Position numbers and translations under genes: made by a program. 64,000 bases of DNA from a virus. Lineage: Duplodnaviria > Caudoviricetes. Under the pieces are notes generated by a model. The model saw nothing but the letters and a program-made list of their open reading frames with translations. It did not search any database and was not told the origin of the DNA. Of the stretch, positions 1-64,000 are shown in pieces. The DNA lies in IMG/VR virus record IMGVR_UViG_3300022602_000026; one strand, written 5' to 3'. Each line of letters starts with the position of its first letter. Position 1 is the stretch's first letter.

Positions 1-1
1 G

Positions 2-271
2 GATTTGGGTATGAATATTGATCCTAGATTCGCAGGGGTTATTATGCAGACTGCGGGCACTATGTTGGGCCATGCAATCACTGCCAAAACTGCCAAAATG
101 GACAAGAAGTTGAGAATGATCAATCTACAGTTGGCCAAAGCTCGATTAGATCATCAAATTAAAAAAGATGCTAAAGTAATTGACGACCCTGAAGAAGCAG
201 TTGACGGCAAAGGCATTGTGCTTGATCGTAATGAACTGCTAAAACAAATCTTAGCAGGCCAAAAGAAATAA
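2..271 (+). CDS. 3' part of a hypothetical protein, possibly small-terminase-like (open at window start)
   Basis: Frame open from window edge; helical with C-terminal LDRNELLKQIL; lies in head/packaging region. Confidence 0.35.
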   Translation, partial: DLGMNIDPRFAGVIMQTAGTMLGHAITAKTAKMDKKLRMINLQLAKARLDHQIKKDAKVIDDPEEAVDGKGIVLDRNELLKQILAGQKK

Positions 272-304
272 ACTTTAATAAATATAGTAATAGGATAACA
301 CACT

Positions 305-955
305 ATGCCAGTAACACAATCATACCAAAATTACTACTTCAATGCAAAGAAATTGTATGAATTTCGCATCAAAGTAGCTAATTTAGACATCACTAACAAA
401 GCAATAATGGAAGCCATTAAAAATGCTTTGAATGCCTACGAAGTAGAATCAATTTCTGCACCAAAACGTTTGCCCATACAAGAACACAAGGACTTTGGAA
501 AATTAGGTCCCTGTGAAGTTTATGTGGTTGATGTAGCAGTAAACTACCCAACTATAGCCGAACAAGTTCGTCAGTTAGTTATCAATCGTGCACGGGTTCC
601 TAACCATTGTGTATGTGTTGAAACATTAAATCAAGCCGAACAAGAAGACGAAGTCAATGCTAAAATTTTAGAGCAAGGCGAAGGTGGCCCTATAATTGAA
701 AACCCAGAACTAAAAGAAGCTCCTGGAGGTCAAGAAATCGCTGGACAACGACGAGTGGACAGTCTACTAAAAGATCTAGCCAAACGACCACAAATGTCAA
801 GAGCATACGAGGTGTCGGGCACAGATACTACCATTGGTGGCGACAAGCAATCATCATATGGCAAGACAACAAACGATTTACCAATGGGAGATAAGACTCC
901 TATGACACAACAAAACAAAGTTTACCAAGGCAGTAAAGGATTGAAACTAAAATGA
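305..955 (+). CDS. Hypothetical protein (head module)
   Basis: 216-aa ORF, TAAATA late motif and AGGA upstream. Confidence 0.75.
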   Translation: MPVTQSYQNYYFNAKKLYEFRIKVANLDITNKAIMEAIKNALNAYEVESISAPKRLPIQEHKDFGKLGPCEVYVVDVAVNYPTIAEQVRQLVINRARVPNHCVCVETLNQAEQEDEVNAKILEQGEGGPIIENPELKEAPGGQEIAGQRRVDSLLKDLAKRPQMSRAYEVSGTDTTIGGDKQSSYGKTTNDLPMGDKTPMTQQNKVYQGSKGLKLK

Positions 956-2889
956 GCAGCAACAACATGTACAACATTCTAAACACATTAAAAAGTTTAG
1001 AGCCCACTCCCGAACAAACAGTTAAAGAAACTGCTCGTCGTATCTATGAAAGCGTGGAAGCGCAGGGCAGTATTACTGCAGGTGTTACATCTGTTGAACA
1101 AACACTAAGCGAAAAGTACATGGGCTTTAAAAAAACTGCAGCCGCAGTGGCAAAAAATCCCAAGGTACGTGATCCTGAAGCAGTGGCTGCCTCAATTGGT
1201 CGTAAAAAATATGGTAAGGACGCATTCCAAAAGGCTGCTGCCAAAGGCAAAAAGATGCACGAATCACAACATGTTCCAATTGGTCAACAAATGGCAAATG
1301 ATGGTATTACATACAGTCGTGAAAAAGAACGGGAACTTATTGATTTAATGGCTCAATACATGAAGAAAGATGGAATGAGCCCAAAATCAATTCGTTATTA
1401 CCTAAGCTATGACGAAGATTATATTCCTGATCAATTAGGTTACTTGCCAAGAGAGCAAGGTATGGCAGAAGGCGCAAAGCCCGACTTCCTTGATTTAGAT
1501 CACGACGGTAATGAAAAAGAGTCAATGAAAAAAGCTGCTAAGGATAATGTACGTGTGCACAAAGGCACATACGGTACAAGTTATGATCCTAGCGACGAAG
1601 AGAAAAAAGACAAGCCCAAACGTGAAATCAAACACGGACAAAAAGGTCGCCCAAAAGCCGAAAAGCCACTAGATTCTAAATCAGCCCCAAAAGGCGATAT
1701 CTTTGGACGTACTACAGGTGATGTGCCAAAAGGTAAAAAAGGCACACGTGTCAAGGGCAAAGACATGGTGGACGAAGTTATAACAAAGAAAACACCAGCT
1801 GGTGATATTATACATGACTTCATGCATAGCAAAAACAAAAAGTTTGCTGGCAAGAGCAAAGAGCAACGTAAGAACCAAGCACTAGGTGCTTACTATGGTA
1901 TGCATCCTGAAAAGAGCAACGAAAGCGTGACCGAAAGCACCAAGTACAAAAAGCAAAACTTCATGTTTGAAAGTTTTAACTTTGCCAACATGATGAAAGA
2001 AACAGATCAAACTGTTCAAGAAATGTTGACCGAGTTACAAAGCGACATTGCTAACTTTAAACTAACTGGCGAGTGCAGTCCAAAACTAGATGCGTTCTTA
2101 CGTGTACATGGACATAGCAAAAAGCAATTGGCCGATGAAGCCAAAATGCCCAAAGTATTGGACAAAATTGGTAGCGCAGTTAAAACAGGTTGGGAAAAAG
2201 TAAGCCATCCCGATGATGACGCAATGCTGGACAAACTGTACAAAGATACATTACCACCCGGAGCAAGTAGTGCTCCTGACAACGCACATGATGAGTTGGA
2301 TGAACTAGCACAACTAGCTGGTATCACTGATGAAGGTAATGCGTTTACTGGCAAGCTGGCCAAGACTGCACACGGTGACAGTTTTGACCTAGATGGTAAA
2401 ACTTACAAAGATACAAGTCAACTTGATGAAGAAACATGCAACGAATGTGGCATGTACGAAAGCCAATGTAGTTGCACAGAAGGTAACTTGTTTACTAAGA
2501 AATTGGCACAAACACCCAAAGGTGGCGAATTTGAGCTAGATGGTAAACAGTACAAAGACACAAGCAATTTAGATGAAACTTCAATGAAGTTAGAAGACAT
2601 TGCTCGACTAGCAGGTATTGCAGTAGAAGGTAAAGACTACGGTGATACAAGTTTCAATGAAGCACCCACATATGACAATACTCCCAACGAAGAAGTGCAA
2701 GGTGAAGATGTATTGTTAAAAGGTGGCGATGGCGAAGTTGCTGGCCAAGAAAAGAAAATGGCCAAAGATGGTGCAGCACGCTTCAGTGACAACCCACTTG
2801 CAATGAAAGAAGCCGCAACTTTTGATCCAATTGAAGCAATGGGCCGTAAGTTGATGAAACAATACGAGAGTATTAAACTACAAAAATGA
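952..2889 (+). CDS. Large charged hypothetical protein, candidate internal head/ejection protein
   Basis: 645 aa, K/E/D rich, 33-aa internal duplication (2332-2430, 2479-2577), two LxxLAGI motifs. Confidence 0.7.
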   Translation: MSSNNMYNILNTLKSLEPTPEQTVKETARRIYESVEAQGSITAGVTSVEQTLSEKYMGFKKTAAAVAKNPKVRDPEAVAASIGRKKYGKDAFQKAAAKGKKMHESQHVPIGQQMANDGITYSREKERELIDLMAQYMKKDGMSPKSIRYYLSYDEDYIPDQLGYLPREQGMAEGAKPDFLDLDHDGNEKESMKKAAKDNVRVHKGTYGTSYDPSDEEKKDKPKREIKHGQKGRPKAEKPLDSKSAPKGDIFGRTTGDVPKGKKGTRVKGKDMVDEVITKKTPAGDIIHDFMHSKNKKFAGKSKEQRKNQALGAYYGMHPEKSNESVTESTKYKKQNFMFESFNFANMMKETDQTVQEMLTELQSDIANFKLTGECSPKLDAFLRVHGHSKKQLADEAKMPKVLDKIGSAVKTGWEKVSHPDDDAMLDKLYKDTLPPGASSAPDNAHDELDELAQLAGITDEGNAFTGKLAKTAHGDSFDLDGKTYKDTSQLDEETCNECGMYESQCSCTEGNLFTKKLAQTPKGGEFELDGKQYKDTSNLDETSMKLEDIARLAGIAVEGKDYGDTSFNEAPTYDNTPNEEVQGEDVLLKGGDGEVAGQEKKMAKDGAARFSDNPLAMKEAATFDPIEAMGRKLMKQYESIKLQK

Positions 2890-3329
2890 AAACATTTTTA
2901 GATTACTTGGCCGAAGCCGAAGGACGACAACTGACCGAAAGCAACGGTCCCGACGATATTCCAGCGGATCCGGACAAGCTACACGGGCCACATGTGTCGG
3001 CATTGAACGGAGCAATATCAACTCCTGACATCAGTAACAATAAGTCATTTGGCCGTCAATACACTCAAATGCGTTATTTTATTGCCTTAGCTGGTGCACA
3101 CAGTGACAAAGACAAGAGTGAAGAAATGGATCCGATTGGAGCATTTGCTGGCGATCCTTTGGCTCTAGGCTACACCGATGAAGAAGATCGAATGATTCAA
3201 AATGCTCTCGACATGGTCAATGGTGGACGTGCACTACCAATGGGCAACAATCGTAGTACCGAACATTCAGATGTTTATAAAGTAAGTCCACATCGCAATC
3301 CTGGACCAATTAAACTAAATCGCAAATGA
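2886..3329 (+). CDS. Hypothetical protein, paralog of next ORF
   Basis: 147 aa, ATGA-coupled, ends SPHRNPGPIKLNRK. Confidence 0.75.
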   Translation: MKTFLDYLAEAEGRQLTESNGPDDIPADPDKLHGPHVSALNGAISTPDISNNKSFGRQYTQMRYFIALAGAHSDKDKSEEMDPIGAFAGDPLALGYTDEEDRMIQNALDMVNGGRALPMGNNRSTEHSDVYKVSPHRNPGPIKLNRK

Positions 3330-3709
3330 AAATAAACGAGATCATTCGAGAAGGTAGAGGCCCGGTTGGCGAACATCCCGACCATGCCAAACATGCCAAT
3401 ACCGGCGAGTGGCAATTTCGTGACGTTGGCGGTTGGTATCCCACGTATAATCTAAATCGTGTCATGATGGCAGCCGGCATGTCTGATGGAAGCAACAAAA
3501 AGATAGAAATAGATCCGGCCAGTTGGGTCAGTGTGTTCAACGTGGCTCGTCCCTATAGCGATATCGAACACAAAATGATGCAACAGGCATTCAAAGCCAT
3601 TGGCAGTGAAGTTTATCATACCGAAGCAGACCACAAGAGCAAAGAACATCCCGAGACACATAATCGAAGCCCACATCGCAATCCCGGCCCTATTAAATTA
3701 CGAAAATGA
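3326..3709 (+). CDS. Hypothetical protein, paralog of previous ORF
   Basis: 127 aa, ends SPHRNPGPIKLRK. Confidence 0.75.
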   Translation: MKINEIIREGRGPVGEHPDHAKHANTGEWQFRDVGGWYPTYNLNRVMMAAGMSDGSNKKIEIDPASWVSVFNVARPYSDIEHKMMQQAFKAIGSEVYHTEADHKSKEHPETHNRSPHRNPGPIKLRK

Positions 3710-4095
3710 AACAGATACGCATAACTTCTGAACACTTTGTGCCCCGGGGCGAACAAGGTTATCCCGACGCCGGCATGGATCCTGCAGATTTGCGTAGACT
3801 AAAGCAACTGGCCGGAGTTCCTGTTAACGAGGACTATTATCAAGCCGGTGGGCACGATCCTGCAATAGATACTCCCAACAATAACGATCAAGCAATGCCA
3901 AGTGTATTAGGCGGCATTGGCAATAAGAACGTCACTGACAAACGCAAAATAGAAAAAGAAAAAGGCATCAAGCCTGGTAGTGATGAATGGTTTAAACTTT
4001 GGTTTGCAAAGCCATTATTAACCGGAGAAAAGCCGGTGGGTGATGCACCGGCTCCGCGTATAGATCGAATGACTAAAAAACCCTCTAGCGACTAG
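3706..4095 (+). CDS. Hypothetical protein
   Basis: 129 aa, ATGA-coupled, LKQLAGV motif. Confidence 0.7.
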   Translation: MKQIRITSEHFVPRGEQGYPDAGMDPADLRRLKQLAGVPVNEDYYQAGGHDPAIDTPNNNDQAMPSVLGGIGNKNVTDKRKIEKEKGIKPGSDEWFKLWFAKPLLTGEKPVGDAPAPRIDRMTKKPSSD

Positions 4096-4621
4096 CTACT
4101 TTTTTGTCAGTACCCAAGTATTGATTCCATGACTCTTGCCGTACTGTAAATGGCATTTCTTTCCACTTTTTAACTAAAGCATAGTAGTCGGGCTTGTAGG
4201 GCCTAATACGAGGCAGGATGTTGGTCTTACTGCCCTTATTAAAGTTACAGGTCTTGCAAGCAGTCACACAGTTAGTCCAATTGGTCTTACCACCACTAAC
4301 ACGTGGTAAAACGTGATCAATAGTTAAATCTTCAAAATCAAACACATCATTACAGTACTGGCATTGAAACAGGTCACGCAGGTACATGTTGTAACGACTA
4401 AATCTAACTCCTTTCTTGAAATGAAAGTAATCTTTGGTAACACATACGCTGGGAACATTGATGGTCAAATGCTCAGAACGGATTAACCAATCTGGGTAAG
4501 TTTCCAGTACATTAACTCTGCCCAAAAACATAAGTTTAATGGCATGTTGCCAGTTGATTACACTCAGAGGCAGGATTGAAATTGGTTCGTAGTTGCTGTT
4601 GAGCAACAAAGTATCACTCAT
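4085..4621 (-). CDS. HNH endonuclease (McrA-like)
   Basis: RDLFQCQYC...LTIDHVLPRVSGGKTNWTNCVTACKTCN; GAGG RBS. Confidence 0.9.
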   Translation of the reverse strand: MSDTLLLNSNYEPISILPLSVINWQHAIKLMFLGRVNVLETYPDWLIRSEHLTINVPSVCVTKDYFHFKKGVRFSRYNMYLRDLFQCQYCNDVFDFEDLTIDHVLPRVSGGKTNWTNCVTACKTCNFNKGSKTNILPRIRPYKPDYYALVKKWKEMPFTVRQESWNQYLGTDKKVASR

Positions 4622-4682
4622 TTTGATTACCTCTTTTTGAAATGGTGTTAAATATACTTATATTATATAGCAAAAATCATTT

Positions 4683-6245
4683 ATGAGCAAAGAATTAGAA
4701 ACCGCAATTATACGTAGCCCTTATAAGGCCTTGAGTATGACTGAGGAACAGATCCTTGAGTTTGCTCGATGTGCCGATCCAGTAACCGGTCCCAAATACT
4801 TCATGACCAATTACTTTTATATCCAACATCCTACCAAGGGAAGTATCCAGTACAAGCCGTACGAATATCAGGTACGCCTAATAGATGCTTATCATAACAA
4901 TAGATTCTCAATAAGTCTAATGCCTAGACAAACAGGTAAGACCATCAGTGCCGCAGGATACTTGTTGTGGTTTGCTATGTTTGTTCCGGATAGTACCATT
5001 CTTGTTGCGGCGCACAAGTATTTGGGTGCACAGGAGATTATGCAACGTATAAGATACAGTTATGAAAACTGTCCGGACTTTATACGTGCCGGTGTTACCA
5101 GTTATAACAAAGGTAGCCTGGACTTTGAAAACGGTAGTCGCATAGTAAGTCAAACAACAACCGAAAACACCGGTCGTGGTATGTCCATATCGCTCCTGTA
5201 CTGTGACGAGTTTGCGTTCGTACGGCCCACTATTGCAAGTGAATTTTGGACTGCGATTACACCAACATTATCAACTGGTGGTAAGTGTATTATTACAAGT
5301 ACCCCCAACTCAGATGAAGATCAGTTTGCACAGATATGGCGAGTTGCCAACGACACATTTGATGCCAATGGCAATACAACTGCTTTGGGCAAAAACGGAT
5401 TCAAAGCATTTACCAGCAAGTGGCAGGAAACTCCCGGCAGAGATCAAGCCTGGGCCGACCAAATGAAATCCCAACTTGGCGAAGAACGTTTCCGTCGTGA
5501 AATGGAATGTGAATTCATTATTTTCGACGAGACCTTGATCAATCCGCTTAAACTTGTAGAGATGTCGGGTATAGAGCCTATAGAAAAACAAGGACAAGTG
5601 CGCTGGTACAAGAAGCCCACTAAGGGCAACATATATGTAGTGGCATTAGATCCCAGTTTGGGTACAGGTGGTGATCCTGCAGCAATGCAGATTGTTGAAT
5701 TGCCCAGTATGATGCAAGTTGGCGAATGGCGTGACAATAAAACTCCGGTTCAACGACAAGTTAGAATATTACAAGAAGTAACACAACATATCTTTGACTG
5801 CACCGGAATAGAAACCGATATCTATTACAGTGTAGAAAATAATACCCTAGGTGAAGCTGCCTTGGTAGAAATTAGCAATATCGGCGAAGAAAAGATTCGT
5901 GGTATATTTTTACATGAGCCAGCCAGAAGCGGAACAGGAAGAAGTTACCGCAAAGGATTTACAACACTAAACAAGTCAAAAATTGCGGCCTGTAGTAAAT
6001 TAAAAAATTGGGTAGAAACCACCAAGCTCAAACTAGCAAGTAAGATGTTAATCAGCGAGCTAAAGAATTTTGTAGCCAAAGGTACCAGTTTTGAAGCAAA
6101 AATTGGAGAAACTGACGATTTGGTAATGGCCATGTTGTTGGCAATTAGAATGATGCAACTGATACAGAACTTTGACTCGGCAATTGATGAAAAATTACGC
6201 AGCGATGAAGAGTTCGTTTCCCCTATGCCTTTTATAATGATGTAA
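4683..6245 (+). CDS. terL: Terminase large subunit (T4 gp17-like)
   Basis: Walker A PRQTGKT, TTTENTGRG, Walker B DEFAF, nuclease ALDPSLGTGGD and DDLVMA. Confidence 0.95.
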   Translation: MSKELETAIIRSPYKALSMTEEQILEFARCADPVTGPKYFMTNYFYIQHPTKGSIQYKPYEYQVRLIDAYHNNRFSISLMPRQTGKTISAAGYLLWFAMFVPDSTILVAAHKYLGAQEIMQRIRYSYENCPDFIRAGVTSYNKGSLDFENGSRIVSQTTTENTGRGMSISLLYCDEFAFVRPTIASEFWTAITPTLSTGGKCIITSTPNSDEDQFAQIWRVANDTFDANGNTTALGKNGFKAFTSKWQETPGRDQAWADQMKSQLGEERFRREMECEFIIFDETLINPLKLVEMSGIEPIEKQGQVRWYKKPTKGNIYVVALDPSLGTGGDPAAMQIVELPSMMQVGEWRDNKTPVQRQVRILQEVTQHIFDCTGIETDIYYSVENNTLGEAALVEISNIGEEKIRGIFLHEPARSGTGRSYRKGFTTLNKSKIAACSKLKNWVETTKLKLASKMLISELKNFVAKGTSFEAKIGETDDLVMAMLLAIRMMQLIQNFDSAIDEKLRSDEEFVSPMPFIMM

Positions 6246-6277
6246 AAGCATAAATAACAAATATACCAGAGACTAAT

Positions 6278-7771
6278 ATGGCCCGTGAAGTAGAAGCAAT
6301 AGCATCAGCATTATTTGATAAAATTCGTACCAGATTCGACGACGTGAGACTGGGCGACGAAAAAAGCAAAGCCACCACAGATCCGGAAAAAGCTCGTTTT
6401 GTTAATTTTGATTACAAAGTTGATGGTAACAAAGTTGGCACTATCACAATCAGTTTAATTGACGAAAACAGTTTAAAAGTCTACTATGGACAGAACATTG
6501 TTGACAATCTCAAGAAGATTGACGATGGCACGGCCGAAATACAATGGTATAAATTTTTACGAGGTTTACGTGGATTTGCCAAACGTAACCTATTGAGCTT
6601 TGATGCACGTGATATTGCCAAAAAGAATTTGCAAATCAAAGATGTCAAACAACAGAGCAAGGCCGACTCTACATTGGACACCGATGATATAGCAGTGAAC
6701 GAAAGTCGTATGCACGGCACTAGTCGTAGTAGCTATCAAGAGTGTGGTCCGGTTAGAATTATTGTGCGCCACACTGACAATGTTGATGAAGAAAAGCGCG
6801 GAGCACGAGCACGTAATATCGAGTCGGTATTTATCGAAACACACCTAGGCGAGCGCAGACTGTTGCCGTTCAAGAACTTGCACGGTGCCAGAGCAATGGC
6901 ACAACACATGAGCCAAGGTGGCGATGTGTATGACGAGCTAGGTGAAGGCATTACCAACATGGTAACAGAAATGGAAGCCATGCGACATTTTGTACGTGGA
7001 GCGGTCCGTAGACAATTTGAAGATGCCGAAACTGGTGAAATGGCACATGCTGCTGTCGGCAGATATAATCAATTAAAGCATCAACTTAGACACATTGGCG
7101 GACGTCGTGGTTATGGGGATTATAAATTAGAATCTTATAGCTCAGAATCACACGATGACGAAGATATAAATTTACAAGAGCTACGTGATCGTTTTGCCAA
7201 AAAAGTTTACAATGATCGATTTGACGAAGCGTTACCATACGTATATAGAGCTTATATGAAACACAAACAACAAGAAACACCAATGGCCGAAGAATTTGAG
7301 TCTTGGGCCAACGAAGTCACTGAGGGAAGTTGGGCATTGCCCGATCAAGATGAAGAAGTTCAAGATCTAGATAAAATCATGACTCAACCTTTGGAAGTTG
7401 GCTCCGAAGCAGAAAATGCCACCGGTGTACTATACAACATAATTGGCGACGATACTTTGTTTGACAAATTGCACATGCTGGCCAGCGCCGAAGGCCCCGA
7501 TGCCGATGCACGCGGAGTGGTAATCGAGTGGTTACGTGACCACAGTTATACCGAATTAGCCGATAGATACGATCAACAGTACACTCAAAATACTGCACCG
7601 TTGCAGGCCCAAGCACAACAAAACCAACAAGATGCAGCCATGCAACAGGCCCAAGCACAGGGACAGGGCATGGTTGGCGCTCCTGGAACCGACCCCAGTG
7701 CAGTTAAGCCCGCAGCCGAAAGTGCAGATCCACTCGAATTCATGCGTAGATTGGCTGGATTAAATAAATAA
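6278..7771 (+). CDS. Conserved hypothetical phage protein
   Basis: 497-aa ORF, Q-rich tail, ends MRRLAGLNK. Confidence 0.75.
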   Translation: MAREVEAIASALFDKIRTRFDDVRLGDEKSKATTDPEKARFVNFDYKVDGNKVGTITISLIDENSLKVYYGQNIVDNLKKIDDGTAEIQWYKFLRGLRGFAKRNLLSFDARDIAKKNLQIKDVKQQSKADSTLDTDDIAVNESRMHGTSRSSYQECGPVRIIVRHTDNVDEEKRGARARNIESVFIETHLGERRLLPFKNLHGARAMAQHMSQGGDVYDELGEGITNMVTEMEAMRHFVRGAVRRQFEDAETGEMAHAAVGRYNQLKHQLRHIGGRRGYGDYKLESYSSESHDDEDINLQELRDRFAKKVYNDRFDEALPYVYRAYMKHKQQETPMAEEFESWANEVTEGSWALPDQDEEVQDLDKIMTQPLEVGSEAENATGVLYNIIGDDTLFDKLHMLASAEGPDADARGVVIEWLRDHSYTELADRYDQQYTQNTAPLQAQAQQNQQDAAMQQAQAQGQGMVGAPGTDPSAVKPAAESADPLEFMRRLAGLNK

Positions 7772-7786
7772 ATAAATAAATAAATA
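7761..7786 (+). repeat. (TAAA)6 microsatellite forming stacked TAAATA late-promoter motifs
   Basis: Six TAAA units plus TA, upstream of AAGGA RBS and ATG 7803. Confidence 0.85.
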
Positions 7787-7802
7787 TATAAAAGGAATAA
7801 AA

Positions 7803-8378
7803 ATGGACCCAAGATTTTTTAGAAAATATTCAAACTTAGTTGAGGCTGCAGAAAAAGATTTATCAGTTCAACAACTGGACGAAGGCTTAATGGACACGTT
7901 ACAAGCGCCAATGAAAAAATTGGCAAATGCTATCATGAGCAAACTTGATCCACAAACTTTACAAGGCTTGCAACAAGCATACCAGGCCAGCGGTGGCGAT
8001 CGTGACAAAATGATGGCAACAATTGGTATTACCAAACAAGACCTGGCACCATTGGTCAAAAAAGCCCAACCCGGTCAAGCCCCTGGTCAACCCGCACCGG
8101 TCAACGAAGATTGGAACAATAGCTCGTTGAAAGGAAAAATTCTAACAGTGCTCATGAATGTTTTACCATTAACTGGAGTACTAGATTTATTATCTGGTGG
8201 ACATATTGGCTTTGGAATGATGGGAGACGGCATCATGACTGCTATATGGTATGTGGTAAGTGCTGCTTTGGTTTGGGGTTGTGGACACTATGACTTTACC
8301 GACAACGCAAATGCCAAACCTGGTCAAGCACCTGCTGCAGGCGGATTGTCTACTGGAATGGGACAAGGTAGCTTCTAA
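7803..8378 (+). CDS. Hypothetical protein with C-terminal hydrophobic hairpin
   Basis: 191 aa; two hydrophobic segments flanked by PGQAP repeats. Confidence 0.7.
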   Translation: MDPRFFRKYSNLVEAAEKDLSVQQLDEGLMDTLQAPMKKLANAIMSKLDPQTLQGLQQAYQASGGDRDKMMATIGITKQDLAPLVKKAQPGQAPGQPAPVNEDWNNSSLKGKILTVLMNVLPLTGVLDLLSGGHIGFGMMGDGIMTAIWYVVSAALVWGCGHYDFTDNANAKPGQAPAAGGLSTGMGQGSF

Positions 8379-8400
8379 ACTATTTTTGAGCATTCGTCCA

Positions 8401-8425
8401 AAGGCACAAAAATTTGTGCCTTTTT
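8401..8425 (+). terminator. Intrinsic terminator
   Basis: aaggcacaaa-aa-tttgtgcctt hairpin followed by T run. Confidence 0.7.
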
Positions 8426-8427
8426 CC

Positions 8428-8456
8428 TTGACTAGGCATAAATATTATTATACAAT
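8428..8456 (+). promoter_or_regulatory. Sigma70 promoter with nested TAAATA late motif
   Basis: TTGACT-17-TACAAT. Confidence 0.75.
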
Positions 8457-8516
8457 GCGGGAGTGCATTGTATATTTAGGCACAAAACATTAAGGCACAT
8501 TATTAAGGAGAACATT

Positions 8517-9515
8517 ATGGCCATGACATTAGCAGAAATTCGCGCAAAACTACAAGCGAACGAGAACCGCGGTAGCGGTAAAACACAAGGCGACAACGCC
8601 ATTTACGCACACTGGAACATTCCAGAAAACACAACGGCTCGCGTAAGATTCCTTCCCGACGCAAATACAAAAAATTCCTTCTTTTGGGTAGAACGTGCAA
8701 TGATTCGTTTACCATTTGCCGGCATTAAAGGCCAAGCAGATAGTAAAATGGTTAATGTACAAGTACCTTGCATGGAAATGTGGGGCGAGGCATGTCCAAT
8801 CTTGGCCGAAGTACGTCCTTGGTTTAAGGATCCCAATCTTGAAGAAATGGGACGTAAGTATTGGAAGAAGCGTAGTTACTTGTTCCAAGGCTTTGTAAGA
8901 GAAAACCCAATTGGAGATGACAAGACTCCAGAAAATCCAATACGTAGATTTATCATCAGCCCACAGATCTTTAACTTGATCAAGAACGCCCTGATGGATC
9001 CCGACATGGAGAACTTGCCCACAGACTATAGTGCTGGACTTGACTTTAACATTAAGAAGACAAGCAAGGGTGGCTATGCAGACTACAACACATCAACATG
9101 GGCACGTAAAGAAACTGCTCTTAATGCTGATGAAGCTGAAGCAATTGAAAAGTTTGGTTTGTATGACTTACAAGACTTTTTGCCCAAGAAGCCAACAGAC
9201 GTTGAATTGAAAGTAATCAAGGAAATGTTTGAAGCCAGTGTAGATGGACAACCTTACGATCCCGATCGTTGGGCCAACTACTACAAGCCAAGTGGCTTTA
9301 AAGGCGGTGACGGTGTAGATGCCGACGCATTGCCAGCAGCAACTCCAGTTGCTCAAGCCAAGCCTGCAGTGGTAGCATCTGCTCCAGTAGAGCCAGATGA
9401 TATAGAGGATGATGTTCCGGTAGCAACTGCTCCGGTAGCAACACCAGCAGCAAAGCCATCAAGTCAAAAAGCCGAAGACATTTTGGCAATGATTCGAAAC
9501 CGTAAATCTACATAA
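8517..9515 (+). CDS. ssDNA-binding protein (T4 gp32-like)
   Basis: ARVRFLP, YWKKRSYL, GLDFNIKKTSKGGYADY; start set at 8517 by AAGGAG RBS. Confidence 0.9.
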   Translation: MAMTLAEIRAKLQANENRGSGKTQGDNAIYAHWNIPENTTARVRFLPDANTKNSFFWVERAMIRLPFAGIKGQADSKMVNVQVPCMEMWGEACPILAEVRPWFKDPNLEEMGRKYWKKRSYLFQGFVRENPIGDDKTPENPIRRFIISPQIFNLIKNALMDPDMENLPTDYSAGLDFNIKKTSKGGYADYNTSTWARKETALNADEAEAIEKFGLYDLQDFLPKKPTDVELKVIKEMFEASVDGQPYDPDRWANYYKPSGFKGGDGVDADALPAATPVAQAKPAVVASAPVEPDDIEDDVPVATAPVATPAAKPSSQKAEDILAMIRNRKST

Positions 9516-9573
9516 ACAGTAGATGCTTGTGTCGGGTAGGGTACGGTCCCTACCTATTTCTTGTTTTACTTAA

Positions 9574-10449
9574 ATGATTATATCAAATAACGGCATTCAT
9601 GTATTTGTATTTTGTTGTGCAGAATACGAACACTTTCTTGACGAATGCATTGATTCAATCAAGCTAAATGTACTTGATACCGTGCTATCACTTAACATAG
9701 TAACAAACACATCGATAACACGTACTGGATGTAACACAATTAAAGATCCCGACTTTTGGGCACGAATCGATCCCGACTTTAAGTTTAAAAATTTATACAA
9801 TCACAATTGGATTAAACAACAAATTTTTAAACTTGCAGTTGACGAATATGTCAATGGTAATGCATTGATTGTCGACGCCGAAGTTTTATTCGTCAATAAA
9901 ACTCAATGGATTGTTGACGGACGAGTAGATATGTACACCGAAGACATAATGCCACAATTGGACCGTGACACTAGAAACATGTTACGAGATGTTGTAGATC
10001 TAGAACGACAACTTGATGCCAGTTTTGTAACCGAAAGTATGATTTTTGTTACCGACGTATTAAAAGAAATAAAAACTCAAATAGAACAAAAACATCGCCA
10101 ACCCTGGCTTGAAGTGTTTGCCGATCTGCTACTAGTAGGAATAGAAAGAAATCCTTTGTACATCATGTCCGAGTATGACATATACGGGAATTACTTTTAC
10201 AAAAATTATAGGCCATTGGTCAATCAAATTAAACAAAAACGTTTCGACAATTATATTAGTCGACCTCGAGCCAACGCAACCAGCAACACCGGCGGCAAAA
10301 CCAAATGGTTGACTTTTTATCAACAAATACGTGGCCAGGAGTGGCCCGACTGCAACAACGAAGAAGATTTTAAAAATCTTCCGTATCATATACAACAAGA
10401 ATGTATCAATGAATTTGGTTACAACCCCGAATTACACGGTAACAAATAA
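9574..10449 (+). CDS. Glycosyltransferase-like protein (DUF6492-like) with C-terminal WPDC module
   Basis: WIKQQIFKL, LIVDAE, MSEYDIYGNY. Confidence 0.6.
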   Translation: MIISNNGIHVFVFCCAEYEHFLDECIDSIKLNVLDTVLSLNIVTNTSITRTGCNTIKDPDFWARIDPDFKFKNLYNHNWIKQQIFKLAVDEYVNGNALIVDAEVLFVNKTQWIVDGRVDMYTEDIMPQLDRDTRNMLRDVVDLERQLDASFVTESMIFVTDVLKEIKTQIEQKHRQPWLEVFADLLLVGIERNPLYIMSEYDIYGNYFYKNYRPLVNQIKQKRFDNYISRPRANATSNTGGKTKWLTFYQQIRGQEWPDCNNEEDFKNLPYHIQQECINEFGYNPELHGNK

Positions 10450-11411
10450 TGTCTATTAACAATCTTTACATAACAACAGTTGACTATCATTGGAAAGACG
10501 CCAGCATCAAATTGTTGGATAAAGGAAATTTGAATCAAGCATTAATATTACGAAATCTAGTAGACTACCATACCACCATTGATGACATAACAACTCAAAA
10601 TTTACAAAAAGTTTGCCAATCCGCTAACAAAATACATCTAGTAGACATTGATTTGAACACAGTGGTGCAACAAGACTATAAAAATAACGACCAATACAGT
10701 TATGGTCGATTATTTTACGAATTGATCAAGGTACGACACAAAGTACAAAATTTTGATTTCATTGACGGTTTTAATCTAGATAAGTTTGATAACCTAGATA
10801 GCGTTAGAGCAACTGATGATCCAGTATTGTGGACCATTGGATGTTCGTTTACTGCCGGCGAAGGTGTCACCAATGAACAACGTTATGGATATTTGTTGGG
10901 CAAACAACTAAATCGTCCCGAGATTACACTGTCACGTAACGGAGCCAGTCAAGCCTGGGCTGCCGATCAGTTGTTAAGATCAGATGTCAGGGCCAACGAC
11001 ATTGTGGTTTGGGGACTAACCAACATACAACGATTTGAATATGCACTAGATTGGGATCTATACTCGATGCCGGCGGCACGTTACAATCAAATACCAAAAG
11101 AACTTAGATATTGGCCTTTGGAATACTTTGACAGTACCACAATGATAACTCAATCTGTCCGTAAAGTTTTACAAGTTATGAACTTTTGTAGTAAAATAAA
11201 CGCTAAACTATATCTAGTAAATTTATATGATATAACTTGGATGTCGACGGTGCTCAAGGACAACGAATCGTTCTTGGATCTAACCAAAGACTTTCCAATA
11301 AGTGAATGTCTAAACAAGTATTTTGATATTGGAACAGATGGATTACATCCGGGACCTATTACACAAAAATGGTACTCGGAACAAATATACAATTTTATTA
11401 AGGAAAAATAA
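10449..11411 (+). CDS. SGNH/GDSL-like hydrolase or acyltransferase
   Basis: IGCSFTAG block I, NGAS, terminal DGLHPG. Confidence 0.7.
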   Translation: MSINNLYITTVDYHWKDASIKLLDKGNLNQALILRNLVDYHTTIDDITTQNLQKVCQSANKIHLVDIDLNTVVQQDYKNNDQYSYGRLFYELIKVRHKVQNFDFIDGFNLDKFDNLDSVRATDDPVLWTIGCSFTAGEGVTNEQRYGYLLGKQLNRPEITLSRNGASQAWAADQLLRSDVRANDIVVWGLTNIQRFEYALDWDLYSMPAARYNQIPKELRYWPLEYFDSTTMITQSVRKVLQVMNFCSKINAKLYLVNLYDITWMSTVLKDNESFLDLTKDFPISECLNKYFDIGTDGLHPGPITQKWYSEQIYNFIKEK

Positions 11412-11413
11412 TT

Positions 11414-12490
11414 ATGGCAAAAGCATTTGACGTTAGCAAATTTAGAAAAGGCATTACTAAAAGTATTGACGGTATCAGTATAGGTTTTACTGACCCAACC
11501 GATTGGATTAGTACAAACAACTATGCGTTGAACTATCTTATCTCGGGTGACTTTAACAAGGGAATTCCCATGGGCAAGGTCACTGTATTTGCCGGAGAAT
11601 CGGGCGCAGGTAAAAGTTTTATTTGTTCGGGTAACTTGATTAAAAATGCACAAGCACAGGGCATTTATGTTATCCTAGTAGATACAGAAAACGCACTAGA
11701 TGAAGCTTGGTTGCAGGCACTGGATGTAGACACCAGTGAAGACAAGTTACTAAAATTGAACATGGCCATGATCGATGATCTTGCCAAAATGATCAATGAC
11801 TTTGTAAAAGAATACAAAACCATTCCCGAAACCGAACGTCCCAAGGTGTTGTTTGTTATTGACAGTTTGGGCATGTTGTTGACTCCCACTGACGTAAATC
11901 AATTTGCAGCTGGTGACTTGAAAGGTGACTTGGGACGCAAGCCCAAAGCACTTACTGCCCTAGTTCGTAACTGTGTTAATATGTTTGGTGATTTAAACAT
12001 TGGCTTGGTGGCAACCAATCACACCTACGCCAGCCAAGACATGTTTGATCCAGAAGACAAGATTTCGGGCGGACAAGGATTCATTTATGCATCAAGTATC
12101 GTTGTTGCTATGCGTAAGTTGAAACTAAAAGAAGACGAAGATGGTAACAAGATTAGTGAAGTCAAAGGTATCCGTGCTGCATGTAAGATCATGAAAACAC
12201 GTTACGCAAAACCGTTTGAAAGTGTACAAGTCAAAATTCCTTACGAAACTGGTATGAATCCTTATTCGGGCTTGACTGATCTAGTTGAAGGTAAAGATCT
12301 TTTAAAGAAGGAAGGCAATAGTTTGGTATATACAACAGTGGATGGCGAAATCATTAAAAAGTTCCGCAAAGCATGGGAACGCAATGATGATGGATGTTTG
12401 GATCGGATTATGAGTGATATCACTGCACATCCGCATGTACTATCAAAGACCACACCAATTGAACAAACAGAAGAGGAAGCAACAGAATGA
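11414..12490 (+). CDS. uvsX: RecA-like recombinase (UvsX)
   Basis: GESGAGKS, VIDSLGML, TNHTY, ISGGQG. Confidence 0.95.
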   Translation: MAKAFDVSKFRKGITKSIDGISIGFTDPTDWISTNNYALNYLISGDFNKGIPMGKVTVFAGESGAGKSFICSGNLIKNAQAQGIYVILVDTENALDEAWLQALDVDTSEDKLLKLNMAMIDDLAKMINDFVKEYKTIPETERPKVLFVIDSLGMLLTPTDVNQFAAGDLKGDLGRKPKALTALVRNCVNMFGDLNIGLVATNHTYASQDMFDPEDKISGGQGFIYASSIVVAMRKLKLKEDEDGNKISEVKGIRAACKIMKTRYAKPFESVQVKIPYETGMNPYSGLTDLVEGKDLLKKEGNSLVYTTVDGEIIKKFRKAWERNDDGCLDRIMSDITAHPHVLSKTTPIEQTEEEATE

Positions 12491-12711
12491 GTATAGATGT
12501 AGACGTACTTGGCGAAGTATATACTATTTTAAAACAGTATATCCCGGTAAAAGACAGACAAGAAGCTGCAGACAATTTAATGAGCGTGCTAGTAGATATG
12601 TTGAACGACATTGATCTGCAAGAGTTTGGTGGCACCGACAGTAATCTTAAAAAGGCACTTAAAGAGTATGTGGTTGACGAAGACGACAACTACAACGAAG
12701 AAGATGAATAA
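12487..12711 (+). CDS. Small acidic hypothetical protein
   Basis: 74 aa, ATGA overlap with uvsX. Confidence 0.75.
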   Translation: MSIDVDVLGEVYTILKQYIPVKDRQEAADNLMSVLVDMLNDIDLQEFGGTDSNLKKALKEYVVDEDDNYNEEDE

Positions 12712-13943
12712 TGCTACCCAATTATTTTCCGATTCAAACAGAAACTGCTTGTAAATTAAAATGGAGTTGGAGTACTATTTATTTAAATTCTGGAACAACT
12801 GCATCCTGTCATCGAGCTTCCAAAAGCGATATTGATACAGATAATTTCCATAATTTTCATAATACGGAAACAAAATTACAAGCACGTGAGTTGATGTTTG
12901 ACGGAAAATGGCCTGCGGGCGGTTGCGAGTACTGCCAAGGTATAGAAAATTCTGGCGGTTTCAGTGACAGGATGTTGCATAATTCTATTCCGGGACTGCA
13001 CCCCGGTTCATTGGACTCTACTACAGTAGATCCTGCGATATTAGAAGTATATTTTAATAACACCTGCAACTTGTCTTGTTTGTACTGCAAGCCAGAACTA
13101 AGTTCTAGTATAGATCAAGAAAATAATAAATTTGGTGTTTTTAACAAAAACGGAATAATTTTATCGCCCTTGAGCAAAAAGCATATTGGAGAACTAGAGC
13201 CAAAATTTTGGCAGTGGATGAAAGATAATTTTTCTAAACTTCAAAGATTTCATTTTTTAGGTGGCGAACCTTTTTATCAAAAACAATTAAACACATTGAT
13301 TGATTTTATTCAAGACAATGCCAATCCCAATCTCGAACTTAACCTTGTAACAAACCTCATGATTTCCCATGATACACTGGTTAAAAAAATTGATGAAATT
13401 AAACAATTAATTATTAAAAGAAAAATTAAAAGATTTGATTTAACTGTCAGTATTGACTGTTGGGGCCCGGAACAAGAATATGTGCGTTACGGATTAGACT
13501 TAAACACTTGGTTAGAAAATTTTACATATCTATTGGATCAAAAATGGATTAAATTAAATATCAATCAAGCAATATCGGTACTAACAATTAAAACCATGCC
13601 AGAGTTAATTGTAAAATTAAATGAATGGAACTGTAAAAGGCCAGTGGGACATTTTTTCAGTGTCGTACAACCTGGTCCCAGTTACATGAGACCAAATATA
13701 TTTGGCCCCGGAGTATTTGACAACGATTTCGAAAATATATTAAAATTAATGCCAAGCAACACCGCCGACGAACAACGAGCAGTTCATGCCATGTCCGGTA
13801 TAGCAAACGAAATTAAATCAAACAACATCAACGCCGTTGAAATTAATAAATTGTTTACATTCTTAAACGAAAAAGATCGCCGACGCCAAACCAATTGGCG
13901 CACAACCTTTCCATGGTTAACCGAGTACGAAAATGTGGTATAA
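12711..13943 (+). CDS. Radical SAM protein with N-terminal SPASM/twitch-like Cys cluster
   Basis: NTCNLSCLYC, FLGGEPF, SIDCWG. Confidence 0.9.
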   Translation: MLPNYFPIQTETACKLKWSWSTIYLNSGTTASCHRASKSDIDTDNFHNFHNTETKLQARELMFDGKWPAGGCEYCQGIENSGGFSDRMLHNSIPGLHPGSLDSTTVDPAILEVYFNNTCNLSCLYCKPELSSSIDQENNKFGVFNKNGIILSPLSKKHIGELEPKFWQWMKDNFSKLQRFHFLGGEPFYQKQLNTLIDFIQDNANPNLELNLVTNLMISHDTLVKKIDEIKQLIIKRKIKRFDLTVSIDCWGPEQEYVRYGLDLNTWLENFTYLLDQKWIKLNINQAISVLTIKTMPELIVKLNEWNCKRPVGHFFSVVQPGPSYMRPNIFGPGVFDNDFENILKLMPSNTADEQRAVHAMSGIANEIKSNNINAVEINKLFTFLNEKDRRRQTNWRTTFPWLTEYENVV

Positions 13944-14385
13944 TAAAATAGTCAGCAACTTGGGCGAAATCCCGGCATTTATTGATTACTACGAGCACGA
14001 ATTAATCGGTGCCAAATCTGAAATTAAAATATCGGGTAATGTAGAACGAGCACTAAGTAATCTGCCGGGAGTCACCGAACACCGATTTAATCAGCTGCAA
14101 GAAATTGAAGCAGTATTGAATTATCTCAATATTCAATTACGCAAGATCAAACAAACACACTACAAAAAATATTTAGAAGCCTATGCACGAGCACTAACAA
14201 GTCGTGACGCAGAAAAGTATGCCGAAGGCGAGGACGAAGTTATTGATATGGAAACTATCATCAACGAAGTGGCATTGTTACGTAACAAATGGCTAGGGGT
14301 AATGAAAGGCATAGAGAGCAAAAACTTCATGCTGGGACACGTGGTTCGTTTGCGAACTGCCGGAATGGAGGACGTGGTAGTCTAA
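13933..14385 (+). CDS. uvsY: Recombination mediator (UvsY-like)
   Basis: 150-aa helical protein, ALTSRDAEKYAEGEDEV; next to uvsX. Confidence 0.75.
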   Translation: MWYNKIVSNLGEIPAFIDYYEHELIGAKSEIKISGNVERALSNLPGVTEHRFNQLQEIEAVLNYLNIQLRKIKQTHYKKYLEAYARALTSRDAEKYAEGEDEVIDMETIINEVALLRNKWLGVMKGIESKNFMLGHVVRLRTAGMEDVVV

Positions 14386-14651
14386 TGGATTGGCAACAAC
14401 GTGCAACTGAATTGCTAGAAGAATACGATGCTTGTTGTCGTGCACGGCCTTATCACAATGCTCTTGATGTTGAGATAGCCAAAGAAAGTTGTGCAACTTG
14501 GGCTAGTCATTTGGCAACACAACGTGCCTGGGGCGAGCCAAACGATATAGCCGAGGCCTGCTATCAACTAGAACCCCGCCTTAAAAAATTTAAAGAAACA
14601 GTAGTATTGGATATATTAACAGATGAATCAATTCAAAAACGCATTAGCTAG
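14385..14651 (+). CDS. Hypothetical protein
   Basis: 88 aa from TAATG-coupled ATG (MDWQQRATE). Confidence 0.65.
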   Translation: MDWQQRATELLEEYDACCRARPYHNALDVEIAKESCATWASHLATQRAWGEPNDIAEACYQLEPRLKKFKETVVLDILTDESIQKRIS

Positions 14652-15375
14652 TCACGAACACAGTCTAAAAATTCTAGATTTATTATACACCTACGATAGT
14701 TTCATGGATGGTATAAAAGTGGTAGCAGACATGGGATGCGGCGCAGGACTAGACACACATTGGTGGGCAAACGTGCTGACACGAGAAGAGCCATACGAAC
14801 CTAGAAATTATGTATGCTACGCTATAGATAAAAATATAGATCAAATCGAACCCGAAGTACTAGCAAATAAAAATGTTGTCGCAATACAAGGAGATTACAG
14901 TGAACGTATTATTCCCAGACAAGTGGATTTACTATGGAGTCACAATAGTTTTCAGTTCAGTCTTGACCCGTTAAAAACTTTGCGTGCCTGGAATTCAACA
15001 ATGAATGTCAACGGTATGTTGGTTCTAAGCGTGCCACAACATCAAACATATCAATACGATCGTATTCAAACTAGAAGTTATAATGGTTGTTACTATCATT
15101 ACAATGTGTGTAATTTAATGTACATGTTGGCAGTGTCGGGATTTGATTGCAGAGATTGTTACCTGTTCATGGAAGAAAACAATCCTTGGATACAGTTTGC
15201 AGTATATAAAAACAGCAATCCGTTAGATCCCGAAACAACATCCTGGCACGATCTAGTAGATCTAAGAGTAGTAAATGACAGTGTAATTGCCAGTTTGAAC
15301 ACCTACGGGCATGTACGACAAGAAGACTTGGTGTTTAATTGGCTGGATCGCGATTGGAGATTGGCAAAGAACTAA
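14623..15375 (+). CDS. Class I SAM-dependent methyltransferase
   Basis: VADMGCGAG, VDLLWSHNSFQ, MNVNGML. Confidence 0.85.
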   Translation: MNQFKNALASHEHSLKILDLLYTYDSFMDGIKVVADMGCGAGLDTHWWANVLTREEPYEPRNYVCYAIDKNIDQIEPEVLANKNVVAIQGDYSERIIPRQVDLLWSHNSFQFSLDPLKTLRAWNSTMNVNGMLVLSVPQHQTYQYDRIQTRSYNGCYYHYNVCNLMYMLAVSGFDCRDCYLFMEENNPWIQFAVYKNSNPLDPETTSWHDLVDLRVVNDSVIASLNTYGHVRQEDLVFNWLDRDWRLAKN

Positions 15376-15388
15376 TAAATACAGTACT

Positions 15389-16951
15389 ATGACCGATTTA
15401 CGCAAACTAATAGATCTAATTGAAAATTTATCTGCCCCTATCACTGAAGGACGTGGGCTAGCCGCTAGAAAACCCGGCGAGCAATACGCCAACGCCAATG
15501 GCGATGTTATCACATTTCAATCAATTGAATTTTATCCCGCACGAGGACAATTTGCCACTCCCGAAGAGATGGATCAAGCCATACAGGCCTTGGGCTTGAA
15601 TATACACTGGGTCAACCGGCGCAACGCTGGTACTCTGGGATTTGGCATAGCCACATTTGATATACAGGGCGGACAATATTATTTAGGCAAGTATTTTAAA
15701 CAAATCAGTCCCAATAAAACCGACAACAGTTTTGCCACCGACGACATTCCCGGAGGATTCAAATTACAAAGCGGCCTGGGCAAAAAAGAAAGTGCCGGTT
15801 ATAAGGCCAGTGAAATATTGACCACGTTTGAAGATTTAAGCCCAGTGGACATTGTTAGACAAATTACCGATCACTTTGGGCAAGACAGTGACGAAGCAAA
15901 TGCCGCAAGAATATTTCTAGCATCAAGATCGTTCCCGGTAACAGTGCCCAAAGGCAACATGAATCTTGAAGCATTTAGAGATTACTTCTGTGAAATGCTA
16001 CAACCCATTGCACTAGTCAAAGGCATGAATGTAGAAGGCGATGCCGGCAAAGCTGCCGACATATTCTTTGGCAAAGGTACCGATTATCGAAATTGTAAAA
16101 TCAAATTTCATCAAGGAGTCAGCGGCGGCCTGTATGACAGTTTGCTGACCAGCCCCGATGGCGGGCGTATTAAATTAAGCAGTAAGGGCAAGTCAGGTGC
16201 CAGTGCCAGTGTCAGCAACCTATTGACCAGTGTTAGAGAATTAGAAGTTGCTCCTGATGGTAAAAAACTAGTAAGTGATTTCAAAGAAGAAATTGAAATT
16301 TTACAAACCATCTTTGAACGTGGCCATACCGATGCACCGCTGGATCTTGCGGTCAAATACGGTATAATCAACGCAGTAGAAGCAAAACAAGTCAAGGGCT
16401 TGAAACAGTTTGCACCCACAGATGATATTATTGGATCAGGAGTATTGACCAAGCGTCTAGAAAAGTTCTATACTGATCGTAAAGCCAAGGACATGAGCAA
16501 GATTATTCCACTAGAGCATTTGTTAGCAGCCATTGCGTATCGAGTGGCCGACTATGTCAATGCCAACACACAATTTGGCCTAGCAGCCAGTAAAATTTTA
16601 AATCGCAGTGCCTTGGTACAGATGTATACCACTGCAAAAGAAATGAACAACAACATTGTAATTGAAAGTTTCAATGCAGTATATCCCAGTGACACTGTTA
16701 CTGGTGTTTTGCTTGATGCCAGCAAGGCATATATGAGCACACAAGGCAAAGGCAACTTTACATTTGAAATTTTGAAGGGCGGGGCCAAGCCCACCAAGAA
16801 AGGTAAAGAAGACGAAGCTCCGGCAGTGGACACAGTTGCAGTCAATCAAAAAATCAGCACAATAGGCCAACAACACTCAATTGGTGCAGACGTTATTGCA
16901 CGTCCCGGAAAGAAAGCCGCCAGTGGTGGCATAGGACGAGAACGCCGTTAA
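15389..16951 (+). CDS. Hypothetical protein, possible virion-packaged nuclease-fold protein
   Basis: 520 aa after TAAATA motif; MTDLRKLIDLIE N-terminus; GLYDS...IKLSSKG. Confidence 0.65.
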   Translation: MTDLRKLIDLIENLSAPITEGRGLAARKPGEQYANANGDVITFQSIEFYPARGQFATPEEMDQAIQALGLNIHWVNRRNAGTLGFGIATFDIQGGQYYLGKYFKQISPNKTDNSFATDDIPGGFKLQSGLGKKESAGYKASEILTTFEDLSPVDIVRQITDHFGQDSDEANAARIFLASRSFPVTVPKGNMNLEAFRDYFCEMLQPIALVKGMNVEGDAGKAADIFFGKGTDYRNCKIKFHQGVSGGLYDSLLTSPDGGRIKLSSKGKSGASASVSNLLTSVRELEVAPDGKKLVSDFKEEIEILQTIFERGHTDAPLDLAVKYGIINAVEAKQVKGLKQFAPTDDIIGSGVLTKRLEKFYTDRKAKDMSKIIPLEHLLAAIAYRVADYVNANTQFGLAASKILNRSALVQMYTTAKEMNNNIVIESFNAVYPSDTVTGVLLDASKAYMSTQGKGNFTFEILKGGAKPTKKGKEDEAPAVDTVAVNQKISTIGQQHSIGADVIARPGKKAASGGIGRERR

Positions 16952-17007
16952 TTAATTTTTCCTATAAACGCAATTAAAAAATATTTGGTAAAAACCTATT
17001 ATTTTCA

Positions 17008-17036
17008 TTGACTTAATTGTTAAATACTATTACAAT
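17008..17036 (+). promoter_or_regulatory. Sigma70 promoter of ahpC operon with nested TAAATA
   Basis: TTGACT-17-TACAAT. Confidence 0.75.
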
Positions 17037-17093
17037 AAGAACATTAGTGAAAACACTAATATAGTTTTCAAACAACATTTAAAGGAGAAAAAC

Positions 17094-17636
17094 ATGAAAA
17101 CAATCGGCGATAAATTAACTCACTTTGCAGTAACCGGTGTCAAGCCCGGACAACCAGAAGATGCTTTCTTCACTATTGACGAAACAAGTTTTGCGGGCAA
17201 GTGGAAAGTAATTGTATTCTATCCCAAGGACTTTACATTTGTATGCCCAACAGAAATTGTAGCATACGACAAACTAAATCAAGACTTTGCGGATCGTGAT
17301 GCAGTATTGCTTACAGGTAGCACAGACAACGAATTCTGCAAATTAGCATGGCAAAAATCACACGAAGACTTGATCAAGATCAAGCACAATCAGTTTGCTG
17401 ATACACAACGTGGTGAATTAAGTCTTGCTGAACAGTTGGGTGTATTCTATGCTCCAGCCGGTGCTGCACTACGTGCCACATTCATTGTTGATCCCGACAA
17501 CACAATCCAACACGTTACTGTCAACAACTTGGACGTGGGTCGTAGCCCAGAAGAAACATTGCGTATCCTTGATGCATTGCAAACTGGTGAATTGTGTGCA
17601 TGTAACCGCACAGTTGGCGGAGCAACACTGGGATGA
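17094..17636 (+). CDS. ahpC: Peroxiredoxin AhpC
   Basis: FYPKDFTFVCPTEI, RATFIVDP, GELCAC. Confidence 0.95.
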   Translation: MKTIGDKLTHFAVTGVKPGQPEDAFFTIDETSFAGKWKVIVFYPKDFTFVCPTEIVAYDKLNQDFADRDAVLLTGSTDNEFCKLAWQKSHEDLIKIKHNQFADTQRGELSLAEQLGVFYAPAGAALRATFIVDPDNTIQHVTVNNLDVGRSPEETLRILDALQTGELCACNRTVGGATLG

Positions 17637-18034
17637 TTGATTGCTTGATCATTGGCGACAGTATCGCAGTTGGCACAAAAATGTTCAGACCTGAATGTAG
17701 GGACTATGCCAAAGGCGGTATTACTAGTCATGGTTGGGACAAGCGATTTGGCATGAATGACTTGTCTGCTGAAACCGTTATTATCAGTTTAAGTACCAAT
17801 GATTGGGAACAAGCAGACACTCACGCAAAACTGATTGAAATTCGTAACAAAGTCCGGGGCAAGCGAGTATTTTGGATTGAGCCCAATCCCGAAAGCAAAC
17901 CCCGAGCAGTCGAGAATGTGAGATCAGTTGCTGAACAGTTTGGTGATGTAGTTATACCTACAACACGTTGGCAAGCAGACAAGATTCATCCAAGTTGGGC
18001 AGGATATAAACAAATAGCGGAGAAAACAAAATGA
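17633..18034 (+). CDS. Small SGNH hydrolase
   Basis: IIGDSIAVG, ISLSTND, DKIHP. Confidence 0.8.
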   Translation: MIDCLIIGDSIAVGTKMFRPECRDYAKGGITSHGWDKRFGMNDLSAETVIISLSTNDWEQADTHAKLIEIRNKVRGKRVFWIEPNPESKPRAVENVRSVAEQFGDVVIPTTRWQADKIHPSWAGYKQIAEKTK

Positions 18035-18537
18035 ATTTTATAGAATCAGTAAAAGGTGCTTTACCGGACTATGCAAAAGACACCAAGTTAAACATGGATG
18101 CGGTATTACTACGTAGTACCTTAGATGCAGATGTGGCTATAGGATGTGCAGTGGCTGCCTTGGCTGCAACTGGCAATGGTAAACTTTTAAGCGTACTACT
18201 AGCAGATGCTCCTGTTTATGCAGATGCAGCAATGACTGCAGCGTCAATCATGGCCCAAAACAATGTATGGTATCCCTACGTTGAAATGGCCGATGATCCT
18301 GCACTTGCCGGACTACCTGCAGGCTTACGCATGAACGCTATTGCCTCACATGGCGGAACAACCAAAAGCAATTTTGAAGCATTTAGTTTGGCTGCCTCAA
18401 TTGTGGGCAAGTGTCACTTCTGTGTCAAGGCACATTATGAAACACTGAAAAAAGAAGGCTATACTGTAGAGCAACTACGCGACATCGGACGTATTGCCTC
18501 AGTTATCAACAGTGCCGCAAAGGTGTTGAACAGTTAA
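18031..18537 (+). CDS. ahpD: Alkylhydroperoxidase AhpD
   Basis: GKCHFCVKAH CxxC motif, NNVWYPY, follows ahpC. Confidence 0.9.
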   Translation: MNFIESVKGALPDYAKDTKLNMDAVLLRSTLDADVAIGCAVAALAATGNGKLLSVLLADAPVYADAAMTAASIMAQNNVWYPYVEMADDPALAGLPAGLRMNAIASHGGTTKSNFEAFSLAASIVGKCHFCVKAHYETLKKEGYTVEQLRDIGRIASVINSAAKVLNS

Positions 18538-19439
18538 ACTCTAACCGCAGTTACTCGAGTATTACAAGCAACGGCTACAAACCTATCCTGTCCAAATGTG
18601 ATGGCAGTCCAAGGTTGTGTAGCCGGCATCGCTTCGGTGTGCCAAGTTATGCCATCACTACTGACTGCTGCCACATTGCTGTTATGTGCAACCGATATAA
18701 AAGTACCATTCCCGTAAGCAATACTGGTCCATTGTTGTGCACCGGGCAACGTAGAAGCAGTCCAAGTATGTCCATTTAGACTGTATGCAGCAACATTGCT
18801 ATTGGCAGCAACTGCAACAAATCGATTATTGCCAAATGCCAATCCAGTCCAATTTTGTGCCACGGGCATGGCATTACTGGTGACCCAACTTGCTCCAGTG
18901 GTACTGCTAGAACTACTGTTACTATTTGAAGTTATAGCAACAAATTGACCAAGACCATATGCTACCTCGGTCCAAGGCAAACTTATGTCCATCAAGCTAT
19001 TGGCCCAATCATGTGGATCTGGGGTAACTCCCACAGTTTGATTTCCGTAAGGGTAACCAAATTTTGTAGTAAATCCCGACCCTACTGCAACAAAGTAATC
19101 AGAACCGTAAGCAACACTCTGCCAATTTTTTGATTTTGGTAAGTTAACAAAAGTCCAATTGGCACCGTCAATGCTGATAGCCGAATACGCACCTGTAGCA
19201 ACAGCAACAAACTTGCCGTTACCGTATGTGATATTTTGCCAATACGCATTGACCGGCATTATACTGGTTAAGTATCTACTGGGACTAGAAGGTTGTGTAA
19301 CTCCCGGAGTCCAAGTTATTCCGTCGGTACTGTACGAAGAGTTAGAGCTTATATTGGCAACAGTGGCAAATATACCGGCACCGTATGCGATTCCTGACCA
19401 AGCGTCGGGGGTGTTTATTGTTCCTGTGGTCCAGGTCAT
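18534..19439 (-). CDS. Beta-propeller repeat protein (late)
   Basis: Repeats WxxxAYGxGxFVAVA; TAAATA and AAAGGA upstream of ATG 19439. Confidence 0.8.
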   Translation of the reverse strand: MTWTTGTINTPDAWSGIAYGAGIFATVANISSNSSYSTDGITWTPGVTQPSSPSRYLTSIMPVNAYWQNITYGNGKFVAVATGAYSAISIDGANWTFVNLPKSKNWQSVAYGSDYFVAVGSGFTTKFGYPYGNQTVGVTPDPHDWANSLMDISLPWTEVAYGLGQFVAITSNSNSSSSSTTGASWVTSNAMPVAQNWTGLAFGNNRFVAVAANSNVAAYSLNGHTWTASTLPGAQQWTSIAYGNGTFISVAHNSNVAAVSSDGITWHTEAMPATQPWTAITFGQDRFVAVACNTRVTAVRV

Positions 19440-19459
19440 TTTGAGTCCTTTTGAGTATT

Positions 19460-19521
19460 TATTGTAAAAATACAACAATTTATCCAAAGAGCTTTACAAC
19501 GAATCATAAATAAACTATAAT
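19460..19521 (+). promoter_or_regulatory. Operator-like palindrome plus sigma70 promoter; predicted TSS at the leader ATG
   Basis: TATTG-N8-CAACA (19460-77); TTTACA(19493)-17-TATAAT(19516); nested TAAATA. Confidence 0.75.
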
Positions 19522-19527
19522 ACGAAC

Positions 19528-19662
19528 ATGATGCAAAACATTACGAAACATTCGCAACTACAACTGATAGCCAATTTAGGTGGGACAACCTATTGGTCAC
19601 AGTTCGATGCAATGCCCGCATCAATTAATAGTGATCGTGAACCAAGAGAGGGTTTAAGTTAA
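19528..19662 (+). CDS. 44-aa putative attenuator leader peptide
   Basis: MMQNITKHSQLQLIANLGGTTYWSQFDAMPASINSDREPREGLS*; last codons and stop form the 5' arm of the antiterminator. Confidence 0.7.
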   Translation: MMQNITKHSQLQLIANLGGTTYWSQFDAMPASINSDREPREGLS

Positions 19663-19720
19663 CGTATAATATCAAATCATATTTTAACTTAAACCCTGGA
19701 CTAAACACCCAGGGTTTTTT
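19649..19720 (+). terminator. Attenuator: antiterminator versus intrinsic terminator
   Basis: Perfect 14-bp IR 19649-62/19684-97 overlaps terminator aaaccctgg(19691-99)/ccagggttt(19709-17) plus T6. Confidence 0.85.
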
Positions 19721-19735
19721 AATGAGGAAAGAAAT

Positions 19736-19888
19736 ATGAGAACAGAAAAGAAAAAGTTATTGGAGCAAGTGCCTGCTGTTCTTACACAGGAACAAAGGCT
19801 AGCTCTAATAGAAGCCAAGTTGGCAAGGGCCGAGCACTATGTGCAGGCTCTAGCCAAACAGGCAAAACGATTAGCTGAAAAACGCTGA
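19736..19888 (+). CDS. 50-aa basic helical protein, first gene after attenuator
   Basis: GAGG RBS; MRTEKKKLLEQVPAVLTQEQRLALIEAKLARAEHYVQALAKQAKRLAEKR. Confidence 0.7.
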   Translation: MRTEKKKLLEQVPAVLTQEQRLALIEAKLARAEHYVQALAKQAKRLAEKR

Positions 19889-19890
19889 TC

Positions 19891-20030
19891 AAAAGTGTTA
19901 AGGAAACGAGGTCCTAGCATCACTTTAAAAATGCAAACGGGCGGACAGGATACATGAATGGCATGGCGACAACTTGCCGAGTAAGACTCCTGGGTAGGGT
20001 ATCAACCCTATCATATCCTCTACCAAGAGG
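19891..20030 (+). ncRNA. Possible structured RNA
   Basis: Hairpins aaagtg/cacttt, cagga/tcctg, taggg/cccta, atatcctct/agagggtat; no ORF. Confidence 0.4.
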
Positions 20031-20125
20031 GTATTCTAAAACACACCAGATGACAATTCCTGGGGGCAATGAGAGCCCACTAAGGCAGGCACGGATCCCG
20101 TGATAACTGGTGTGTTTTAGAATAC
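20031..20125 (+). ncRNA. Stem-closed structured RNA (AAAACACA family)
   Basis: Perfect 19-bp IR gtattctaaaacacaccag/ctggtgtgttttagaatac with inner hairpins. Confidence 0.65.
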
Positions 20126-20219
20126 AACACCCAGACGAAAGAAGCCGATAGATTGATAAACTATGACGGGGCAGTTCGCAAGATAAGTGTTCCAACTGTG
20201 GTGTTGTGTTACTTACAAT

Positions 20220-20310
20220 GGAAGGCCAATCCAAATGGCGATGGAACCGGTCTTGAAAACCGTCGAGCGTTAATAACGCCTTTAGAGTTCGACTCTCTAG
20301 CCTTCCGCCA
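20220..20310 (+). tRNA. tRNA-Ser(TGA)
   Basis: Cloverleaf, loop CTTGAAA, long variable arm, CCA. Confidence 0.9.
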
Positions 20311-20331
20311 AAATCTCACCGCTTCCGCCAA

Positions 20332-20601
20332 TGTTGTATTTGTGCAACACCGCAGTTGTTCAGAAATGACAACTCAGTTATAATAGATACAAGTTAAGCA
20401 ATTAACTGAAGTTAAGCAATTAACAAGTGTTGTATAACAACAACATCAAATTTGCAAAGAAATGATGTCTAAGTTATAATAGATACATGTTAAGAAATTA
20501 ACTAAGTTTAATTGATTAGCAAGTGTGTAGTGTAAATGCAACATCAAATTTGCAAAGAAATGATAAAGCAGTTACAATACATATATGTTAAGAAATTAAC
20601 A
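20332..20601 (+). promoter_or_regulatory. Three tandem operator-promoter units
   Basis: TGTTG(or TGTAG)-N8-CAACA, 6 nt, -35 TTGTTC/TTGCAA, 17 nt, TATAAT/TACAAT, then GTTAAGMAATTAAC; units start 20332, 20428, 20526. Confidence 0.8.
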
Positions 20602-20677
20602 GTAACAAATGATTGAGTTAGTTACAGAGTTCATTAAAAAATTATTTAGGTAGTGCTAGTTTTGCTTGGCAACAAGC

Positions 20678-20938
20678 ACTACTTTAAAACACATTTGAGG
20701 TTACCTACACCGTTAGGTTCTCTAGGAGAGGAGCAAGGGTGCCGACTCACGCAATCCTAGGGCAACATGAAACAGAGCAGTAATGCTTGGCGATAGCGGC
20801 GGACAGGTAGGCAGTAATGACGAACTGAAGTCTGTGCAGACGGTGCACCGGGATGTTATCGAGCGTAAACCCTTATTAGGTAACGAACGGGTTGTGAGAC
20901 GACAGAGGGGAGTTCCTCAAGTGTTTTTTAAAGTAGTT
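20678..20938 (+). ncRNA. ~260-nt structured RNA, unclassified
   Basis: 23-bp closing stem (one mismatch, one G-U), GUAA-capped hairpin, several internal complementary blocks, no ORF. Confidence 0.7.
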
Positions 20939-21008
20939 GAAACTCTAGATTAAATCCACTGGTAATAAAGAGAGAAGTGAGTGGTACTCTCCAACTACTA
21001 ACAATTTT

Positions 21009-21086
21009 GGTCTCATAGTATAGTTGGCCTAATATGCCTGCCTGTCACGCAGGAGATCACGGGTTCGAATCCCGTTGAGACCGCCA
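21009..21086 (+). tRNA. tRNA-Asp(GTC)
   Basis: Cloverleaf, loop CTGTCAC, CCA. Confidence 0.95.
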
Positions 21087-21156
21087 AAGTTTTCTGGCAT
21101 TTTAACAAGGCGAGCCGTCAATGCAGAGTCTAGTTAAATGTAAGTCCAATCTAATT

Positions 21157-21232
21157 GCATCGTTCTTCTAGAGGCCAAGGAAAACCGCCTTTCACGCGGT
21201 CAACACCGGTTCGAATCCGGTACGATGTACCA
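21157..21232 (+). tRNA. tRNA-Glu(TTC)
   Basis: Cloverleaf, loop CTTTCAC, CCA. Confidence 0.9.
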
Positions 21233-21238
21233 AAATTT

Positions 21239-21327
21239 GGGGGCTAATCCACACGGGAGACTGTAAATCTCTTGCCATAATATGTGTGGTGGCTGGCAGT
21301 TAGGTTCGATTCCTTTAGTCCCCACCA
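21239..21327 (+). tRNA. Atypical tRNA-Tyr(GTA)-like RNA lacking a D-arm
   Basis: Acceptor GGGGGCT/AGTCCCC + ACCA, loop CTGTAAA, T-loop TTCGATT, only 10 nt in D-arm position. Confidence 0.65.
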
Positions 21328-21338
21328 TTTGTAGTTGT

Positions 21339-21492
21339 TATTGATAAGTGTTTGAGATGAACATGGGGTATCGTGGACTGATCATCCGCTATGCGGGCCT
21401 AACTGGCGTGGAACAGGTCCTGACATAACCCGCCATACGCTGTTGCCGGAAACGATCCGACGCATAAATTGGCACTCAAGCACTTTTCAATA
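21339..21492 (+). ncRNA. Stem-closed structured RNA abutting tRNA-Arg
   Basis: 18-bp closing stem, inner tatgcg/cgcata and tggcg/cgcca helices. Confidence 0.6.
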
Positions 21493-21567
21493 GTCGCTAT
21501 AGTATAATGGATAATACGCCGTGCTACGAACGCGGTGATTGTGGTTCGATTCCATATAGCGGCACCA
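21493..21567 (+). tRNA. tRNA-Arg(ACG)
   Basis: Loop CTACGAA, CCA. Confidence 0.95.
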
Positions 21568-21573
21568 AACAAT

Positions 21574-21648
21574 GGAGTTGTTAGTTTAGTGGTAAAACCG
21601 CGGGTTGTGATTCCGCTATCACGAGTTCGATTCTCGTACTTCTCCCCA
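21574..21648 (+). tRNA. tRNA-His(GTG)
   Basis: Loop TTGTGAT, G-1, CCA. Confidence 0.9.
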
Positions 21649-21662
21649 GTGTAAAAGTTTTT

Positions 21663-21738
21663 GGGGGTATAGCTCATTTGGTAGAGCAGGACCTTTGCAA
21701 GGTCAAGGCGGCGGGTTCGAATCCTGTTACCTCCACCA
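21663..21738 (+). tRNA. tRNA-Ala(TGC)
   Basis: G3:U70, loop TTTGCAA. Confidence 0.95.
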
Positions 21739-21744
21739 GAATAC

Positions 21745-21836
21745 GGAGACTTGGATGAGTGGTTTAAATCGGCACCCTGCTAAGGTGTTGTATATAGTAA
21801 TATGTACCGAGAGTTCGAATCTCTCAGTCTCCGCCA
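21745..21836 (+). tRNA. tRNA-Ser(GCT)
   Basis: Loop CTGCTAA, long variable arm. Confidence 0.95.
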
Positions 21837-21839
21837 AAT

Positions 21840-21868
21840 TTGACAGTAAATGATGTTACTGTTACAAT
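21840..21868 (+). promoter_or_regulatory. Sigma70 promoter
   Basis: TTGACA-17-TACAAT. Confidence 0.8.
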
Positions 21869-21879
21869 AAGAAATCAGT

Positions 21880-21953
21880 TGGGGATTAGTTAAATGGTAT
21901 AACAGTGGATTTTGATTCCATCGTCGAAAGTTCGATTCTTTCATCCCCTGCCA
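21880..21953 (+). tRNA. tRNA-Gln(TTG)
   Basis: Loop TTTTGAT, CCA. Confidence 0.9.
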
Positions 21954-22100
21954 AAGTTTGTTAGTTATTAAAAAGGAAGTTAACATGAAAGACACTGCTA
22001 AACACTAGTGTCAATCTTGATCCCGTATTGGTCAGGGTTGGCACATTAAAGAACTCTTTAATATAGTATTAAGACATTAAAGAAACTTTTAATACACCAA

Positions 22101-22176
22101 CCCTCTGTGGCGCAATTGGTAGCGCAACGGACTCTTAATCCGCTGGTTGGCAGTTCAAATCTGCCCGGGGGGACCA
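22101..22176 (+). tRNA. tRNA-Lys(CTT)
   Basis: Loop CTCTTAA, CCA. Confidence 0.9.
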
Positions 22177-22179
22177 TAT

Positions 22180-22255
22180 GGGACGTTAGCTCAGTAGGTA
22201 GAGCAAGAAACTTTTAATTTCGAGGTCATGTGTTCGAATCACATACGTCCTACCA
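22180..22255 (+). tRNA. tRNA-Lys(TTT)
   Basis: Loop CTTTTAA, CCA. Confidence 0.95.
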
Positions 22256-22867
22256 TATAAAAACACATTAAGTAAGTCCCGGGCAAGATTCGTTTAATAG
22301 GCATTAGTGTGTTTCTATATGGTAAGTAATGATACAAGAGGGAGTAATTACCCTTCAAGTATGACCTAGAAGCGAGTGGACGAACGTGACTGTGGGCCAC
22401 TAAGGTAGTCAACATTACAATCCATATAAAAACACATTCTTGTGGGTAAGTGACTTGGTTAACGCCGATATCGACCGCCCGTTTGTAGTGTGTTTCTATA
22501 TGGTAAGGGCAAGGTGTGCTGTTGGTATCTGGCTTAGACCTCCGGACTGTCACTAGAATCATTACCGCTCTACTGCTTGGTCGGCAGTACCATATAAAAA
22601 CACATTAGAGTAGCGACTATTGCTGGAGGCGGTAACACGTAATTAGTGTGTTTTTATATGGTATATCAGTTTTTAGTAAGTCATACACGGGACTGCTACC
22701 TACGGGATAGATATCGAGGCTCGGAATCTCGGATACTAATTACAGACTCAATGACGGATGCATACGGCATTGTTGATACGCCATATAAAAACACATTATC
22801 TAACCTGTAGTGCGGTCACAGGACATCGTAAGGTGTGGTAGCCGTGTTAGTGTGTTTCTATATGGTA
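22251..22867 (+). repeat. Array of four conserved inverted-repeat stems with variable loops and variable CCA-ended spacers
   Basis: CCATATAAAAACACATT at 22253, 22422, 22590, 22781; AGTGTGTTTYTATATGG at 22306, 22487, 22645, 22849. Confidence 0.95.
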
Positions 22868-22939
22868 ATATAGCATAGTGGCTAATGCAGTTGCTTCATA
22901 CGCAACCTATCGTTGGTTCGAGTCCAACTATTACCACCA
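22864..22939 (+). tRNA. tRNA(CAT), Met or Ile2
   Basis: Acceptor GGTAATA/TATTACC, loop TTCATAC. Confidence 0.85.
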
Positions 22940-22941
22940 AG

Positions 22942-23048
22942 TTTCGGGATAGACGGCGCGATTGAGTCCCTTGACGGTCTTAGTGCTACAGGCTGTAGCA
23001 TGACACACCAGTAGACCATAAGGTAGCATAAACTCTTGCGTTCGAGAC
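22942..23048 (+). ncRNA. Possible long irregular hairpin RNA
   Basis: Nested pairs gcgcga/ttgcgt, gagt/actc, ggtct/agacc, tgctaca/tgtagca. Confidence 0.45.
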
Positions 23049-23053
23049 AAAGA

Positions 23054-23239
23054 CTAATCTTCTACACCGGGAAGTGGCGGTGTAGTCCTCTCTAGATCAG
23101 TTTCCCGAAAATCTTTATGTTGCGGGGGTTGTGCGTCTGGCACAAACTCCGCTGGAAGACACGTAAACATCTTTTGTTTATAAGGTCGATTTGAGTGTAC
23201 TTTGTACAACATTTGAAATTCTGTGTAGATGTCTTCCAT
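23054..23239 (-). CDS. 61-aa antisense late micro-protein
   Basis: TATAAATA (23244-51, minus strand) 4 nt before ATG; MEDIYTEFQMLYKV... Confidence 0.5.
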   Translation of the reverse strand: MEDIYTEFQMLYKVHSNRPYKQKMFTCLPAEFVPDAQPPQHKDFRETDLERTTPPLPGVED

Positions 23240-23251
23240 ACAGTATTTATA

Positions 23252-23328
23252 GCCCCGATAGCTCAGTTGGTAGTAGCACCGTCTTGATAAGGCGTAGGTC
23301 CCTGGTTCGAGTCCAGGTCGAGGCACCA
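23252..23328 (+). tRNA. tRNA-Ile(GAT)
   Basis: Loop TTGATAA, CCA. Confidence 0.95.
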
Positions 23329-23342
23329 AATTAAAAATTTAT

Positions 23343-23425
23343 TCCACGGGAGCCGCCGGGTGTGGCAGCGGACTGTTAATCCGTGTCGAAAGACTAGCTA
23401 GGTTCGAGCCCTAGCCGTGGAGCCA
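23343..23425 (+). tRNA. tRNA-Asn(GTT), long variable arm
   Basis: Loop CTGTTAA, GTC-GAAA-GAC arm. Confidence 0.9.
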
Positions 23426-23440
23426 ATCATAAATAACTAT

Positions 23441-24046
23441 ATGTATAATTGTATAGTTTGTGAAAAATCTTTTGTCAGCATTATGTCCTTAACCGGTCAT
23501 AAAAGAATGCACGGTCAATCTAATGGCAAATCTAAAAAGATATTGTGTTCGTGTTTAATTACACGTAAGGTAATGCCGCATCAATATTTAGAAAAATATC
23601 AAGACAGTTTAATGGGTTGTAAGCAATGTAAAAAATTGTTTAAACCAACTGCACAAAGAACTACTTTTTGCTCTCAATCTTGTTCGGCAACATATAACAA
23701 TACAGTTTACATAAAACGTAAGAAAAAAGAAAAACTGCCAAAGATTATTAGAGAGAAAAAAGTTTACTCAGAAGCCGAGAAAAAGGCTGCAAATGTTTCA
23801 GCAGTACAAGCCTACAGAGCTCGAAAATATAGTGCGACACTACCAGATACAAATCGCAAACTTATTAATGAGATTTACAAAATGTGCCCAAAAGGTTATG
23901 AAGTAGATCATATTATTGCGTTAAGCGAAGGTGGTCCGCACCATCAAGACAATTTACAGTATCTTCCTGCTATAGAAAATAGACGGAAGAACCGAACACA
24001 AAATTACGACAAAAGTCTTGCTATCAAATGGCAAGATGTGTTATAA
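23441..24046 (+). CDS. HNH endonuclease with Zn-finger-like N-terminus
   Basis: CxxC pairs; YEVDHIIALSEGGPHHQDNLQYL; start reset from 23417 to 23441. Confidence 0.85.
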   Translation: MYNCIVCEKSFVSIMSLTGHKRMHGQSNGKSKKILCSCLITRKVMPHQYLEKYQDSLMGCKQCKKLFKPTAQRTTFCSQSCSATYNNTVYIKRKKKEKLPKIIREKKVYSEAEKKAANVSAVQAYRARKYSATLPDTNRKLINEIYKMCPKGYEVDHIIALSEGGPHHQDNLQYLPAIENRRKNRTQNYDKSLAIKWQDVL

Positions 24047-24142
24047 TAAAAACAAATACAAGTCAGTTCCCGGATGACTCGAAAAATGCGGGCTGCTCAA
24101 TCGCCAACGGAGCGAGCGTAAGGTAACAGTTGGACAAATTTC

Positions 24143-24227
24143 GCCCCTTTGCGCCGAATGGGATGGCAACGGATTTGTAATCCGTCTTCGTAAGATAGAG
24201 AGTGTTCGATTCACTCAGGGGGCACCA
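24143..24227 (+). tRNA. tRNA-Thr(TGT), long variable region
   Basis: G1-C72/C2-G71, loop TTTGTAA, 14-nt variable region. Confidence 0.85.
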
Positions 24228-24234
24228 AACAACA

Positions 24235-24483
24235 ATGTGGACATACTTAGAAACTTTTTTATTAGTATTTGCAACCGACATACTTTATATCTATTATGTT
24301 AAAGCCGTAACAGATCATAAAATATGGCGTGCAACCTTTTGGAGTATGGTAGTTACATTTACTGCTAGTATAGCAGTGATCAACTACACCGAGAACCATT
24401 GGACACTGATATCAAGTTTACTGGGTGCCGGAGCCGGCACTTATATAGGTATGCGATTCATTAAAAAGAATAACGGAGTATAG
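24235..24483 (+). CDS. Small three-helix membrane protein
   Basis: 82 aa, hydrophobic, GAGAGTYIG; stop lies inside tRNA-Pro. Confidence 0.7.
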   Translation: MWTYLETFLLVFATDILYIYYVKAVTDHKIWRATFWSMVVTFTASIAVINYTENHWTLISSLLGAGAGTYIGMRFIKKNNGV

Positions 24484-24551
24484 CGCAGTCTGGCTAGCGC
24501 ATCTGCTTTGGGAGCAGAGGGTCCAAGGTTCGAATCCTTGTACTCCGACCA
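24474..24551 (+). tRNA. tRNA-Pro(TGG)
   Basis: Loop TTTGGGA, CCA. Confidence 0.95.
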
Positions 24552-24563
24552 ATTAAATATAGT

Positions 24564-25634
24564 ATGAAAAGAATAGTTTGGCCATTAAAGATTTATGGTG
24601 ACAAAGATTTATCGGGCAAAATTTGCACGATCCCTTTTAATACTGTAGCAATATCAATTGAAGGTGATGTTCGTATATGTATGTGTACTGATTGGATGCT
24701 ATCCACAGTTGGCAACATTTATGAAAATTCCTTACAAGATATTTTAGTTAATGCAAGATCCACAACAATAAGACAATCTATTGTTGATGGTAATTTTAGA
24801 TACTGTGACGAAACCAGATGCGGAGTATTGCTTAATTCAGACACAGGATTAATTACAGTAACGCAAGAAGATCAATTATTAAAAAATTTACTTGATCCTG
24901 CAAATTTTACAATACCATCTGAGATATGGATAAGTGGTGACATGACCTGTAACCTTTCTTGTCCATCTTGTAGAAAAAGCATAATTCGAGAAACAGAAGC
25001 ACAACAACGACAAAATCAAGAGCTATTAGATAATTTAGTTCAACATATTTTTCCTGGCTCCAGCGATAAAGAAATTACCTTGTACATGAGCGCAACTGCT
25101 GAAGTATTTGCTAGTTCACTGTTACTGGGTTTGTTGGAAAAATTGCCCATTGATCGATACCCTAACATTAGATTAAGTCTACAAACAAACGGGTTATTGG
25201 CCGAACGTAGATGGTCTAGGATCCAACATTTAGAAAAGAATATACATCGTATCACAGTTACCATAGATAGTTGTACCAAACAAAACTATGAACTATTGAG
25301 ACGAGGTGGTAAATTTGAAGATATGGAAAGTAGCTTAGAGTTTTTTTCAAAGAAAAAACGCGAGCTAGGGTTTCAGTATTATATTAGATCAGTAACGCAA
25401 CAAACAAATTGCAACGAGATCGAACAATTTTATGATTATTGCAAACAACACGACGCTGATCGAGTTGAATACTGTAAGTTGGCCAATTGGGGAACTTTCA
25501 CCGAGCAAGAATTTTTAGCACACGATGTGCTTGATAACGCACACCAACAGTACCAATCAACAATTGATACTTTTAATCGACTCAAAGAAAAATACAACGA
25601 TGTATTTTTTATAGGCTTCGCAAGTATGGCGTAA
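24564..25634 (+). CDS. Radical SAM protein with N-terminal SPASM-like domain
   Basis: TCNLSCPSC, LQTNG, ITVTIDS; stop lies inside tRNA-Leu. Confidence 0.9.
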   Translation: MKRIVWPLKIYGDKDLSGKICTIPFNTVAISIEGDVRICMCTDWMLSTVGNIYENSLQDILVNARSTTIRQSIVDGNFRYCDETRCGVLLNSDTGLITVTQEDQLLKNLLDPANFTIPSEIWISGDMTCNLSCPSCRKSIIRETEAQQRQNQELLDNLVQHIFPGSSDKEITLYMSATAEVFASSLLLGLLEKLPIDRYPNIRLSLQTNGLLAERRWSRIQHLEKNIHRITVTIDSCTKQNYELLRRGGKFEDMESSLEFFSKKKRELGFQYYIRSVTQQTNCNEIEQFYDYCKQHDADRVEYCKLANWGTFTEQEFLAHDVLDNAHQQYQSTIDTFNRLKEKYNDVFFIGFASMA

Positions 25635-25705
25635 TCGGTAGCCGCAGCAGACTTAAAATCTGCCGAGTTTGACTCGTCCCGGTTCGATTCCGGGTACTTG
25701 CACCA
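25620..25705 (+). tRNA. tRNA-Leu(TAA)
   Basis: Loop CTTAAAA, long variable arm. Confidence 0.95.
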
Positions 25706-25707
25706 AC

Positions 25708-25784
25708 ACCACTGTAGTCTAACTGAATAAGGCACCGCTCTTCTAAAGCGTACGATGTGAGTTTGAATCTCGCCAGTGGTACCA
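25708..25784 (+). tRNA. tRNA-Arg(TCT)
   Basis: Loop CTTCTAA, CCA. Confidence 0.9.
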
Positions 25785-25826
25785 TTTATCATAAATACTT
25801 CTATGTAAAGACTAGGAGTAGAAGTA

Positions 25827-26528
25827 ATGGATTATAAGAAAATATACGAAAATTTAATAGATCGTGCTAGAGATCGATGTTTAATAGATGGTGAATATTA
25901 TGAATCGCACCACATTGTTCCTAGATGTTTAGGTGGTAATGATAGTATTGATAATTTAGTAAATCTAACAGCTAGAGAACATTTTATAGCACATTTATGC
26001 CTAGTTAAGAATAATCCGGGTAATCATAAACTTGTGAAAGCGGCCGTTATGATGACTGTTAGTGGCACAGTTCATAATAGAATAGGGAATAGAGTTTATG
26101 AATGGTTAAGAAAAAAGCATTCAGTTGCAATGAGTATTTCACAATCCGGAAAAGGTAATAGCCAATTTGGATCTGTCTGGGTATTTAACGATATCTTAAA
26201 AGAAAATAAAAAAGTTAAAAAATCTGAATTATCTACGTTTATTGCCGCCGGGTGGCATGAAGGAAGAGTTTATGATTTTGATAGCGTATATCAAAATTGT
26301 GCAGTTTGTGGAAAAGACTTCAGAAACCATTTTAAGAAAAAGACTTGCAGTTACACATGTCAAGAAATCTTAAAAGGCAAATTTAAAAGTTTTGAAGGCA
26401 AAGAAGAAGAATTAAAAATGCATTATGCAAATACTAAGAGTATGAATAAAGCATTAAAGGCAATGGGATATCCTGGAGCAGTTAGCCATTATTATCAATG
26501 GGCTAAACGTATCCTAAAGCAAACATAA
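25827..26528 (+). CDS. HNH homing endonuclease
   Basis: YYESHHIVPRCLGGNDSIDNLVNLTAREHFIAHLCL. Confidence 0.9.
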   Translation: MDYKKIYENLIDRARDRCLIDGEYYESHHIVPRCLGGNDSIDNLVNLTAREHFIAHLCLVKNNPGNHKLVKAAVMMTVSGTVHNRIGNRVYEWLRKKHSVAMSISQSGKGNSQFGSVWVFNDILKENKKVKKSELSTFIAAGWHEGRVYDFDSVYQNCAVCGKDFRNHFKKKTCSYTCQEILKGKFKSFEGKEEELKMHYANTKSMNKALKAMGYPGAVSHYYQWAKRILKQT

Positions 26529-26531
26529 TTT

Positions 26532-26606
26532 GCGACTATAGCATAGCGGTAGTGCCGCGAACTCATAATTCGTACGGGGGTGGTTCGAATCCACCTGGTC
26601 GCACCA
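26532..26606 (+). tRNA. tRNA(CAT), elongator Met or Ile2
   Basis: Loop CTCATAA, CCA. Confidence 0.9.
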
Positions 26607-26611
26607 AATTT

Positions 26612-26687
26612 GCAACTTTAGCTGATGTGGTCATAGCGGTGGCGTGAAGAGCCATTGAACTAGGTTCGATTCCTAGAGGTTGCACCA
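26612..26687 (+). tRNA. tRNA-Phe(GAA)
   Basis: Loop GTGAAGA (unusual G32). Confidence 0.9.
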
Positions 26688-26691
26688 AATC

Positions 26692-26769
26692 GCCCCCGTG
26701 GACAAATTGGCAAAGTCATTTCTCTCAAAAGGAAAAGTTTTCTCCGTTCGACTCGGAGCGGGGGTACCA
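26692..26769 (+). tRNA. tRNA-Leu(CAA), short variable region
   Basis: Loop CTCAAAA, 6-nt variable region. Confidence 0.85.
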
Positions 26770-26771
26770 AG

Positions 26772-26845
26772 GCTCTTGTAGTTAAGTGGCATAACACAGT
26801 CTTGGTAAGACTGAATAGAAAGTTCGATTCTTTCCTAGAGCACCA
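26772..26845 (+). tRNA. tRNA-Thr(GGT)
   Basis: Loop TTGGTAA. Confidence 0.9.
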
Positions 26846-26846
26846 G

Positions 26847-26875
26847 TTGACAAATAAATAGAATGATAGTATAAT
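26847..26875 (+). promoter_or_regulatory. Consensus sigma70 promoter with nested TAAATA
   Basis: TTGACA-17-TATAAT. Confidence 0.85.
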
Positions 26876-26885
26876 AGATACTAAT

Positions 26886-26959
26886 GCGGGATTAGTTTAA
26901 TGGTAAAACAGAACCTTGCCAAGGTTCGGACAGGAGTTCGATTCTCCTATCCCGCTCCA
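26886..26959 (+). tRNA. tRNA-Gly(GCC)
   Basis: Loop TTGCCAA. Confidence 0.95.
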
Positions 26960-26966
26960 AGAGTTC

Positions 26967-27040
26967 GCCTCGGTAGTTTAATGGTAGAACGGCATCCTTA
27001 CACGGTGCATACGGGAGTTCGATTCTCCAACGAGGTACCA
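26967..27040 (+). tRNA. tRNA-Val(TAC)
   Basis: Loop CTTACAC. Confidence 0.9.
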
Positions 27041-27048
27041 AGAAAGAT

Positions 27049-27122
27049 GGGTCATTAGTATAATGGTAGTACAAGAGTCTCCAAAACTTTTAGCGGTGGT
27101 TCGATTCCATCATGACTCGCCA
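27049..27122 (+). tRNA. tRNA-Trp(CCA)
   Basis: Loop CTCCAAA. Confidence 0.9.
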
Positions 27123-27128
27123 AACAAT

Positions 27129-27206
27129 GTAAGGGTGGCAGAGTGGCCCAATGCAACGGATTGCAAATCCGTAAAACCGTCGGTTCAAATCCGACCCCTT
27201 ACTCCA
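27129..27206 (+). tRNA. tRNA-Cys(GCA)
   Basis: Loop TTGCAAA, U73. Confidence 0.95.
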
Positions 27207-27213
27207 ACAATTT

Positions 27214-27945
27214 ATGCACAATAGATCATTTAGACCCGAACAAGAAAAAAAATTGCGGGAAAATATTGGTCCCAGCGGAGTTGTAGAAAACTTTTTAACC
27301 CATGATGAATTCGAGTTGTGTAGAAAACTACATGCCGAAAACATAGACAAAATAAAAATGGGATTTGTGTTTAGGCAAGCAGCATTTGATTGGGAGTCCG
27401 AATACGGGGCCATGTTTAAATGGATACAGCCCAAGATTGATGCAATAGTTCCTGCTGAATGGGAATTGGATTTTATTGCTTTGCAGGATACTCCGGATCC
27501 TTGGAGGATACATATTGATCTTGCCTGGAACGCAGACAAGTTGCCGTATAAGGTATTGCTAGTTCCAGTAGATGTACTACCTGAATCAGGACCAGTAGAT
27601 CCCGTCAATTGGCCTGCGGTTTACACAATAATTTTTAATCAAAGAAACTTTTTATCAAATTGCAAGCCGTTGCCTCCGGGGGCTAGTTGGATACGATCCA
27701 TTGATGATCCCAGTGTTGAAAATCTTGAAACAGGGTTTTGTATAACTAGAGAATTTTGGCAACAGTATCTAACACATGTCGACTATGAAGCTTTAGAAGG
27801 ATTAACAGTAGAAACTTTGCTTCCTTGGAAACCAAAGTCTGTATTGTATTGGGATACTTCGGTATTGCACATAGCAGACAATTTTGTCAAGAATAAAGTT
27901 AAAACAAAGAAGTCAGTGATATTTTTTATACGACATAAACTATGA
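27214..27945 (+). CDS. Putative 2OG-Fe(II) oxygenase-fold protein
   Basis: WRIHID (HxD) plus distal LHIAD. Confidence 0.5.
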   Translation: MHNRSFRPEQEKKLRENIGPSGVVENFLTHDEFELCRKLHAENIDKIKMGFVFRQAAFDWESEYGAMFKWIQPKIDAIVPAEWELDFIALQDTPDPWRIHIDLAWNADKLPYKVLLVPVDVLPESGPVDPVNWPAVYTIIFNQRNFLSNCKPLPPGASWIRSIDDPSVENLETGFCITREFWQQYLTHVDYEALEGLTVETLLPWKPKSVLYWDTSVLHIADNFVKNKVKTKKSVIFFIRHKL

Positions 27946-28135
27946 GCATAATTAAAGATGCGAGAAAACTGCAATAGCCGGCGGCCCAACTGCTAGGGAA
28001 CCATTTGTGTCCCGGAGGCCATGTACCCGTTGGCAACAACGCTGGCGTACCTGTTGGCTACAGGATGAACACACTCCGGGAAGGGGACGACGATGTTGAA
28101 CCCCTTTAAACGTACAGCAGTATCTTTAATTATGC
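27946..28135 (+). ncRNA. Stem-closed structured RNA abutting tRNA-Arg
   Basis: Perfect 14-bp closing IR gcataattaaagat/atctttaattatgc; tcccggag/ctccggga; cgttg-GCAA-caacg; cctgt/acagg; agggg/cccct. Confidence 0.7.
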
Positions 28136-28212
28136 GGGTCCGTAGCTCAGCAGGATAGAGTACTGGTCTTCGAAACCAGCTGTCGGCGGTTCGAACCCGT
28201 CCGGACTCACCA
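28136..28212 (+). tRNA. tRNA-Arg(TCG)
   Basis: Loop CTTCGAA. Confidence 0.95.
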
Positions 28213-28232
28213 ATTACCAGATAAGTAACTTA

Positions 28233-28988
28233 ATGTTATCAATCATTATTGCAACCTTTAACGCACCTGACTTATTGAAGTTGGCCATTGACTCGGTGTT
28301 GCGACAAACTAGTCCCAATTGGGAAATCGTTGTCAGTCCCGATGACGGGCAAGACTATTCTCGTCTCAGGGACTTGGATAAAAGAATTCAAGTGGTTGAA
28401 TCCAATGCCATTGCTACAGGACCTGGGGCCGCTAGGAATAGAGCATTGGAGTATGTGAGGGGCACCGCAGTGGCCAGTCTGGATGACGATGACGAGTTGT
28501 CAATGACCTACGTAGAGGATGCGTTGACGGCCTTGGCCTCAACCCCTGTTGTAGTGTTTCCCACTCGTTATTCCGACATTCGTGTTATTGCACAACACCT
28601 AGACAGTATCAACATAGAACAATTTAGCCAACTGCTTGGCAGTTTGCATGTGGTAGCACGTAGAGAATGTTTTCCGCCTTGGCCCAATTGTTTTGCTGAA
28701 GATGTGATTCACACCTGCAAAGTAATTGAACAACAAGGCGGTAGTATTCCGGTCATTAACACCGCTGAATATATTTTAAATGTGCGTGATGCCAGTATGT
28801 GTGCAACTTATAAAAACATAGATGCCGAATACGCCGACATTATTTGCAACACTACTAGTACTGCAATGGCCAATCTATTTAGATACAGACAACACATTAA
28901 TCGTCTTTATCAAGGTAGCAGTTTAAATTATCATGCGTTTGTTGAACAGTTGACAACAAATGAAATAAACAGTATAATACATTTTTAG
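28233..28988 (+). CDS. Glycosyltransferase family 2
   Basis: MLSIIIATFN, GPGAARNRAL, LDDDD. Confidence 0.9.
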   Translation: MLSIIIATFNAPDLLKLAIDSVLRQTSPNWEIVVSPDDGQDYSRLRDLDKRIQVVESNAIATGPGAARNRALEYVRGTAVASLDDDDELSMTYVEDALTALASTPVVVFPTRYSDIRVIAQHLDSINIEQFSQLLGSLHVVARRECFPPWPNCFAEDVIHTCKVIEQQGGSIPVINTAEYILNVRDASMCATYKNIDAEYADIICNTTSTAMANLFRYRQHINRLYQGSSLNYHAFVEQLTTNEINSIIHF

Positions 28989-28994
28989 GAGGCA

Positions 28995-29585
28995 ATGATG
29001 CCAGCAACATTTTTGGTAAGTGACACACATTTTGGACATAGCGGTGTATGTCGTTTTACTCGTAATGACGGCATAACAAAATTGCGTCCATGGGACAATG
29101 CAGATGAGATGGATGAAGCTATGGTCCGGGCTTGGAACGAACGTGTCCGTCCCACAGACAAAGTTTACCATCTTGGGGATGTTGTGATTAATCGTAAAGC
29201 ACTCGCGATCATGCACAGACTTAACGGCGACAAGGTTTTGATTCGTGGTAATCACGATATCTTTAAAGACACCGACTACCGTGAACACTTTAGAGAACTT
29301 AGAGCCTATCACGTTATGAACGGCATGATCCTTAGTCACATACCGCTCCATCCTGAAAGTTTGGGCCGCTTTGGTACGAACATACACGGACATTTGCATG
29401 CCAATCGTGTTATGATAACAAAGCATAAAGGTGCTGCTCCTGAAGTTGATGTACGCTACCATTGTGTATGTGTGGAACAAACTCCGGACTTTGCACCTAT
29501 CTTGTTTGAAGACGTTAAAAAGCGTATCATAGAAGAAGGTGGCAGCATTGACTTTAAAAATAACGGCAATGGCCCTGCGATGTAA
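28995..29585 (+). CDS. Calcineurin-like metallophosphoesterase
   Basis: SDTHFGH, HLGDV, RGNHD, HGHLH. Confidence 0.92.
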   Translation: MMPATFLVSDTHFGHSGVCRFTRNDGITKLRPWDNADEMDEAMVRAWNERVRPTDKVYHLGDVVINRKALAIMHRLNGDKVLIRGNHDIFKDTDYREHFRELRAYHVMNGMILSHIPLHPESLGRFGTNIHGHLHANRVMITKHKGAAPEVDVRYHCVCVEQTPDFAPILFEDVKKRIIEEGGSIDFKNNGNGPAM

Positions 29586-29595
29586 ATAGTATAGT

Positions 29596-29679
29596 GCCCC
29601 GGTGGTGTAATGGTAGCCACGCTAGTCTTAGGAACTAGTGCCGCAATGCGTGTCGGTTCGAGTCCGACCTGGGGCACCA
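29596..29679 (+). tRNA. tRNA-Leu(TAG)
   Basis: Loop CTTAGGA, long variable arm. Confidence 0.95.
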
Positions 29680-29689
29680 AATAAAATAA

Positions 29690-31555
29690 ATGAAAAATAT
29701 ATACTTAATACAACCCAATGAGATGCAGGAGTTCCAAGGTAAAAAAATATTTTGGTTGCCCTACACCTCGGGGGTGTTGTGGGCCTATGCACTACAGTTT
29801 CCCGAAGTAAGCAATAATTATTGTTTACAGGATTTGATGTTCCATAGAGAAAAAATCAGTTCGGTGGTTGATCGCGTATTGCCCAATTCTATTTTTGCAT
29901 TCAGTTGTTATATATGGAATTGGGAATACAATAAAAAATTAGCACAAGCAATCAAAGAACGATATCCCGACTCGTATATTGTTTTCGGTGGGCCGCAGGT
30001 GAGTGACCGTCCATTGGAAACTGACTTTTTTAAAAAACACAAATACGTTGATACTATTGTACTAGGCGAAGGTGAAGAATCATTTACACGACTATTGATA
30101 GACTATGTTGATGGTAAAAAAACAAAGATATACAATAGTAAACGTTTAGAAAATGTCAACACTCCCAGTCCATACCAAGTTGGTGTATTTGATAAAATAA
30201 TTGCCGACAATCCCGAGTTCCACTGGAATGGAGTACTAGAAACAAATAGAGGATGTCCGTTTGCTTGTACCTTCTGTGACTGGGGAGGACTAACATACAG
30301 CAAAGTTAAACAACTGCCTATTGATCGTGTTGATCACGATATTGAATGGTTTGGTATAAATCAAATCGAATACATAGCTGTAGCCGATGCAAACTTTGGA
30401 ATTTTCAAAGATCGAGATTTAAAGATTGCTAAAAAGATCACAGACGTTAGATTAAAGTATGGATATCCGGCAAATTTAAATATCAACTTTAATAAAAATC
30501 AAACCTCGGACATAGTAAACATAGTAAAGGTACTTGCCGAAAGCGGACTTAACCGCGGATTAACTATTAGTTTTCAAAGTCTTGATGACGATGTACTAGA
30601 AGCTATCAAGCGCAAGAACATGGCCATTAGCAAAAGCGAAGAAATATTTCGACTGCTCGAAGAGTCCAATCTAACTCACTATTCGGAAGTTATTTGTCCT
30701 TTGCCTTTAGAAACATACGATACTTGGCGAGCCGGTTTAATCAAATTAATAACTGCCGGACAACATCAATGTATTGATGCTTTCTTTACTGCTGTATTAG
30801 AAAACAGTGAAATGAATCAACCCGAATATAGACGCAAATACGATATTAAGTCTATAGAACGAGAATACATATTCTTCTTTCACTTTGGCGCCGAAGACGT
30901 ATTAACCGAAGAAGCCACAGAAAAAATAAACTTAATTGTCTCGACCAGTACAATGAGTCTTGATGATCATATACGCAGTTGGATGTATACTTGGCTTATT
31001 ACAAATTTCCACATATATGGTTGGACACAGATCTATGCTAGATTTTTAAATGCACACAACATCAAGTATGATGTGTTCTACGATTGTCTCTTAGATGAAA
31101 TTGCAAATCAACGCATGGGATTTTTAAGCGAACAATATCTAGAAGTAAAACGCATGATAACATTGTTACTAACCGAAGGTAGTAACTTAAAGGATGTGGG
31201 ACTCAGTCCTGATGTAATTAGATTTAGTCAACGATATTTCCATCGTAATCGAAAATTGGTTGAGCAGTTGTTGGCCGACTATGTCAAAACTCAATTTGAT
31301 CCAGAGAACTTTGTTAATCTACATCGGTACCAAATCAATTTTGTATCTCACATGGATCAAGGCGAATCAAGACACGAGGTACTGGACCTGGGAATAAAGG
31401 ACACAATAACAAAAGGTGTGCCCTACCAAGAAAACCTAAAGGAATGCACAGTAGCACCAGTGGGAACTTATTCCAGCCAAGAAGAATTTTTAGCTAAAAC
31501 AATCATGCATAGAAGAAATGGTTTTGGCAAAAATCTAATACTTGACAAAGAATAA
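29690..31555 (+). CDS. Cobalamin-binding radical SAM protein
   Basis: FSCYIWN, VFGGPQ, GEGEE, ETNRGCPFACTFCDWG. Confidence 0.92.
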   Translation: MKNIYLIQPNEMQEFQGKKIFWLPYTSGVLWAYALQFPEVSNNYCLQDLMFHREKISSVVDRVLPNSIFAFSCYIWNWEYNKKLAQAIKERYPDSYIVFGGPQVSDRPLETDFFKKHKYVDTIVLGEGEESFTRLLIDYVDGKKTKIYNSKRLENVNTPSPYQVGVFDKIIADNPEFHWNGVLETNRGCPFACTFCDWGGLTYSKVKQLPIDRVDHDIEWFGINQIEYIAVADANFGIFKDRDLKIAKKITDVRLKYGYPANLNINFNKNQTSDIVNIVKVLAESGLNRGLTISFQSLDDDVLEAIKRKNMAISKSEEIFRLLEESNLTHYSEVICPLPLETYDTWRAGLIKLITAGQHQCIDAFFTAVLENSEMNQPEYRRKYDIKSIEREYIFFFHFGAEDVLTEEATEKINLIVSTSTMSLDDHIRSWMYTWLITNFHIYGWTQIYARFLNAHNIKYDVFYDCLLDEIANQRMGFLSEQYLEVKRMITLLLTEGSNLKDVGLSPDVIRFSQRYFHRNRKLVEQLLADYVKTQFDPENFVNLHRYQINFVSHMDQGESRHEVLDLGIKDTITKGVPYQENLKECTVAPVGTYSSQEEFLAKTIMHRRNGFGKNLILDKE

Positions 31556-31570
31556 CAAAGAGTATATAAT
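31542..31570 (+). promoter_or_regulatory. Consensus sigma70 promoter
   Basis: TTGACA-17-TATAAT. Confidence 0.85.
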
Positions 31571-31576
31571 AGCTAT

Positions 31577-31651
31577 TGCAGGGTGGAGAAGTGGCAACTC
31601 ACCGGGCTCATAACCCGGAGATCACAGGTTCGAATCCTGTCCCTGCTACCA
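31577..31651 (+). tRNA. Initiator tRNA-fMet(CAT)
   Basis: 1:72 mismatch, GGG/CCC anticodon stem, loop CTCATAA. Confidence 0.92.
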
Positions 31652-31662
31652 AATATAAAATT

Positions 31663-32718
31663 ATGAAACATAGAGTAGAACGTGGTATAGGAGTTTACAT
31701 TACACATACCTGTAATTTAAACTGCACTGACTGCAATACGTTTAATAATTTTTCTTTTTCAGGACATCAACGTTGGAGTGATTACCAAGCTCTATATACC
31801 GAATGGTCCAAGCGAATAGACACTTATACATTTTTTATAATTGGCGGCGAGCCAATGACCAATCCTGATTTTTTATCTTGGGTACATGGTATTGCTGGAC
31901 TATGGCCCGACTCTGAAATAAAAATAACAACCAACGGCACACAATTTAAACGTTGGCCCACACTGTATCAGGAATTGTTGCCGTATCGTGGACGAGTTAG
32001 ATTGTTTATCAGTGTACACAACGAAGACTCGATACAACACTATGTTGATATAGCACGAGAATTTTTACAAGGCGACATATCCGAATACACCGATCGTGCA
32101 TTTGACGAGTTTCATTGGCAACGCAGTTACAATCGCATTAGAGGCAGTGATTGGCCCGATTGTAACAGTATAGAAGAATACCAAAATCTTCCCGAGCACA
32201 TCAAACAAGAATGTGAACAAGTACATAACATAAAGATACAGGATTTTGTAGAACAAGCCGAAATTACTCCAGGCAGTCGAATTTTCATTGACTCTAATCA
32301 TGTTAGGCTATCGTTTTCGTTAAACGACAAGTTTGCCAGTTCGTCCGTTAGACTTGACAACAATCAATTATCGTTATACAATAGTGATCCCAACAAAGCA
32401 ATTTCGGCATGTTATTTAAAAGCCTGTCATCGTTTTTATAAAGGAAAATTATACAAGTGTCCGGTAGTACCAGTATTGCCGGACTTTGCGGAACAGTTTT
32501 CTTTACCGCTCAGTGACAGTGATCAAAAACTAATTAACTCTTACCGTGCCGGAGAAGCCGATTGGGACGACGTTCAATTAGCAGAATTGATCGATAACTT
32601 TGAAAAAGAAACAGTAATTGACCAATGCAAATTTTGTCCCGAACAGTTGAAAACAGTTACAATAAAATCGTCGGCTAAAAAGATCAAGATTCACAATACA
32701 ACACCAAGGAGACTTTAA
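31663..32718 (+). CDS. Radical SAM protein with inserted WPDC module
   Basis: HTCNLNCTDC, IGGEP, TTNG, GKLYKCP; start reset past the tRNA. Confidence 0.9.
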   Translation: MKHRVERGIGVYITHTCNLNCTDCNTFNNFSFSGHQRWSDYQALYTEWSKRIDTYTFFIIGGEPMTNPDFLSWVHGIAGLWPDSEIKITTNGTQFKRWPTLYQELLPYRGRVRLFISVHNEDSIQHYVDIAREFLQGDISEYTDRAFDEFHWQRSYNRIRGSDWPDCNSIEEYQNLPEHIKQECEQVHNIKIQDFVEQAEITPGSRIFIDSNHVRLSFSLNDKFASSSVRLDNNQLSLYNSDPNKAISACYLKACHRFYKGKLYKCPVVPVLPDFAEQFSLPLSDSDQKLINSYRAGEADWDDVQLAELIDNFEKETVIDQCKFCPEQLKTVTIKSSAKKIKIHNTTPRRL

Positions 32719-32942
32719 TGTCATATACAAGTAGAGGCACTTTTATCGATACCGAAAAATGTGTAGAAGCCGTAGGCGGAAACAGATTTAATTTAATCGT
32801 AATTGCCAGTATGCGAGCACGAGAAATTGCACAACAAAATCGTCACAGTCATCACCACGCACATTGGCATACTCCGGTTACTGCACTACTTGAAGTACAA
32901 AATGGTGAGTTAAATTACACCGACTTAAAACGTCTTAGATAA
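32718..32942 (+). CDS. rpoZ: RNA polymerase omega subunit homolog
   Basis: GNRFNLIVIASMRAREI...PVTALLEVQNG matches RpoZ pattern. Confidence 0.8.
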   Translation: MSYTSRGTFIDTEKCVEAVGGNRFNLIVIASMRAREIAQQNRHSHHHAHWHTPVTALLEVQNGELNYTDLKRLR

Positions 32943-32952
32943 GTAAAAATAT

Positions 32953-33026
32953 GCGAGGTTCGTATAGTGGTAATACCTTAGCCTTCCAAGCTAATGCTGA
33001 GAGTTCGATTCTCTTACCTCGCTCCA
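32953..33026 (+). tRNA. tRNA-Gly(TCC)
   Basis: Loop CTTCCAA. Confidence 0.95.
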
Positions 33027-33046
33027 CAATTTAATAAAGGAAACAC

Positions 33047-33316
33047 ATGAGAGTTAAAGCAAGCCATATTTTGGTTCCAACATTGAACGAAGCAGTTACA
33101 CTAAAAGCAAAAATTGATGCTGGTGAAAGTTTTGCAGATCTAGCACGAGTACATAGTAAATGTCCAAGCGGACCACTTGGTGGAGACTTGGGCGAGTTTG
33201 GTCCCGGACAAATGGTACCAGCATTCGAACAAGCCACACATAATACACCAGTGGGTCAAGTAAGCCAGCCGGTGCAAACACAATTTGGATATCATTTAAT
33301 TCACAGGATCGCGTGA
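33047..33316 (+). CDS. ppiC: Parvulin peptidyl-prolyl isomerase
   Basis: ASHILV, FADLA, SKCPS, GGDLG, TQFGYHLI. Confidence 0.92.
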   Translation: MRVKASHILVPTLNEAVTLKAKIDAGESFADLARVHSKCPSGPLGGDLGEFGPGQMVPAFEQATHNTPVGQVSQPVQTQFGYHLIHRIA

Positions 33317-33480
33317 TGACCGATGTCAAGAAACCAAATTCTCTAGTAGAAGTATTAAAAAACGCACAAAAGAATCCCAAAGTACCAGCAAGTACCAGCG
33401 CCAAAGTTCAACAGGCCAAATTCAAAAATCAAGTAGCCAGTAACAGGCCCACCAAAAAAGCCGCTGGACGTGGTGGATAA
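33316..33480 (+). CDS. 54-aa basic hypothetical protein
   Basis: TGATG-coupled to ppiC. Confidence 0.55.
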   Translation: MTDVKKPNSLVEVLKNAQKNPKVPASTSAKVQQAKFKNQVASNRPTKKAAGRGG

Positions 33481-33549
33481 TTCCAAAACACTTGATTTAT
33501 CAGTATAAATACTATACAATACAAATACTTTTATAAAAGGAGATTCTCA

Positions 33550-34098
33550 ATGAAAAAAGTACTAGCATCTGCAATCTTAGCAGTTTCAGCAGCCGTTGCA
33601 TTTGGCGCAGACTATGCAACCGTAGAAGTCGACCACGTGCGTGACACAGTTACCAAGCAATCATACGCAGCAGAATATGTGCGTTTTGGTGCAGAAGTAG
33701 CCGGCTTGCAACTTGGTTTACAAGACCGTACCGGCGACTATCGTGATGGCACTGGCTTGTTCCATAGTACAGAAGCCACAGCAGGTAAAACAGTATTTGG
33801 TATTACACCTTATGTTGGTTTAGGTTTTGATGACGGCAAAAATGGCGGAGCAGGCAATGCTTACCAATATGGTTTAGTTGGTATCAACGCTGGCTTGAAG
33901 GCAGGACCAGGTTATGCGTTCGGTGGAGTTAAGACTCGTGCCAACGAAGCTCATAGCACAAATCCCAAGCAAACAGTGGCCTATGGTACATATTCAATTC
34001 CAGTTGTTCAGAAAGTTAGTTTTGATTTAAATCTAAGCAAAAGCTATCAAGACATTCATGAAAATTCATATGGCTTAGGACTAACTGTAAACTTCTAA
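33550..34098 (+). CDS. Small outer-membrane beta-barrel protein
   Basis: Signal peptide MKKVLASAILAVSAAVAFG, amphipathic strands, C-terminal Phe; promoter TTGATT-17-TACAAT at 33492. Confidence 0.75.
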   Translation: MKKVLASAILAVSAAVAFGADYATVEVDHVRDTVTKQSYAAEYVRFGAEVAGLQLGLQDRTGDYRDGTGLFHSTEATAGKTVFGITPYVGLGFDDGKNGGAGNAYQYGLVGINAGLKAGPGYAFGGVKTRANEAHSTNPKQTVAYGTYSIPVVQKVSFDLNLSKSYQDIHENSYGLGLTVNF

Positions 34099-34119
34099 TC
34101 CGATTAGGATAAAACAATT

Positions 34120-34141
34120 GCCCACTTAGGTGGGCTTTTTC
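34120..34141 (+). terminator. Intrinsic terminator
   Basis: gcccac-ttag-gtgggc plus T run. Confidence 0.8.
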
Positions 34142-34198
34142 TTGACTTATCGTTCTTGATGTGTTATACTAATACTTTACAACCCTTAAAGGAACATT

Positions 34199-34360
34199 AT
34201 GTTTGAAAGTTTAGAAATCCGCAGAGCCGCAAATGGTTTTATACTTGTAGTCAACACCGAAGACGAAGCACGGGAATATGTATATGATACCGAGCGTAAA
34301 CTCATGCGAGTAATTAAAAGTCACTTGGGTGAAAAGATAACTACCGAAGACCAAGACTAA
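34199..34360 (+). CDS. 53-aa hypothetical protein
   Basis: TTGACT-17-TATACT promoter, AAGGA RBS; MFESLEIRRAANGFILVV. Confidence 0.7.
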   Translation: MFESLEIRRAANGFILVVNTEDEAREYVYDTERKLMRVIKSHLGEKITTEDQD

Positions 34361-34373
34361 TAAATATTCTACA

Positions 34374-35816
34374 ATGACAAATATTATCTCCCGACATATC
34401 ATAAATCCAAAAATTACGTTTCAAGACACGAGACACGATGAAGTTTTTGGATACGATGATTTTGGGCACATGATTGACATTTGGAAAGCATTTCTTGTAG
34501 AAAAATACGATGTTAGACCCGGGCAAACAATATTCATCAATGCCGGACCAACCTTGCATTTTTACTTTTCGCTGGCTTTTGCAGCGGCTGAATTGGGCCT
34601 GGTTCTAATAGTCGAATGGGTCAACTGTTACACCGACGACGATATTGATAACACGAGATCGACAATTTATGGCACAGTTGATTATGTTGTGATTGACTCA
34701 AATCAAATCAACGAATGGACCTTAAAGCGAAATCTAAAGCACAGTACACATGCTATATATCTAGAAGAGTTTAAAGCCTACACAGTGAGCAGTCCGGAAA
34801 AATACGAATACGCTAGGAATTTGTTTCGTTGCGCTCCCGAAATTGATTTTGCAATTGTTACCAGTAGCGGAACTACCAGTGCTCCAAAACCAATTCGAGT
34901 GAGTCATGAAAAGATGTTTAAAATGTCGGCTCGAACAGCTCGTGTGCTTGGATTTGAACCCTGGGAAAAAATAATGCATCGTGTCAGCTTTCAGCATGGC
35001 AGTACCATGAGCCTGCATTTTCTTCCAAGCATAATGGTATGTGACCAACACCACATAAACAACGACGCTCCGGCCACAGGTGCATTTGCAAAATATGCAC
35101 AAAGCATCCAAGCCAATCGAGTATTTTTACACACACATGATCACTTGTACGATTTTTTGACAGCGATTGATCCTGTGGATTTTCCTTTGCAGATTCTTTC
35201 ACTGAATCATCTCACAACCGATATTGTCAAGTTGGCGCAACAAAAGAATATAGCACGATTGATAACCAGTTTTGGAGATACTACAATTGGCGATGCATTT
35301 TTCCTCAAGGAAGTGTTGCCTGACACTGCGATAGAATCCTACGAAGTATTGAATCAAGGTCCGGCCTTGGACGACTTTTATCAATTTCGAATTGAAGATG
35401 GCAAGTTGTACATAGCATCACGCGAGTTGAATCAGGACTGGAAGACCAGTAATGATCGATTTGAATTACGTGATGGCAACTACTATTTCCTAGGTCGTGC
35501 ACACGTTTTTAGAATTGGTGAGGAATGGGTCGAGTTCCGTACATTAGAATCAAAAGTCAACGAGCTATTTTTTAAAGATGCGACCTTGGTGTTTGATTTT
35601 GAAGAACAGGCCATTTACTTGGCAATATGGCGAGAAAATCCCGTTGCCGAAGCAACACTTGACCAATATCTCAAAGACAATTTTAAAAATATTAGGATTT
35701 CGTACACAATGAGAAATCAAAAATATCTACAGTTTTATACCGGCAGAAAAATTGACAGTTCCAAGATACGCGACACTTGCCGACGTCTGCTCGACGAACA
35801 AAAAGAAAAACAATGA
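34374..35816 (+). CDS. ANL-superfamily adenylate-forming enzyme (divergent)
   Basis: P-loop-like TSSGTTSAPK, FGDT, SNDRF, FLGR. Confidence 0.75.
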   Translation: MTNIISRHIINPKITFQDTRHDEVFGYDDFGHMIDIWKAFLVEKYDVRPGQTIFINAGPTLHFYFSLAFAAAELGLVLIVEWVNCYTDDDIDNTRSTIYGTVDYVVIDSNQINEWTLKRNLKHSTHAIYLEEFKAYTVSSPEKYEYARNLFRCAPEIDFAIVTSSGTTSAPKPIRVSHEKMFKMSARTARVLGFEPWEKIMHRVSFQHGSTMSLHFLPSIMVCDQHHINNDAPATGAFAKYAQSIQANRVFLHTHDHLYDFLTAIDPVDFPLQILSLNHLTTDIVKLAQQKNIARLITSFGDTTIGDAFFLKEVLPDTAIESYEVLNQGPALDDFYQFRIEDGKLYIASRELNQDWKTSNDRFELRDGNYYFLGRAHVFRIGEEWVEFRTLESKVNELFFKDATLVFDFEEQAIYLAIWRENPVAEATLDQYLKDNFKNIRISYTMRNQKYLQFYTGRKIDSSKIRDTCRRLLDEQKEKQ

Positions 35817-36757
35817 AATTCAAATCTTTATTATTTGCATTATTGGCAACAACTGTGCTATTGGCCAATGCCGATACTTTCCCGCAACACACAGTAAAAA
35901 TTGTTACTAATTTACCAGTAGGCTCTCCTCCCGATGGAATAACACGTAAAGTAGCCGATGTATTAAGCGCCAAATGGCATGTGCCAGTGGTTGTTGAAAA
36001 CAGACCCGGCGCCAACGGTGTAGTTGGACTTGAAGCATATCTCAAAGAACCTGCAGATGGATATGCTATTTACATAGGCGACTTTGGCAGTTTTGTCACT
36101 ATGCCGACATTGTACAACAAAGATAAATTAGTTAGTCGTGTGCGTACATTGGTGCCAATGTATCAAAATTATTGGGTTATTGTTACGCCCAAATCTATTA
36201 AAAATCTAGATGAACTAAAGGCCGCGGCCAAAATAAAACCCTATTATGGATCTTGGGGAGTTGGCACATCGGGCAATATTTGCGGAGCCGAACTAAGCCA
36301 AGAATTCAAAATTGACGGAGTTCATGCACCATACAAAGAATACGGTCAATGGTTCAGTGATGTCATCAATGGTAATTTGACTTTCTCGTGTGCGTCGGTT
36401 GGAGCAACCGAACAGTACAGAGAAGCAGGTAAATTAAACTACATAGCCATTACTGCTGATACTAGAGATCCCGAATTACCCGGAGTACCGACTATTAAAG
36501 AACTAACAGGAAAACCATTTGATGCCAAAGAGGGATGGATCGGATTTTTTATCAATCGCGATGTTCCGGAAAAGTATATAACACAATTAGAAGCTGACTT
36601 AAGATCGGCAGTGGCCGACAAAGAAACTCAAGAATCTATTGCAATCGTGCGTGGAAAACCCTGGAGTGCTAGTAAAGAGGAATTTGAACATTCGCGAGTA
36701 ACTAGCTATAATAAATACAAAAAGCTCATTAACGAGCTACATATCACAGTAGAATAA
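35813..36757 (+). CDS. Bug/TctC tripartite tricarboxylate transporter substrate-binding protein
   Basis: Signal peptide, VENRPGANG, ADGY, PGVPT. Confidence 0.9.
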   Translation: MKFKSLLFALLATTVLLANADTFPQHTVKIVTNLPVGSPPDGITRKVADVLSAKWHVPVVVENRPGANGVVGLEAYLKEPADGYAIYIGDFGSFVTMPTLYNKDKLVSRVRTLVPMYQNYWVIVTPKSIKNLDELKAAAKIKPYYGSWGVGTSGNICGAELSQEFKIDGVHAPYKEYGQWFSDVINGNLTFSCASVGATEQYREAGKLNYIAITADTRDPELPGVPTIKELTGKPFDAKEGWIGFFINRDVPEKYITQLEADLRSAVADKETQESIAIVRGKPWSASKEEFEHSRVTSYNKYKKLINELHITVE

Positions 36758-37605
36758 TGTTAAATTCAACCCTAGAAATTACAACCATGATTGGTTGTCC
36801 CCTGATGTGCACATTTTGCCCGCAAGACAGCTTGCGTGACGGATACGGCAACGATGTAAAATACATGAGTTTAGAAACTTATAAACAAGTCATTGACGAA
36901 TTGCCCGAGCACTATAGAATAGACTTTTCGGGCATGGCTGAACCCTGGGTCAATCCCGACTGCACTGCCATGTTAGAGTATGCACTGACCAAAGGACGAC
37001 GTGTGGCTGTTTATACAACGTTGTATAATTGGACTCGCGAAGATGTTGATGCAGTTGCAGAACTAATGGTCGAACATGCAGAACAGTTTGATGTGTTTAG
37101 TGTTCACTTTCCCGACGAGTTTGGTAACATGAAGGGATGGAAATACAGTGAAGATTGGGAATATGCCCTACGAGTTGTTTCGGCAGTGGCACAACATGCC
37201 AAGATTAAATTTGAAGGCATGACAATGAGCAACAACGGAGAAGTACACAAGGACCTAGCACACCTTAATGTCAAACTTTGGAATTGGGTCGGACATGATC
37301 GTGCTGGTAGTTTGCCTGCGGATCAAGTAAAAGAAAAACCCTTGTTACAAGCACCTAGACATGATACACCTATCAGATGTGGGAAAACACCACGTTATGA
37401 TCAAAACGTAGTATTGCCAAACGGAGATGTTGTGTTGTGTTGTATGGATTATGACCGAAAGCACATACTGGGCAATTTAAAACAAAACACCATAGAAGAA
37501 ATACGTCGACAAGAACCTTTCAAGGCACTACTAAAAGAAAATGCACAAAGCTGTTTTAGTAATAACAGTTTGTGCAGAACTTGTACTGACGCAGTACCGC
37601 AGTAA
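36757..37605 (+). CDS. Radical SAM/SPASM protein
   Basis: GCPLMCTFCPQ, FSGMAEP, NGDVVLCCMD, CRTC. Confidence 0.9.
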   Translation: MLNSTLEITTMIGCPLMCTFCPQDSLRDGYGNDVKYMSLETYKQVIDELPEHYRIDFSGMAEPWVNPDCTAMLEYALTKGRRVAVYTTLYNWTREDVDAVAELMVEHAEQFDVFSVHFPDEFGNMKGWKYSEDWEYALRVVSAVAQHAKIKFEGMTMSNNGEVHKDLAHLNVKLWNWVGHDRAGSLPADQVKEKPLLQAPRHDTPIRCGKTPRYDQNVVLPNGDVVLCCMDYDRKHILGNLKQNTIEEIRRQEPFKALLKENAQSCFSNNSLCRTCTDAVPQ

Positions 37606-38289
37606 TTAATCCTCGTCAATGCCCCTTAGTTTGATTCTAAAAGATTGAAAACTAAAGGGGCATTTCAACGAGTTCTCAATATGCCACCACAACAAGGTTT
37701 CGGGATGAAATCTTGAACCCGCATCGGCATATTCATTTATGTGATCTACATAAGTTGTAATTTTGCTCATTACATTGCTTCGGGCAGCAAACCATTGGTC
37801 ACATAGCATTTTTTGTCCAACTTGTGCAACAGTGACATTTCGTCCAGGATGCCGAGTCACATAGTCTTGATTGTTCCACCAATGTTTAAAATGCCAATTG
37901 GCCGGAAATAATACGAGATCGGGACTGGCAGTCAATAAACTATCACAGTGCCGAAGATCTATATCGCTATTGATATCAATGTCGGCACGCGACCTAATCA
38001 CAATGTCGTATTTAAAATTGTTTTGTTGTTCAATGGATTGTCTAAACCGGTCGCAATTTTTTATACCTCCGGCCTGCATAAACATAGCCTCGGGAGGCAG
38101 GCCTTTTGTTTGAGTCAGCAGTTTCAATTTACGAGTGGTATTGAGCCCGTCAAAGGTGCTTAAATGTTCTTCTCGAGAGATAACATATTCGGGGCCTTGT
38201 TCTAATAGAGCTTGATTTAATGCTTGGTAGTGTAGTTCTCTACTGTCAATCAGCACTCCGTCAAGATCAAATATAACTAACTTGTTCAT
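37606..38289 (-). CDS. Chimeric ORF: truncated HAD phosphatase N-terminus fused to GT-like C-terminus
   Basis: IFDLDGVLID motif I only; KYDIVIRSRAD and DQWFA after aa ~67. Confidence 0.7.
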   Translation of the reverse strand: MNKLVIFDLDGVLIDSRELHYQALNQALLEQGPEYVISREEHLSTFDGLNTTRKLKLLTQTKGLPPEAMFMQAGGIKNCDRFRQSIEQQNNFKYDIVIRSRADIDINSDIDLRHCDSLLTASPDLVLFPANWHFKHWWNNQDYVTRHPGRNVTVAQVGQKMLCDQWFAARSNVMSKITTYVDHINEYADAGSRFHPETLLWWHIENSLKCPFSFQSFRIKLRGIDED

Positions 38290-38768
38290 CGTTTGCGTTT
38301 TAAATTCATATACGCAGGACCCACTGTGTTAATAAAATCCGGGAACTGCTCTCTAAGCTCGTCAACTGTGGCCGGCTTGTAAATTCGAATGTTTGGCAAA
38401 CTGGCCAATACTGCTTCGTCATCGTGTGCCCAATGGCTAATGCCGTCGTGCTCGTAATCTTGATCTCGGCCCGAACCTACCAGTTTAACGTTGGTGCCTT
38501 CGTGATTGAGATAGTTGCGTAAGATTTCAAACGGACGATACAGTACAAAACTGCTCATGCTATAACATACCGGAATCAGGCCCTCTTGTGCCATGCCCAC
38601 TGCCATGCCCACCATGAGTTGCTCGGCTGCTCCCACATTGTAAAAACTTTCGATATGATGGTCTTTGATATGATCTAGAATACCATAGCCCAGGTCTGCA
38701 GTGATCAATTTGATTTTTTTATTGGTGTACATTTCTTCACCAAGTAATGCTGCAAAGGTATTTCTCAT
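38286..38768 (-). CDS. Transketolase-like, pyrimidine-binding half
   Basis: TADLG, NVGAAEQ, FVLYRPFE, ISHWA. Confidence 0.9.
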   Translation of the reverse strand: MRNTFAALLGEEMYTNKKIKLITADLGYGILDHIKDHHIESFYNVGAAEQLMVGMAVGMAQEGLIPVCYSMSSFVLYRPFEILRNYLNHEGTNVKLVGSGRDQDYEHDGISHWAHDDEAVLASLPNIRIYKPATVDELREQFPDFINTVGPAYMNLKRKR

Positions 38769-39376
38769 TTTAGTGCCTTGTATTCTTGTTCGCTGAGTAC
38801 ATGATAGTGTGTCTTGAGTCCAGTGACTGCACCCAATGGTACGGGATCACTGATTCTAATATTGATACGTGGAAGGAATGCTCGTAATCGCATGGCCAAT
38901 CGATTGCTATCGATCATGTCGTATGCGCCCATACCGTTTATGTTTGCGTAGACATGTAAATTATTTACATAGTTGTCGTTGATAAATCTCAATGCTTCCC
39001 AAACACTGCCTTCGGCGCATTCGCCATCGCTGATCATACAGTATACATTCTTTTCGGGTGTAGCACAAGCATGGCCTACAGCAATGGTTAGGCCCAGTCC
39101 CAAACTGCCGGTACTGACATACAACTTGTTTTCTAAATCTCTATTGGGATGTATACCATGTTTGTGTAACAACATAACAGGATCAATACCGTATAGCTCT
39201 TCTAATTTACAATATAGTGCAAGCCCGGCATGCCCGTTACTGAGTACAAATACCTCGTCATCTTTCTTTACGGAATATATTTCATCTATAATAGGAGCTG
39301 CACTTAGGCAACTGCTCAAATGACTTTGCCGTTCTTGATAGGTAATATCAATTATTCTTTGTTGTAGTTTATTCAT
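38765..39376 (-). CDS. Transketolase-like, TPP-binding half
   Basis: HLSSCLS, LSNGHA, STGSLG, SDGECAEG. Confidence 0.9.
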   Translation of the reverse strand: MNKLQQRIIDITYQERQSHLSSCLSAAPIIDEIYSVKKDDEVFVLSNGHAGLALYCKLEELYGIDPVMLLHKHGIHPNRDLENKLYVSTGSLGLGLTIAVGHACATPEKNVYCMISDGECAEGSVWEALRFINDNYVNNLHVYANINGMGAYDMIDSNRLAMRLRAFLPRINIRISDPVPLGAVTGLKTHYHVLSEQEYKALK

Positions 39377-39929
39377 GTTTAAAAATTACAAGTAATCCTC
39401 GTTGGCAACGCTCGTCGTCTCTACTGTTCAAATTGAACAAATGATGTGACAATCCATACTCTCGGCATTTATCATATATTTGTAAAAGATTCGGAAACGA
39501 ATCGGGTTCGTTATAGGTGTTGATATCGTGATACACCAGTATGCCATTGACGTTTAACAAGGTATCAAACACATGCTCGAACCATTTTTCGGCATTGTGA
39601 TGATCTCCATCGCTCATGATAAAATCAAATGTTTTATCAGTACCAAATACAAAATCTCGTTCATCACTGTCAACAATCGTAATACAACTAGCATATTTTT
39701 CATCTACTCCTGCAGGACGTTTACGACCCCAGTCCAGCCAATTATCGACTAATGTGTACTCGAACTTTTGCTGATTAAAATCCAAAGCATCTAAAATTGC
39801 GTCAGTGGCTTGTCCGCCACCTAATCCAATTTCCAGTATTGTTTTTGGTTTGTTGCTTTGTACTAGTCCTACTAATAGATTAGCATGTGCAACATCGATT
39901 TTGACCAATGGATGACTATCATGTGCCAT
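39369..39929 (-). CDS. Class I SAM methyltransferase
   Basis: ILEIGLGGG, FIMSDGDH, GILVYHD. Confidence 0.85.
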   Translation of the reverse strand: MAHDSHPLVKIDVAHANLLVGLVQSNKPKTILEIGLGGGQATDAILDALDFNQQKFEYTLVDNWLDWGRKRPAGVDEKYASCITIVDSDERDFVFGTDKTFDFIMSDGDHHNAEKWFEHVFDTLLNVNGILVYHDINTYNEPDSFPNLLQIYDKCREYGLSHHLFNLNSRDDERCQRGLLVIFKHE

Positions 39930-40758
39930 TATTTTTTTCCTTATTATTAATAAATCCTCTTATACCCTGTGCCAGTGTGTACTGTGTTTTAAATCCGTAT
40001 TGATTAAACGCATAAGTGGTATCACAACACCAAAAAGCAGCATCACGTTGGGCATGTTGCATTTGGCCACCTTGGTAGTCTACCGGAGCATCGGTTCTAC
40101 CGGTGACCTGTTGCCATGCTTGTAGTACTTCCAAGTTAGTGGTCGGCGTACCACTACCAAAGTTGATGATGTCGCCCTGCACAAAACCTTTTGTGACAAG
40201 AGTATCTATACCACGTACAAAATCATCTATATAGATAAAGTCATGTACGCCATCAAACAACCGCATGGGTTCGTCGTTAAAAAAGGCGCGATACAGAGTA
40301 GGAAACAAGCGTCTTTCTTTCTCGTAGGCGCCATAACCGCTGTAAATTCGTGCCACACATACGTCTAAATGATAGTGTCTAGCATAGCCTTGGCACAGTA
40401 ATGTACCTGCGCCTTTAGTGGCTTCGTATACATTTAAGGGATTGATTCTGTCGGTTTCACGACTGGGACGATCCAGTGCACCATACTCACTGCTACTACC
40501 CACGTGTATCATTCGGGTACGAGGATTGCGGCGCACCCATTCCAATATGTTTTCTACCATAACAACATTGGTCTTAAACATATTTTCTGGATTATAAATT
40601 TCACCAGCACAATGGATAATTAAATCGGGCTGCTCTACTATCAGTTGCGTGACAATATCCGTGCCACGAACATACTCGACAATGGTATGATTGGACTCGT
40701 AATACTCTTTAAGACTACGTCCCAAGAAGCCACTAGTGCCGGTTATAAATATCTTCAT
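39919..40758 (-). CDS. NAD-dependent sugar epimerase/dehydratase
   Basis: ITGTSGFLG, GSSSEYG, YEATK, HDFIYIDD. Confidence 0.92.
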   Translation of the reverse strand: MKIFITGTSGFLGRSLKEYYESNHTIVEYVRGTDIVTQLIVEQPDLIIHCAGEIYNPENMFKTNVVMVENILEWVRRNPRTRMIHVGSSSEYGALDRPSRETDRINPLNVYEATKGAGTLLCQGYARHYHLDVCVARIYSGYGAYEKERRLFPTLYRAFFNDEPMRLFDGVHDFIYIDDFVRGIDTLVTKGFVQGDIINFGSGTPTTNLEVLQAWQQVTGRTDAPVDYQGGQMQHAQRDAAFWCCDTTYAFNQYGFKTQYTLAQGIRGFINNKEKNNGT

Positions 40759-41396
40759 CTAACTATTTGAGTTAACATTTTTGCGGCCTGATCCATGCGT
40801 AATGGCTTGTGCAGTCCGGGCCAATGCACAATCCAATCTCCTGGAGTCCATTCGCCACTATTGCCCAATACGTCTGTGCGTACATCGCAATAGTCGTATG
40901 GAGCTTGAATATAACTGTTCATGTACTTTTGTGGGACAATTTTTACAATGTCCATGTGATCTTGAATTGTATCAATAATCACTTGTTGTTCGGCCCATTC
41001 GGCATCTTTGTAAGCGGGCTCGGCCGCCATAATCATTTGCAAGTATGCACGACCCTGTTTACTGTTACGTGCCAAGAAGTTTCCGGCATTTAAGTTTAGT
41101 CTATCTACTGGAATAATAAAATGGTAATCGTTGTCGATTTTATCTTCAATTGTGATAGTTAAATTGGTAACAGTTGCGTCACACTCGGTGAACAACAACC
41201 AATCAATATCGGGATATTGATCAAATAAATCAAGCACAAACCCAATTTTGTTAAAGCCCATACATTCACTGTATTTCTTTTCTTTGAGCACAAAGAATTT
41301 ATATCCATGTAGATCGCAGTACTCTCGTTTGGGAGCATCAGTTAAGTCAGCGAGGTCTTGATAATTATCCAAATTGATTGAAGCTACAGCGTGCAT
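40755..41396 (-). CDS. Glycosyltransferase, GT34/Mnn10-like
   Basis: FNKIG, WLLFTECD, LNAGNFL, AEQQ, GDWIVHWPG. Confidence 0.8.
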   Translation of the reverse strand: MHAVASINLDNYQDLADLTDAPKREYCDLHGYKFFVLKEKKYSECMGFNKIGFVLDLFDQYPDIDWLLFTECDATVTNLTITIEDKIDNDYHFIIPVDRLNLNAGNFLARNSKQGRAYLQMIMAAEPAYKDAEWAEQQVIIDTIQDHMDIVKIVPQKYMNSYIQAPYDYCDVRTDVLGNSGEWTPGDWIVHWPGLHKPLRMDQAAKMLTQIVR

Positions 41397-41420
41397 TGGG
41401 TTCCTTGAAAATTTGTGTCA

Positions 41421-41443
41421 AGTATTTATCATGCTTAAATACT
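41421..41443. promoter_or_regulatory. Back-to-back late promoters
   Basis: AGTATTTA-N7-TAAATACT inverted repeat between divergent GT operons. Confidence 0.65.
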
Positions 41444-41446
41444 CGT

Positions 41447-42304
41447 ATGAAAAATAAAATATACGATTGTTTTACATTTTATAATGAACTTGATCTATTA
41501 GAAATACGTTTACGTGAATTATACACTCTAGTAGACGAGTTTGTCATTGTGGAATCTAACCAAACATTTACCGGCAATAAAAAGCCCTGGAACTTTGAAG
41601 CCAATGTAGATAGATACAGCAACTACATGGACAAGATCACTTATGTTCGAGTCAAAGACATGCCCAATACCGGCAATCCCTGGGACAACGAAATACACCA
41701 AAGGAATGCAATACTACGCGGAATCAAAGACGCTAAAAAAGATGATTTGATCATGATATCGGATGTGGACGAGATCGTTCGTCCTCGAGCAGTGGAATAC
41801 ATGCGCGACAGTGATCAAACACTGTTTGCTCTAAGAATGCCAATTTATAATTTTAAATTTAACTATATGAAATTAAATCCAGACCGTTATAATATCTGGG
41901 CAATGGCAGCAAGGAAAAGTACATTCAGCGACATCACTCCCAATAGTCTAAGAGATTTACGATTCAGCTTCTTTCAAACTCCGTACCAATTCAAAAACGA
42001 CGGGTGCGAAGTCATTGAACATAGCGGATGGCATTTTGGTTATTTGGGCGATAACGACATGCTAAAAAACAAAGCTCAAAATTTTAGCCATCAAGAAGTT
42101 AACCGTCCCGACTTCCTAGAACAAATTGATGTTGAAACCAGCATACGAAATCGCAAGAGCTGGGATCAAAGCAGTCAGGATCAGTATGTAATAGTCAAAT
42201 TAGACAATTACTTTCCTAAATCACTAGTTGATTATCCCGAGTTCGTACTAGAAGAATTTGAACATACTGCATTTGACTTACTACCAGAATTTCCATATAA
42301 TTAA
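41447..42304 (+). CDS. Glycosyltransferase family 17
   Basis: YDCFTFYNELDLLEIR, EIHQRN, ISDVDEI, GWHF. Confidence 0.9.
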   Translation: MKNKIYDCFTFYNELDLLEIRLRELYTLVDEFVIVESNQTFTGNKKPWNFEANVDRYSNYMDKITYVRVKDMPNTGNPWDNEIHQRNAILRGIKDAKKDDLIMISDVDEIVRPRAVEYMRDSDQTLFALRMPIYNFKFNYMKLNPDRYNIWAMAARKSTFSDITPNSLRDLRFSFFQTPYQFKNDGCEVIEHSGWHFGYLGDNDMLKNKAQNFSHQEVNRPDFLEQIDVETSIRNRKSWDQSSQDQYVIVKLDNYFPKSLVDYPEFVLEEFEHTAFDLLPEFPYN

Positions 42305-42307
42305 CCT

Positions 42308-43024
42308 ATGACACACAAATTCGCATTCATGGTAACCAGCGCCATTAACACCAAGTTTGGCGTTTACGACACCGACACTAGACTAAAACAAACACTAGAA
42401 ACCGTTGTCAGCATTAAAAAATATGTACCCGATGCTCGAATCATTTTAGTTGAATGTGGGGCAATACCTTTAACCCCTGTACAGGAAACAACTCTTGAAG
42501 CCGAAGTAGATGAAATTATCAGCTATAACGATGACGAAGACGTCAAGGCAATCTTTGTATCAGACAACTGGGACGTGGTTAAAAATACCACAGAAGTAAT
42601 GTGCTTTAGACGTGCATTGCAACATTGTTTGGATTATAATTTATTTAATGACGTTGACCGTGTATTCAAAATGTCGGGACGTTATAGACTAAATGACAAC
42701 TTTGATCCAGCACAATACGTTATGGCTCCGCACAGTATTGTTACAACACATAAACATGCCAGTCAATTTCCCTATCAAGTCACACTAGTAGAATATCAAT
42801 ACATGAGCCGACTGTGGAGTTGGCCTGCCGACATTACACAACGCATCATTGATGAAGTGTACGATGCTGGCTTAAACTACATGGCCGAACGTTTGAGCCA
42901 AGGTGGCTACTGTGATATTGAACACATGCTTTACAAATTCCTACCGGCCGATTTAATATTAGAAGTTGCCAAAGTGGGACTAGAAGGCAACATTGGACCA
43001 AATGGAGCAACAGTAAGTGATTAA
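42308..43024 (+). CDS. Hypothetical glycan-cluster protein (GT-like)
   Basis: VTSAIN, FKMSGRY, DIEH. Confidence 0.6.
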   Translation: MTHKFAFMVTSAINTKFGVYDTDTRLKQTLETVVSIKKYVPDARIILVECGAIPLTPVQETTLEAEVDEIISYNDDEDVKAIFVSDNWDVVKNTTEVMCFRRALQHCLDYNLFNDVDRVFKMSGRYRLNDNFDPAQYVMAPHSIVTTHKHASQFPYQVTLVEYQYMSRLWSWPADITQRIIDEVYDAGLNYMAERLSQGGYCDIEHMLYKFLPADLILEVAKVGLEGNIGPNGATVSD

Positions 43025-43913
43025 CATAGATCAACCCATTAACATATTAGTACAACGTCGTGGAGCAATTGGTGATTGTGTAATGACCACTGGCGTAATA
43101 AGAGAACTAAAACAACAATACGGCCCAACTGCCAATATCGATGTGGCCAGTGATGTACTAGAAGTGTATCGCAACAACCCGCACATTCGAGCAGTGATTC
43201 CGGTAGATGCAGTTACCGATCCGCGAGTATACGACAAGTATGTTAATTTGGATTTGGCCTACGAACTAAATCCTCGTAATCATCTCATAGACAGTATGTT
43301 TTATCGTGCATTTGGCCGCCATACATTTAATCAAGCCGTAGAGTTGTTTCCTGATCATCAGGACCGTCAAACTGTAGATCGATTGTTAATGGACATCGAC
43401 TCGCAGTTTGTTGTGGTTCATATGCGTAATTGGCATTGGCAGGCCAAAAACATCTCGATGGATGTTTGGTTTAGTGTATTTGTAGAGTTATTTGAAACAC
43501 GCACCGATTTTAAAATTGTCTGTGTTGGTGGAGCCAGCGATGGGTATTTAGAAGAACATCCCAACTTTGTTGATGCCAGAGACCGACTCAACATACAACA
43601 ACAAAAATATCTTTGTGATCATGCACAATGTTTTGTGGGCATAGACTCTAGTCCGTATTGGGCAGCCGCTGCCAGCAAAACACATATCGTGAGTCTAAGC
43701 ACATTGTTTAGAAACGAACAAGTAATGCCCTATCGGGATAGAGAAATGGGACACGACTGTACTCCGATTGCTACACTGGAAGATTGTGCCGGATGCTGGG
43801 AAACACTGCCAACACCAGTACGCCAACCTTATTGTCGAAAAGGTACAACACCTTGCAACAACAACTTTGACACTGCGGCAATTGCAACAGCAATACTAGG
43901 AACATTAAAATGA
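43017..43913 (+). CDS. Glycosyltransferase family 9-like
   Basis: GAIGDCVMTT, FVGIDSS, Cys-rich C-terminus. Confidence 0.8.
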   Translation: MINIDQPINILVQRRGAIGDCVMTTGVIRELKQQYGPTANIDVASDVLEVYRNNPHIRAVIPVDAVTDPRVYDKYVNLDLAYELNPRNHLIDSMFYRAFGRHTFNQAVELFPDHQDRQTVDRLLMDIDSQFVVVHMRNWHWQAKNISMDVWFSVFVELFETRTDFKIVCVGGASDGYLEEHPNFVDARDRLNIQQQKYLCDHAQCFVGIDSSPYWAAAASKTHIVSLSTLFRNEQVMPYRDREMGHDCTPIATLEDCAGCWETLPTPVRQPYCRKGTTPCNNNFDTAAIATAILGTLK

Positions 43914-44290
43914 TAGTAATGGCACCAATATCAGTGGGCGAATTAATTGACAAAATCACAATACTAGGTATCAAGAAAGAACTGCTTACCGATTCCAACA
44001 AGTTACACAATGTGGATATAGAGTTAAACGAATTAGGGGTTATCCTACGTGCTCTTAAACTGCCCGATATAGCCGACTTGCAACATCAACTGAGAATGGT
44101 AAATCGAGAGTTGTGGCACATTGAAGACTACAAACGCAACTGTGAACGCACACAAGAGTTTGGTGATGGATTTGTTAATGCTGCAAGACAAGTTTATCTC
44201 AAGAACGATCTCAGAGCCAAAATAAAACGCGACATCAACACTCGATGTGGCAGCACCATAGTAGAGGAAAAAAGCTATGGCAACATTTAA
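43910..44290 (+). CDS. DUF6165-like protein
   Basis: APISVGELIDKITIL, LWHIED, RAKIKRDIN, EEKSY. Confidence 0.8.
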   Translation: MIVMAPISVGELIDKITILGIKKELLTDSNKLHNVDIELNELGVILRALKLPDIADLQHQLRMVNRELWHIEDYKRNCERTQEFGDGFVNAARQVYLKNDLRAKIKRDINTRCGSTIVEEKSYGNI

Positions 44291-45062
44291 ACACTCGGGA
44301 ACACTGGGCGACTTGATCTACAGCCTAAGTGTTGTTAAAAAAATGGCAGTGGACAACAATGCTGTATTTTTGGTTGCACTAAACAATTTAGAAGACACAG
44401 TAGCAAAGTACAGTAGAAATCCTTTGGTACCAGAATCTGTAGATCCTGCACATGCGGGACGTTTTACCTACCAAGACTACGAGTGGTTAAAGCCATTGCT
44501 TAATCGTCAACCCTACATACACTACTCGGGTACATGGACACAGGGCACACCCGAACCTGATGTGGATCTAGATCATTTTCGCACTGTGTTGTTTCGCACA
44601 CTAGAAGGCAACTATGTACAGGCCTATCATCAGGCATTCAATTTACCATTTACAATGAGCGATTATGACACTCCGTGGTTGGAAGCAGATGCTATTAAAA
44701 CACGACCGATAGTTGTCAGTAGAACATTTAGATATCGTAGCACAGAACCTGCAGCCACTGCCAGTCATATGCAAATGGCCCAAGATGCTGATTTGGAAAA
44801 CAATGGCATTTTTGTGGGCACGTATGCTGAACACGAAGACTATGTTCGATCCACGCAAGTTAATATTCCCTATCGTCCAGTACGAGACTTTTTGGAACTT
44901 GCAGGCATTATTGCTGGAGCTGAAATGATTGTGGCCAATCAAAACTTTGTTTATAGTCTTGCAATGGGACTGGGAAAAAGCACAGTATTAGAAACAATAA
45001 AAATCAAACCCCTGCAAATGAACGAGTGCTTCTTTCCTCGCACTAACTGCCAGTATTTCTAG
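44277..45062 (+). CDS. GT9-like protein
   Basis: HSGTLGDLIYSL, IVANQ. Confidence 0.65.
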   Translation: MATFKHSGTLGDLIYSLSVVKKMAVDNNAVFLVALNNLEDTVAKYSRNPLVPESVDPAHAGRFTYQDYEWLKPLLNRQPYIHYSGTWTQGTPEPDVDLDHFRTVLFRTLEGNYVQAYHQAFNLPFTMSDYDTPWLEADAIKTRPIVVSRTFRYRSTEPAATASHMQMAQDADLENNGIFVGTYAEHEDYVRSTQVNIPYRPVRDFLELAGIIAGAEMIVANQNFVYSLAMGLGKSTVLETIKIKPLQMNECFFPRTNCQYF

Positions 45063-45145
45063 TGTTGCGTTTGTACAACTCCTAATTTGCCCAAAAATGG
45101 CAAAGTTGCTATAATAGATGTATAGTAAATAAAAAGGAGTTAGTA
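45063..45145 (+). promoter_or_regulatory. Early promoter cassette copy 1
   Basis: TGTTG-N8-CAAC, TTGCCC-17-TATAAT, AAGGAG. Confidence 0.85.
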
Positions 45146-45391
45146 ATGCGCTACACATCAATTTCCCCCTCAACTCTTTTTGTAAAACTTGTGCTCGTAA
45201 AGCGTCCTTATAGCGAGGAGCCTGTTAACTATCTCTTAATTGCAGATACACATCGTGCAATTAAAGTTACTACAGCTCCGTATCGTATGCACATTCCGCT
45301 AGAATCTTTTAATGCAGAACTTGTACCTTTGCAAGTAGAATCTATGCGTAAAAAGTATAATTTTGCAGAAGTGCAGTTTGTTGCAAAATAA
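45146..45391 (+). CDS. Early hypothetical protein
   Basis: 81 aa behind cassette RBS. Confidence 0.75.
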   Translation: MRYTSISPSTLFVKLVLVKRPYSEEPVNYLLIADTHRAIKVTTAPYRMHIPLESFNAELVPLQVESMRKKYNFAEVQFVAK

Positions 45392-45463
45392 CAACAGGCA
45401 ATTTGCCCAGAAATGGGCATTTTGCTATAATAGAAGCATAAGTTAATAAATCAGGAGTTAAAA
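45379..45463 (+). promoter_or_regulatory. Early promoter cassette copy 2
   Basis: Same consensus. Confidence 0.85.
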
Positions 45464-45712
45464 ATGCGTAGAAAAGCAATCGTCCCCGGACTCAAAAACA
45501 GTCAAAAAATTCGTGTAATTGTAAACGGTGTAAACTTTGTTACTACTGTTGAGGGCATGACCCAAATGGGCAATACCGAGCAAAGAATTGCAGTTTGGAA
45601 TGCATTAGAAACTATCGCTCGTGAAAAGATTACAGGATTCGCTGGTAGTACTCGTGTATACGACTACAAAATGATCGCTAAAATTGTAGATTTCCAAGTT
45701 GACTTGTTGTAA
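45464..45712 (+). CDS. Early hypothetical protein
   Basis: 82 aa behind cassette RBS. Confidence 0.75.
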   Translation: MRRKAIVPGLKNSQKIRVIVNGVNFVTTVEGMTQMGNTEQRIAVWNALETIAREKITGFAGSTRVYDYKMIAKIVDFQVDLL

Positions 45713-45787
45713 AAGTACAACACCAGATTTGCCCAAAAATGGCGGTTTTGCTATAATATGAGTATAGTAAATAACAAGGAGTTACAG
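45705..45787 (+). promoter_or_regulatory. Early promoter cassette copy 3
   Basis: Same consensus. Confidence 0.85.
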
Positions 45788-46801
45788 ATGTCAAGTTTTG
45801 TTCAAATTGTTTCCGGTAACTATCGTAAAAACGACTGTTCAGGTAAAGTGTTCGAGCTAGTTGAACAATATAAAACAGGCGCCAAAGGCGGTTATGTTAC
45901 TGTAAAAAATGGTGACACATTTCCCGGCTTTAGCGACACAATCCGTATTAATGTAGAGGGCCCAATGGCGTATCAATTTGTTGCAGGTGGCGAGGTAGAG
46001 AATACGGCTCCCGTAGTAGAAACAAACGAGTCAGACGAAGAAGTAATGGTTCGTATCAAAGAGCGTTTTGAGATACTAGATCAAATGGCAACGGCTGCCA
46101 CTAACGGCGACATTCGTGCTATGATTGTTAGCGGACCGCCCGGCGTAGGTAAAAGTTTTGGTGTCGAGCAAGTTGTTGAGAAGGCAGTATTATTTGACAA
46201 GATTGCTGGCAAGCGTTTACGTGCCGAGGTTGTAAAAGGTTCAGCTACCGCACTAGGTCTGTATCAAATTCTTTACAAGTATTCAGATGCCAACTCAGTT
46301 GTTGTATTTGACGACTGTGACGAGATCTTTTATGATCAAACTGCTCTTAACCTGTTAAAAGGTGCATTGGACACAGGTAAGAATCGCAAGATCAGCTGGT
46401 TGAGTGAGTCACACAGTTTACGCAGAGAAGGTATTCCGGATAGTTTTACTTTCAAAGGTGCTGTAATCTTTATCACCAACATCAACTTCACCGAGTGCAA
46501 ATCCAAAACACTCAAGCCTCACTTGGAGGCATTGCAATCTAGATGCCACTATGTTGATTTAACAATCAACAGTTTGCGTGACAAACTGTTGCGTATTAAA
46601 CAGGTTATTGCAGATGGCATGCTTGACGAGTACGACTTAGACACAGTTGCCAAGAACGAAGTTGTTGAGTTCTTGACTGCTAATGCCGCTAAATTGCGTG
46701 AAGTCATCAGTTTACGCAGTGCAATCAAGATTGCAGAATTGCGTAAAGCATTTCCTACTAAATGGGAAGGATTTGCACGTACAAGTTTATTGAAAGGCTA
46801 A
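45788..46801 (+). CDS. AAA+ ATPase
   Basis: GPPGVGKS, VVFDDCD, FITN, LQSRC. Confidence 0.9.
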   Translation: MSSFVQIVSGNYRKNDCSGKVFELVEQYKTGAKGGYVTVKNGDTFPGFSDTIRINVEGPMAYQFVAGGEVENTAPVVETNESDEEVMVRIKERFEILDQMATAATNGDIRAMIVSGPPGVGKSFGVEQVVEKAVLFDKIAGKRLRAEVVKGSATALGLYQILYKYSDANSVVVFDDCDEIFYDQTALNLLKGALDTGKNRKISWLSESHSLRREGIPDSFTFKGAVIFITNINFTECKSKTLKPHLEALQSRCHYVDLTINSLRDKLLRIKQVIADGMLDEYDLDTVAKNEVVEFLTANAAKLREVISLRSAIKIAELRKAFPTKWEGFARTSLLKG

Positions 46802-46860
46802 CTCCGAGGTCCGCAAGGGCTTCTTTACAATAAGGCAATGTCAATAAGCCCTTATTCTTT

Positions 46861-47475
46861 TTAATTTAGAGTGTGCTTACAATTAGGACCGTGCCACTTA
46901 GTGTAGTTTCCTTGAGAACACATTATATTGCAATATTCGCAGACTCTTTTGCTTTTTTCAATTCCGGCAAGAGTTTTTAATTTGTGTTCAAATGTTTGTG
47001 GCTTCTTTTTTCCGCGGTTAGCATCGGCTTTCTTTTTCTTATGCTCTTCTGATTGCGGTCCATACTTTTTACCAATTTTATTCTTTGAAATATTTTTACA
47101 ATGCTCGGGTGAATATTTTTTACCGGTTTGTGCGGCTATTGCAGACTCTCGGCGTTCCTTACGTAAAGTTTCAAATAATCTTCCAGTAATTCGAACTCTT
47201 TTCTGATAAGGATTTACTAGTGTTACCATACAATAGGCTGCAAAAGACATTTTTCGTTTTGCTACCCCAGTAGTCATTTTTCTTAGTAAAAGATGACATA
47301 CAAGATGCTCGTGTCCTGTCAATGTAGCAAGATTATCTTTAGAATCGTTGCCGCCTAAACATCTCGGGATAATATGATGTGTTTCGGTGTATACGGCGGG
47401 ATCAAGTTCCCGTGTTTTTGAACGGTTGACGATGGCATAATACCATCGGGTATACTTGTTATCTATAAATATCAT
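46861..47475 (-). CDS. HNH homing endonuclease with NUMOD3-like repeats
   Basis: ETHHIIPRCLGGNDSKDNL; GKKYSPEHCKNIS, QSEEHKKK. Confidence 0.9.
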   Translation of the reverse strand: MIFIDNKYTRWYYAIVNRSKTRELDPAVYTETHHIIPRCLGGNDSKDNLATLTGHEHLVCHLLLRKMTTGVAKRKMSFAAYCMVTLVNPYQKRVRITGRLFETLRKERRESAIAAQTGKKYSPEHCKNISKNKIGKKYGPQSEEHKKKKADANRGKKKPQTFEHKLKTLAGIEKSKRVCEYCNIMCSQGNYTKWHGPNCKHTLN

Positions 47476-47550
47476 TGCTGGTGCTCCTTAATAGCATTAG
47501 AGTGGGTGGGTATTATCAGTACCGCGACTCACATTTTTATTTATCATTCT

Positions 47551-47632
47551 TGTTGTTTTAATACAACATCCGATTTGTTCGATAATGACATTTACGCTAT
47601 AATAGAAGTATAGTAAGTAATAAGGAGCAAAT
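47551..47632 (+). promoter_or_regulatory. Early promoter cassette copy 4
   Basis: TGTTG-N8-CAACA, TATAAT, AAGGAG. Confidence 0.8.
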
Positions 47633-49635
47633 ATGTTTGAAATATGGGAGGGAGATCTATTGTTGTTTACCGTGGATACCGAATACGAAGCCGACGAAGC
47701 ACGTGAACAAGGCTTTACAGTAATACATTACATGATGGAGAGTGTAGAATGAATGAACGTCTTGAACAATTGATGTACGAGTCAGGCTTGACTGCACAAG
47801 GCAGTTGGGATGAAATGGACAGTTATGATCAAGAAGCTATACTCAAACTTGCCGAGTTGATTATTAGAGATTGTGGTCGAGCATTACATCCTGAGTTACG
47901 TGACATGATCAGTCGTGGCCAAGCACACAGATTAATTAAAGAACACTTTGGAGTTGCCAAATGAAAGACGACAAACTTGTACCCCTATTGCTTTTATGCA
48001 CAGGCATAATGGCGACTACAGTAGGCATACTATTGGTTATGTTTGGTTATTGGTTAGCAAGTGTGCTATGATTTACATTAATTTATTTTGCATATTCTTT
48101 TCGGCTTGGTGTGCTTGGTATTGCTTCGAACACGACAACCAAGGATGTGGTTGGTTTAATGTATGTGCAAGTTCAGCCAACTTGGCAGTATTACTTCATC
48201 ACTTATTATGAATCAAGAAATTTTAGGTTATCGCAAAACAGGCAAAGACACTTGGGTACCAATAGTACAACCACGTGGTGGTATGTATACTGCGGCCATG
48301 CTGACGTGTGGTGATTGCCACCGTATCATGAGTGGCTCGGGTGGCCCGGGTAATCGTAATACACTTTGCCCTACATGTTTTGACAAGTTCAAATTGGTAA
48401 ACTTTGCACAAGGTAATGATCCCGTATGATAGTATTTGTGTTAATGCTAGGGGCTCTAATGTTGTTGATGACTATTGTAGGCGATAGGCTTGCTCAATAT
48501 CGAGAAACAATAGCAAATCAACAACTTTGGATTGAGAATTTAGAACAAACTGTTGCATTTAAGTCACAGGCCATTGACCAACTTGATGTTATAATAAACA
48601 CATTGGAGCAAGAACTAAAGGAATTACGAGATGCGAGATTACACGATTGAGTGGGACGTTCGACTATGGACCTATGTGTTAATTTACAATGGTAAGACAT
48701 ATCCGTTGAATGTTAGTAGTGCGCCAGTAGCATACGAGCGGGCGCAACTTACATTGTCTAGACTCAAACGAGAAGTAGAACAAAATTAGATATTACGGAG
48801 ACAAACAATGGCAATAGTGGCAATTGTATTTTTTGAATACTGGACCGAATGGAGACATGGATAATGTTTAGCCGCAAAATAGAACTACCCCCAATCCCCG
48901 AAATCACTCCGTTAAAGGTACCACATATGGAAAATGAAAACACCGCAGTTGGCTTTATGGTGGGTATCACTACCGATGGCAGAACACAATTACGAGTTGG
49001 GTATGACACGGCATTGACACTGACAATGACCCGGGACACAGTTCGTGCACTTATTGTATTGTTGGAAGCCACACTTCCACAGGAAGAAGAATAATGGAAC
49101 TGGCCTGGCTTTGTGTGGCATTTTTAATATTGACCGGAAGTCCAGGTTGGGCATTTTTATTGGCATTTGTAATATGCGTATGCCTAAGTTAAAGGAAGAT
49201 AAATGGACTCAGATGAATTTTTAAAGGATATCCAAATTGGATTAAAAGGCGTACAAGAGTTTGAAGTACAAGTCACGGTACCTAAAGATTTTTGTTGGCC
49301 CGGATATGTGCCCTATGACATGCACGTACTACGTGATCAAGCATTTGTAACTGTGCCTGCAAAAACTGTGGAACAAGCACGTCAACTAGCCGAGGAGTAT
49401 TTCAATGGCCAACCAGACTGATTATTTTAACAACAAAGAACAACCCAAAGCCAAATTCAAATATGGCGATAGAGTATTTGGTCATAAGGAACGTGTGCCT
49501 TTTATCGGTACTGTACAACGTGAAGTTGGTGCGCTGGTTATGATTCTCACAGACTTACCTGTGGTGTTTGAGGGCAACATTTGTAATGTGTTGTCAGTTA
49601 AGCAATCGGATATTATTCGTTTAGTGGAGATGTAA
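47633..49635 (+). other. Run of small coupled early ORFs
   Basis: 47633-47752, 47749-47964 (MNER...HFGV family), 47961-48071, 48068-48211, 48208-48429, 48426-48650, 48631-48789, 48849-49094, 49203-49421, 49405-49635; several hydrophobic. Confidence 0.7.
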
Positions 49636-49636
49636 A

Positions 49637-50026
49637 ATGGGATTAGATCAATATATGTATGTCGCTACCAAAGCAGGGGCACAAGAAGAATATTATGAAG
49701 AAGTCAATGCCAATAGGACTGCTACTCCACCACGCGAAATAGCATATTATCGTAAACACCCGAATTTGCACGGCTGGATGGAAGAGTTGTATTATGCCAA
49801 GGGCGGAGACGTGGATACTTTCAATGGTGTTGAAGTAGAGTTGACTTGGCAGGATATTGACTTGTTGGAACAGGCGATACTCAACAATCAACTACCCAGC
49901 ACCACAGGATTCTTTTTTGGCAATCCCGCAGACGACTACTATCGAGAAAAGGACCTGGAGTTTGTCAAAAACGCACGTGCCGAATTGTTTGTGGGGCTGA
50001 AAGTATTTTACAATTCAAGTTGGTAA
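49637..50026 (+). CDS. Conserved phage hypothetical protein
   Basis: MGLDQY...YYRKHPNLHGWME...TTGFFFG...VFYNSSW. Confidence 0.8.
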   Translation: MGLDQYMYVATKAGAQEEYYEEVNANRTATPPREIAYYRKHPNLHGWMEELYYAKGGDVDTFNGVEVELTWQDIDLLEQAILNNQLPSTTGFFFGNPADDYYREKDLEFVKNARAELFVGLKVFYNSSW

Positions 50027-50031
50027 AAGAA

Positions 50032-50438
50032 ATGAACAAAAAAATTAAACAGATTGCTGAACAGGCTAGCAAAGACAACAGCGATGGTTATCCTGTTACA
50101 CTTGAGTATAACAAGCGTTTTGCCGAAAAGTTTGGAAAAATGATTCTCAGAGAATTTGCCTATGATTGTTTAGATATTACCGGCGGCAATGAACGCATTT
50201 TAATGGTTGCCAAAAAATGGAAGGTTGATTTATGAACGAACGAATTGGACAACTTGCCGAACAGGCTGGACTATTAGGTCCTAGTAGCCGAGTGGGAAAT
50301 TCACACCAAGCGACAGAAAGGTTTGCCGAGTTGATTGTTCGGGAATGTATGAAGGCTGCTGATGAAGGCATGGCACAAGTGACTATGAAAGTTGAATGGC
50401 CAAGTTATCATATCAAGAAACATTTTGGAGTTGAATAG
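50032..50438 (+). CDS. Two tandem small ORFs of the MNER...HFGVE family (50032-50235, 50232-50438)
   Basis: FAELIVREC and HFGVE motifs (first member divergent). Confidence 0.7.
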
Positions 50439-50520
50439 TGTTGTTTTTGCACAACACCCGATTTGCCCAGAAATGACTATTTTGCTATAATAGAAGTATA
50501 GTAAGAAACAAGGAGTTTGA
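50439..50520 (+). promoter_or_regulatory. Early promoter cassette copy 5
   Basis: Same consensus. Confidence 0.85.
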
Positions 50521-50521
50521 A

Positions 50522-51400
50522 GTGCTTGGATATTACGATTATGACATTCACGATGTGGTCAATGCTGTGTGTGCGACAGTGATCCTAATCGTACTGATTG
50601 TTATCCCTTTTGTTTTTACCTTTGGAGCATAAAATGAACGAACGAATTGACAAACTGTTTGGACAGGCTATGGATCAAGTTGTACCAGAAACTTGGACTA
50701 CACTGACCCATTCTCAGTTATCAATACTAAAGGACAAGTTCGCCGAGTTGATTGTTCAGGAATGCTTAACTTTTGTCAGACCAAACAGTTATTTTCAAGC
50801 ATACCCAGAAAACATGATTGGTGGCGAGGATGGTGTTAAACTTTTACAAACCATTACGAATCAGATTGAAGAACATTTTGGAGTTGAAGAATGAATGAAC
50901 GAATTAAAGGACTGGCCAAAAAGGCTGGCATAAATCTAACACCTGCTCAATTTTCAGGTGTACTAGAGGACGAAGTTGATGAATTTACGCTGGAAGATTT
51001 TGCCAAGTTGCTGATTCAGGAATGTGCTGGTCGGGTAGATAACATCTTGCGTGAACGGAAAGATGGTGGCGGGACTATGGGTGATGATATTAGAGAACAT
51101 TTTGGATTACGAGAATGAACCTAACAAATTTCCAAGATGACTTCACGAGAATTAGAAACACCCCAGACCAATACCGGCCCGAAGTTGAGCATAGAGAATT
51201 AAAACAAGTAAAGGTTGGTACATGGTTGTTTGGCCTGTTACCCGTTTACAGATACGAATTTACCCCTTGGGAAAAGCACAGGCATGAATGAATTCGATTG
51301 GGGACCGGTCATTGGCACCGCAATCGCTATTGCGGGCATGTTGTTCACCCTAGCGTTGGGTTACGTTATTGGCTACAGTGATGCCCGGGAGGGCAAATAA
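50522..51400 (+). other. Small early ORFs
   Basis: 50522-50632 (TM peptide, GTG start), 50634-50894 and 50891-51118 (HFGVE family), 51115-51291, 51284-51400 (TM). Confidence 0.7.
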
Positions 51401-51403
51401 TAG

Positions 51404-51487
51404 TGTTGTTTTGACGCAACACCCGAATTTGCTCAGAAATGATGTTTTTGCTATAATAGAAGTATAGTAAGAAACAAGGAGCAGACG
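51404..51487 (+). promoter_or_regulatory. Early promoter cassette copy 6
   Basis: Same consensus. Confidence 0.85.
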
Positions 51488-51685
51488 ATGTCAATTATTA
51501 AAGCAACGAGTTACGGTGAAATTGGTGTTGACCCTGAAGCCAGTCCAGGAAATGGACAGTTCTATGCTAAGACCTACGATGGAGAACTTGATGCTTGTGG
51601 TTATGAAACTGCTGAGGAAGCATGGGCCGAACTTGAGTATGTGGCTTGTGGAATTGTAGATGCTGTATTGGGAGAAGAATATTGA
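51488..51685 (+). CDS. Small acidic early protein
   Basis: 65 aa behind cassette RBS. Confidence 0.75.
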   Translation: MSIIKATSYGEIGVDPEASPGNGQFYAKTYDGELDACGYETAEEAWAELEYVACGIVDAVLGEEY

Positions 51686-51821
51686 AAGTTTATATTGTCT
51701 TCCGCAACGACCGGATTGATTCTGTATTCCCGACAGAAGAACAGGCCCAAGCACACATCAAAAGCACCAAGGGTTGGAATCTTTGGAAAATTGTTGAAAA
51801 ACAAGTTGAAGGAACATTGAT

Positions 51822-52097
51822 ATGAACATCTACACCGTGCGAGACAATTTAATCCAGACTATTGAAGGCAAGGAAGATCAACTTGCTAAAATGTTTGAGG
51901 ACATTGCCAAGTATAAGCAGGATCAGCACTATACCACTGCCGCATTTGCCTTAGTCCGGATGCTTGAAATTAACATTGACGAACTCAAACGGATCCTAAG
52001 GGATGTGAGAATCTGTTGTGACCAAGCAACAGAAGCCAGTCTTGTGCCGTTGACAGACAGGGTGGTACAATTGAAAAAACATTTTGGAGTTGAATAA
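51822..52097 (+). CDS. Coiled-coil hypothetical protein ending in HFGVE
   Basis: 91 aa, AAGGA RBS. Confidence 0.75.
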   Translation: MNIYTVRDNLIQTIEGKEDQLAKMFEDIAKYKQDQHYTTAAFALVRMLEINIDELKRILRDVRICCDQATEASLVPLTDRVVQLKKHFGVE

Positions 52098-52573
52098 TGA
52101 CCCCAAAAATTAAACAACTAGCAGAAAAGGCCCATCTTCACGTGTTTATCAATCCGGATGGCAGTCTTCCTCCCGAACTGGCCAAGTTCGCTGAGTTGAT
52201 TGTTCAGGCCTGTGCTGATATAGCCGATAATAGACCTTCGGTGCTCATTGGTAAAACAACAGGCGATTTAATAAAAGAACATTTTGGAGTTCACGCTATG
52301 AATTATCGCGTCGTGGAGCATGATGCTGAACACAACATCGTGTACTTAGAGGATACTAGTGGTCCCAATGAACGTACCATAACAAACGATGCTGAAAGGG
52401 TCATGCGAGACATATTTCGGGACTATGGATCAAGAGTACTCATAGTGTATCGAGATACCAATAACGAGTGGTGGCAGATGCGTTTGAAGATATCAGGGCC
52501 CTATGATGAGCATGAGGACATAGTGTTTGAACCCTGGAACGGGCTAGCATGGGACATATTAAAAAGGAAATAA
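52097..52573 (+). CDS. HFGV-family module read through into a second domain
   Basis: HFGV-HA-MNYRVVEHD junction. Confidence 0.65.
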   Translation: MTPKIKQLAEKAHLHVFINPDGSLPPELAKFAELIVQACADIADNRPSVLIGKTTGDLIKEHFGVHAMNYRVVEHDAEHNIVYLEDTSGPNERTITNDAERVMRDIFRDYGSRVLIVYRDTNNEWWQMRLKISGPYDEHEDIVFEPWNGLAWDILKRK

Positions 52574-52574
52574 A

Positions 52575-52796
52575 ATGTCAAAAACAGTGTATAAAGAAGT
52601 TGAAATTGATGTTGAATTAACGGACTTTGATGATGATGACTTACTGGAAGAAATGGAATCACGCGGTCTTGTTGTCAGCACCTATGGTGATACTAAACAA
52701 CTACTGGAAACAATTTGGCTAAAGCGTAGACAAGGTCAAGCATTTGATACTGAATTGGATCAATTAATCTATGCCGCATTGGGTAAAGTCGTATGA
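52575..52796 (+). CDS. Small acidic hypothetical protein
   Basis: 73 aa, AAGGA RBS. Confidence 0.75.
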   Translation: MSKTVYKEVEIDVELTDFDDDDLLEEMESRGLVVSTYGDTKQLLETIWLKRRQGQAFDTELDQLIYAALGKVV

Positions 52797-53290
52797 ACAT
52801 TTATCTAGACATGGATGACGTTGTAGCCGACTGGATGGGCGAAGCACGACGTTTGGTGCAACGCAATTGGAACTATGGCGAACGTATTCCGGATAGTGAT
52901 TGGAACAAAGTCAAAGCCAAGGAACGTTTCTATAGAGACCTGCCCGTAAAAGAAGGTGCAGAAGAATTGGTGCAATGGTGTAGAGCGTATGCTAACAAAC
53001 ATCCTGAAACCAAATTGGCCTTCTTGACTGCGCTGCCACATGACTACAGTGTGCCCTGGGCCGCAAGTGACAAAGTGTTTTGGGCCGATAGACATTTTCC
53101 CGGCATACCTGTTTTCTTTGGGCCATTCAGTTTTGACAAGTACAGACATTGCCAAACCCCCAACGACATCCTAATAGATGATCGAAGTAGTAACTGTCAT
53201 GAATTTATTACGGCAGGTGGTAGGGCACACATATACCGAACGTGGACCGAATGCAAATCGTGGCTGGAAAGCACATTGGGTACGGCGTAA
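52793..53290 (+). CDS. 5'(3')-deoxyribonucleotidase-like HAD phosphatase
   Basis: IYLDMDDVVAD, FLTA, ILIDDR. Confidence 0.88.
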   Translation: MNIYLDMDDVVADWMGEARRLVQRNWNYGERIPDSDWNKVKAKERFYRDLPVKEGAEELVQWCRAYANKHPETKLAFLTALPHDYSVPWAASDKVFWADRHFPGIPVFFGPFSFDKYRHCQTPNDILIDDRSSNCHEFITAGGRAHIYRTWTECKSWLESTLGTA

Positions 53291-53295
53291 TTTTT

Positions 53296-53346
53296 GCCCC
53301 AATTGGGGCTTTTTCTTTTGACACAACTTGTAAATACTGTTATAAT
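53296..53346 (+). promoter_or_regulatory. Terminator followed by sigma70 promoter with nested TAAATA
   Basis: gcccc-aatt-ggggc + T run; TTGACA(53318)-17-TATAAT(53341). Confidence 0.85.
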
Positions 53347-53351
53347 ACACT

Positions 53352-54530
53352 ATGAACCGATACACCACAGTTGAAGATTACTTAGAAGTCATTGCAGGAA
53401 TTCGAGATCCTGTGACACTAAAAACCAAACCTCATTCTTGGCTAAATGATTTTGATCCCATAGTCAGTTTGGCACGTTATGATACCGATGTGCTAAACAG
53501 TATGAGCACAACTGCCAGTGAAGGTCGTGCACTGACAGAAAAACAAGGCGAACTAGCAGTCAAGATTGTGTTAAAGTACAAGCGACAATTGGCCGCAAAA
53601 GACGTAGATGTATCCCCAGTTGAGGAACGAGCTATGTGGCGCTTGCCGTTGCGTAAAATGGATTATACTCGCAAACTTGATGTTGTAAACGATATGTTAC
53701 AGGTTACATTTCCTTTTAACAATCAGTTAATTGAAGGACTACGTGACTTTAGAAAAGAAAGTCAAGGACATGGATCTTGGGACAAAGAAGCCAAAGTTTG
53801 GAGTTTTGCACTCACCGAATATAATCTGGTTTGGCTCTCGACCTGGGCCGATCAAAATCAATTTGACATTGGCCCAGAAGTACGTAGACTAAACAATTTA
53901 GTCAGCGAGGTTGAATCCAGCCCGTTTGCAATTGAACTAGTATTCAAAGATGATCAATTAAGCATCACCAATTGTCCCGAAAGTTTACATGAGTATATTG
54001 AAAACAACCTGGGCGGATTTGGCGCGGACAATTTGTTGCGTTTGATTGACATGAGTGCAGTATTGGGTTATACAGTCAGTCGAGCAATAGCAGATCAAGT
54101 AGTAGCCGCCAGCACTCCTCGTTTTTACAATCTTGCAGTCAGTAGAGAAGTCAAGTTAGATCCTACTGCAATTGAAGAAAATCTTACAAGTGTGCTAGAC
54201 TACGCAGATGAAATGCAACGTTGGCCAGTTGTGATCTATGAACCCGATCTCAGCGACAAACTGTTTGAAAAATTTAAACAACTACGAGAAGGTGTAGTTA
54301 AAGTTCCAAGAGCTACCCCAGTGCAATCCTTAGACGCAGGATTCAAATATTATCACGTACAAGCGCCAATAACAAAAGTGCCAATACCATTACTGATCAG
54401 CAGTGCCGGTATGATGTTTGGCGGAGATAAAGCACTAATGGTTCAGAACGCAGAAAAGGTTGTTTACTGTGCTGCAGAAGTGTATAATAAGAAAATAGAA
54501 ACTAAGGTAGAAAAACTTGCAGACTTGTAA
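53352..54530 (+). CDS. Conserved hypothetical protein upstream of helicase
   Basis: 392-aa ORF coupled to uvsW. Confidence 0.75.
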   Translation: MNRYTTVEDYLEVIAGIRDPVTLKTKPHSWLNDFDPIVSLARYDTDVLNSMSTTASEGRALTEKQGELAVKIVLKYKRQLAAKDVDVSPVEERAMWRLPLRKMDYTRKLDVVNDMLQVTFPFNNQLIEGLRDFRKESQGHGSWDKEAKVWSFALTEYNLVWLSTWADQNQFDIGPEVRRLNNLVSEVESSPFAIELVFKDDQLSITNCPESLHEYIENNLGGFGADNLLRLIDMSAVLGYTVSRAIADQVVAASTPRFYNLAVSREVKLDPTAIEENLTSVLDYADEMQRWPVVIYEPDLSDKLFEKFKQLREGVVKVPRATPVQSLDAGFKYYHVQAPITKVPIPLLISSAGMMFGGDKALMVQNAEKVVYCAAEVYNKKIETKVEKLADL

Positions 54531-55977
54531 ATTAATAATACGTGACGAAGTCAACGTCAAGCTGGAAGGGCTTGATGTCAGTGTACGAAAAAAACTAGTG
54601 GACAAGTTTAAATACGAAGTTCCGGGAGCACGTTATCAGCCAGCAGTACGACTAGGACGTTGGGACGGCAAAGTCAGTTTCTTTCAATTAGGTGGTAGCA
54701 CTTATATCAATCTCTTACCCGAAATACTAGAACATCTTGAGAACTTGAATTATGATGTTGAACTAGAAGATCAGCGTGACTATACAACAAAGTTTGAATT
54801 TGACCCTATAACCGAAGATACATTTAGTGATAAGAAGTGGCCCAAAGGACATCCTCGAGCGGGCGAACCAATCTATCTACGAGATTATCAACCCGAGATC
54901 TTGAACAGATTTTTAGAAAATCGACAAAGTGTGCAAGAAGTTGCAACAGGTGCAGGTAAAACAATCATGACTGCTGCACTGAGTAAAAGTGTTGAGAAGT
55001 ATGGTCGCAGTATTGTTATTGTGCCCAACAAAAGTCTAGTAACACAAACCGAAGACGACTATATCAATCTTGGGCTGGATGTAGGCGTGTACTTTGGTGA
55101 TAGAAAAGAGTACAATCGAACACATACCATATGCACTTGGCAAAGTCTAAACAACATGATGAAGATGACCAAGTCGGGCGAAGCCGAAGTCGAGATCGGA
55201 GACTTCATTGAAGGTGTTGTTTGTGTAATGGTAGACGAAGTGCATATGGCCAAAGCTGATGCGCTTAAAAGTTTGCTCACCACAGTGTTTGCACACGTGC
55301 CGATTCGCTGGGGACTTACCGGAACAATTCCCAAGGAGGAACATGCGAGGATAAGTATACTATGTAGTCTGGGACCAGTAGTTGGAAAACTTACAGCCAG
55401 TGATCTTCAAGAAGCAGGACATCTTGCAAATTGCCATGTTAATATAGTGCAACTCGTTGATCATGTTGAGTATAAAGAATACCAACAGGAATTAAAATAC
55501 TTGTTAGAGACCACAGGAAGGTTAACTTACATGCGGAATTTGATTCTTCGAGTTAACGACACAGGCAATACCTTGGTGCTGGTAGATCGAGTGGCAACAG
55601 GTAAATTATTAACAGAATATTTAGGTGATAAGGCGGTATTTGTAAGTGGAGCAACTAAAGGAACAACAAGGCAAGCAGAGTACGATGCAGTGGCGAGTGC
55701 TACTGGGAAGATTATTGTGGCGACTTACGGTGTGGCCGCAGTGGGTATTAATATCCCTCGTATTTTTAATCTGGTTCTTGTGGAACCCGGAAAGAGCTTT
55801 GTTCGCGTTATACAAAGCATTGGACGAGGTATACGAAAAGCAGAAGACAAAGACCACGTAGAAATCTGGGACATAACCAGTACCTGCAAATTTGCAAAAC
55901 GACATTTAACAGCCCGGAAAAAGTTTTATACCGAGGCCAATTACCCATTTACTATAGAAAAGGCTAACTGGCAATGA
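54517..55977 (+). CDS. uvsW: SF2 DNA helicase (UvsW-like)
   Basis: LRDYQ, ATGAGKT, DEVH, GLTGT, QSIGRGIR. Confidence 0.93.
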   Translation: MQTCKLIIRDEVNVKLEGLDVSVRKKLVDKFKYEVPGARYQPAVRLGRWDGKVSFFQLGGSTYINLLPEILEHLENLNYDVELEDQRDYTTKFEFDPITEDTFSDKKWPKGHPRAGEPIYLRDYQPEILNRFLENRQSVQEVATGAGKTIMTAALSKSVEKYGRSIVIVPNKSLVTQTEDDYINLGLDVGVYFGDRKEYNRTHTICTWQSLNNMMKMTKSGEAEVEIGDFIEGVVCVMVDEVHMAKADALKSLLTTVFAHVPIRWGLTGTIPKEEHARISILCSLGPVVGKLTASDLQEAGHLANCHVNIVQLVDHVEYKEYQQELKYLLETTGRLTYMRNLILRVNDTGNTLVLVDRVATGKLLTEYLGDKAVFVSGATKGTTRQAEYDAVASATGKIIVATYGVAAVGINIPRIFNLVLVEPGKSFVRVIQSIGRGIRKAEDKDHVEIWDITSTCKFAKRHLTARKKFYTEANYPFTIEKANWQ

Positions 55978-56477
55978 GAATACTCACCCTTGAGAATCGT
56001 AGTTATGAAATGAACGAGATTCCAAACGAAATTGAAGAACTTAATTTTTGTGTGCTAGATAATAGCAATCCACGAGAACCCGATTACTTTTACATTCCTT
56101 TAATCTTTATGGAAAGTTTTAATGCTCCGGCCTTGGTACTACGCATTGGAGAACACGTAATCAAAATGCCAGTGGATTGGCAATTGTTGATCGGGGAAAA
56201 GGAACAGGGCGATTTAGAAGTTGTGCCCTTGACCAGTATTAATGATCGAGGATTTAGTGCGTTTGCTTTTAATCCCAAAACCAGTTTTCGCCCAGATTTT
56301 TATCCAGTAGAAATAGTAGATATATATCAAGATATCAAATGGTATTTCCCCAAACTAAAACCCGGACAGATGTTGGCAGTACCACTTGAGGAAGGTGTTG
56401 ACGGACCCATGTGTGTTTACTTTGTCAAAGATATTTCGAGACAAAGTGAAGTAGTGGACTATAACAAAGTTTGGTAA
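55974..56477 (+). CDS. Conserved hypothetical protein
   Basis: 167 aa, beta-rich, ATGA-coupled. Confidence 0.75.
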   Translation: MRILTLENRSYEMNEIPNEIEELNFCVLDNSNPREPDYFYIPLIFMESFNAPALVLRIGEHVIKMPVDWQLLIGEKEQGDLEVVPLTSINDRGFSAFAFNPKTSFRPDFYPVEIVDIYQDIKWYFPKLKPGQMLAVPLEEGVDGPMCVYFVKDISRQSEVVDYNKVW

Positions 56478-56478
56478 C

Positions 56479-56718
56479 ATGAGCGATATATTTGAAAGTC
56501 CTGACAAAGGCCGAACCGTTTACCGACGCTTGCCCGGGACCAGTCAACGTGAGCTATATTCGGATATGACCAGCGATGGTGAATCACTTCACGAACAATT
56601 ACAGGAAGCTCAAATGTGGGGCGAGATTCGCAGAATGGCCAGGCGAGATGCGGGCTTGCAAGAACTGCTAGAACGTGCTATAGTATACTACAACTTAAAA
56701 AAAGATCATGGTAGATAA
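56479..56718 (+). CDS. Hypothetical protein
   Basis: 79 aa, FESPDKGRTVYRR. Confidence 0.75.
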   Translation: MSDIFESPDKGRTVYRRLPGTSQRELYSDMTSDGESLHEQLQEAQMWGEIRRMARRDAGLQELLERAIVYYNLKKDHGR

Positions 56719-57178
56719 ATTAAACATTGGTTACGAGATGGAACAGTTTGACGCAAAGAATCGTGATTTCTTTGACGACTTGACCGAAGAAGAACGAAAA
56801 AAGTTTAGCCCGTTCTTAATGATACGTTGGGGAAGTGTAGTCTCGGGCGACTACGACACACAGGCCTATTACTTGTTGAGTGTCAACGAGCGATTAAACA
56901 AACATTTCTTTGATATCAGCACCACTCAACATAAAAAGTTGCAGTGGTTGTTGGCCACAACAGTCAGTCCCGGCATTGGCCGGTTTAGGCATCAATGGTT
57001 AGCTGGACCCAAACGTGCCACTGGCAATAGCAAAGCCGAAAAGTTTTTTGCTGAAATATATCCCCATGCCAAAAGTGATGAAATTAAATTAATGGCACAG
57101 TTAAATGATAAAAAAGATATCAAAGAACTGGCACGTGCACACGGTTGGGACGATAAACGTATAAAAGAATTTGTATGA
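56708..57178 (+). CDS. Clamp-loader small subunit (T4 gp62-like)
   Basis: FSPFLMIRW, VNERLNKHF, HKKLQWLL, RHQWL; replication context. Confidence 0.65.
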   Translation: MVDKLNIGYEMEQFDAKNRDFFDDLTEEERKKFSPFLMIRWGSVVSGDYDTQAYYLLSVNERLNKHFFDISTTQHKKLQWLLATTVSPGIGRFRHQWLAGPKRATGNSKAEKFFAEIYPHAKSDEIKLMAQLNDKKDIKELARAHGWDDKRIKEFV

Positions 57179-57831
57179 AGTTATTGGTCAATGGCGACAG
57201 CTATTTGGCAAATAAAATCAATTACAACTTTGCCACACGATTAAATTGTTCTGAATTGGTTAATTTAGCCTTGCCTGGCAACAGCAATCGTGCTATAATT
57301 AGAACTACTGTTAACTATTTAGAATCTAATCCTGTTGAATTTGTACTAATAGGACTAACATTTTTAGATAGATTTGAGTTATCAGTTGATGGCAGCAACT
57401 GGATCAATTGTGGAGTACAAGGTGTTATCAATCAAACAAGTCTTGCCAATATCGATATTGAACAACTCAATCAACACATACGAGAAAGATACAAGTTTGA
57501 TTATCAATATCTAACCAGTGTAGAACAATTATTTTGTGATATCATTATGTTGTCGGGATACTTAACCAGCCGAAATATAAAGTTTTGTATTTTTAATTGG
57601 GTACATACATTTAAGGACTTTAATTTTCCATTAAAGCAAAGTGTAAACAACATTAAAAATATTGTGTCCTTGGACGAGTTTTCCGCAAATCAATTTTTAC
57701 ACGATAATGGAGTTGCACCAGTGGCTCCAGATAAAGATTTGCCGGCGGTTATACGTCATCATCAACATGAATATTACTACTTACTAGAAAATTACTTGTA
57801 CGATTATTGTGTCCGAAACCAACTTATATAA
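57175..57831 (+). CDS. SGNH-like hydrolase
   Basis: LVNGDSY, NLALPGNSN, LIGLTF, terminal HH. Confidence 0.7.
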   Translation: MKLLVNGDSYLANKINYNFATRLNCSELVNLALPGNSNRAIIRTTVNYLESNPVEFVLIGLTFLDRFELSVDGSNWINCGVQGVINQTSLANIDIEQLNQHIRERYKFDYQYLTSVEQLFCDIIMLSGYLTSRNIKFCIFNWVHTFKDFNFPLKQSVNNIKNIVSLDEFSANQFLHDNGVAPVAPDKDLPAVIRHHQHEYYYLLENYLYDYCVRNQLI

Positions 57832-58504
57832 TTGCCGTTACTGTGAAAAGCCTTTTAGAAAAGAAACGACCCTATTGGCGCACCTCTGCGAGGCCAAGCG
57901 TCGCTATATGCAACGAGATGAAACAGGTGTACAATGGGGCCTTAAAGCGTATCTTAGATTCTATGAATACACACAGGGCAGTGCAAAACTCAAGTCTTAC
58001 GAGGATTTTGCTAAGAGCCCTTATTATAATGCCTTTGTTAAATTTGGCAGGCATTGTGTCAATATACGTTGCATTCATTTTGTTAGTTTTACGGATTTTT
58101 TATTAAAGAATAATAAGAAGTTAGATAATTGGTGTAGTGATCGGCTATATACTGAGTGGCTTCCCGAATACCTAAAACGCGAAGCCACACAGGATGCACT
58201 AGAACGTGCCTTGAAGGAAATGTCAGAATATGCAGAAACACACCCAGAACTTAAAAATGGCTTTAGCGATTACTTTAGATACGGTAATGCAAATCGTATT
58301 GTTTACCATATTAGTACTGGGCGGATCAGTCCTTGGGTTGTATTTAATTGCAACAGTGGCATTGAATTTCTTGAAGGACTCAATGCGGATCAAGCCGCGA
58401 TTGTGATGCCCTGGATCGATCCGGACTTTTGGCAAAAGAAGTTTCGCGACTACCTAGCCGACACCGAATGGGTCAAAGACATATTGAGCAAAGCCGGACT
58501 ATGA
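57809..58504 (+). CDS. Conserved hypothetical protein with C2HC zinc finger
   Basis: CRYCEKPF...LAHLC. Confidence 0.75.
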   Translation: MSETNLYNCRYCEKPFRKETTLLAHLCEAKRRYMQRDETGVQWGLKAYLRFYEYTQGSAKLKSYEDFAKSPYYNAFVKFGRHCVNIRCIHFVSFTDFLLKNNKKLDNWCSDRLYTEWLPEYLKREATQDALERALKEMSEYAETHPELKNGFSDYFRYGNANRIVYHISTGRISPWVVFNCNSGIEFLEGLNADQAAIVMPWIDPDFWQKKFRDYLADTEWVKDILSKAGL

Positions 58505-59091
58505 AATTTAAAAGCGATATTGATATTGATTTTGGCGATAGAGAAAGTGCATTAAAGTTACTGAAGCATAATCCTGCGGGCATTGTTCGAGATGGTAAAC
58601 TGGTCAAGCACAATACCGGTGTTTATGTAACCGATATTCCCACAGATCCCTTTACCGGTATTGCAACTCTAGATCACAAAGTTGCAGAAGAGTTTGGGTA
58701 TAACAAACTAGATTTTTTAAATGTATCTTTATATACACAGATAAAGAACGAAGAACATTTGGTAGCATTGATGCAACAAGAACCCATATGGGATTTGTTA
58801 CAAGATCCAGACTTTTGCAGCTTGCTGATACACATTGGCGCACATCATGATTTACTATTAAAATGTCCAGAACCGGTTAACAGTATTCCTCGTATGGCTA
58901 TGTTTTTGGCCTTGATACGTCCGGGCAAGCGACATTTGGTGGGACGCTCTTGGCGCGAAATTGCAGAAACTGTGTGGGATACCACCGAAGAAGGCTACAG
59001 TTTCAAGAAAGCACACGGGGTAGCTTACGCACATCTTGTGGCAGTACACATGAACCTGATCTGCGAGCAAATCAGTTCGGGATACAATTAA
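58501..59091 (+). CDS. Stand-alone DNA polymerase III alpha (DnaE) catalytic-core fragment
   Basis: SDIDIDF, KHNTGVYV, KLDFLN, ALIRPG, FKKAHGVAY. Confidence 0.8.
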   Translation: MKFKSDIDIDFGDRESALKLLKHNPAGIVRDGKLVKHNTGVYVTDIPTDPFTGIATLDHKVAEEFGYNKLDFLNVSLYTQIKNEEHLVALMQQEPIWDLLQDPDFCSLLIHIGAHHDLLLKCPEPVNSIPRMAMFLALIRPGKRHLVGRSWREIAETVWDTTEEGYSFKKAHGVAYAHLVAVHMNLICEQISSGYN

Positions 59092-59459
59092 CTGACTTTT
59101 CTTACCAGGGTTATTGAACGACGTTTGCTACGTTTCATGGCCATTTCTTTAAGGCTAACTTGAGGGCCTACCTTAATCTCAACGTCTTTTGAGTTCATTG
59201 TTTTAACACAAAACTTGAAGTCAGCCCATTCTTTTTTCAAAAATACATTGATGGGTATGATTCTATTGCTTTCCCACCACCAAACATCACCCAGTTGCAA
59301 GAACAATATCTTTTGTTCGGGAGTACGCAGGACAGCATAATCGTATATGGTGGTTATTTGCTCGTCGGCGTTTTGTATGATCCCGATGTATTCGTTACCA
59401 CCGTAGGTAAGAAGTGTCAGGTACGGATACTGTTCTAGTAGTTGTTTGATTTCTTGCAC
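59088..59459 (-). CDS. Conserved hypothetical protein (start uncertain)
   Basis: YPYLTLLTYGGNEYIGII...KRRSITLVRK; probable GTG start. Confidence 0.7.
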   Translation of the reverse strand: MQEIKQLLEQYPYLTLLTYGGNEYIGIIQNADEQITTIYDYAVLRTPEQKILFLQLGDVWWWESNRIIPINVFLKKEWADFKFCVKTMNSKDVEIKVGPQVSLKEMAMKRSKRRSITLVRKVS

Positions 59460-59490
59460 AATTCTCGCTAAATATGTTAAAGACAATAAA

Positions 59491-59988
59491 ATGATCACTG
59501 TCAAAGCGTATTTATATCCAAATTGTGCCGAGGTTCAAGTTTTTGACCCCACGATCTTCACTACAAGGAATCGAGTTGTGTATAGCCGTCCCATTAAAGT
59601 CTATCAAGGCATAGACAATCCCATACAAGTTATAGTTAAAAATCAGGATCAAAAGCCTGTGGATCTAACCGGCAGTAGTGTGACCGCAAGTATACAAGAT
59701 CCCACAAATCAAGTCACAGTAAAGAGTTATGTTGTTACTTGGGCCAACATACAATTGGGACAGGGCACATTTACTTTTGATGCCAATACCATAAACAGTT
59801 TGGAAAATCGTTTTTACAAATTGGCTTTTAGCACCACAGTTACCAGTACTGATACCACAAGTCCTGTTTACATCGATGACAACTACGGAGTGCCTTTAGA
59901 TTTAGAAGTGTTGCCTGCTTATTACGGAACTAGCTACACCCCACCAAGTTCGGGTACTACTTACTCATTAGACGGTGGAACACTGTAA
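59491..59988 (+). CDS. Ig-like baseplate/tail adaptor (BppU-like)
   Basis: IKVYQGIDNPIQVIVKNQDQKPVDLTG, ends LDGGTL; precedes fibre. Confidence 0.6.
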   Translation: MITVKAYLYPNCAEVQVFDPTIFTTRNRVVYSRPIKVYQGIDNPIQVIVKNQDQKPVDLTGSSVTASIQDPTNQVTVKSYVVTWANIQLGQGTFTFDANTINSLENRFYKLAFSTTVTSTDTTSPVYIDDNYGVPLDLEVLPAYYGTSYTPPSSGTTYSLDGGTL

Positions 59989-62900
59989 ATGAGCAATTTA
60001 ATCAACATATCAACAATCCTGATCAAGCGTGGCAATACTGCCTCGGCTTCGGCCTACGTGGGCCCACTGGGCGAACTATTGGTAGATACCGGACTACAAA
60101 CTCTACGCTTACAAGACGGATCAACTCCGGGTGGTATGAGCACTTTGGTTAACTCGCAACAACTATCAAACGTTATTGTTGCTATTGAAGGTATTCAAAG
60201 CAATACAGCCAATATTAGTGCATTAGTTGCAAACATACACGGAGCAAATATCAGCGGACTTACCAGCAATGTCGCTGCACTACAACATCAACTCAGTGCC
60301 AATGGCACTGCTACAATTGGCGGGCTAACAGTCGGTAATATTCGTTTTGAAAGCAATAGTTATATTTGGAGCGTTGAAGATAGCCAGATACAATTCAGTG
60401 CCAATGGATATAATGACCAGACTGGAATTTTCCTAAACAATCAAAACCTTGCAGTATTGTATGCTAATACTGAATTACAATTGGTCGCCGGATCAACTAG
60501 CAGCGGGGAAACTTGGGTCTTTGACCAGTACGGTAATTTGACTTTACCGGGTAATGTTATATTTGCTGACAATACAATTCAAAGTACTGCTTACCAAGGA
60601 CCTGCAGGACAAACCAGTTTTGCTACAGTGGCCAATGTAACTACTGCCAATATAGCACTAAAAAGTTATGTAGACAGTAAGATTGCTACATTAGCAAATG
60701 CTCCGGCAATACTAGATACCCTGGGACAAATTGCCACTGCTATACAAAATGACGAAGGCAATATTAGCACCATTCTAACCAATATTACTGCTACTAATGC
60801 CAATGTAGCAGCCGCTAACGTAGCATGGCAAGCAAATGCAGTTGCTCAACAAGGACTAATAAAAACATTACAGGGTCAAGTATATGCCAACGCCAACGCC
60901 AGTGCATATCTAACAACATACCTACCTACGTACACTGGTAATATAACTGCTGGTAATTTAGTCGTTAGTGGTAATATTAATTATGTTGGCAATGTAAACA
61001 GTATTACTATTGCTACTGGTACATTCCAAGGTAACGCTGCTGGCTTTGGTGCACTCTATGCAGGTATTTTAAGTGGGTACACTTATCAAGCACAAACAGT
61101 ATTACAAAACTCAACAAACTTTAATGGTTACGCACAGGTAAATCACCAAAATATCAACAGTGGTTCTAGTGCAAGCACAGACTATGTTGCAACTGCCGAT
61201 ACTGGAACTGCTGGCGCTGGCTATATTGACATGGGTATTAACAGTTCGGGATTTGTTAACGGAACTGGCAACGAATTAAACTATCCCCTAGATGGATACT
61301 TGTATGCACAGGGCACAAGCGGCACAAATGGTAACTTGATTTTAGGTACCGGTGGCACTGCTGATATTGTGTTCACAACCGGTGGATTCAGTACAACCAA
61401 CAACTACCAAGGTAGATTTAAAAACAATGTTGGTTTGATTTTAGCTCAAACAACTCAGAGCACCGGCACTACAAGTGGTGCACTACAAGTTGCTGGTGGT
61501 GTTGGCATTGTAGGTAATACTTACATCGGTGGAAATTTGATCGTAAATGGATCAAATGTAATCGCATCAATCAACAGTATTAACGCAAATGTTACTGCCG
61601 CTAATTTAAATATTACCAATTTACAAAGCAACATTGGCGGTTTTTACACTTATGCCAACTTGACTTATGGTACGAGTAGTTATGCCAATGCCAACGTAGC
61701 AGGATATCTAGCAGGTAATGTAACAATTGGCAACGTTACTTCTACTTATTTTATTGGCAATGGTAGTAAATTAACCAATGTCACTGCTCAATATTTGGGC
61801 GCATCGCAGGTTACTGGTGGATACAACAGCGGACTCAACGCTGGGTATATTACTTTGGCCGCTGCCGGTTTAATACAGTCGGCCAGTTATGCGCTAACTT
61901 TGGCCACAAGCAGTAGCTATCCTGGATCAAACAATATCAACATTAGCCCAGGCACAGGCGGAAATGTTGTATTGCAAGGTAACATTGTAGCTGCAGGCAA
62001 TATTTTCTATGGTAGCAGTTTTAATGCTACGGCTAATGTTACATCACCAAACTTCTTATATCCAAACGGTGTTAGTATTTTAACTGGCATCAGCGGAACA
62101 TACAGTAATACTCAAGTTGCTGCATATTTGTTAAGTAACATCAGCACCAACAATGTTGGGATCACCAGTGGTAGTTGGGTTGATTTTAGAGGCTCTGACA
62201 CTAACTGGAGAATGGGTTACGGTGTTAATGCTTACTCTAAAACCACTGCGATAACAAGTTTAGATGTTGTAGTTGGGTCGGGATCAGCTGGCCCAGATGG
62301 ATTCACAGTTGGACAAACTGGAGGTGCAAGTATATTTGAATTAGTCGGATATACTCGAAACGCTTGGTTTGCAAACAACATTACCGCAGTCGGTAATGTG
62401 ACATCTGGTAACGTGTTAGCAACAGGATTCTTCTACGCAAACGGAACACCATTTACCAGTAGCAGTTATGGCAATACACAGGTTGCTGCTTATTTGGTCG
62501 CCAATCCACAAGCAGGTACGTATAGCAATACCAATGTAGCTGCATATTTAACAACACAAACATTCTACAGTAACAGCAATGTGGCAGCATACCTTGTTGC
62601 AAATCCACAAAGTGGAACATACTCAAATACTAATGTATCCGCATACTTAACCTCGGCTACAATTAATACAACTGGCAATATCACTGCCGGTAACTTGACT
62701 ACTAGTGGAACATACACAGTTGCTAATATTACTACAACTGGTGCGTATGGTAACATTACTGGTGCAAACGTAATATCTGCAAATAGTTTACAAGTTAGTA
62801 ATGGTATATTCTGGGCCAATGGTGTTGCTTGGAGTTCGACTAGTGGCGGAACAACTTATAGTAATGCCAATGTGGTTGCTAACTTAGCTAACTTTGTAAC

Positions 62901-64000
62901 AAACATTAGCACAACTGCCAATATTACAACAACAGCAAATATAATATCACCAAACTATTTGTTTGCGAATGGTGTCAATATTTTATCAACTGTAACCGGC
63001 GGTAGTGGGACTTACAGTAATACAAACGTAGCAGCGTATCTAACTGCTAACCCAATCTCAAGCATTGCAAATGGTGGTAGTAGTGTTACTATTGCTTCTA
63101 GTGGTGGCAATGCAGTAGTACAAATTGGTGGGGTGTCAACTGCCACATTTAGTCAAAGCCAACTTAATGTTATTGGTAATGTCGTTGCTAGTGCTAATAT
63201 TCAGGGTACTAATATTATCGCTACTCATTATGGTAATAGCATTGGTACTACTGCCTCATACAGTGGTAATGTATCGGCCAATTACTTTGTTGGTAATGGT
63301 GTTGCATTGACCGGACTAACCTACAACAACATAGGTAACATCTACGGATCAAGTAGTAACGTAACCTTACAAGCCGGATCTTATAGTTGGACATTTGATA
63401 ACACTGGTAACTTGACGATTCCAACAACCGGCAACATTGTTTATGCCAATGGTGCAGTATTCACAAGTGGCTCTGGTGGTGGCGGAACATATAGCAATAC
63501 CAACGTGGTATCAATGTTGGCCGCAAATAGCGCAGTCTTTATTGGTAACACAGGTAACGTTGCTACAGTGTACCCGATACAAAGTAACATTACACAATTA
63601 TTCATTGGTGGAAATACTGCAATTACATCAGGTAACGCTGCTTCACCGAACTCAACGTTCTTGATGTATAACGGATACTTTGCGGCCAATGGTGCAATCG
63701 TGGCACGCAATACAACTACCGGCTTGGGTTATATGGTAATAGACTCAACTGGTATTGCATTTAATGGATACACTGGTGCAGTTACTGCGAACACAGTACC
63801 AACGTTCAACCAGTTCTTGAAGATGAACGGCAGTATTGGCGCTCAGTTCAGTGGTGCCGTAACGGCGGTTGGGTTAACATCAACCAGTACAGTGGCAGTT
63901 AACGCTGCTACAGGTATTACAACCAGCCAAACGTCTATTCCAATTGTTAATACCACCGCAACATCAGTTCAGTTTGCTGGTGCTGCAACTACTACAACAA
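59989..64000 (+). CDS. Long tail-fibre/adhesin, open to window end (absent from ORF track)
   Basis: Frame open wherever I translated it (about the first 1.3 kb, plus spot checks at 62.5 and 64 kb); Mtd_N-like start IKRGNT...GELLVDT...DGSTPGG; repeated YSNxNVAAYL. Confidence 0.88.
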   Translation, partial: MSNLINISTILIKRGNTASASAYVGPLGELLVDTGLQTLRLQDGSTPGGMSTLVNSQQLSNVIVAIEGIQSNTANISALVANIHGANISGLTSNVAALQHQLSANGTATIGGLTVGNIRFESNSYIWSVEDSQIQFSANGYNDQTGIFLNNQNLAVLYANTELQLVAGSTSSGETWVFDQYGNLTLPGNVIFADNTIQSTAYQGPAGQTSFATVANVTTANIALKSYVDSKIATLANAPAILDTLGQIATAIQNDEGNISTILTNITATNANVAAANVAWQANAVAQQGLIKTLQGQVYANANASAYLTTYLPTYTGNITAGNLVVSGNINYVGNVNSITIATGTFQGNAAGFGALYAGILSGYTYQAQTVLQNSTNFNGYAQVNHQNINSGSSASTDYVATADTGTAGAGYIDMGINSSGFVNGTGNELNYPLDGYLYAQGTSGTNGNLILGTGGTADIVFTTGGFSTTNNYQGRFKNNVGLILAQTTQSTGTTSGALQVAGGVGIVGNTYIGGNLIVNGSNVIASINSINANVTAANLNITNLQSNIGGFYTYANLTYGTSSYANANVAGYLAGNVTIGNVTSTYFIGNGSKLTNVTAQYLGASQVTGGYNSGLNAGYITLAAAGLIQSASYALTLATSSSYPGSNNINISPGTGGNVVLQGNIVAAGNIFYGSSFNATANVTSPNFLYPNGVSILTGISGTYSNTQVAAYLLSNISTNNVGITSGSWVDFRGSDTNWRMGYGVNAYSKTTAITSLDVVVGSGSAGPDGFTVGQTGGASIFELVGYTRNAWFANNITAVGNVTSGNVLATGFFYANGTPFTSSSYGNTQVAAYLVANPQAGTYSNTNVAAYLTTQTFYSNSNVAAYLVANPQSGTYSNTNVSAYLTSATINTTGNITAGNLTTSGTYTVANITTTGAYGNITGANVISANSLQVSNGIFWANGVAWSSTSGGTTYSNANVVANLANFVTNISTTANITTTANIISPNYLFANGVNILSTVTGGSGTYSNTNVAAYLTANPISSIANGGSSVTIASSGGNAVVQIGGVSTATFSQSQLNVIGNVVASANIQGTNIIATHYGNSIGTTASYSGNVSANYFVGNGVALTGLTYNNIGNIYGSSSNVTLQAGSYSWTFDNTGNLTIPTTGNIVYANGAVFTSGSGGGGTYSNTNVVSMLAANSAVFIGNTGNVATVYPIQSNITQLFIGGNTAITSGNAASPNSTFLMYNGYFAANGAIVARNTTTGLGYMVIDSTGIAFNGYTGAVTANTVPTFNQFLKMNGSIGAQFSGAVTAVGLTSTSTVAVNAATGITTSQTSIPIVNTTATSVQFAGAATTTT

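Follow-up and report, generated by a model that had tools for sequence, protein, structure and literature searches.

Since T4, the tRNA clusters of phages have been known to harbor small stable RNAs whose function is unexplained after fifty years. In polycistronic rRNA precursors, the sequences flanking a stable RNA pair into long leader–trailer helices, the RNase III stalks that bracket it. RNA C and RNA D of T4 come from the T4 tRNA region, and their roles are still unknown (PMC3014915, PMC9697503). GOLLD (RF01998) and ROOL (RF03087) are structured phage and prophage RNAs, also of unknown function, that often lie near tRNA islands (PMC12286853). The YrlA-type Y RNAs (RF02553) of bacteria and phages accompany tRNA-like sequence and have a long stem between the 5′ and 3′ ends that closes a structured module. 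The present study concerns a further element with such a closing stem, located at positions 27946-28135 of the tRNA array of a large lake phage. The window, the whole stretch of phage DNA that was analyzed, is 64 kb long. We put a probability of roughly 0.62 on the reading that this element encodes a lineage-restricted noncoding RNA of ~190 nt that would be co-transcribed with the phage tRNAs, be cut from their precursor and likely act in trans on the tRNA or translation machinery.

The resemblance to T4 is chiefly one of setting. The window phage carries a T4-type large terminase, a RecA/UvsX-like protein and a UvsW helicase, all T4-type genes, and a homing endonuclease gene lies within the tRNA cluster in both phages. 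The two T4 RNAs (rnaC and rnaD, or species 1 and 2, of 139 and 119 nt) are, like the element, small noncoding RNAs inside a phage tRNA cluster and are encoded on the tRNA strand; rnaD lies 1 nt from a tRNA-Arg, and the element too adjoins a tRNA-Arg. However, the T4 RNAs sit after tRNA-Arg, whereas the element precedes it, and their folds differ from that of the element, which has a long closing stem and lacks the T-arm-like GGUUCGAAUCC hairpin of rnaC. When the T4 tRNA region was searched with model R1, filters off, the best match was an unrelated short hairpin at 10.3 bits, and the element thus shows no homology to rnaC or rnaD in sequence or structure. By this comparison the element is best read as a positional analogue of RNA C and RNA D.

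The other described RNAs are less close. The sequence-only reading had taken a known Rfam family as the result that would undo it. No Rfam 15 family matched the element itself at its gathering score or at E ≤ 10: across the whole window only tRNAs reached the gathering score, and in the 411-nt neighborhood 27850-28260 nothing was found on the element at E ≤ 10 save a match to YrlA at 13.8 bits. Identity with YrlA was rejected, since that family has a gathering score of 69 and the match derives from the D-arm of the neighboring, real tRNA-Arg; no TROVE/Ro60-type domain occurs among the 48 window ORFs scanned. GOLLD and ROOL, at 500-800 nt compared with 190 nt, exceed the element three- to fourfold in size and are each built on a conserved core of their own; neither matched the element in Rfam, and no sign of multimer formation was seen. 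Compared with the RNase III stalks of rRNA, the closing stem P1 has only 16 bp, and a tRNA junction sets one of its ends. The literature searched contained no description of an element of this kind.

The 29 tRNA genes of the window span positions 20220-33026, all on the + strand, and are interspersed with HNH homing endonuclease and radical-SAM genes and with genes for a family-2 glycosyltransferase and a phosphoesterase (Table 1). The promoter upstream of the element matches the σ70 consensus at 12 of 12 positions and heads a unit composed of tRNA-Gly, tRNA-Val, tRNA-Trp, tRNA-Cys, an ORF, the element and tRNA-Arg; no terminator-like site lies on the + strand between this promoter and the element. 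The glycosyltransferase has no relatives in IMG/VR. The phosphoesterase is recovered in ~8,000 proteins at E ≤ 1e-20, the best 120 of which are mostly ~80% identical or more, and in at least 597 IMG/VR stretches, with >76% identity in hundreds of IMG/VR contigs and in thousands of proteins. It is kept inside the otherwise heavily rearranged tRNA arrays of phages of up to 367 kb, a conservation that points to a function linked with the metabolism of tRNAs or RNA ends.

Table 1. The element, its parts and neighboring features of the tRNA array, in window coordinates.
Feature	Position	Strand	Remarks
Structured RNA gene (the element)	27946-28135	+	190 nt here, 182-191 nt in relatives
P1, 5′ strand (AU-rich 16-bp closing stem)	27946-27961 (element positions 1-16)	+	pairs with 28120-28135
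P1, 3′ strand	28120-28135	+	last base is position -1 of tRNA-Arg
5′ domain	27962-28009 (positions 17-64)	+	unchanged up to position 57
P2a, predicted hairpin	27969-27972 / 27981-27984	+	never varies
P2b, predicted hairpin	27985-27987 / 27996-27998	+	never varies
P3 domain	28010-28081	+	8-bp helix 28010-28017 / 28074-28081 around P3a and P3b
P3a, bulged hairpin	~28026-28045	+	GCAA loop 28033-28036
P3b, hairpin	28050-28054 / 28060-28064	+	loop UGGCU 28055-28059
P4, hairpin (AGGGG/CCCCU and inner 4-bp stem)	28082-28105	+	nearly invariant
J4/1, junction UUAAACGUACAGCA	28106-28119	+	conserved; single-stranded in the model
σ70-type promoter (TTGACA, 17 nt, TATAAT)	26847-26875	+	12/12 consensus matches
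tRNA-Cys(GCA)	27129-27206	+	upstream neighbor of the element in all relatives
243-aa ORF, phage hypothetical protein	27214-27945	+	TGA 27943-27945 abuts P1
tRNA-Arg(UCG)	28136-28212	+	ARAGORN and Rfam; +1 abuts the element
Calcineurin-like phosphoesterase (phrog_547)	28995-29585	+	within the tRNA array
Stem-closed module	21339-21492	+	18-nt closing stem, MFE -51.9, z -2.1
Four hairpins with the same 20-bp stem, TACCATATAAAAACACATTA / TAGTGTGTTTCTATATGGTA	22251-22867	+	loops differ, 32-48 nt
260-nt GC-rich RNA	20678-20937	+	closed by 23-nt arms

A GC-rich, multi-hairpin RNA with a perfect 14-bp closing stem had been proposed from the window sequence, and each of the features named in that proposal occurs where it was placed. 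The two arms of the closing stem (27946-27959 and 28122-28135) form a perfect inverted repeat, and in the fold the stem is lengthened to 16 bp, its 14 Watson–Crick pairs being followed by a G-U and a C-G pair; P1 has the sequence GCATAATTAAAGATGC. Beyond P1 come two small 5′ hairpins, then P3, which encloses P3a and P3b, and finally P4. The previously described 8-bp helix tcccggag/ctccggga forms the base of P3 and contains both the GCAA-tetraloop hairpin and the cctgt/acagg helix attributed to it, while agggg (28082-28086) and cccct (28101-28105) pair immediately after it as the outer stem of P4. GC content is 0.51 over the element and ~0.5-0.57 in 100-nt windows, compared with 0.31-0.45 in the flanks. 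The minimum free energy of -66.9 kcal/mol lies well below that of dinucleotide shuffles (-51.6 ± 4.3; z -3.5), and 1 of 200 shuffles folds as well as the element. Taken as a single sequence, the reverse strand folds about equally well, and the strand therefore had to be settled from relatives.

The nearest record to the window is a 33.6-kb IMG/VR fragment. Relatives of the element were retrieved with a 21-nt pattern from the 5′ domain. The pattern matched metagenome contigs in 11 stretches, one of which and the IMG/VR fragment are the same record; a contig with the element carries the name of a Trout Bog hypolimnion sample. These yielded six further distinct full-length variants of 182-191 nt on 10 metagenome contigs, all of which keep the fold. 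Together with that of the window, the seven distinct variants align across their full length and make up one shallow clade with a mean column identity of 92%. Of the 47 pairs retained by RNAalifold, 7 show compensatory changes. Standard pairs occupy 99.7% of the pair cells, a share that falls to 37-50% once the partners are shifted by 1-3 columns, and both sides have changed in 15 cells, compared with 6.4 ± 1.7 in shuffles, a value reached by 0 of 500 shuffles. These changes include four P3 pairs altered on both sides and, in P3b, two pairs altered on both sides and one on one side. P2a, P2b, P4 and most of P1 are invariant or nearly so and are neither supported nor contradicted by covariation; pair 2/189 of P1 shifts from C-G through U-G to U-A across the variants, and the variation in P4 is a single G-C to G-U change. 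On the opposite strand, 29 G-U cells would turn into A-C mismatches. The G-U pairs fit only the + strand, which places the RNA on that strand, like the tRNAs. The relatives thereby back the proposed multi-hairpin RNA as a + strand fold and, by this comparative evidence, the element is a genuine and evolutionarily conserved noncoding RNA gene whose product folds.

Constraint is distributed unevenly along this RNA. Among the seven variants, P1 and the 5′ domain are 99% identical and the 3′ domain 97% identical, whereas the middle (columns 58-137) has a mean identity of 74%. Third codon positions of the neighboring phosphoesterase are 72-84% identical between the window and each relative; the middle domain drifts at a similar rate and yet stays paired. 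The retrieving pattern itself set 21 of the invariant columns, all in the 5′ domain; the other ~90 invariant columns were not set by it. P3a is 8 nt shorter in three variants. This indel, together with equal invariance at all codon positions, excludes the element as a coding sequence. A 12-codon mini-ORF (27958-27996) was rejected as coding, having no ribosome-binding site and three equally invariant codon positions, and mimicry of an anticodon loop by CUGCAAU in the 5′ domain was rejected for want of a flanking stem. Several contigs (L001/L004/L013, L008 and L014) end inside the element or ≤35 nt after it, which probably reflects assembly breakage at the strain-variable P3 domain next to a conserved tRNA.

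Two candidate contacts can be drawn within the fold. The UGGC core of the P3b loop is invariant while the P3b stem covaries, and the predicted P2a loop (AAUAGCCG, with AGCC(G) at 27976-27980) contains its complement, AGCC; in the model, AGCC of P2a and GGCU of P3b therefore represent a candidate kissing contact. GCAG(U) at 28117-28121, which runs from the end of J4/1 into the P1 3′ strand, could pair with the two ACUGC motifs that the 5′ domain contains, with a duplex energy of -7.9 kcal/mol; this pairing, too, is a candidate.

Within the sequence collections searched, the element is confined to a narrow group of phages. Comparison with 50,697 phage records by blastn returned tRNA and chance 26-mers only. 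In IMG/VR, the only copy that exact-pattern scans recovered is a truncated one (G001, IMGVR_UViG_3300025598_000104), on a contig that ends inside the element, and pattern scans of 185,579 prokaryote genomes found none. With model R1, nothing beyond noise was obtained from the more distant phage fragment L005, from L017 or from 80 IMG/VR loci around the conserved phosphoesterase. The same held for five records of related phages, which measure 156-367 kb and include three with an estimated completeness of at least 90%, where the single match of 13.7 bits (L099) is AT-rich coding sequence. The gap after tRNA-Cys in L019 and the gap before tRNA-Arg in L051 were considered as element sites and rejected, each holding an ORF instead. 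When the window was searched for complementary targets, a single 12-mer emerged, no better than chance and lying on the nontranscribed side of an HNH gene, and no partner protein or target for the RNA was found.

The element had also been described as filling the entire gap between a stop codon and position +1 of tRNA-Arg(TCG). Both ends of that description are accurate for the window, but the upstream one is a local accident. The ORF between tRNA-Cys and the element is present only in the window genome and is absent there in L001 and L006-L016; in the relatives, the element lies 5-17 nt after tRNA-Cys(GCA) and ends 0-1 nt before +1 of tRNA-Arg(UCG). On this comparison, the flush junction with tRNA-Arg +1, and not the fit to the stop codon, is the conserved feature. 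The ORF has no Pfam or PHROG match, and its protein look-alikes are viral hypothetical clusters. Following it led to L005, which encodes a relative with 42% identity elsewhere in its tRNA array and carries other modules, not the element; the ORF may be a mobile gene of tRNA arrays. Because the stop codon of the ORF directly adjoins P1, the stem would be opened by a ribosome that terminates there. The tRNA on the other side is also distinctive. The tRNA-Arg(UCG) next to the element shares just 53-71% identity with its counterparts in related phages without the element, which have G73 where it has discriminator A73, and it is 82% identical to an enterobacterial tRNA-Arg. It may be a separate acquisition that came with the element, and with such a distinct tRNA type attached, element and tRNA may form one lineage-specific unit.

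The intimate association with one tRNA is also what would be expected if the element were a cis-acting leader of tRNA-Arg(UCG), an inert folded block that would shield the tRNA from whichever ORF or tRNA lies upstream and would set the timing of RNase P cleavage or gate it, the released piece being degraded. Both the conserved junction of 0-1 nt and the distinct tRNA type that travels with the element fit this proposal. Structure in the proximal leader is known to alter the rate of RNase P (PMC10731613). Nevertheless, ~100 nt of loops and junctions are almost totally invariant, far beyond the needs of an insulating clamp. Moreover, relatives have tRNA-Arg(UCG) 3-11 nt after another tRNA without such a leader, and the other tRNAs of the window lack such leaders as well. 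We therefore consider an inert leader unlikely, and favor a noncoding RNA that is released from the tRNA precursor and acts in trans.

How such an RNA would be made can be outlined from its position. It would be transcribed with the phage tRNAs from the consensus promoter as part of a polycistronic precursor, and RNase P cleavage at +1 of tRNA-Arg(UCG) would then generate its 3′ end at 28135. RNase P separates tRNAs spaced by as little as 2 nt in polycistronic precursors (PMC10731613), and it is this ability to cut at close spacing, together with the flush docking to tRNA-Arg, that leads to a processing model in which the 3′ end is made by RNase P and the RNA is protected by P1. It counts against this model that RNase P can be slowed where the 5′ leader is fully paired beside the cleavage site (PMC10731613). 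At the other end, 3′ maturation of the upstream tRNA-Cys or, in the window genome, decay of the mRNA would leave a short 5′ tail. The 16-bp P1 would seal both ends against exonucleases, and the RNA should therefore accumulate like a tRNA. Within the mature RNA, the P3 domain would provide a sequence-free scaffold, and the invariant P1, 5′ domain, P4 and J4/1 would be the likely functional surface, perhaps organized by the kissing contact between the P2a (AGCC) and P3b (GGCU) loops. The likeliest task of the mature RNA would be to bind in trans to part of the tRNA or translation machinery, either a protein or an RNA.

A more specific form of action in trans can be imagined, although we regard it as doubtful. 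The RNA may be a tertiary-folded effector, and no mere by-product of processing, whose invariant 5′ and 3′ domains, held together by the P2a-P3b kissing loop, bind and sequester some factor that the host or the phage uses in tRNA metabolism; candidate targets would be a tRNA-targeting defense nuclease, a modification enzyme or RNase P itself. If this were true, the phage would possess a countermeasure made, cut and stabilized by the very tRNA pathway that it protects, and the other stem-closed modules of such arrays would constitute a toolbox of similar decoys.

Chemistry or sensing by the RNA itself is very improbable. A compact multi-helix core with invariant junctions and a candidate loop–loop contact, placed exactly at a processing site, would suit an unrecognized ribozyme that cleaves itself to trim the precursor, or a domain that releases the tRNA under the control of a bound ligand, but no ribozyme or riboswitch model of Rfam 15 matches at E ≤ 10, none of the conserved motifs of known classes was recognized, and the distribution is too narrow to argue from. 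Least credible of all is a DNA-level feature such as a miniature inverted-repeat element, recombination site or endonuclease target, which the perfect 14-bp terminal inverted repeat, the comparable folding of both strands as single sequences and the homing endonuclease genes of the array might evoke, given that each contig has one copy at a constant place with no other copy in the 64 kb, that the internal helices carry compensatory changes and that the G-U pairs work only on the transcribed strand.

The favored noncoding RNA is not the only stem-closed structure in the array. The stem-closed modules of phage tRNA arrays have an AU-rich closing stem of 16-23 bp and a GC-rich insert and are docked to a tRNA end, and the element shares this plan, with its closing stem and structured insert docked to a tRNA end. 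The module at 21339-21492 is the most similar in placement, since its last base abuts +1 of tRNA-Arg(ACG) at 21493; its core, GGUAUCGUG ... CGGGCCUAACUG.GCG.GGAACAGGUCCUGACAUAAC, is conserved in L005 (1512-1663), there 7 nt before tRNA-Cys. The element and this module both end at a tRNA +1, so that flush docking to the tRNA 5′ end looks like a design rule of these arrays. The four hairpins at 22251-22867 are separated by GC-rich spacers, and a similar stalk occurs in L005 at 1425-1509. The 260-nt RNA lies behind three tandem 96-nt promoter-like repeats (20332-20621) and has a homologous core in L005 at 700-900, upstream of tRNA-Asp. However, P1 of the element lacks the AAAACACA-type stalk core of the other modules, of CCATATAAAAACACATTA type in the window genome, and the interior of the element is unrelated to theirs. 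Its distribution is also much narrower (10 metagenome contigs and 0 of 80 related loci).

Collectively, the covariation provides good support for the element as a new RNA family of a known kind, the small stable RNAs of phage tRNA clusters. To that kind it adds a clean, covariation-supported example with a precise anatomy and a simple processing model, in which the 3′ end would be the RNase P site of the next tRNA. Alone, the element is an orphan of narrow range. Together with the other stem-closed modules, however, it suggests that tRNA operons may serve as a general platform for the expression and processing of phage small RNAs.
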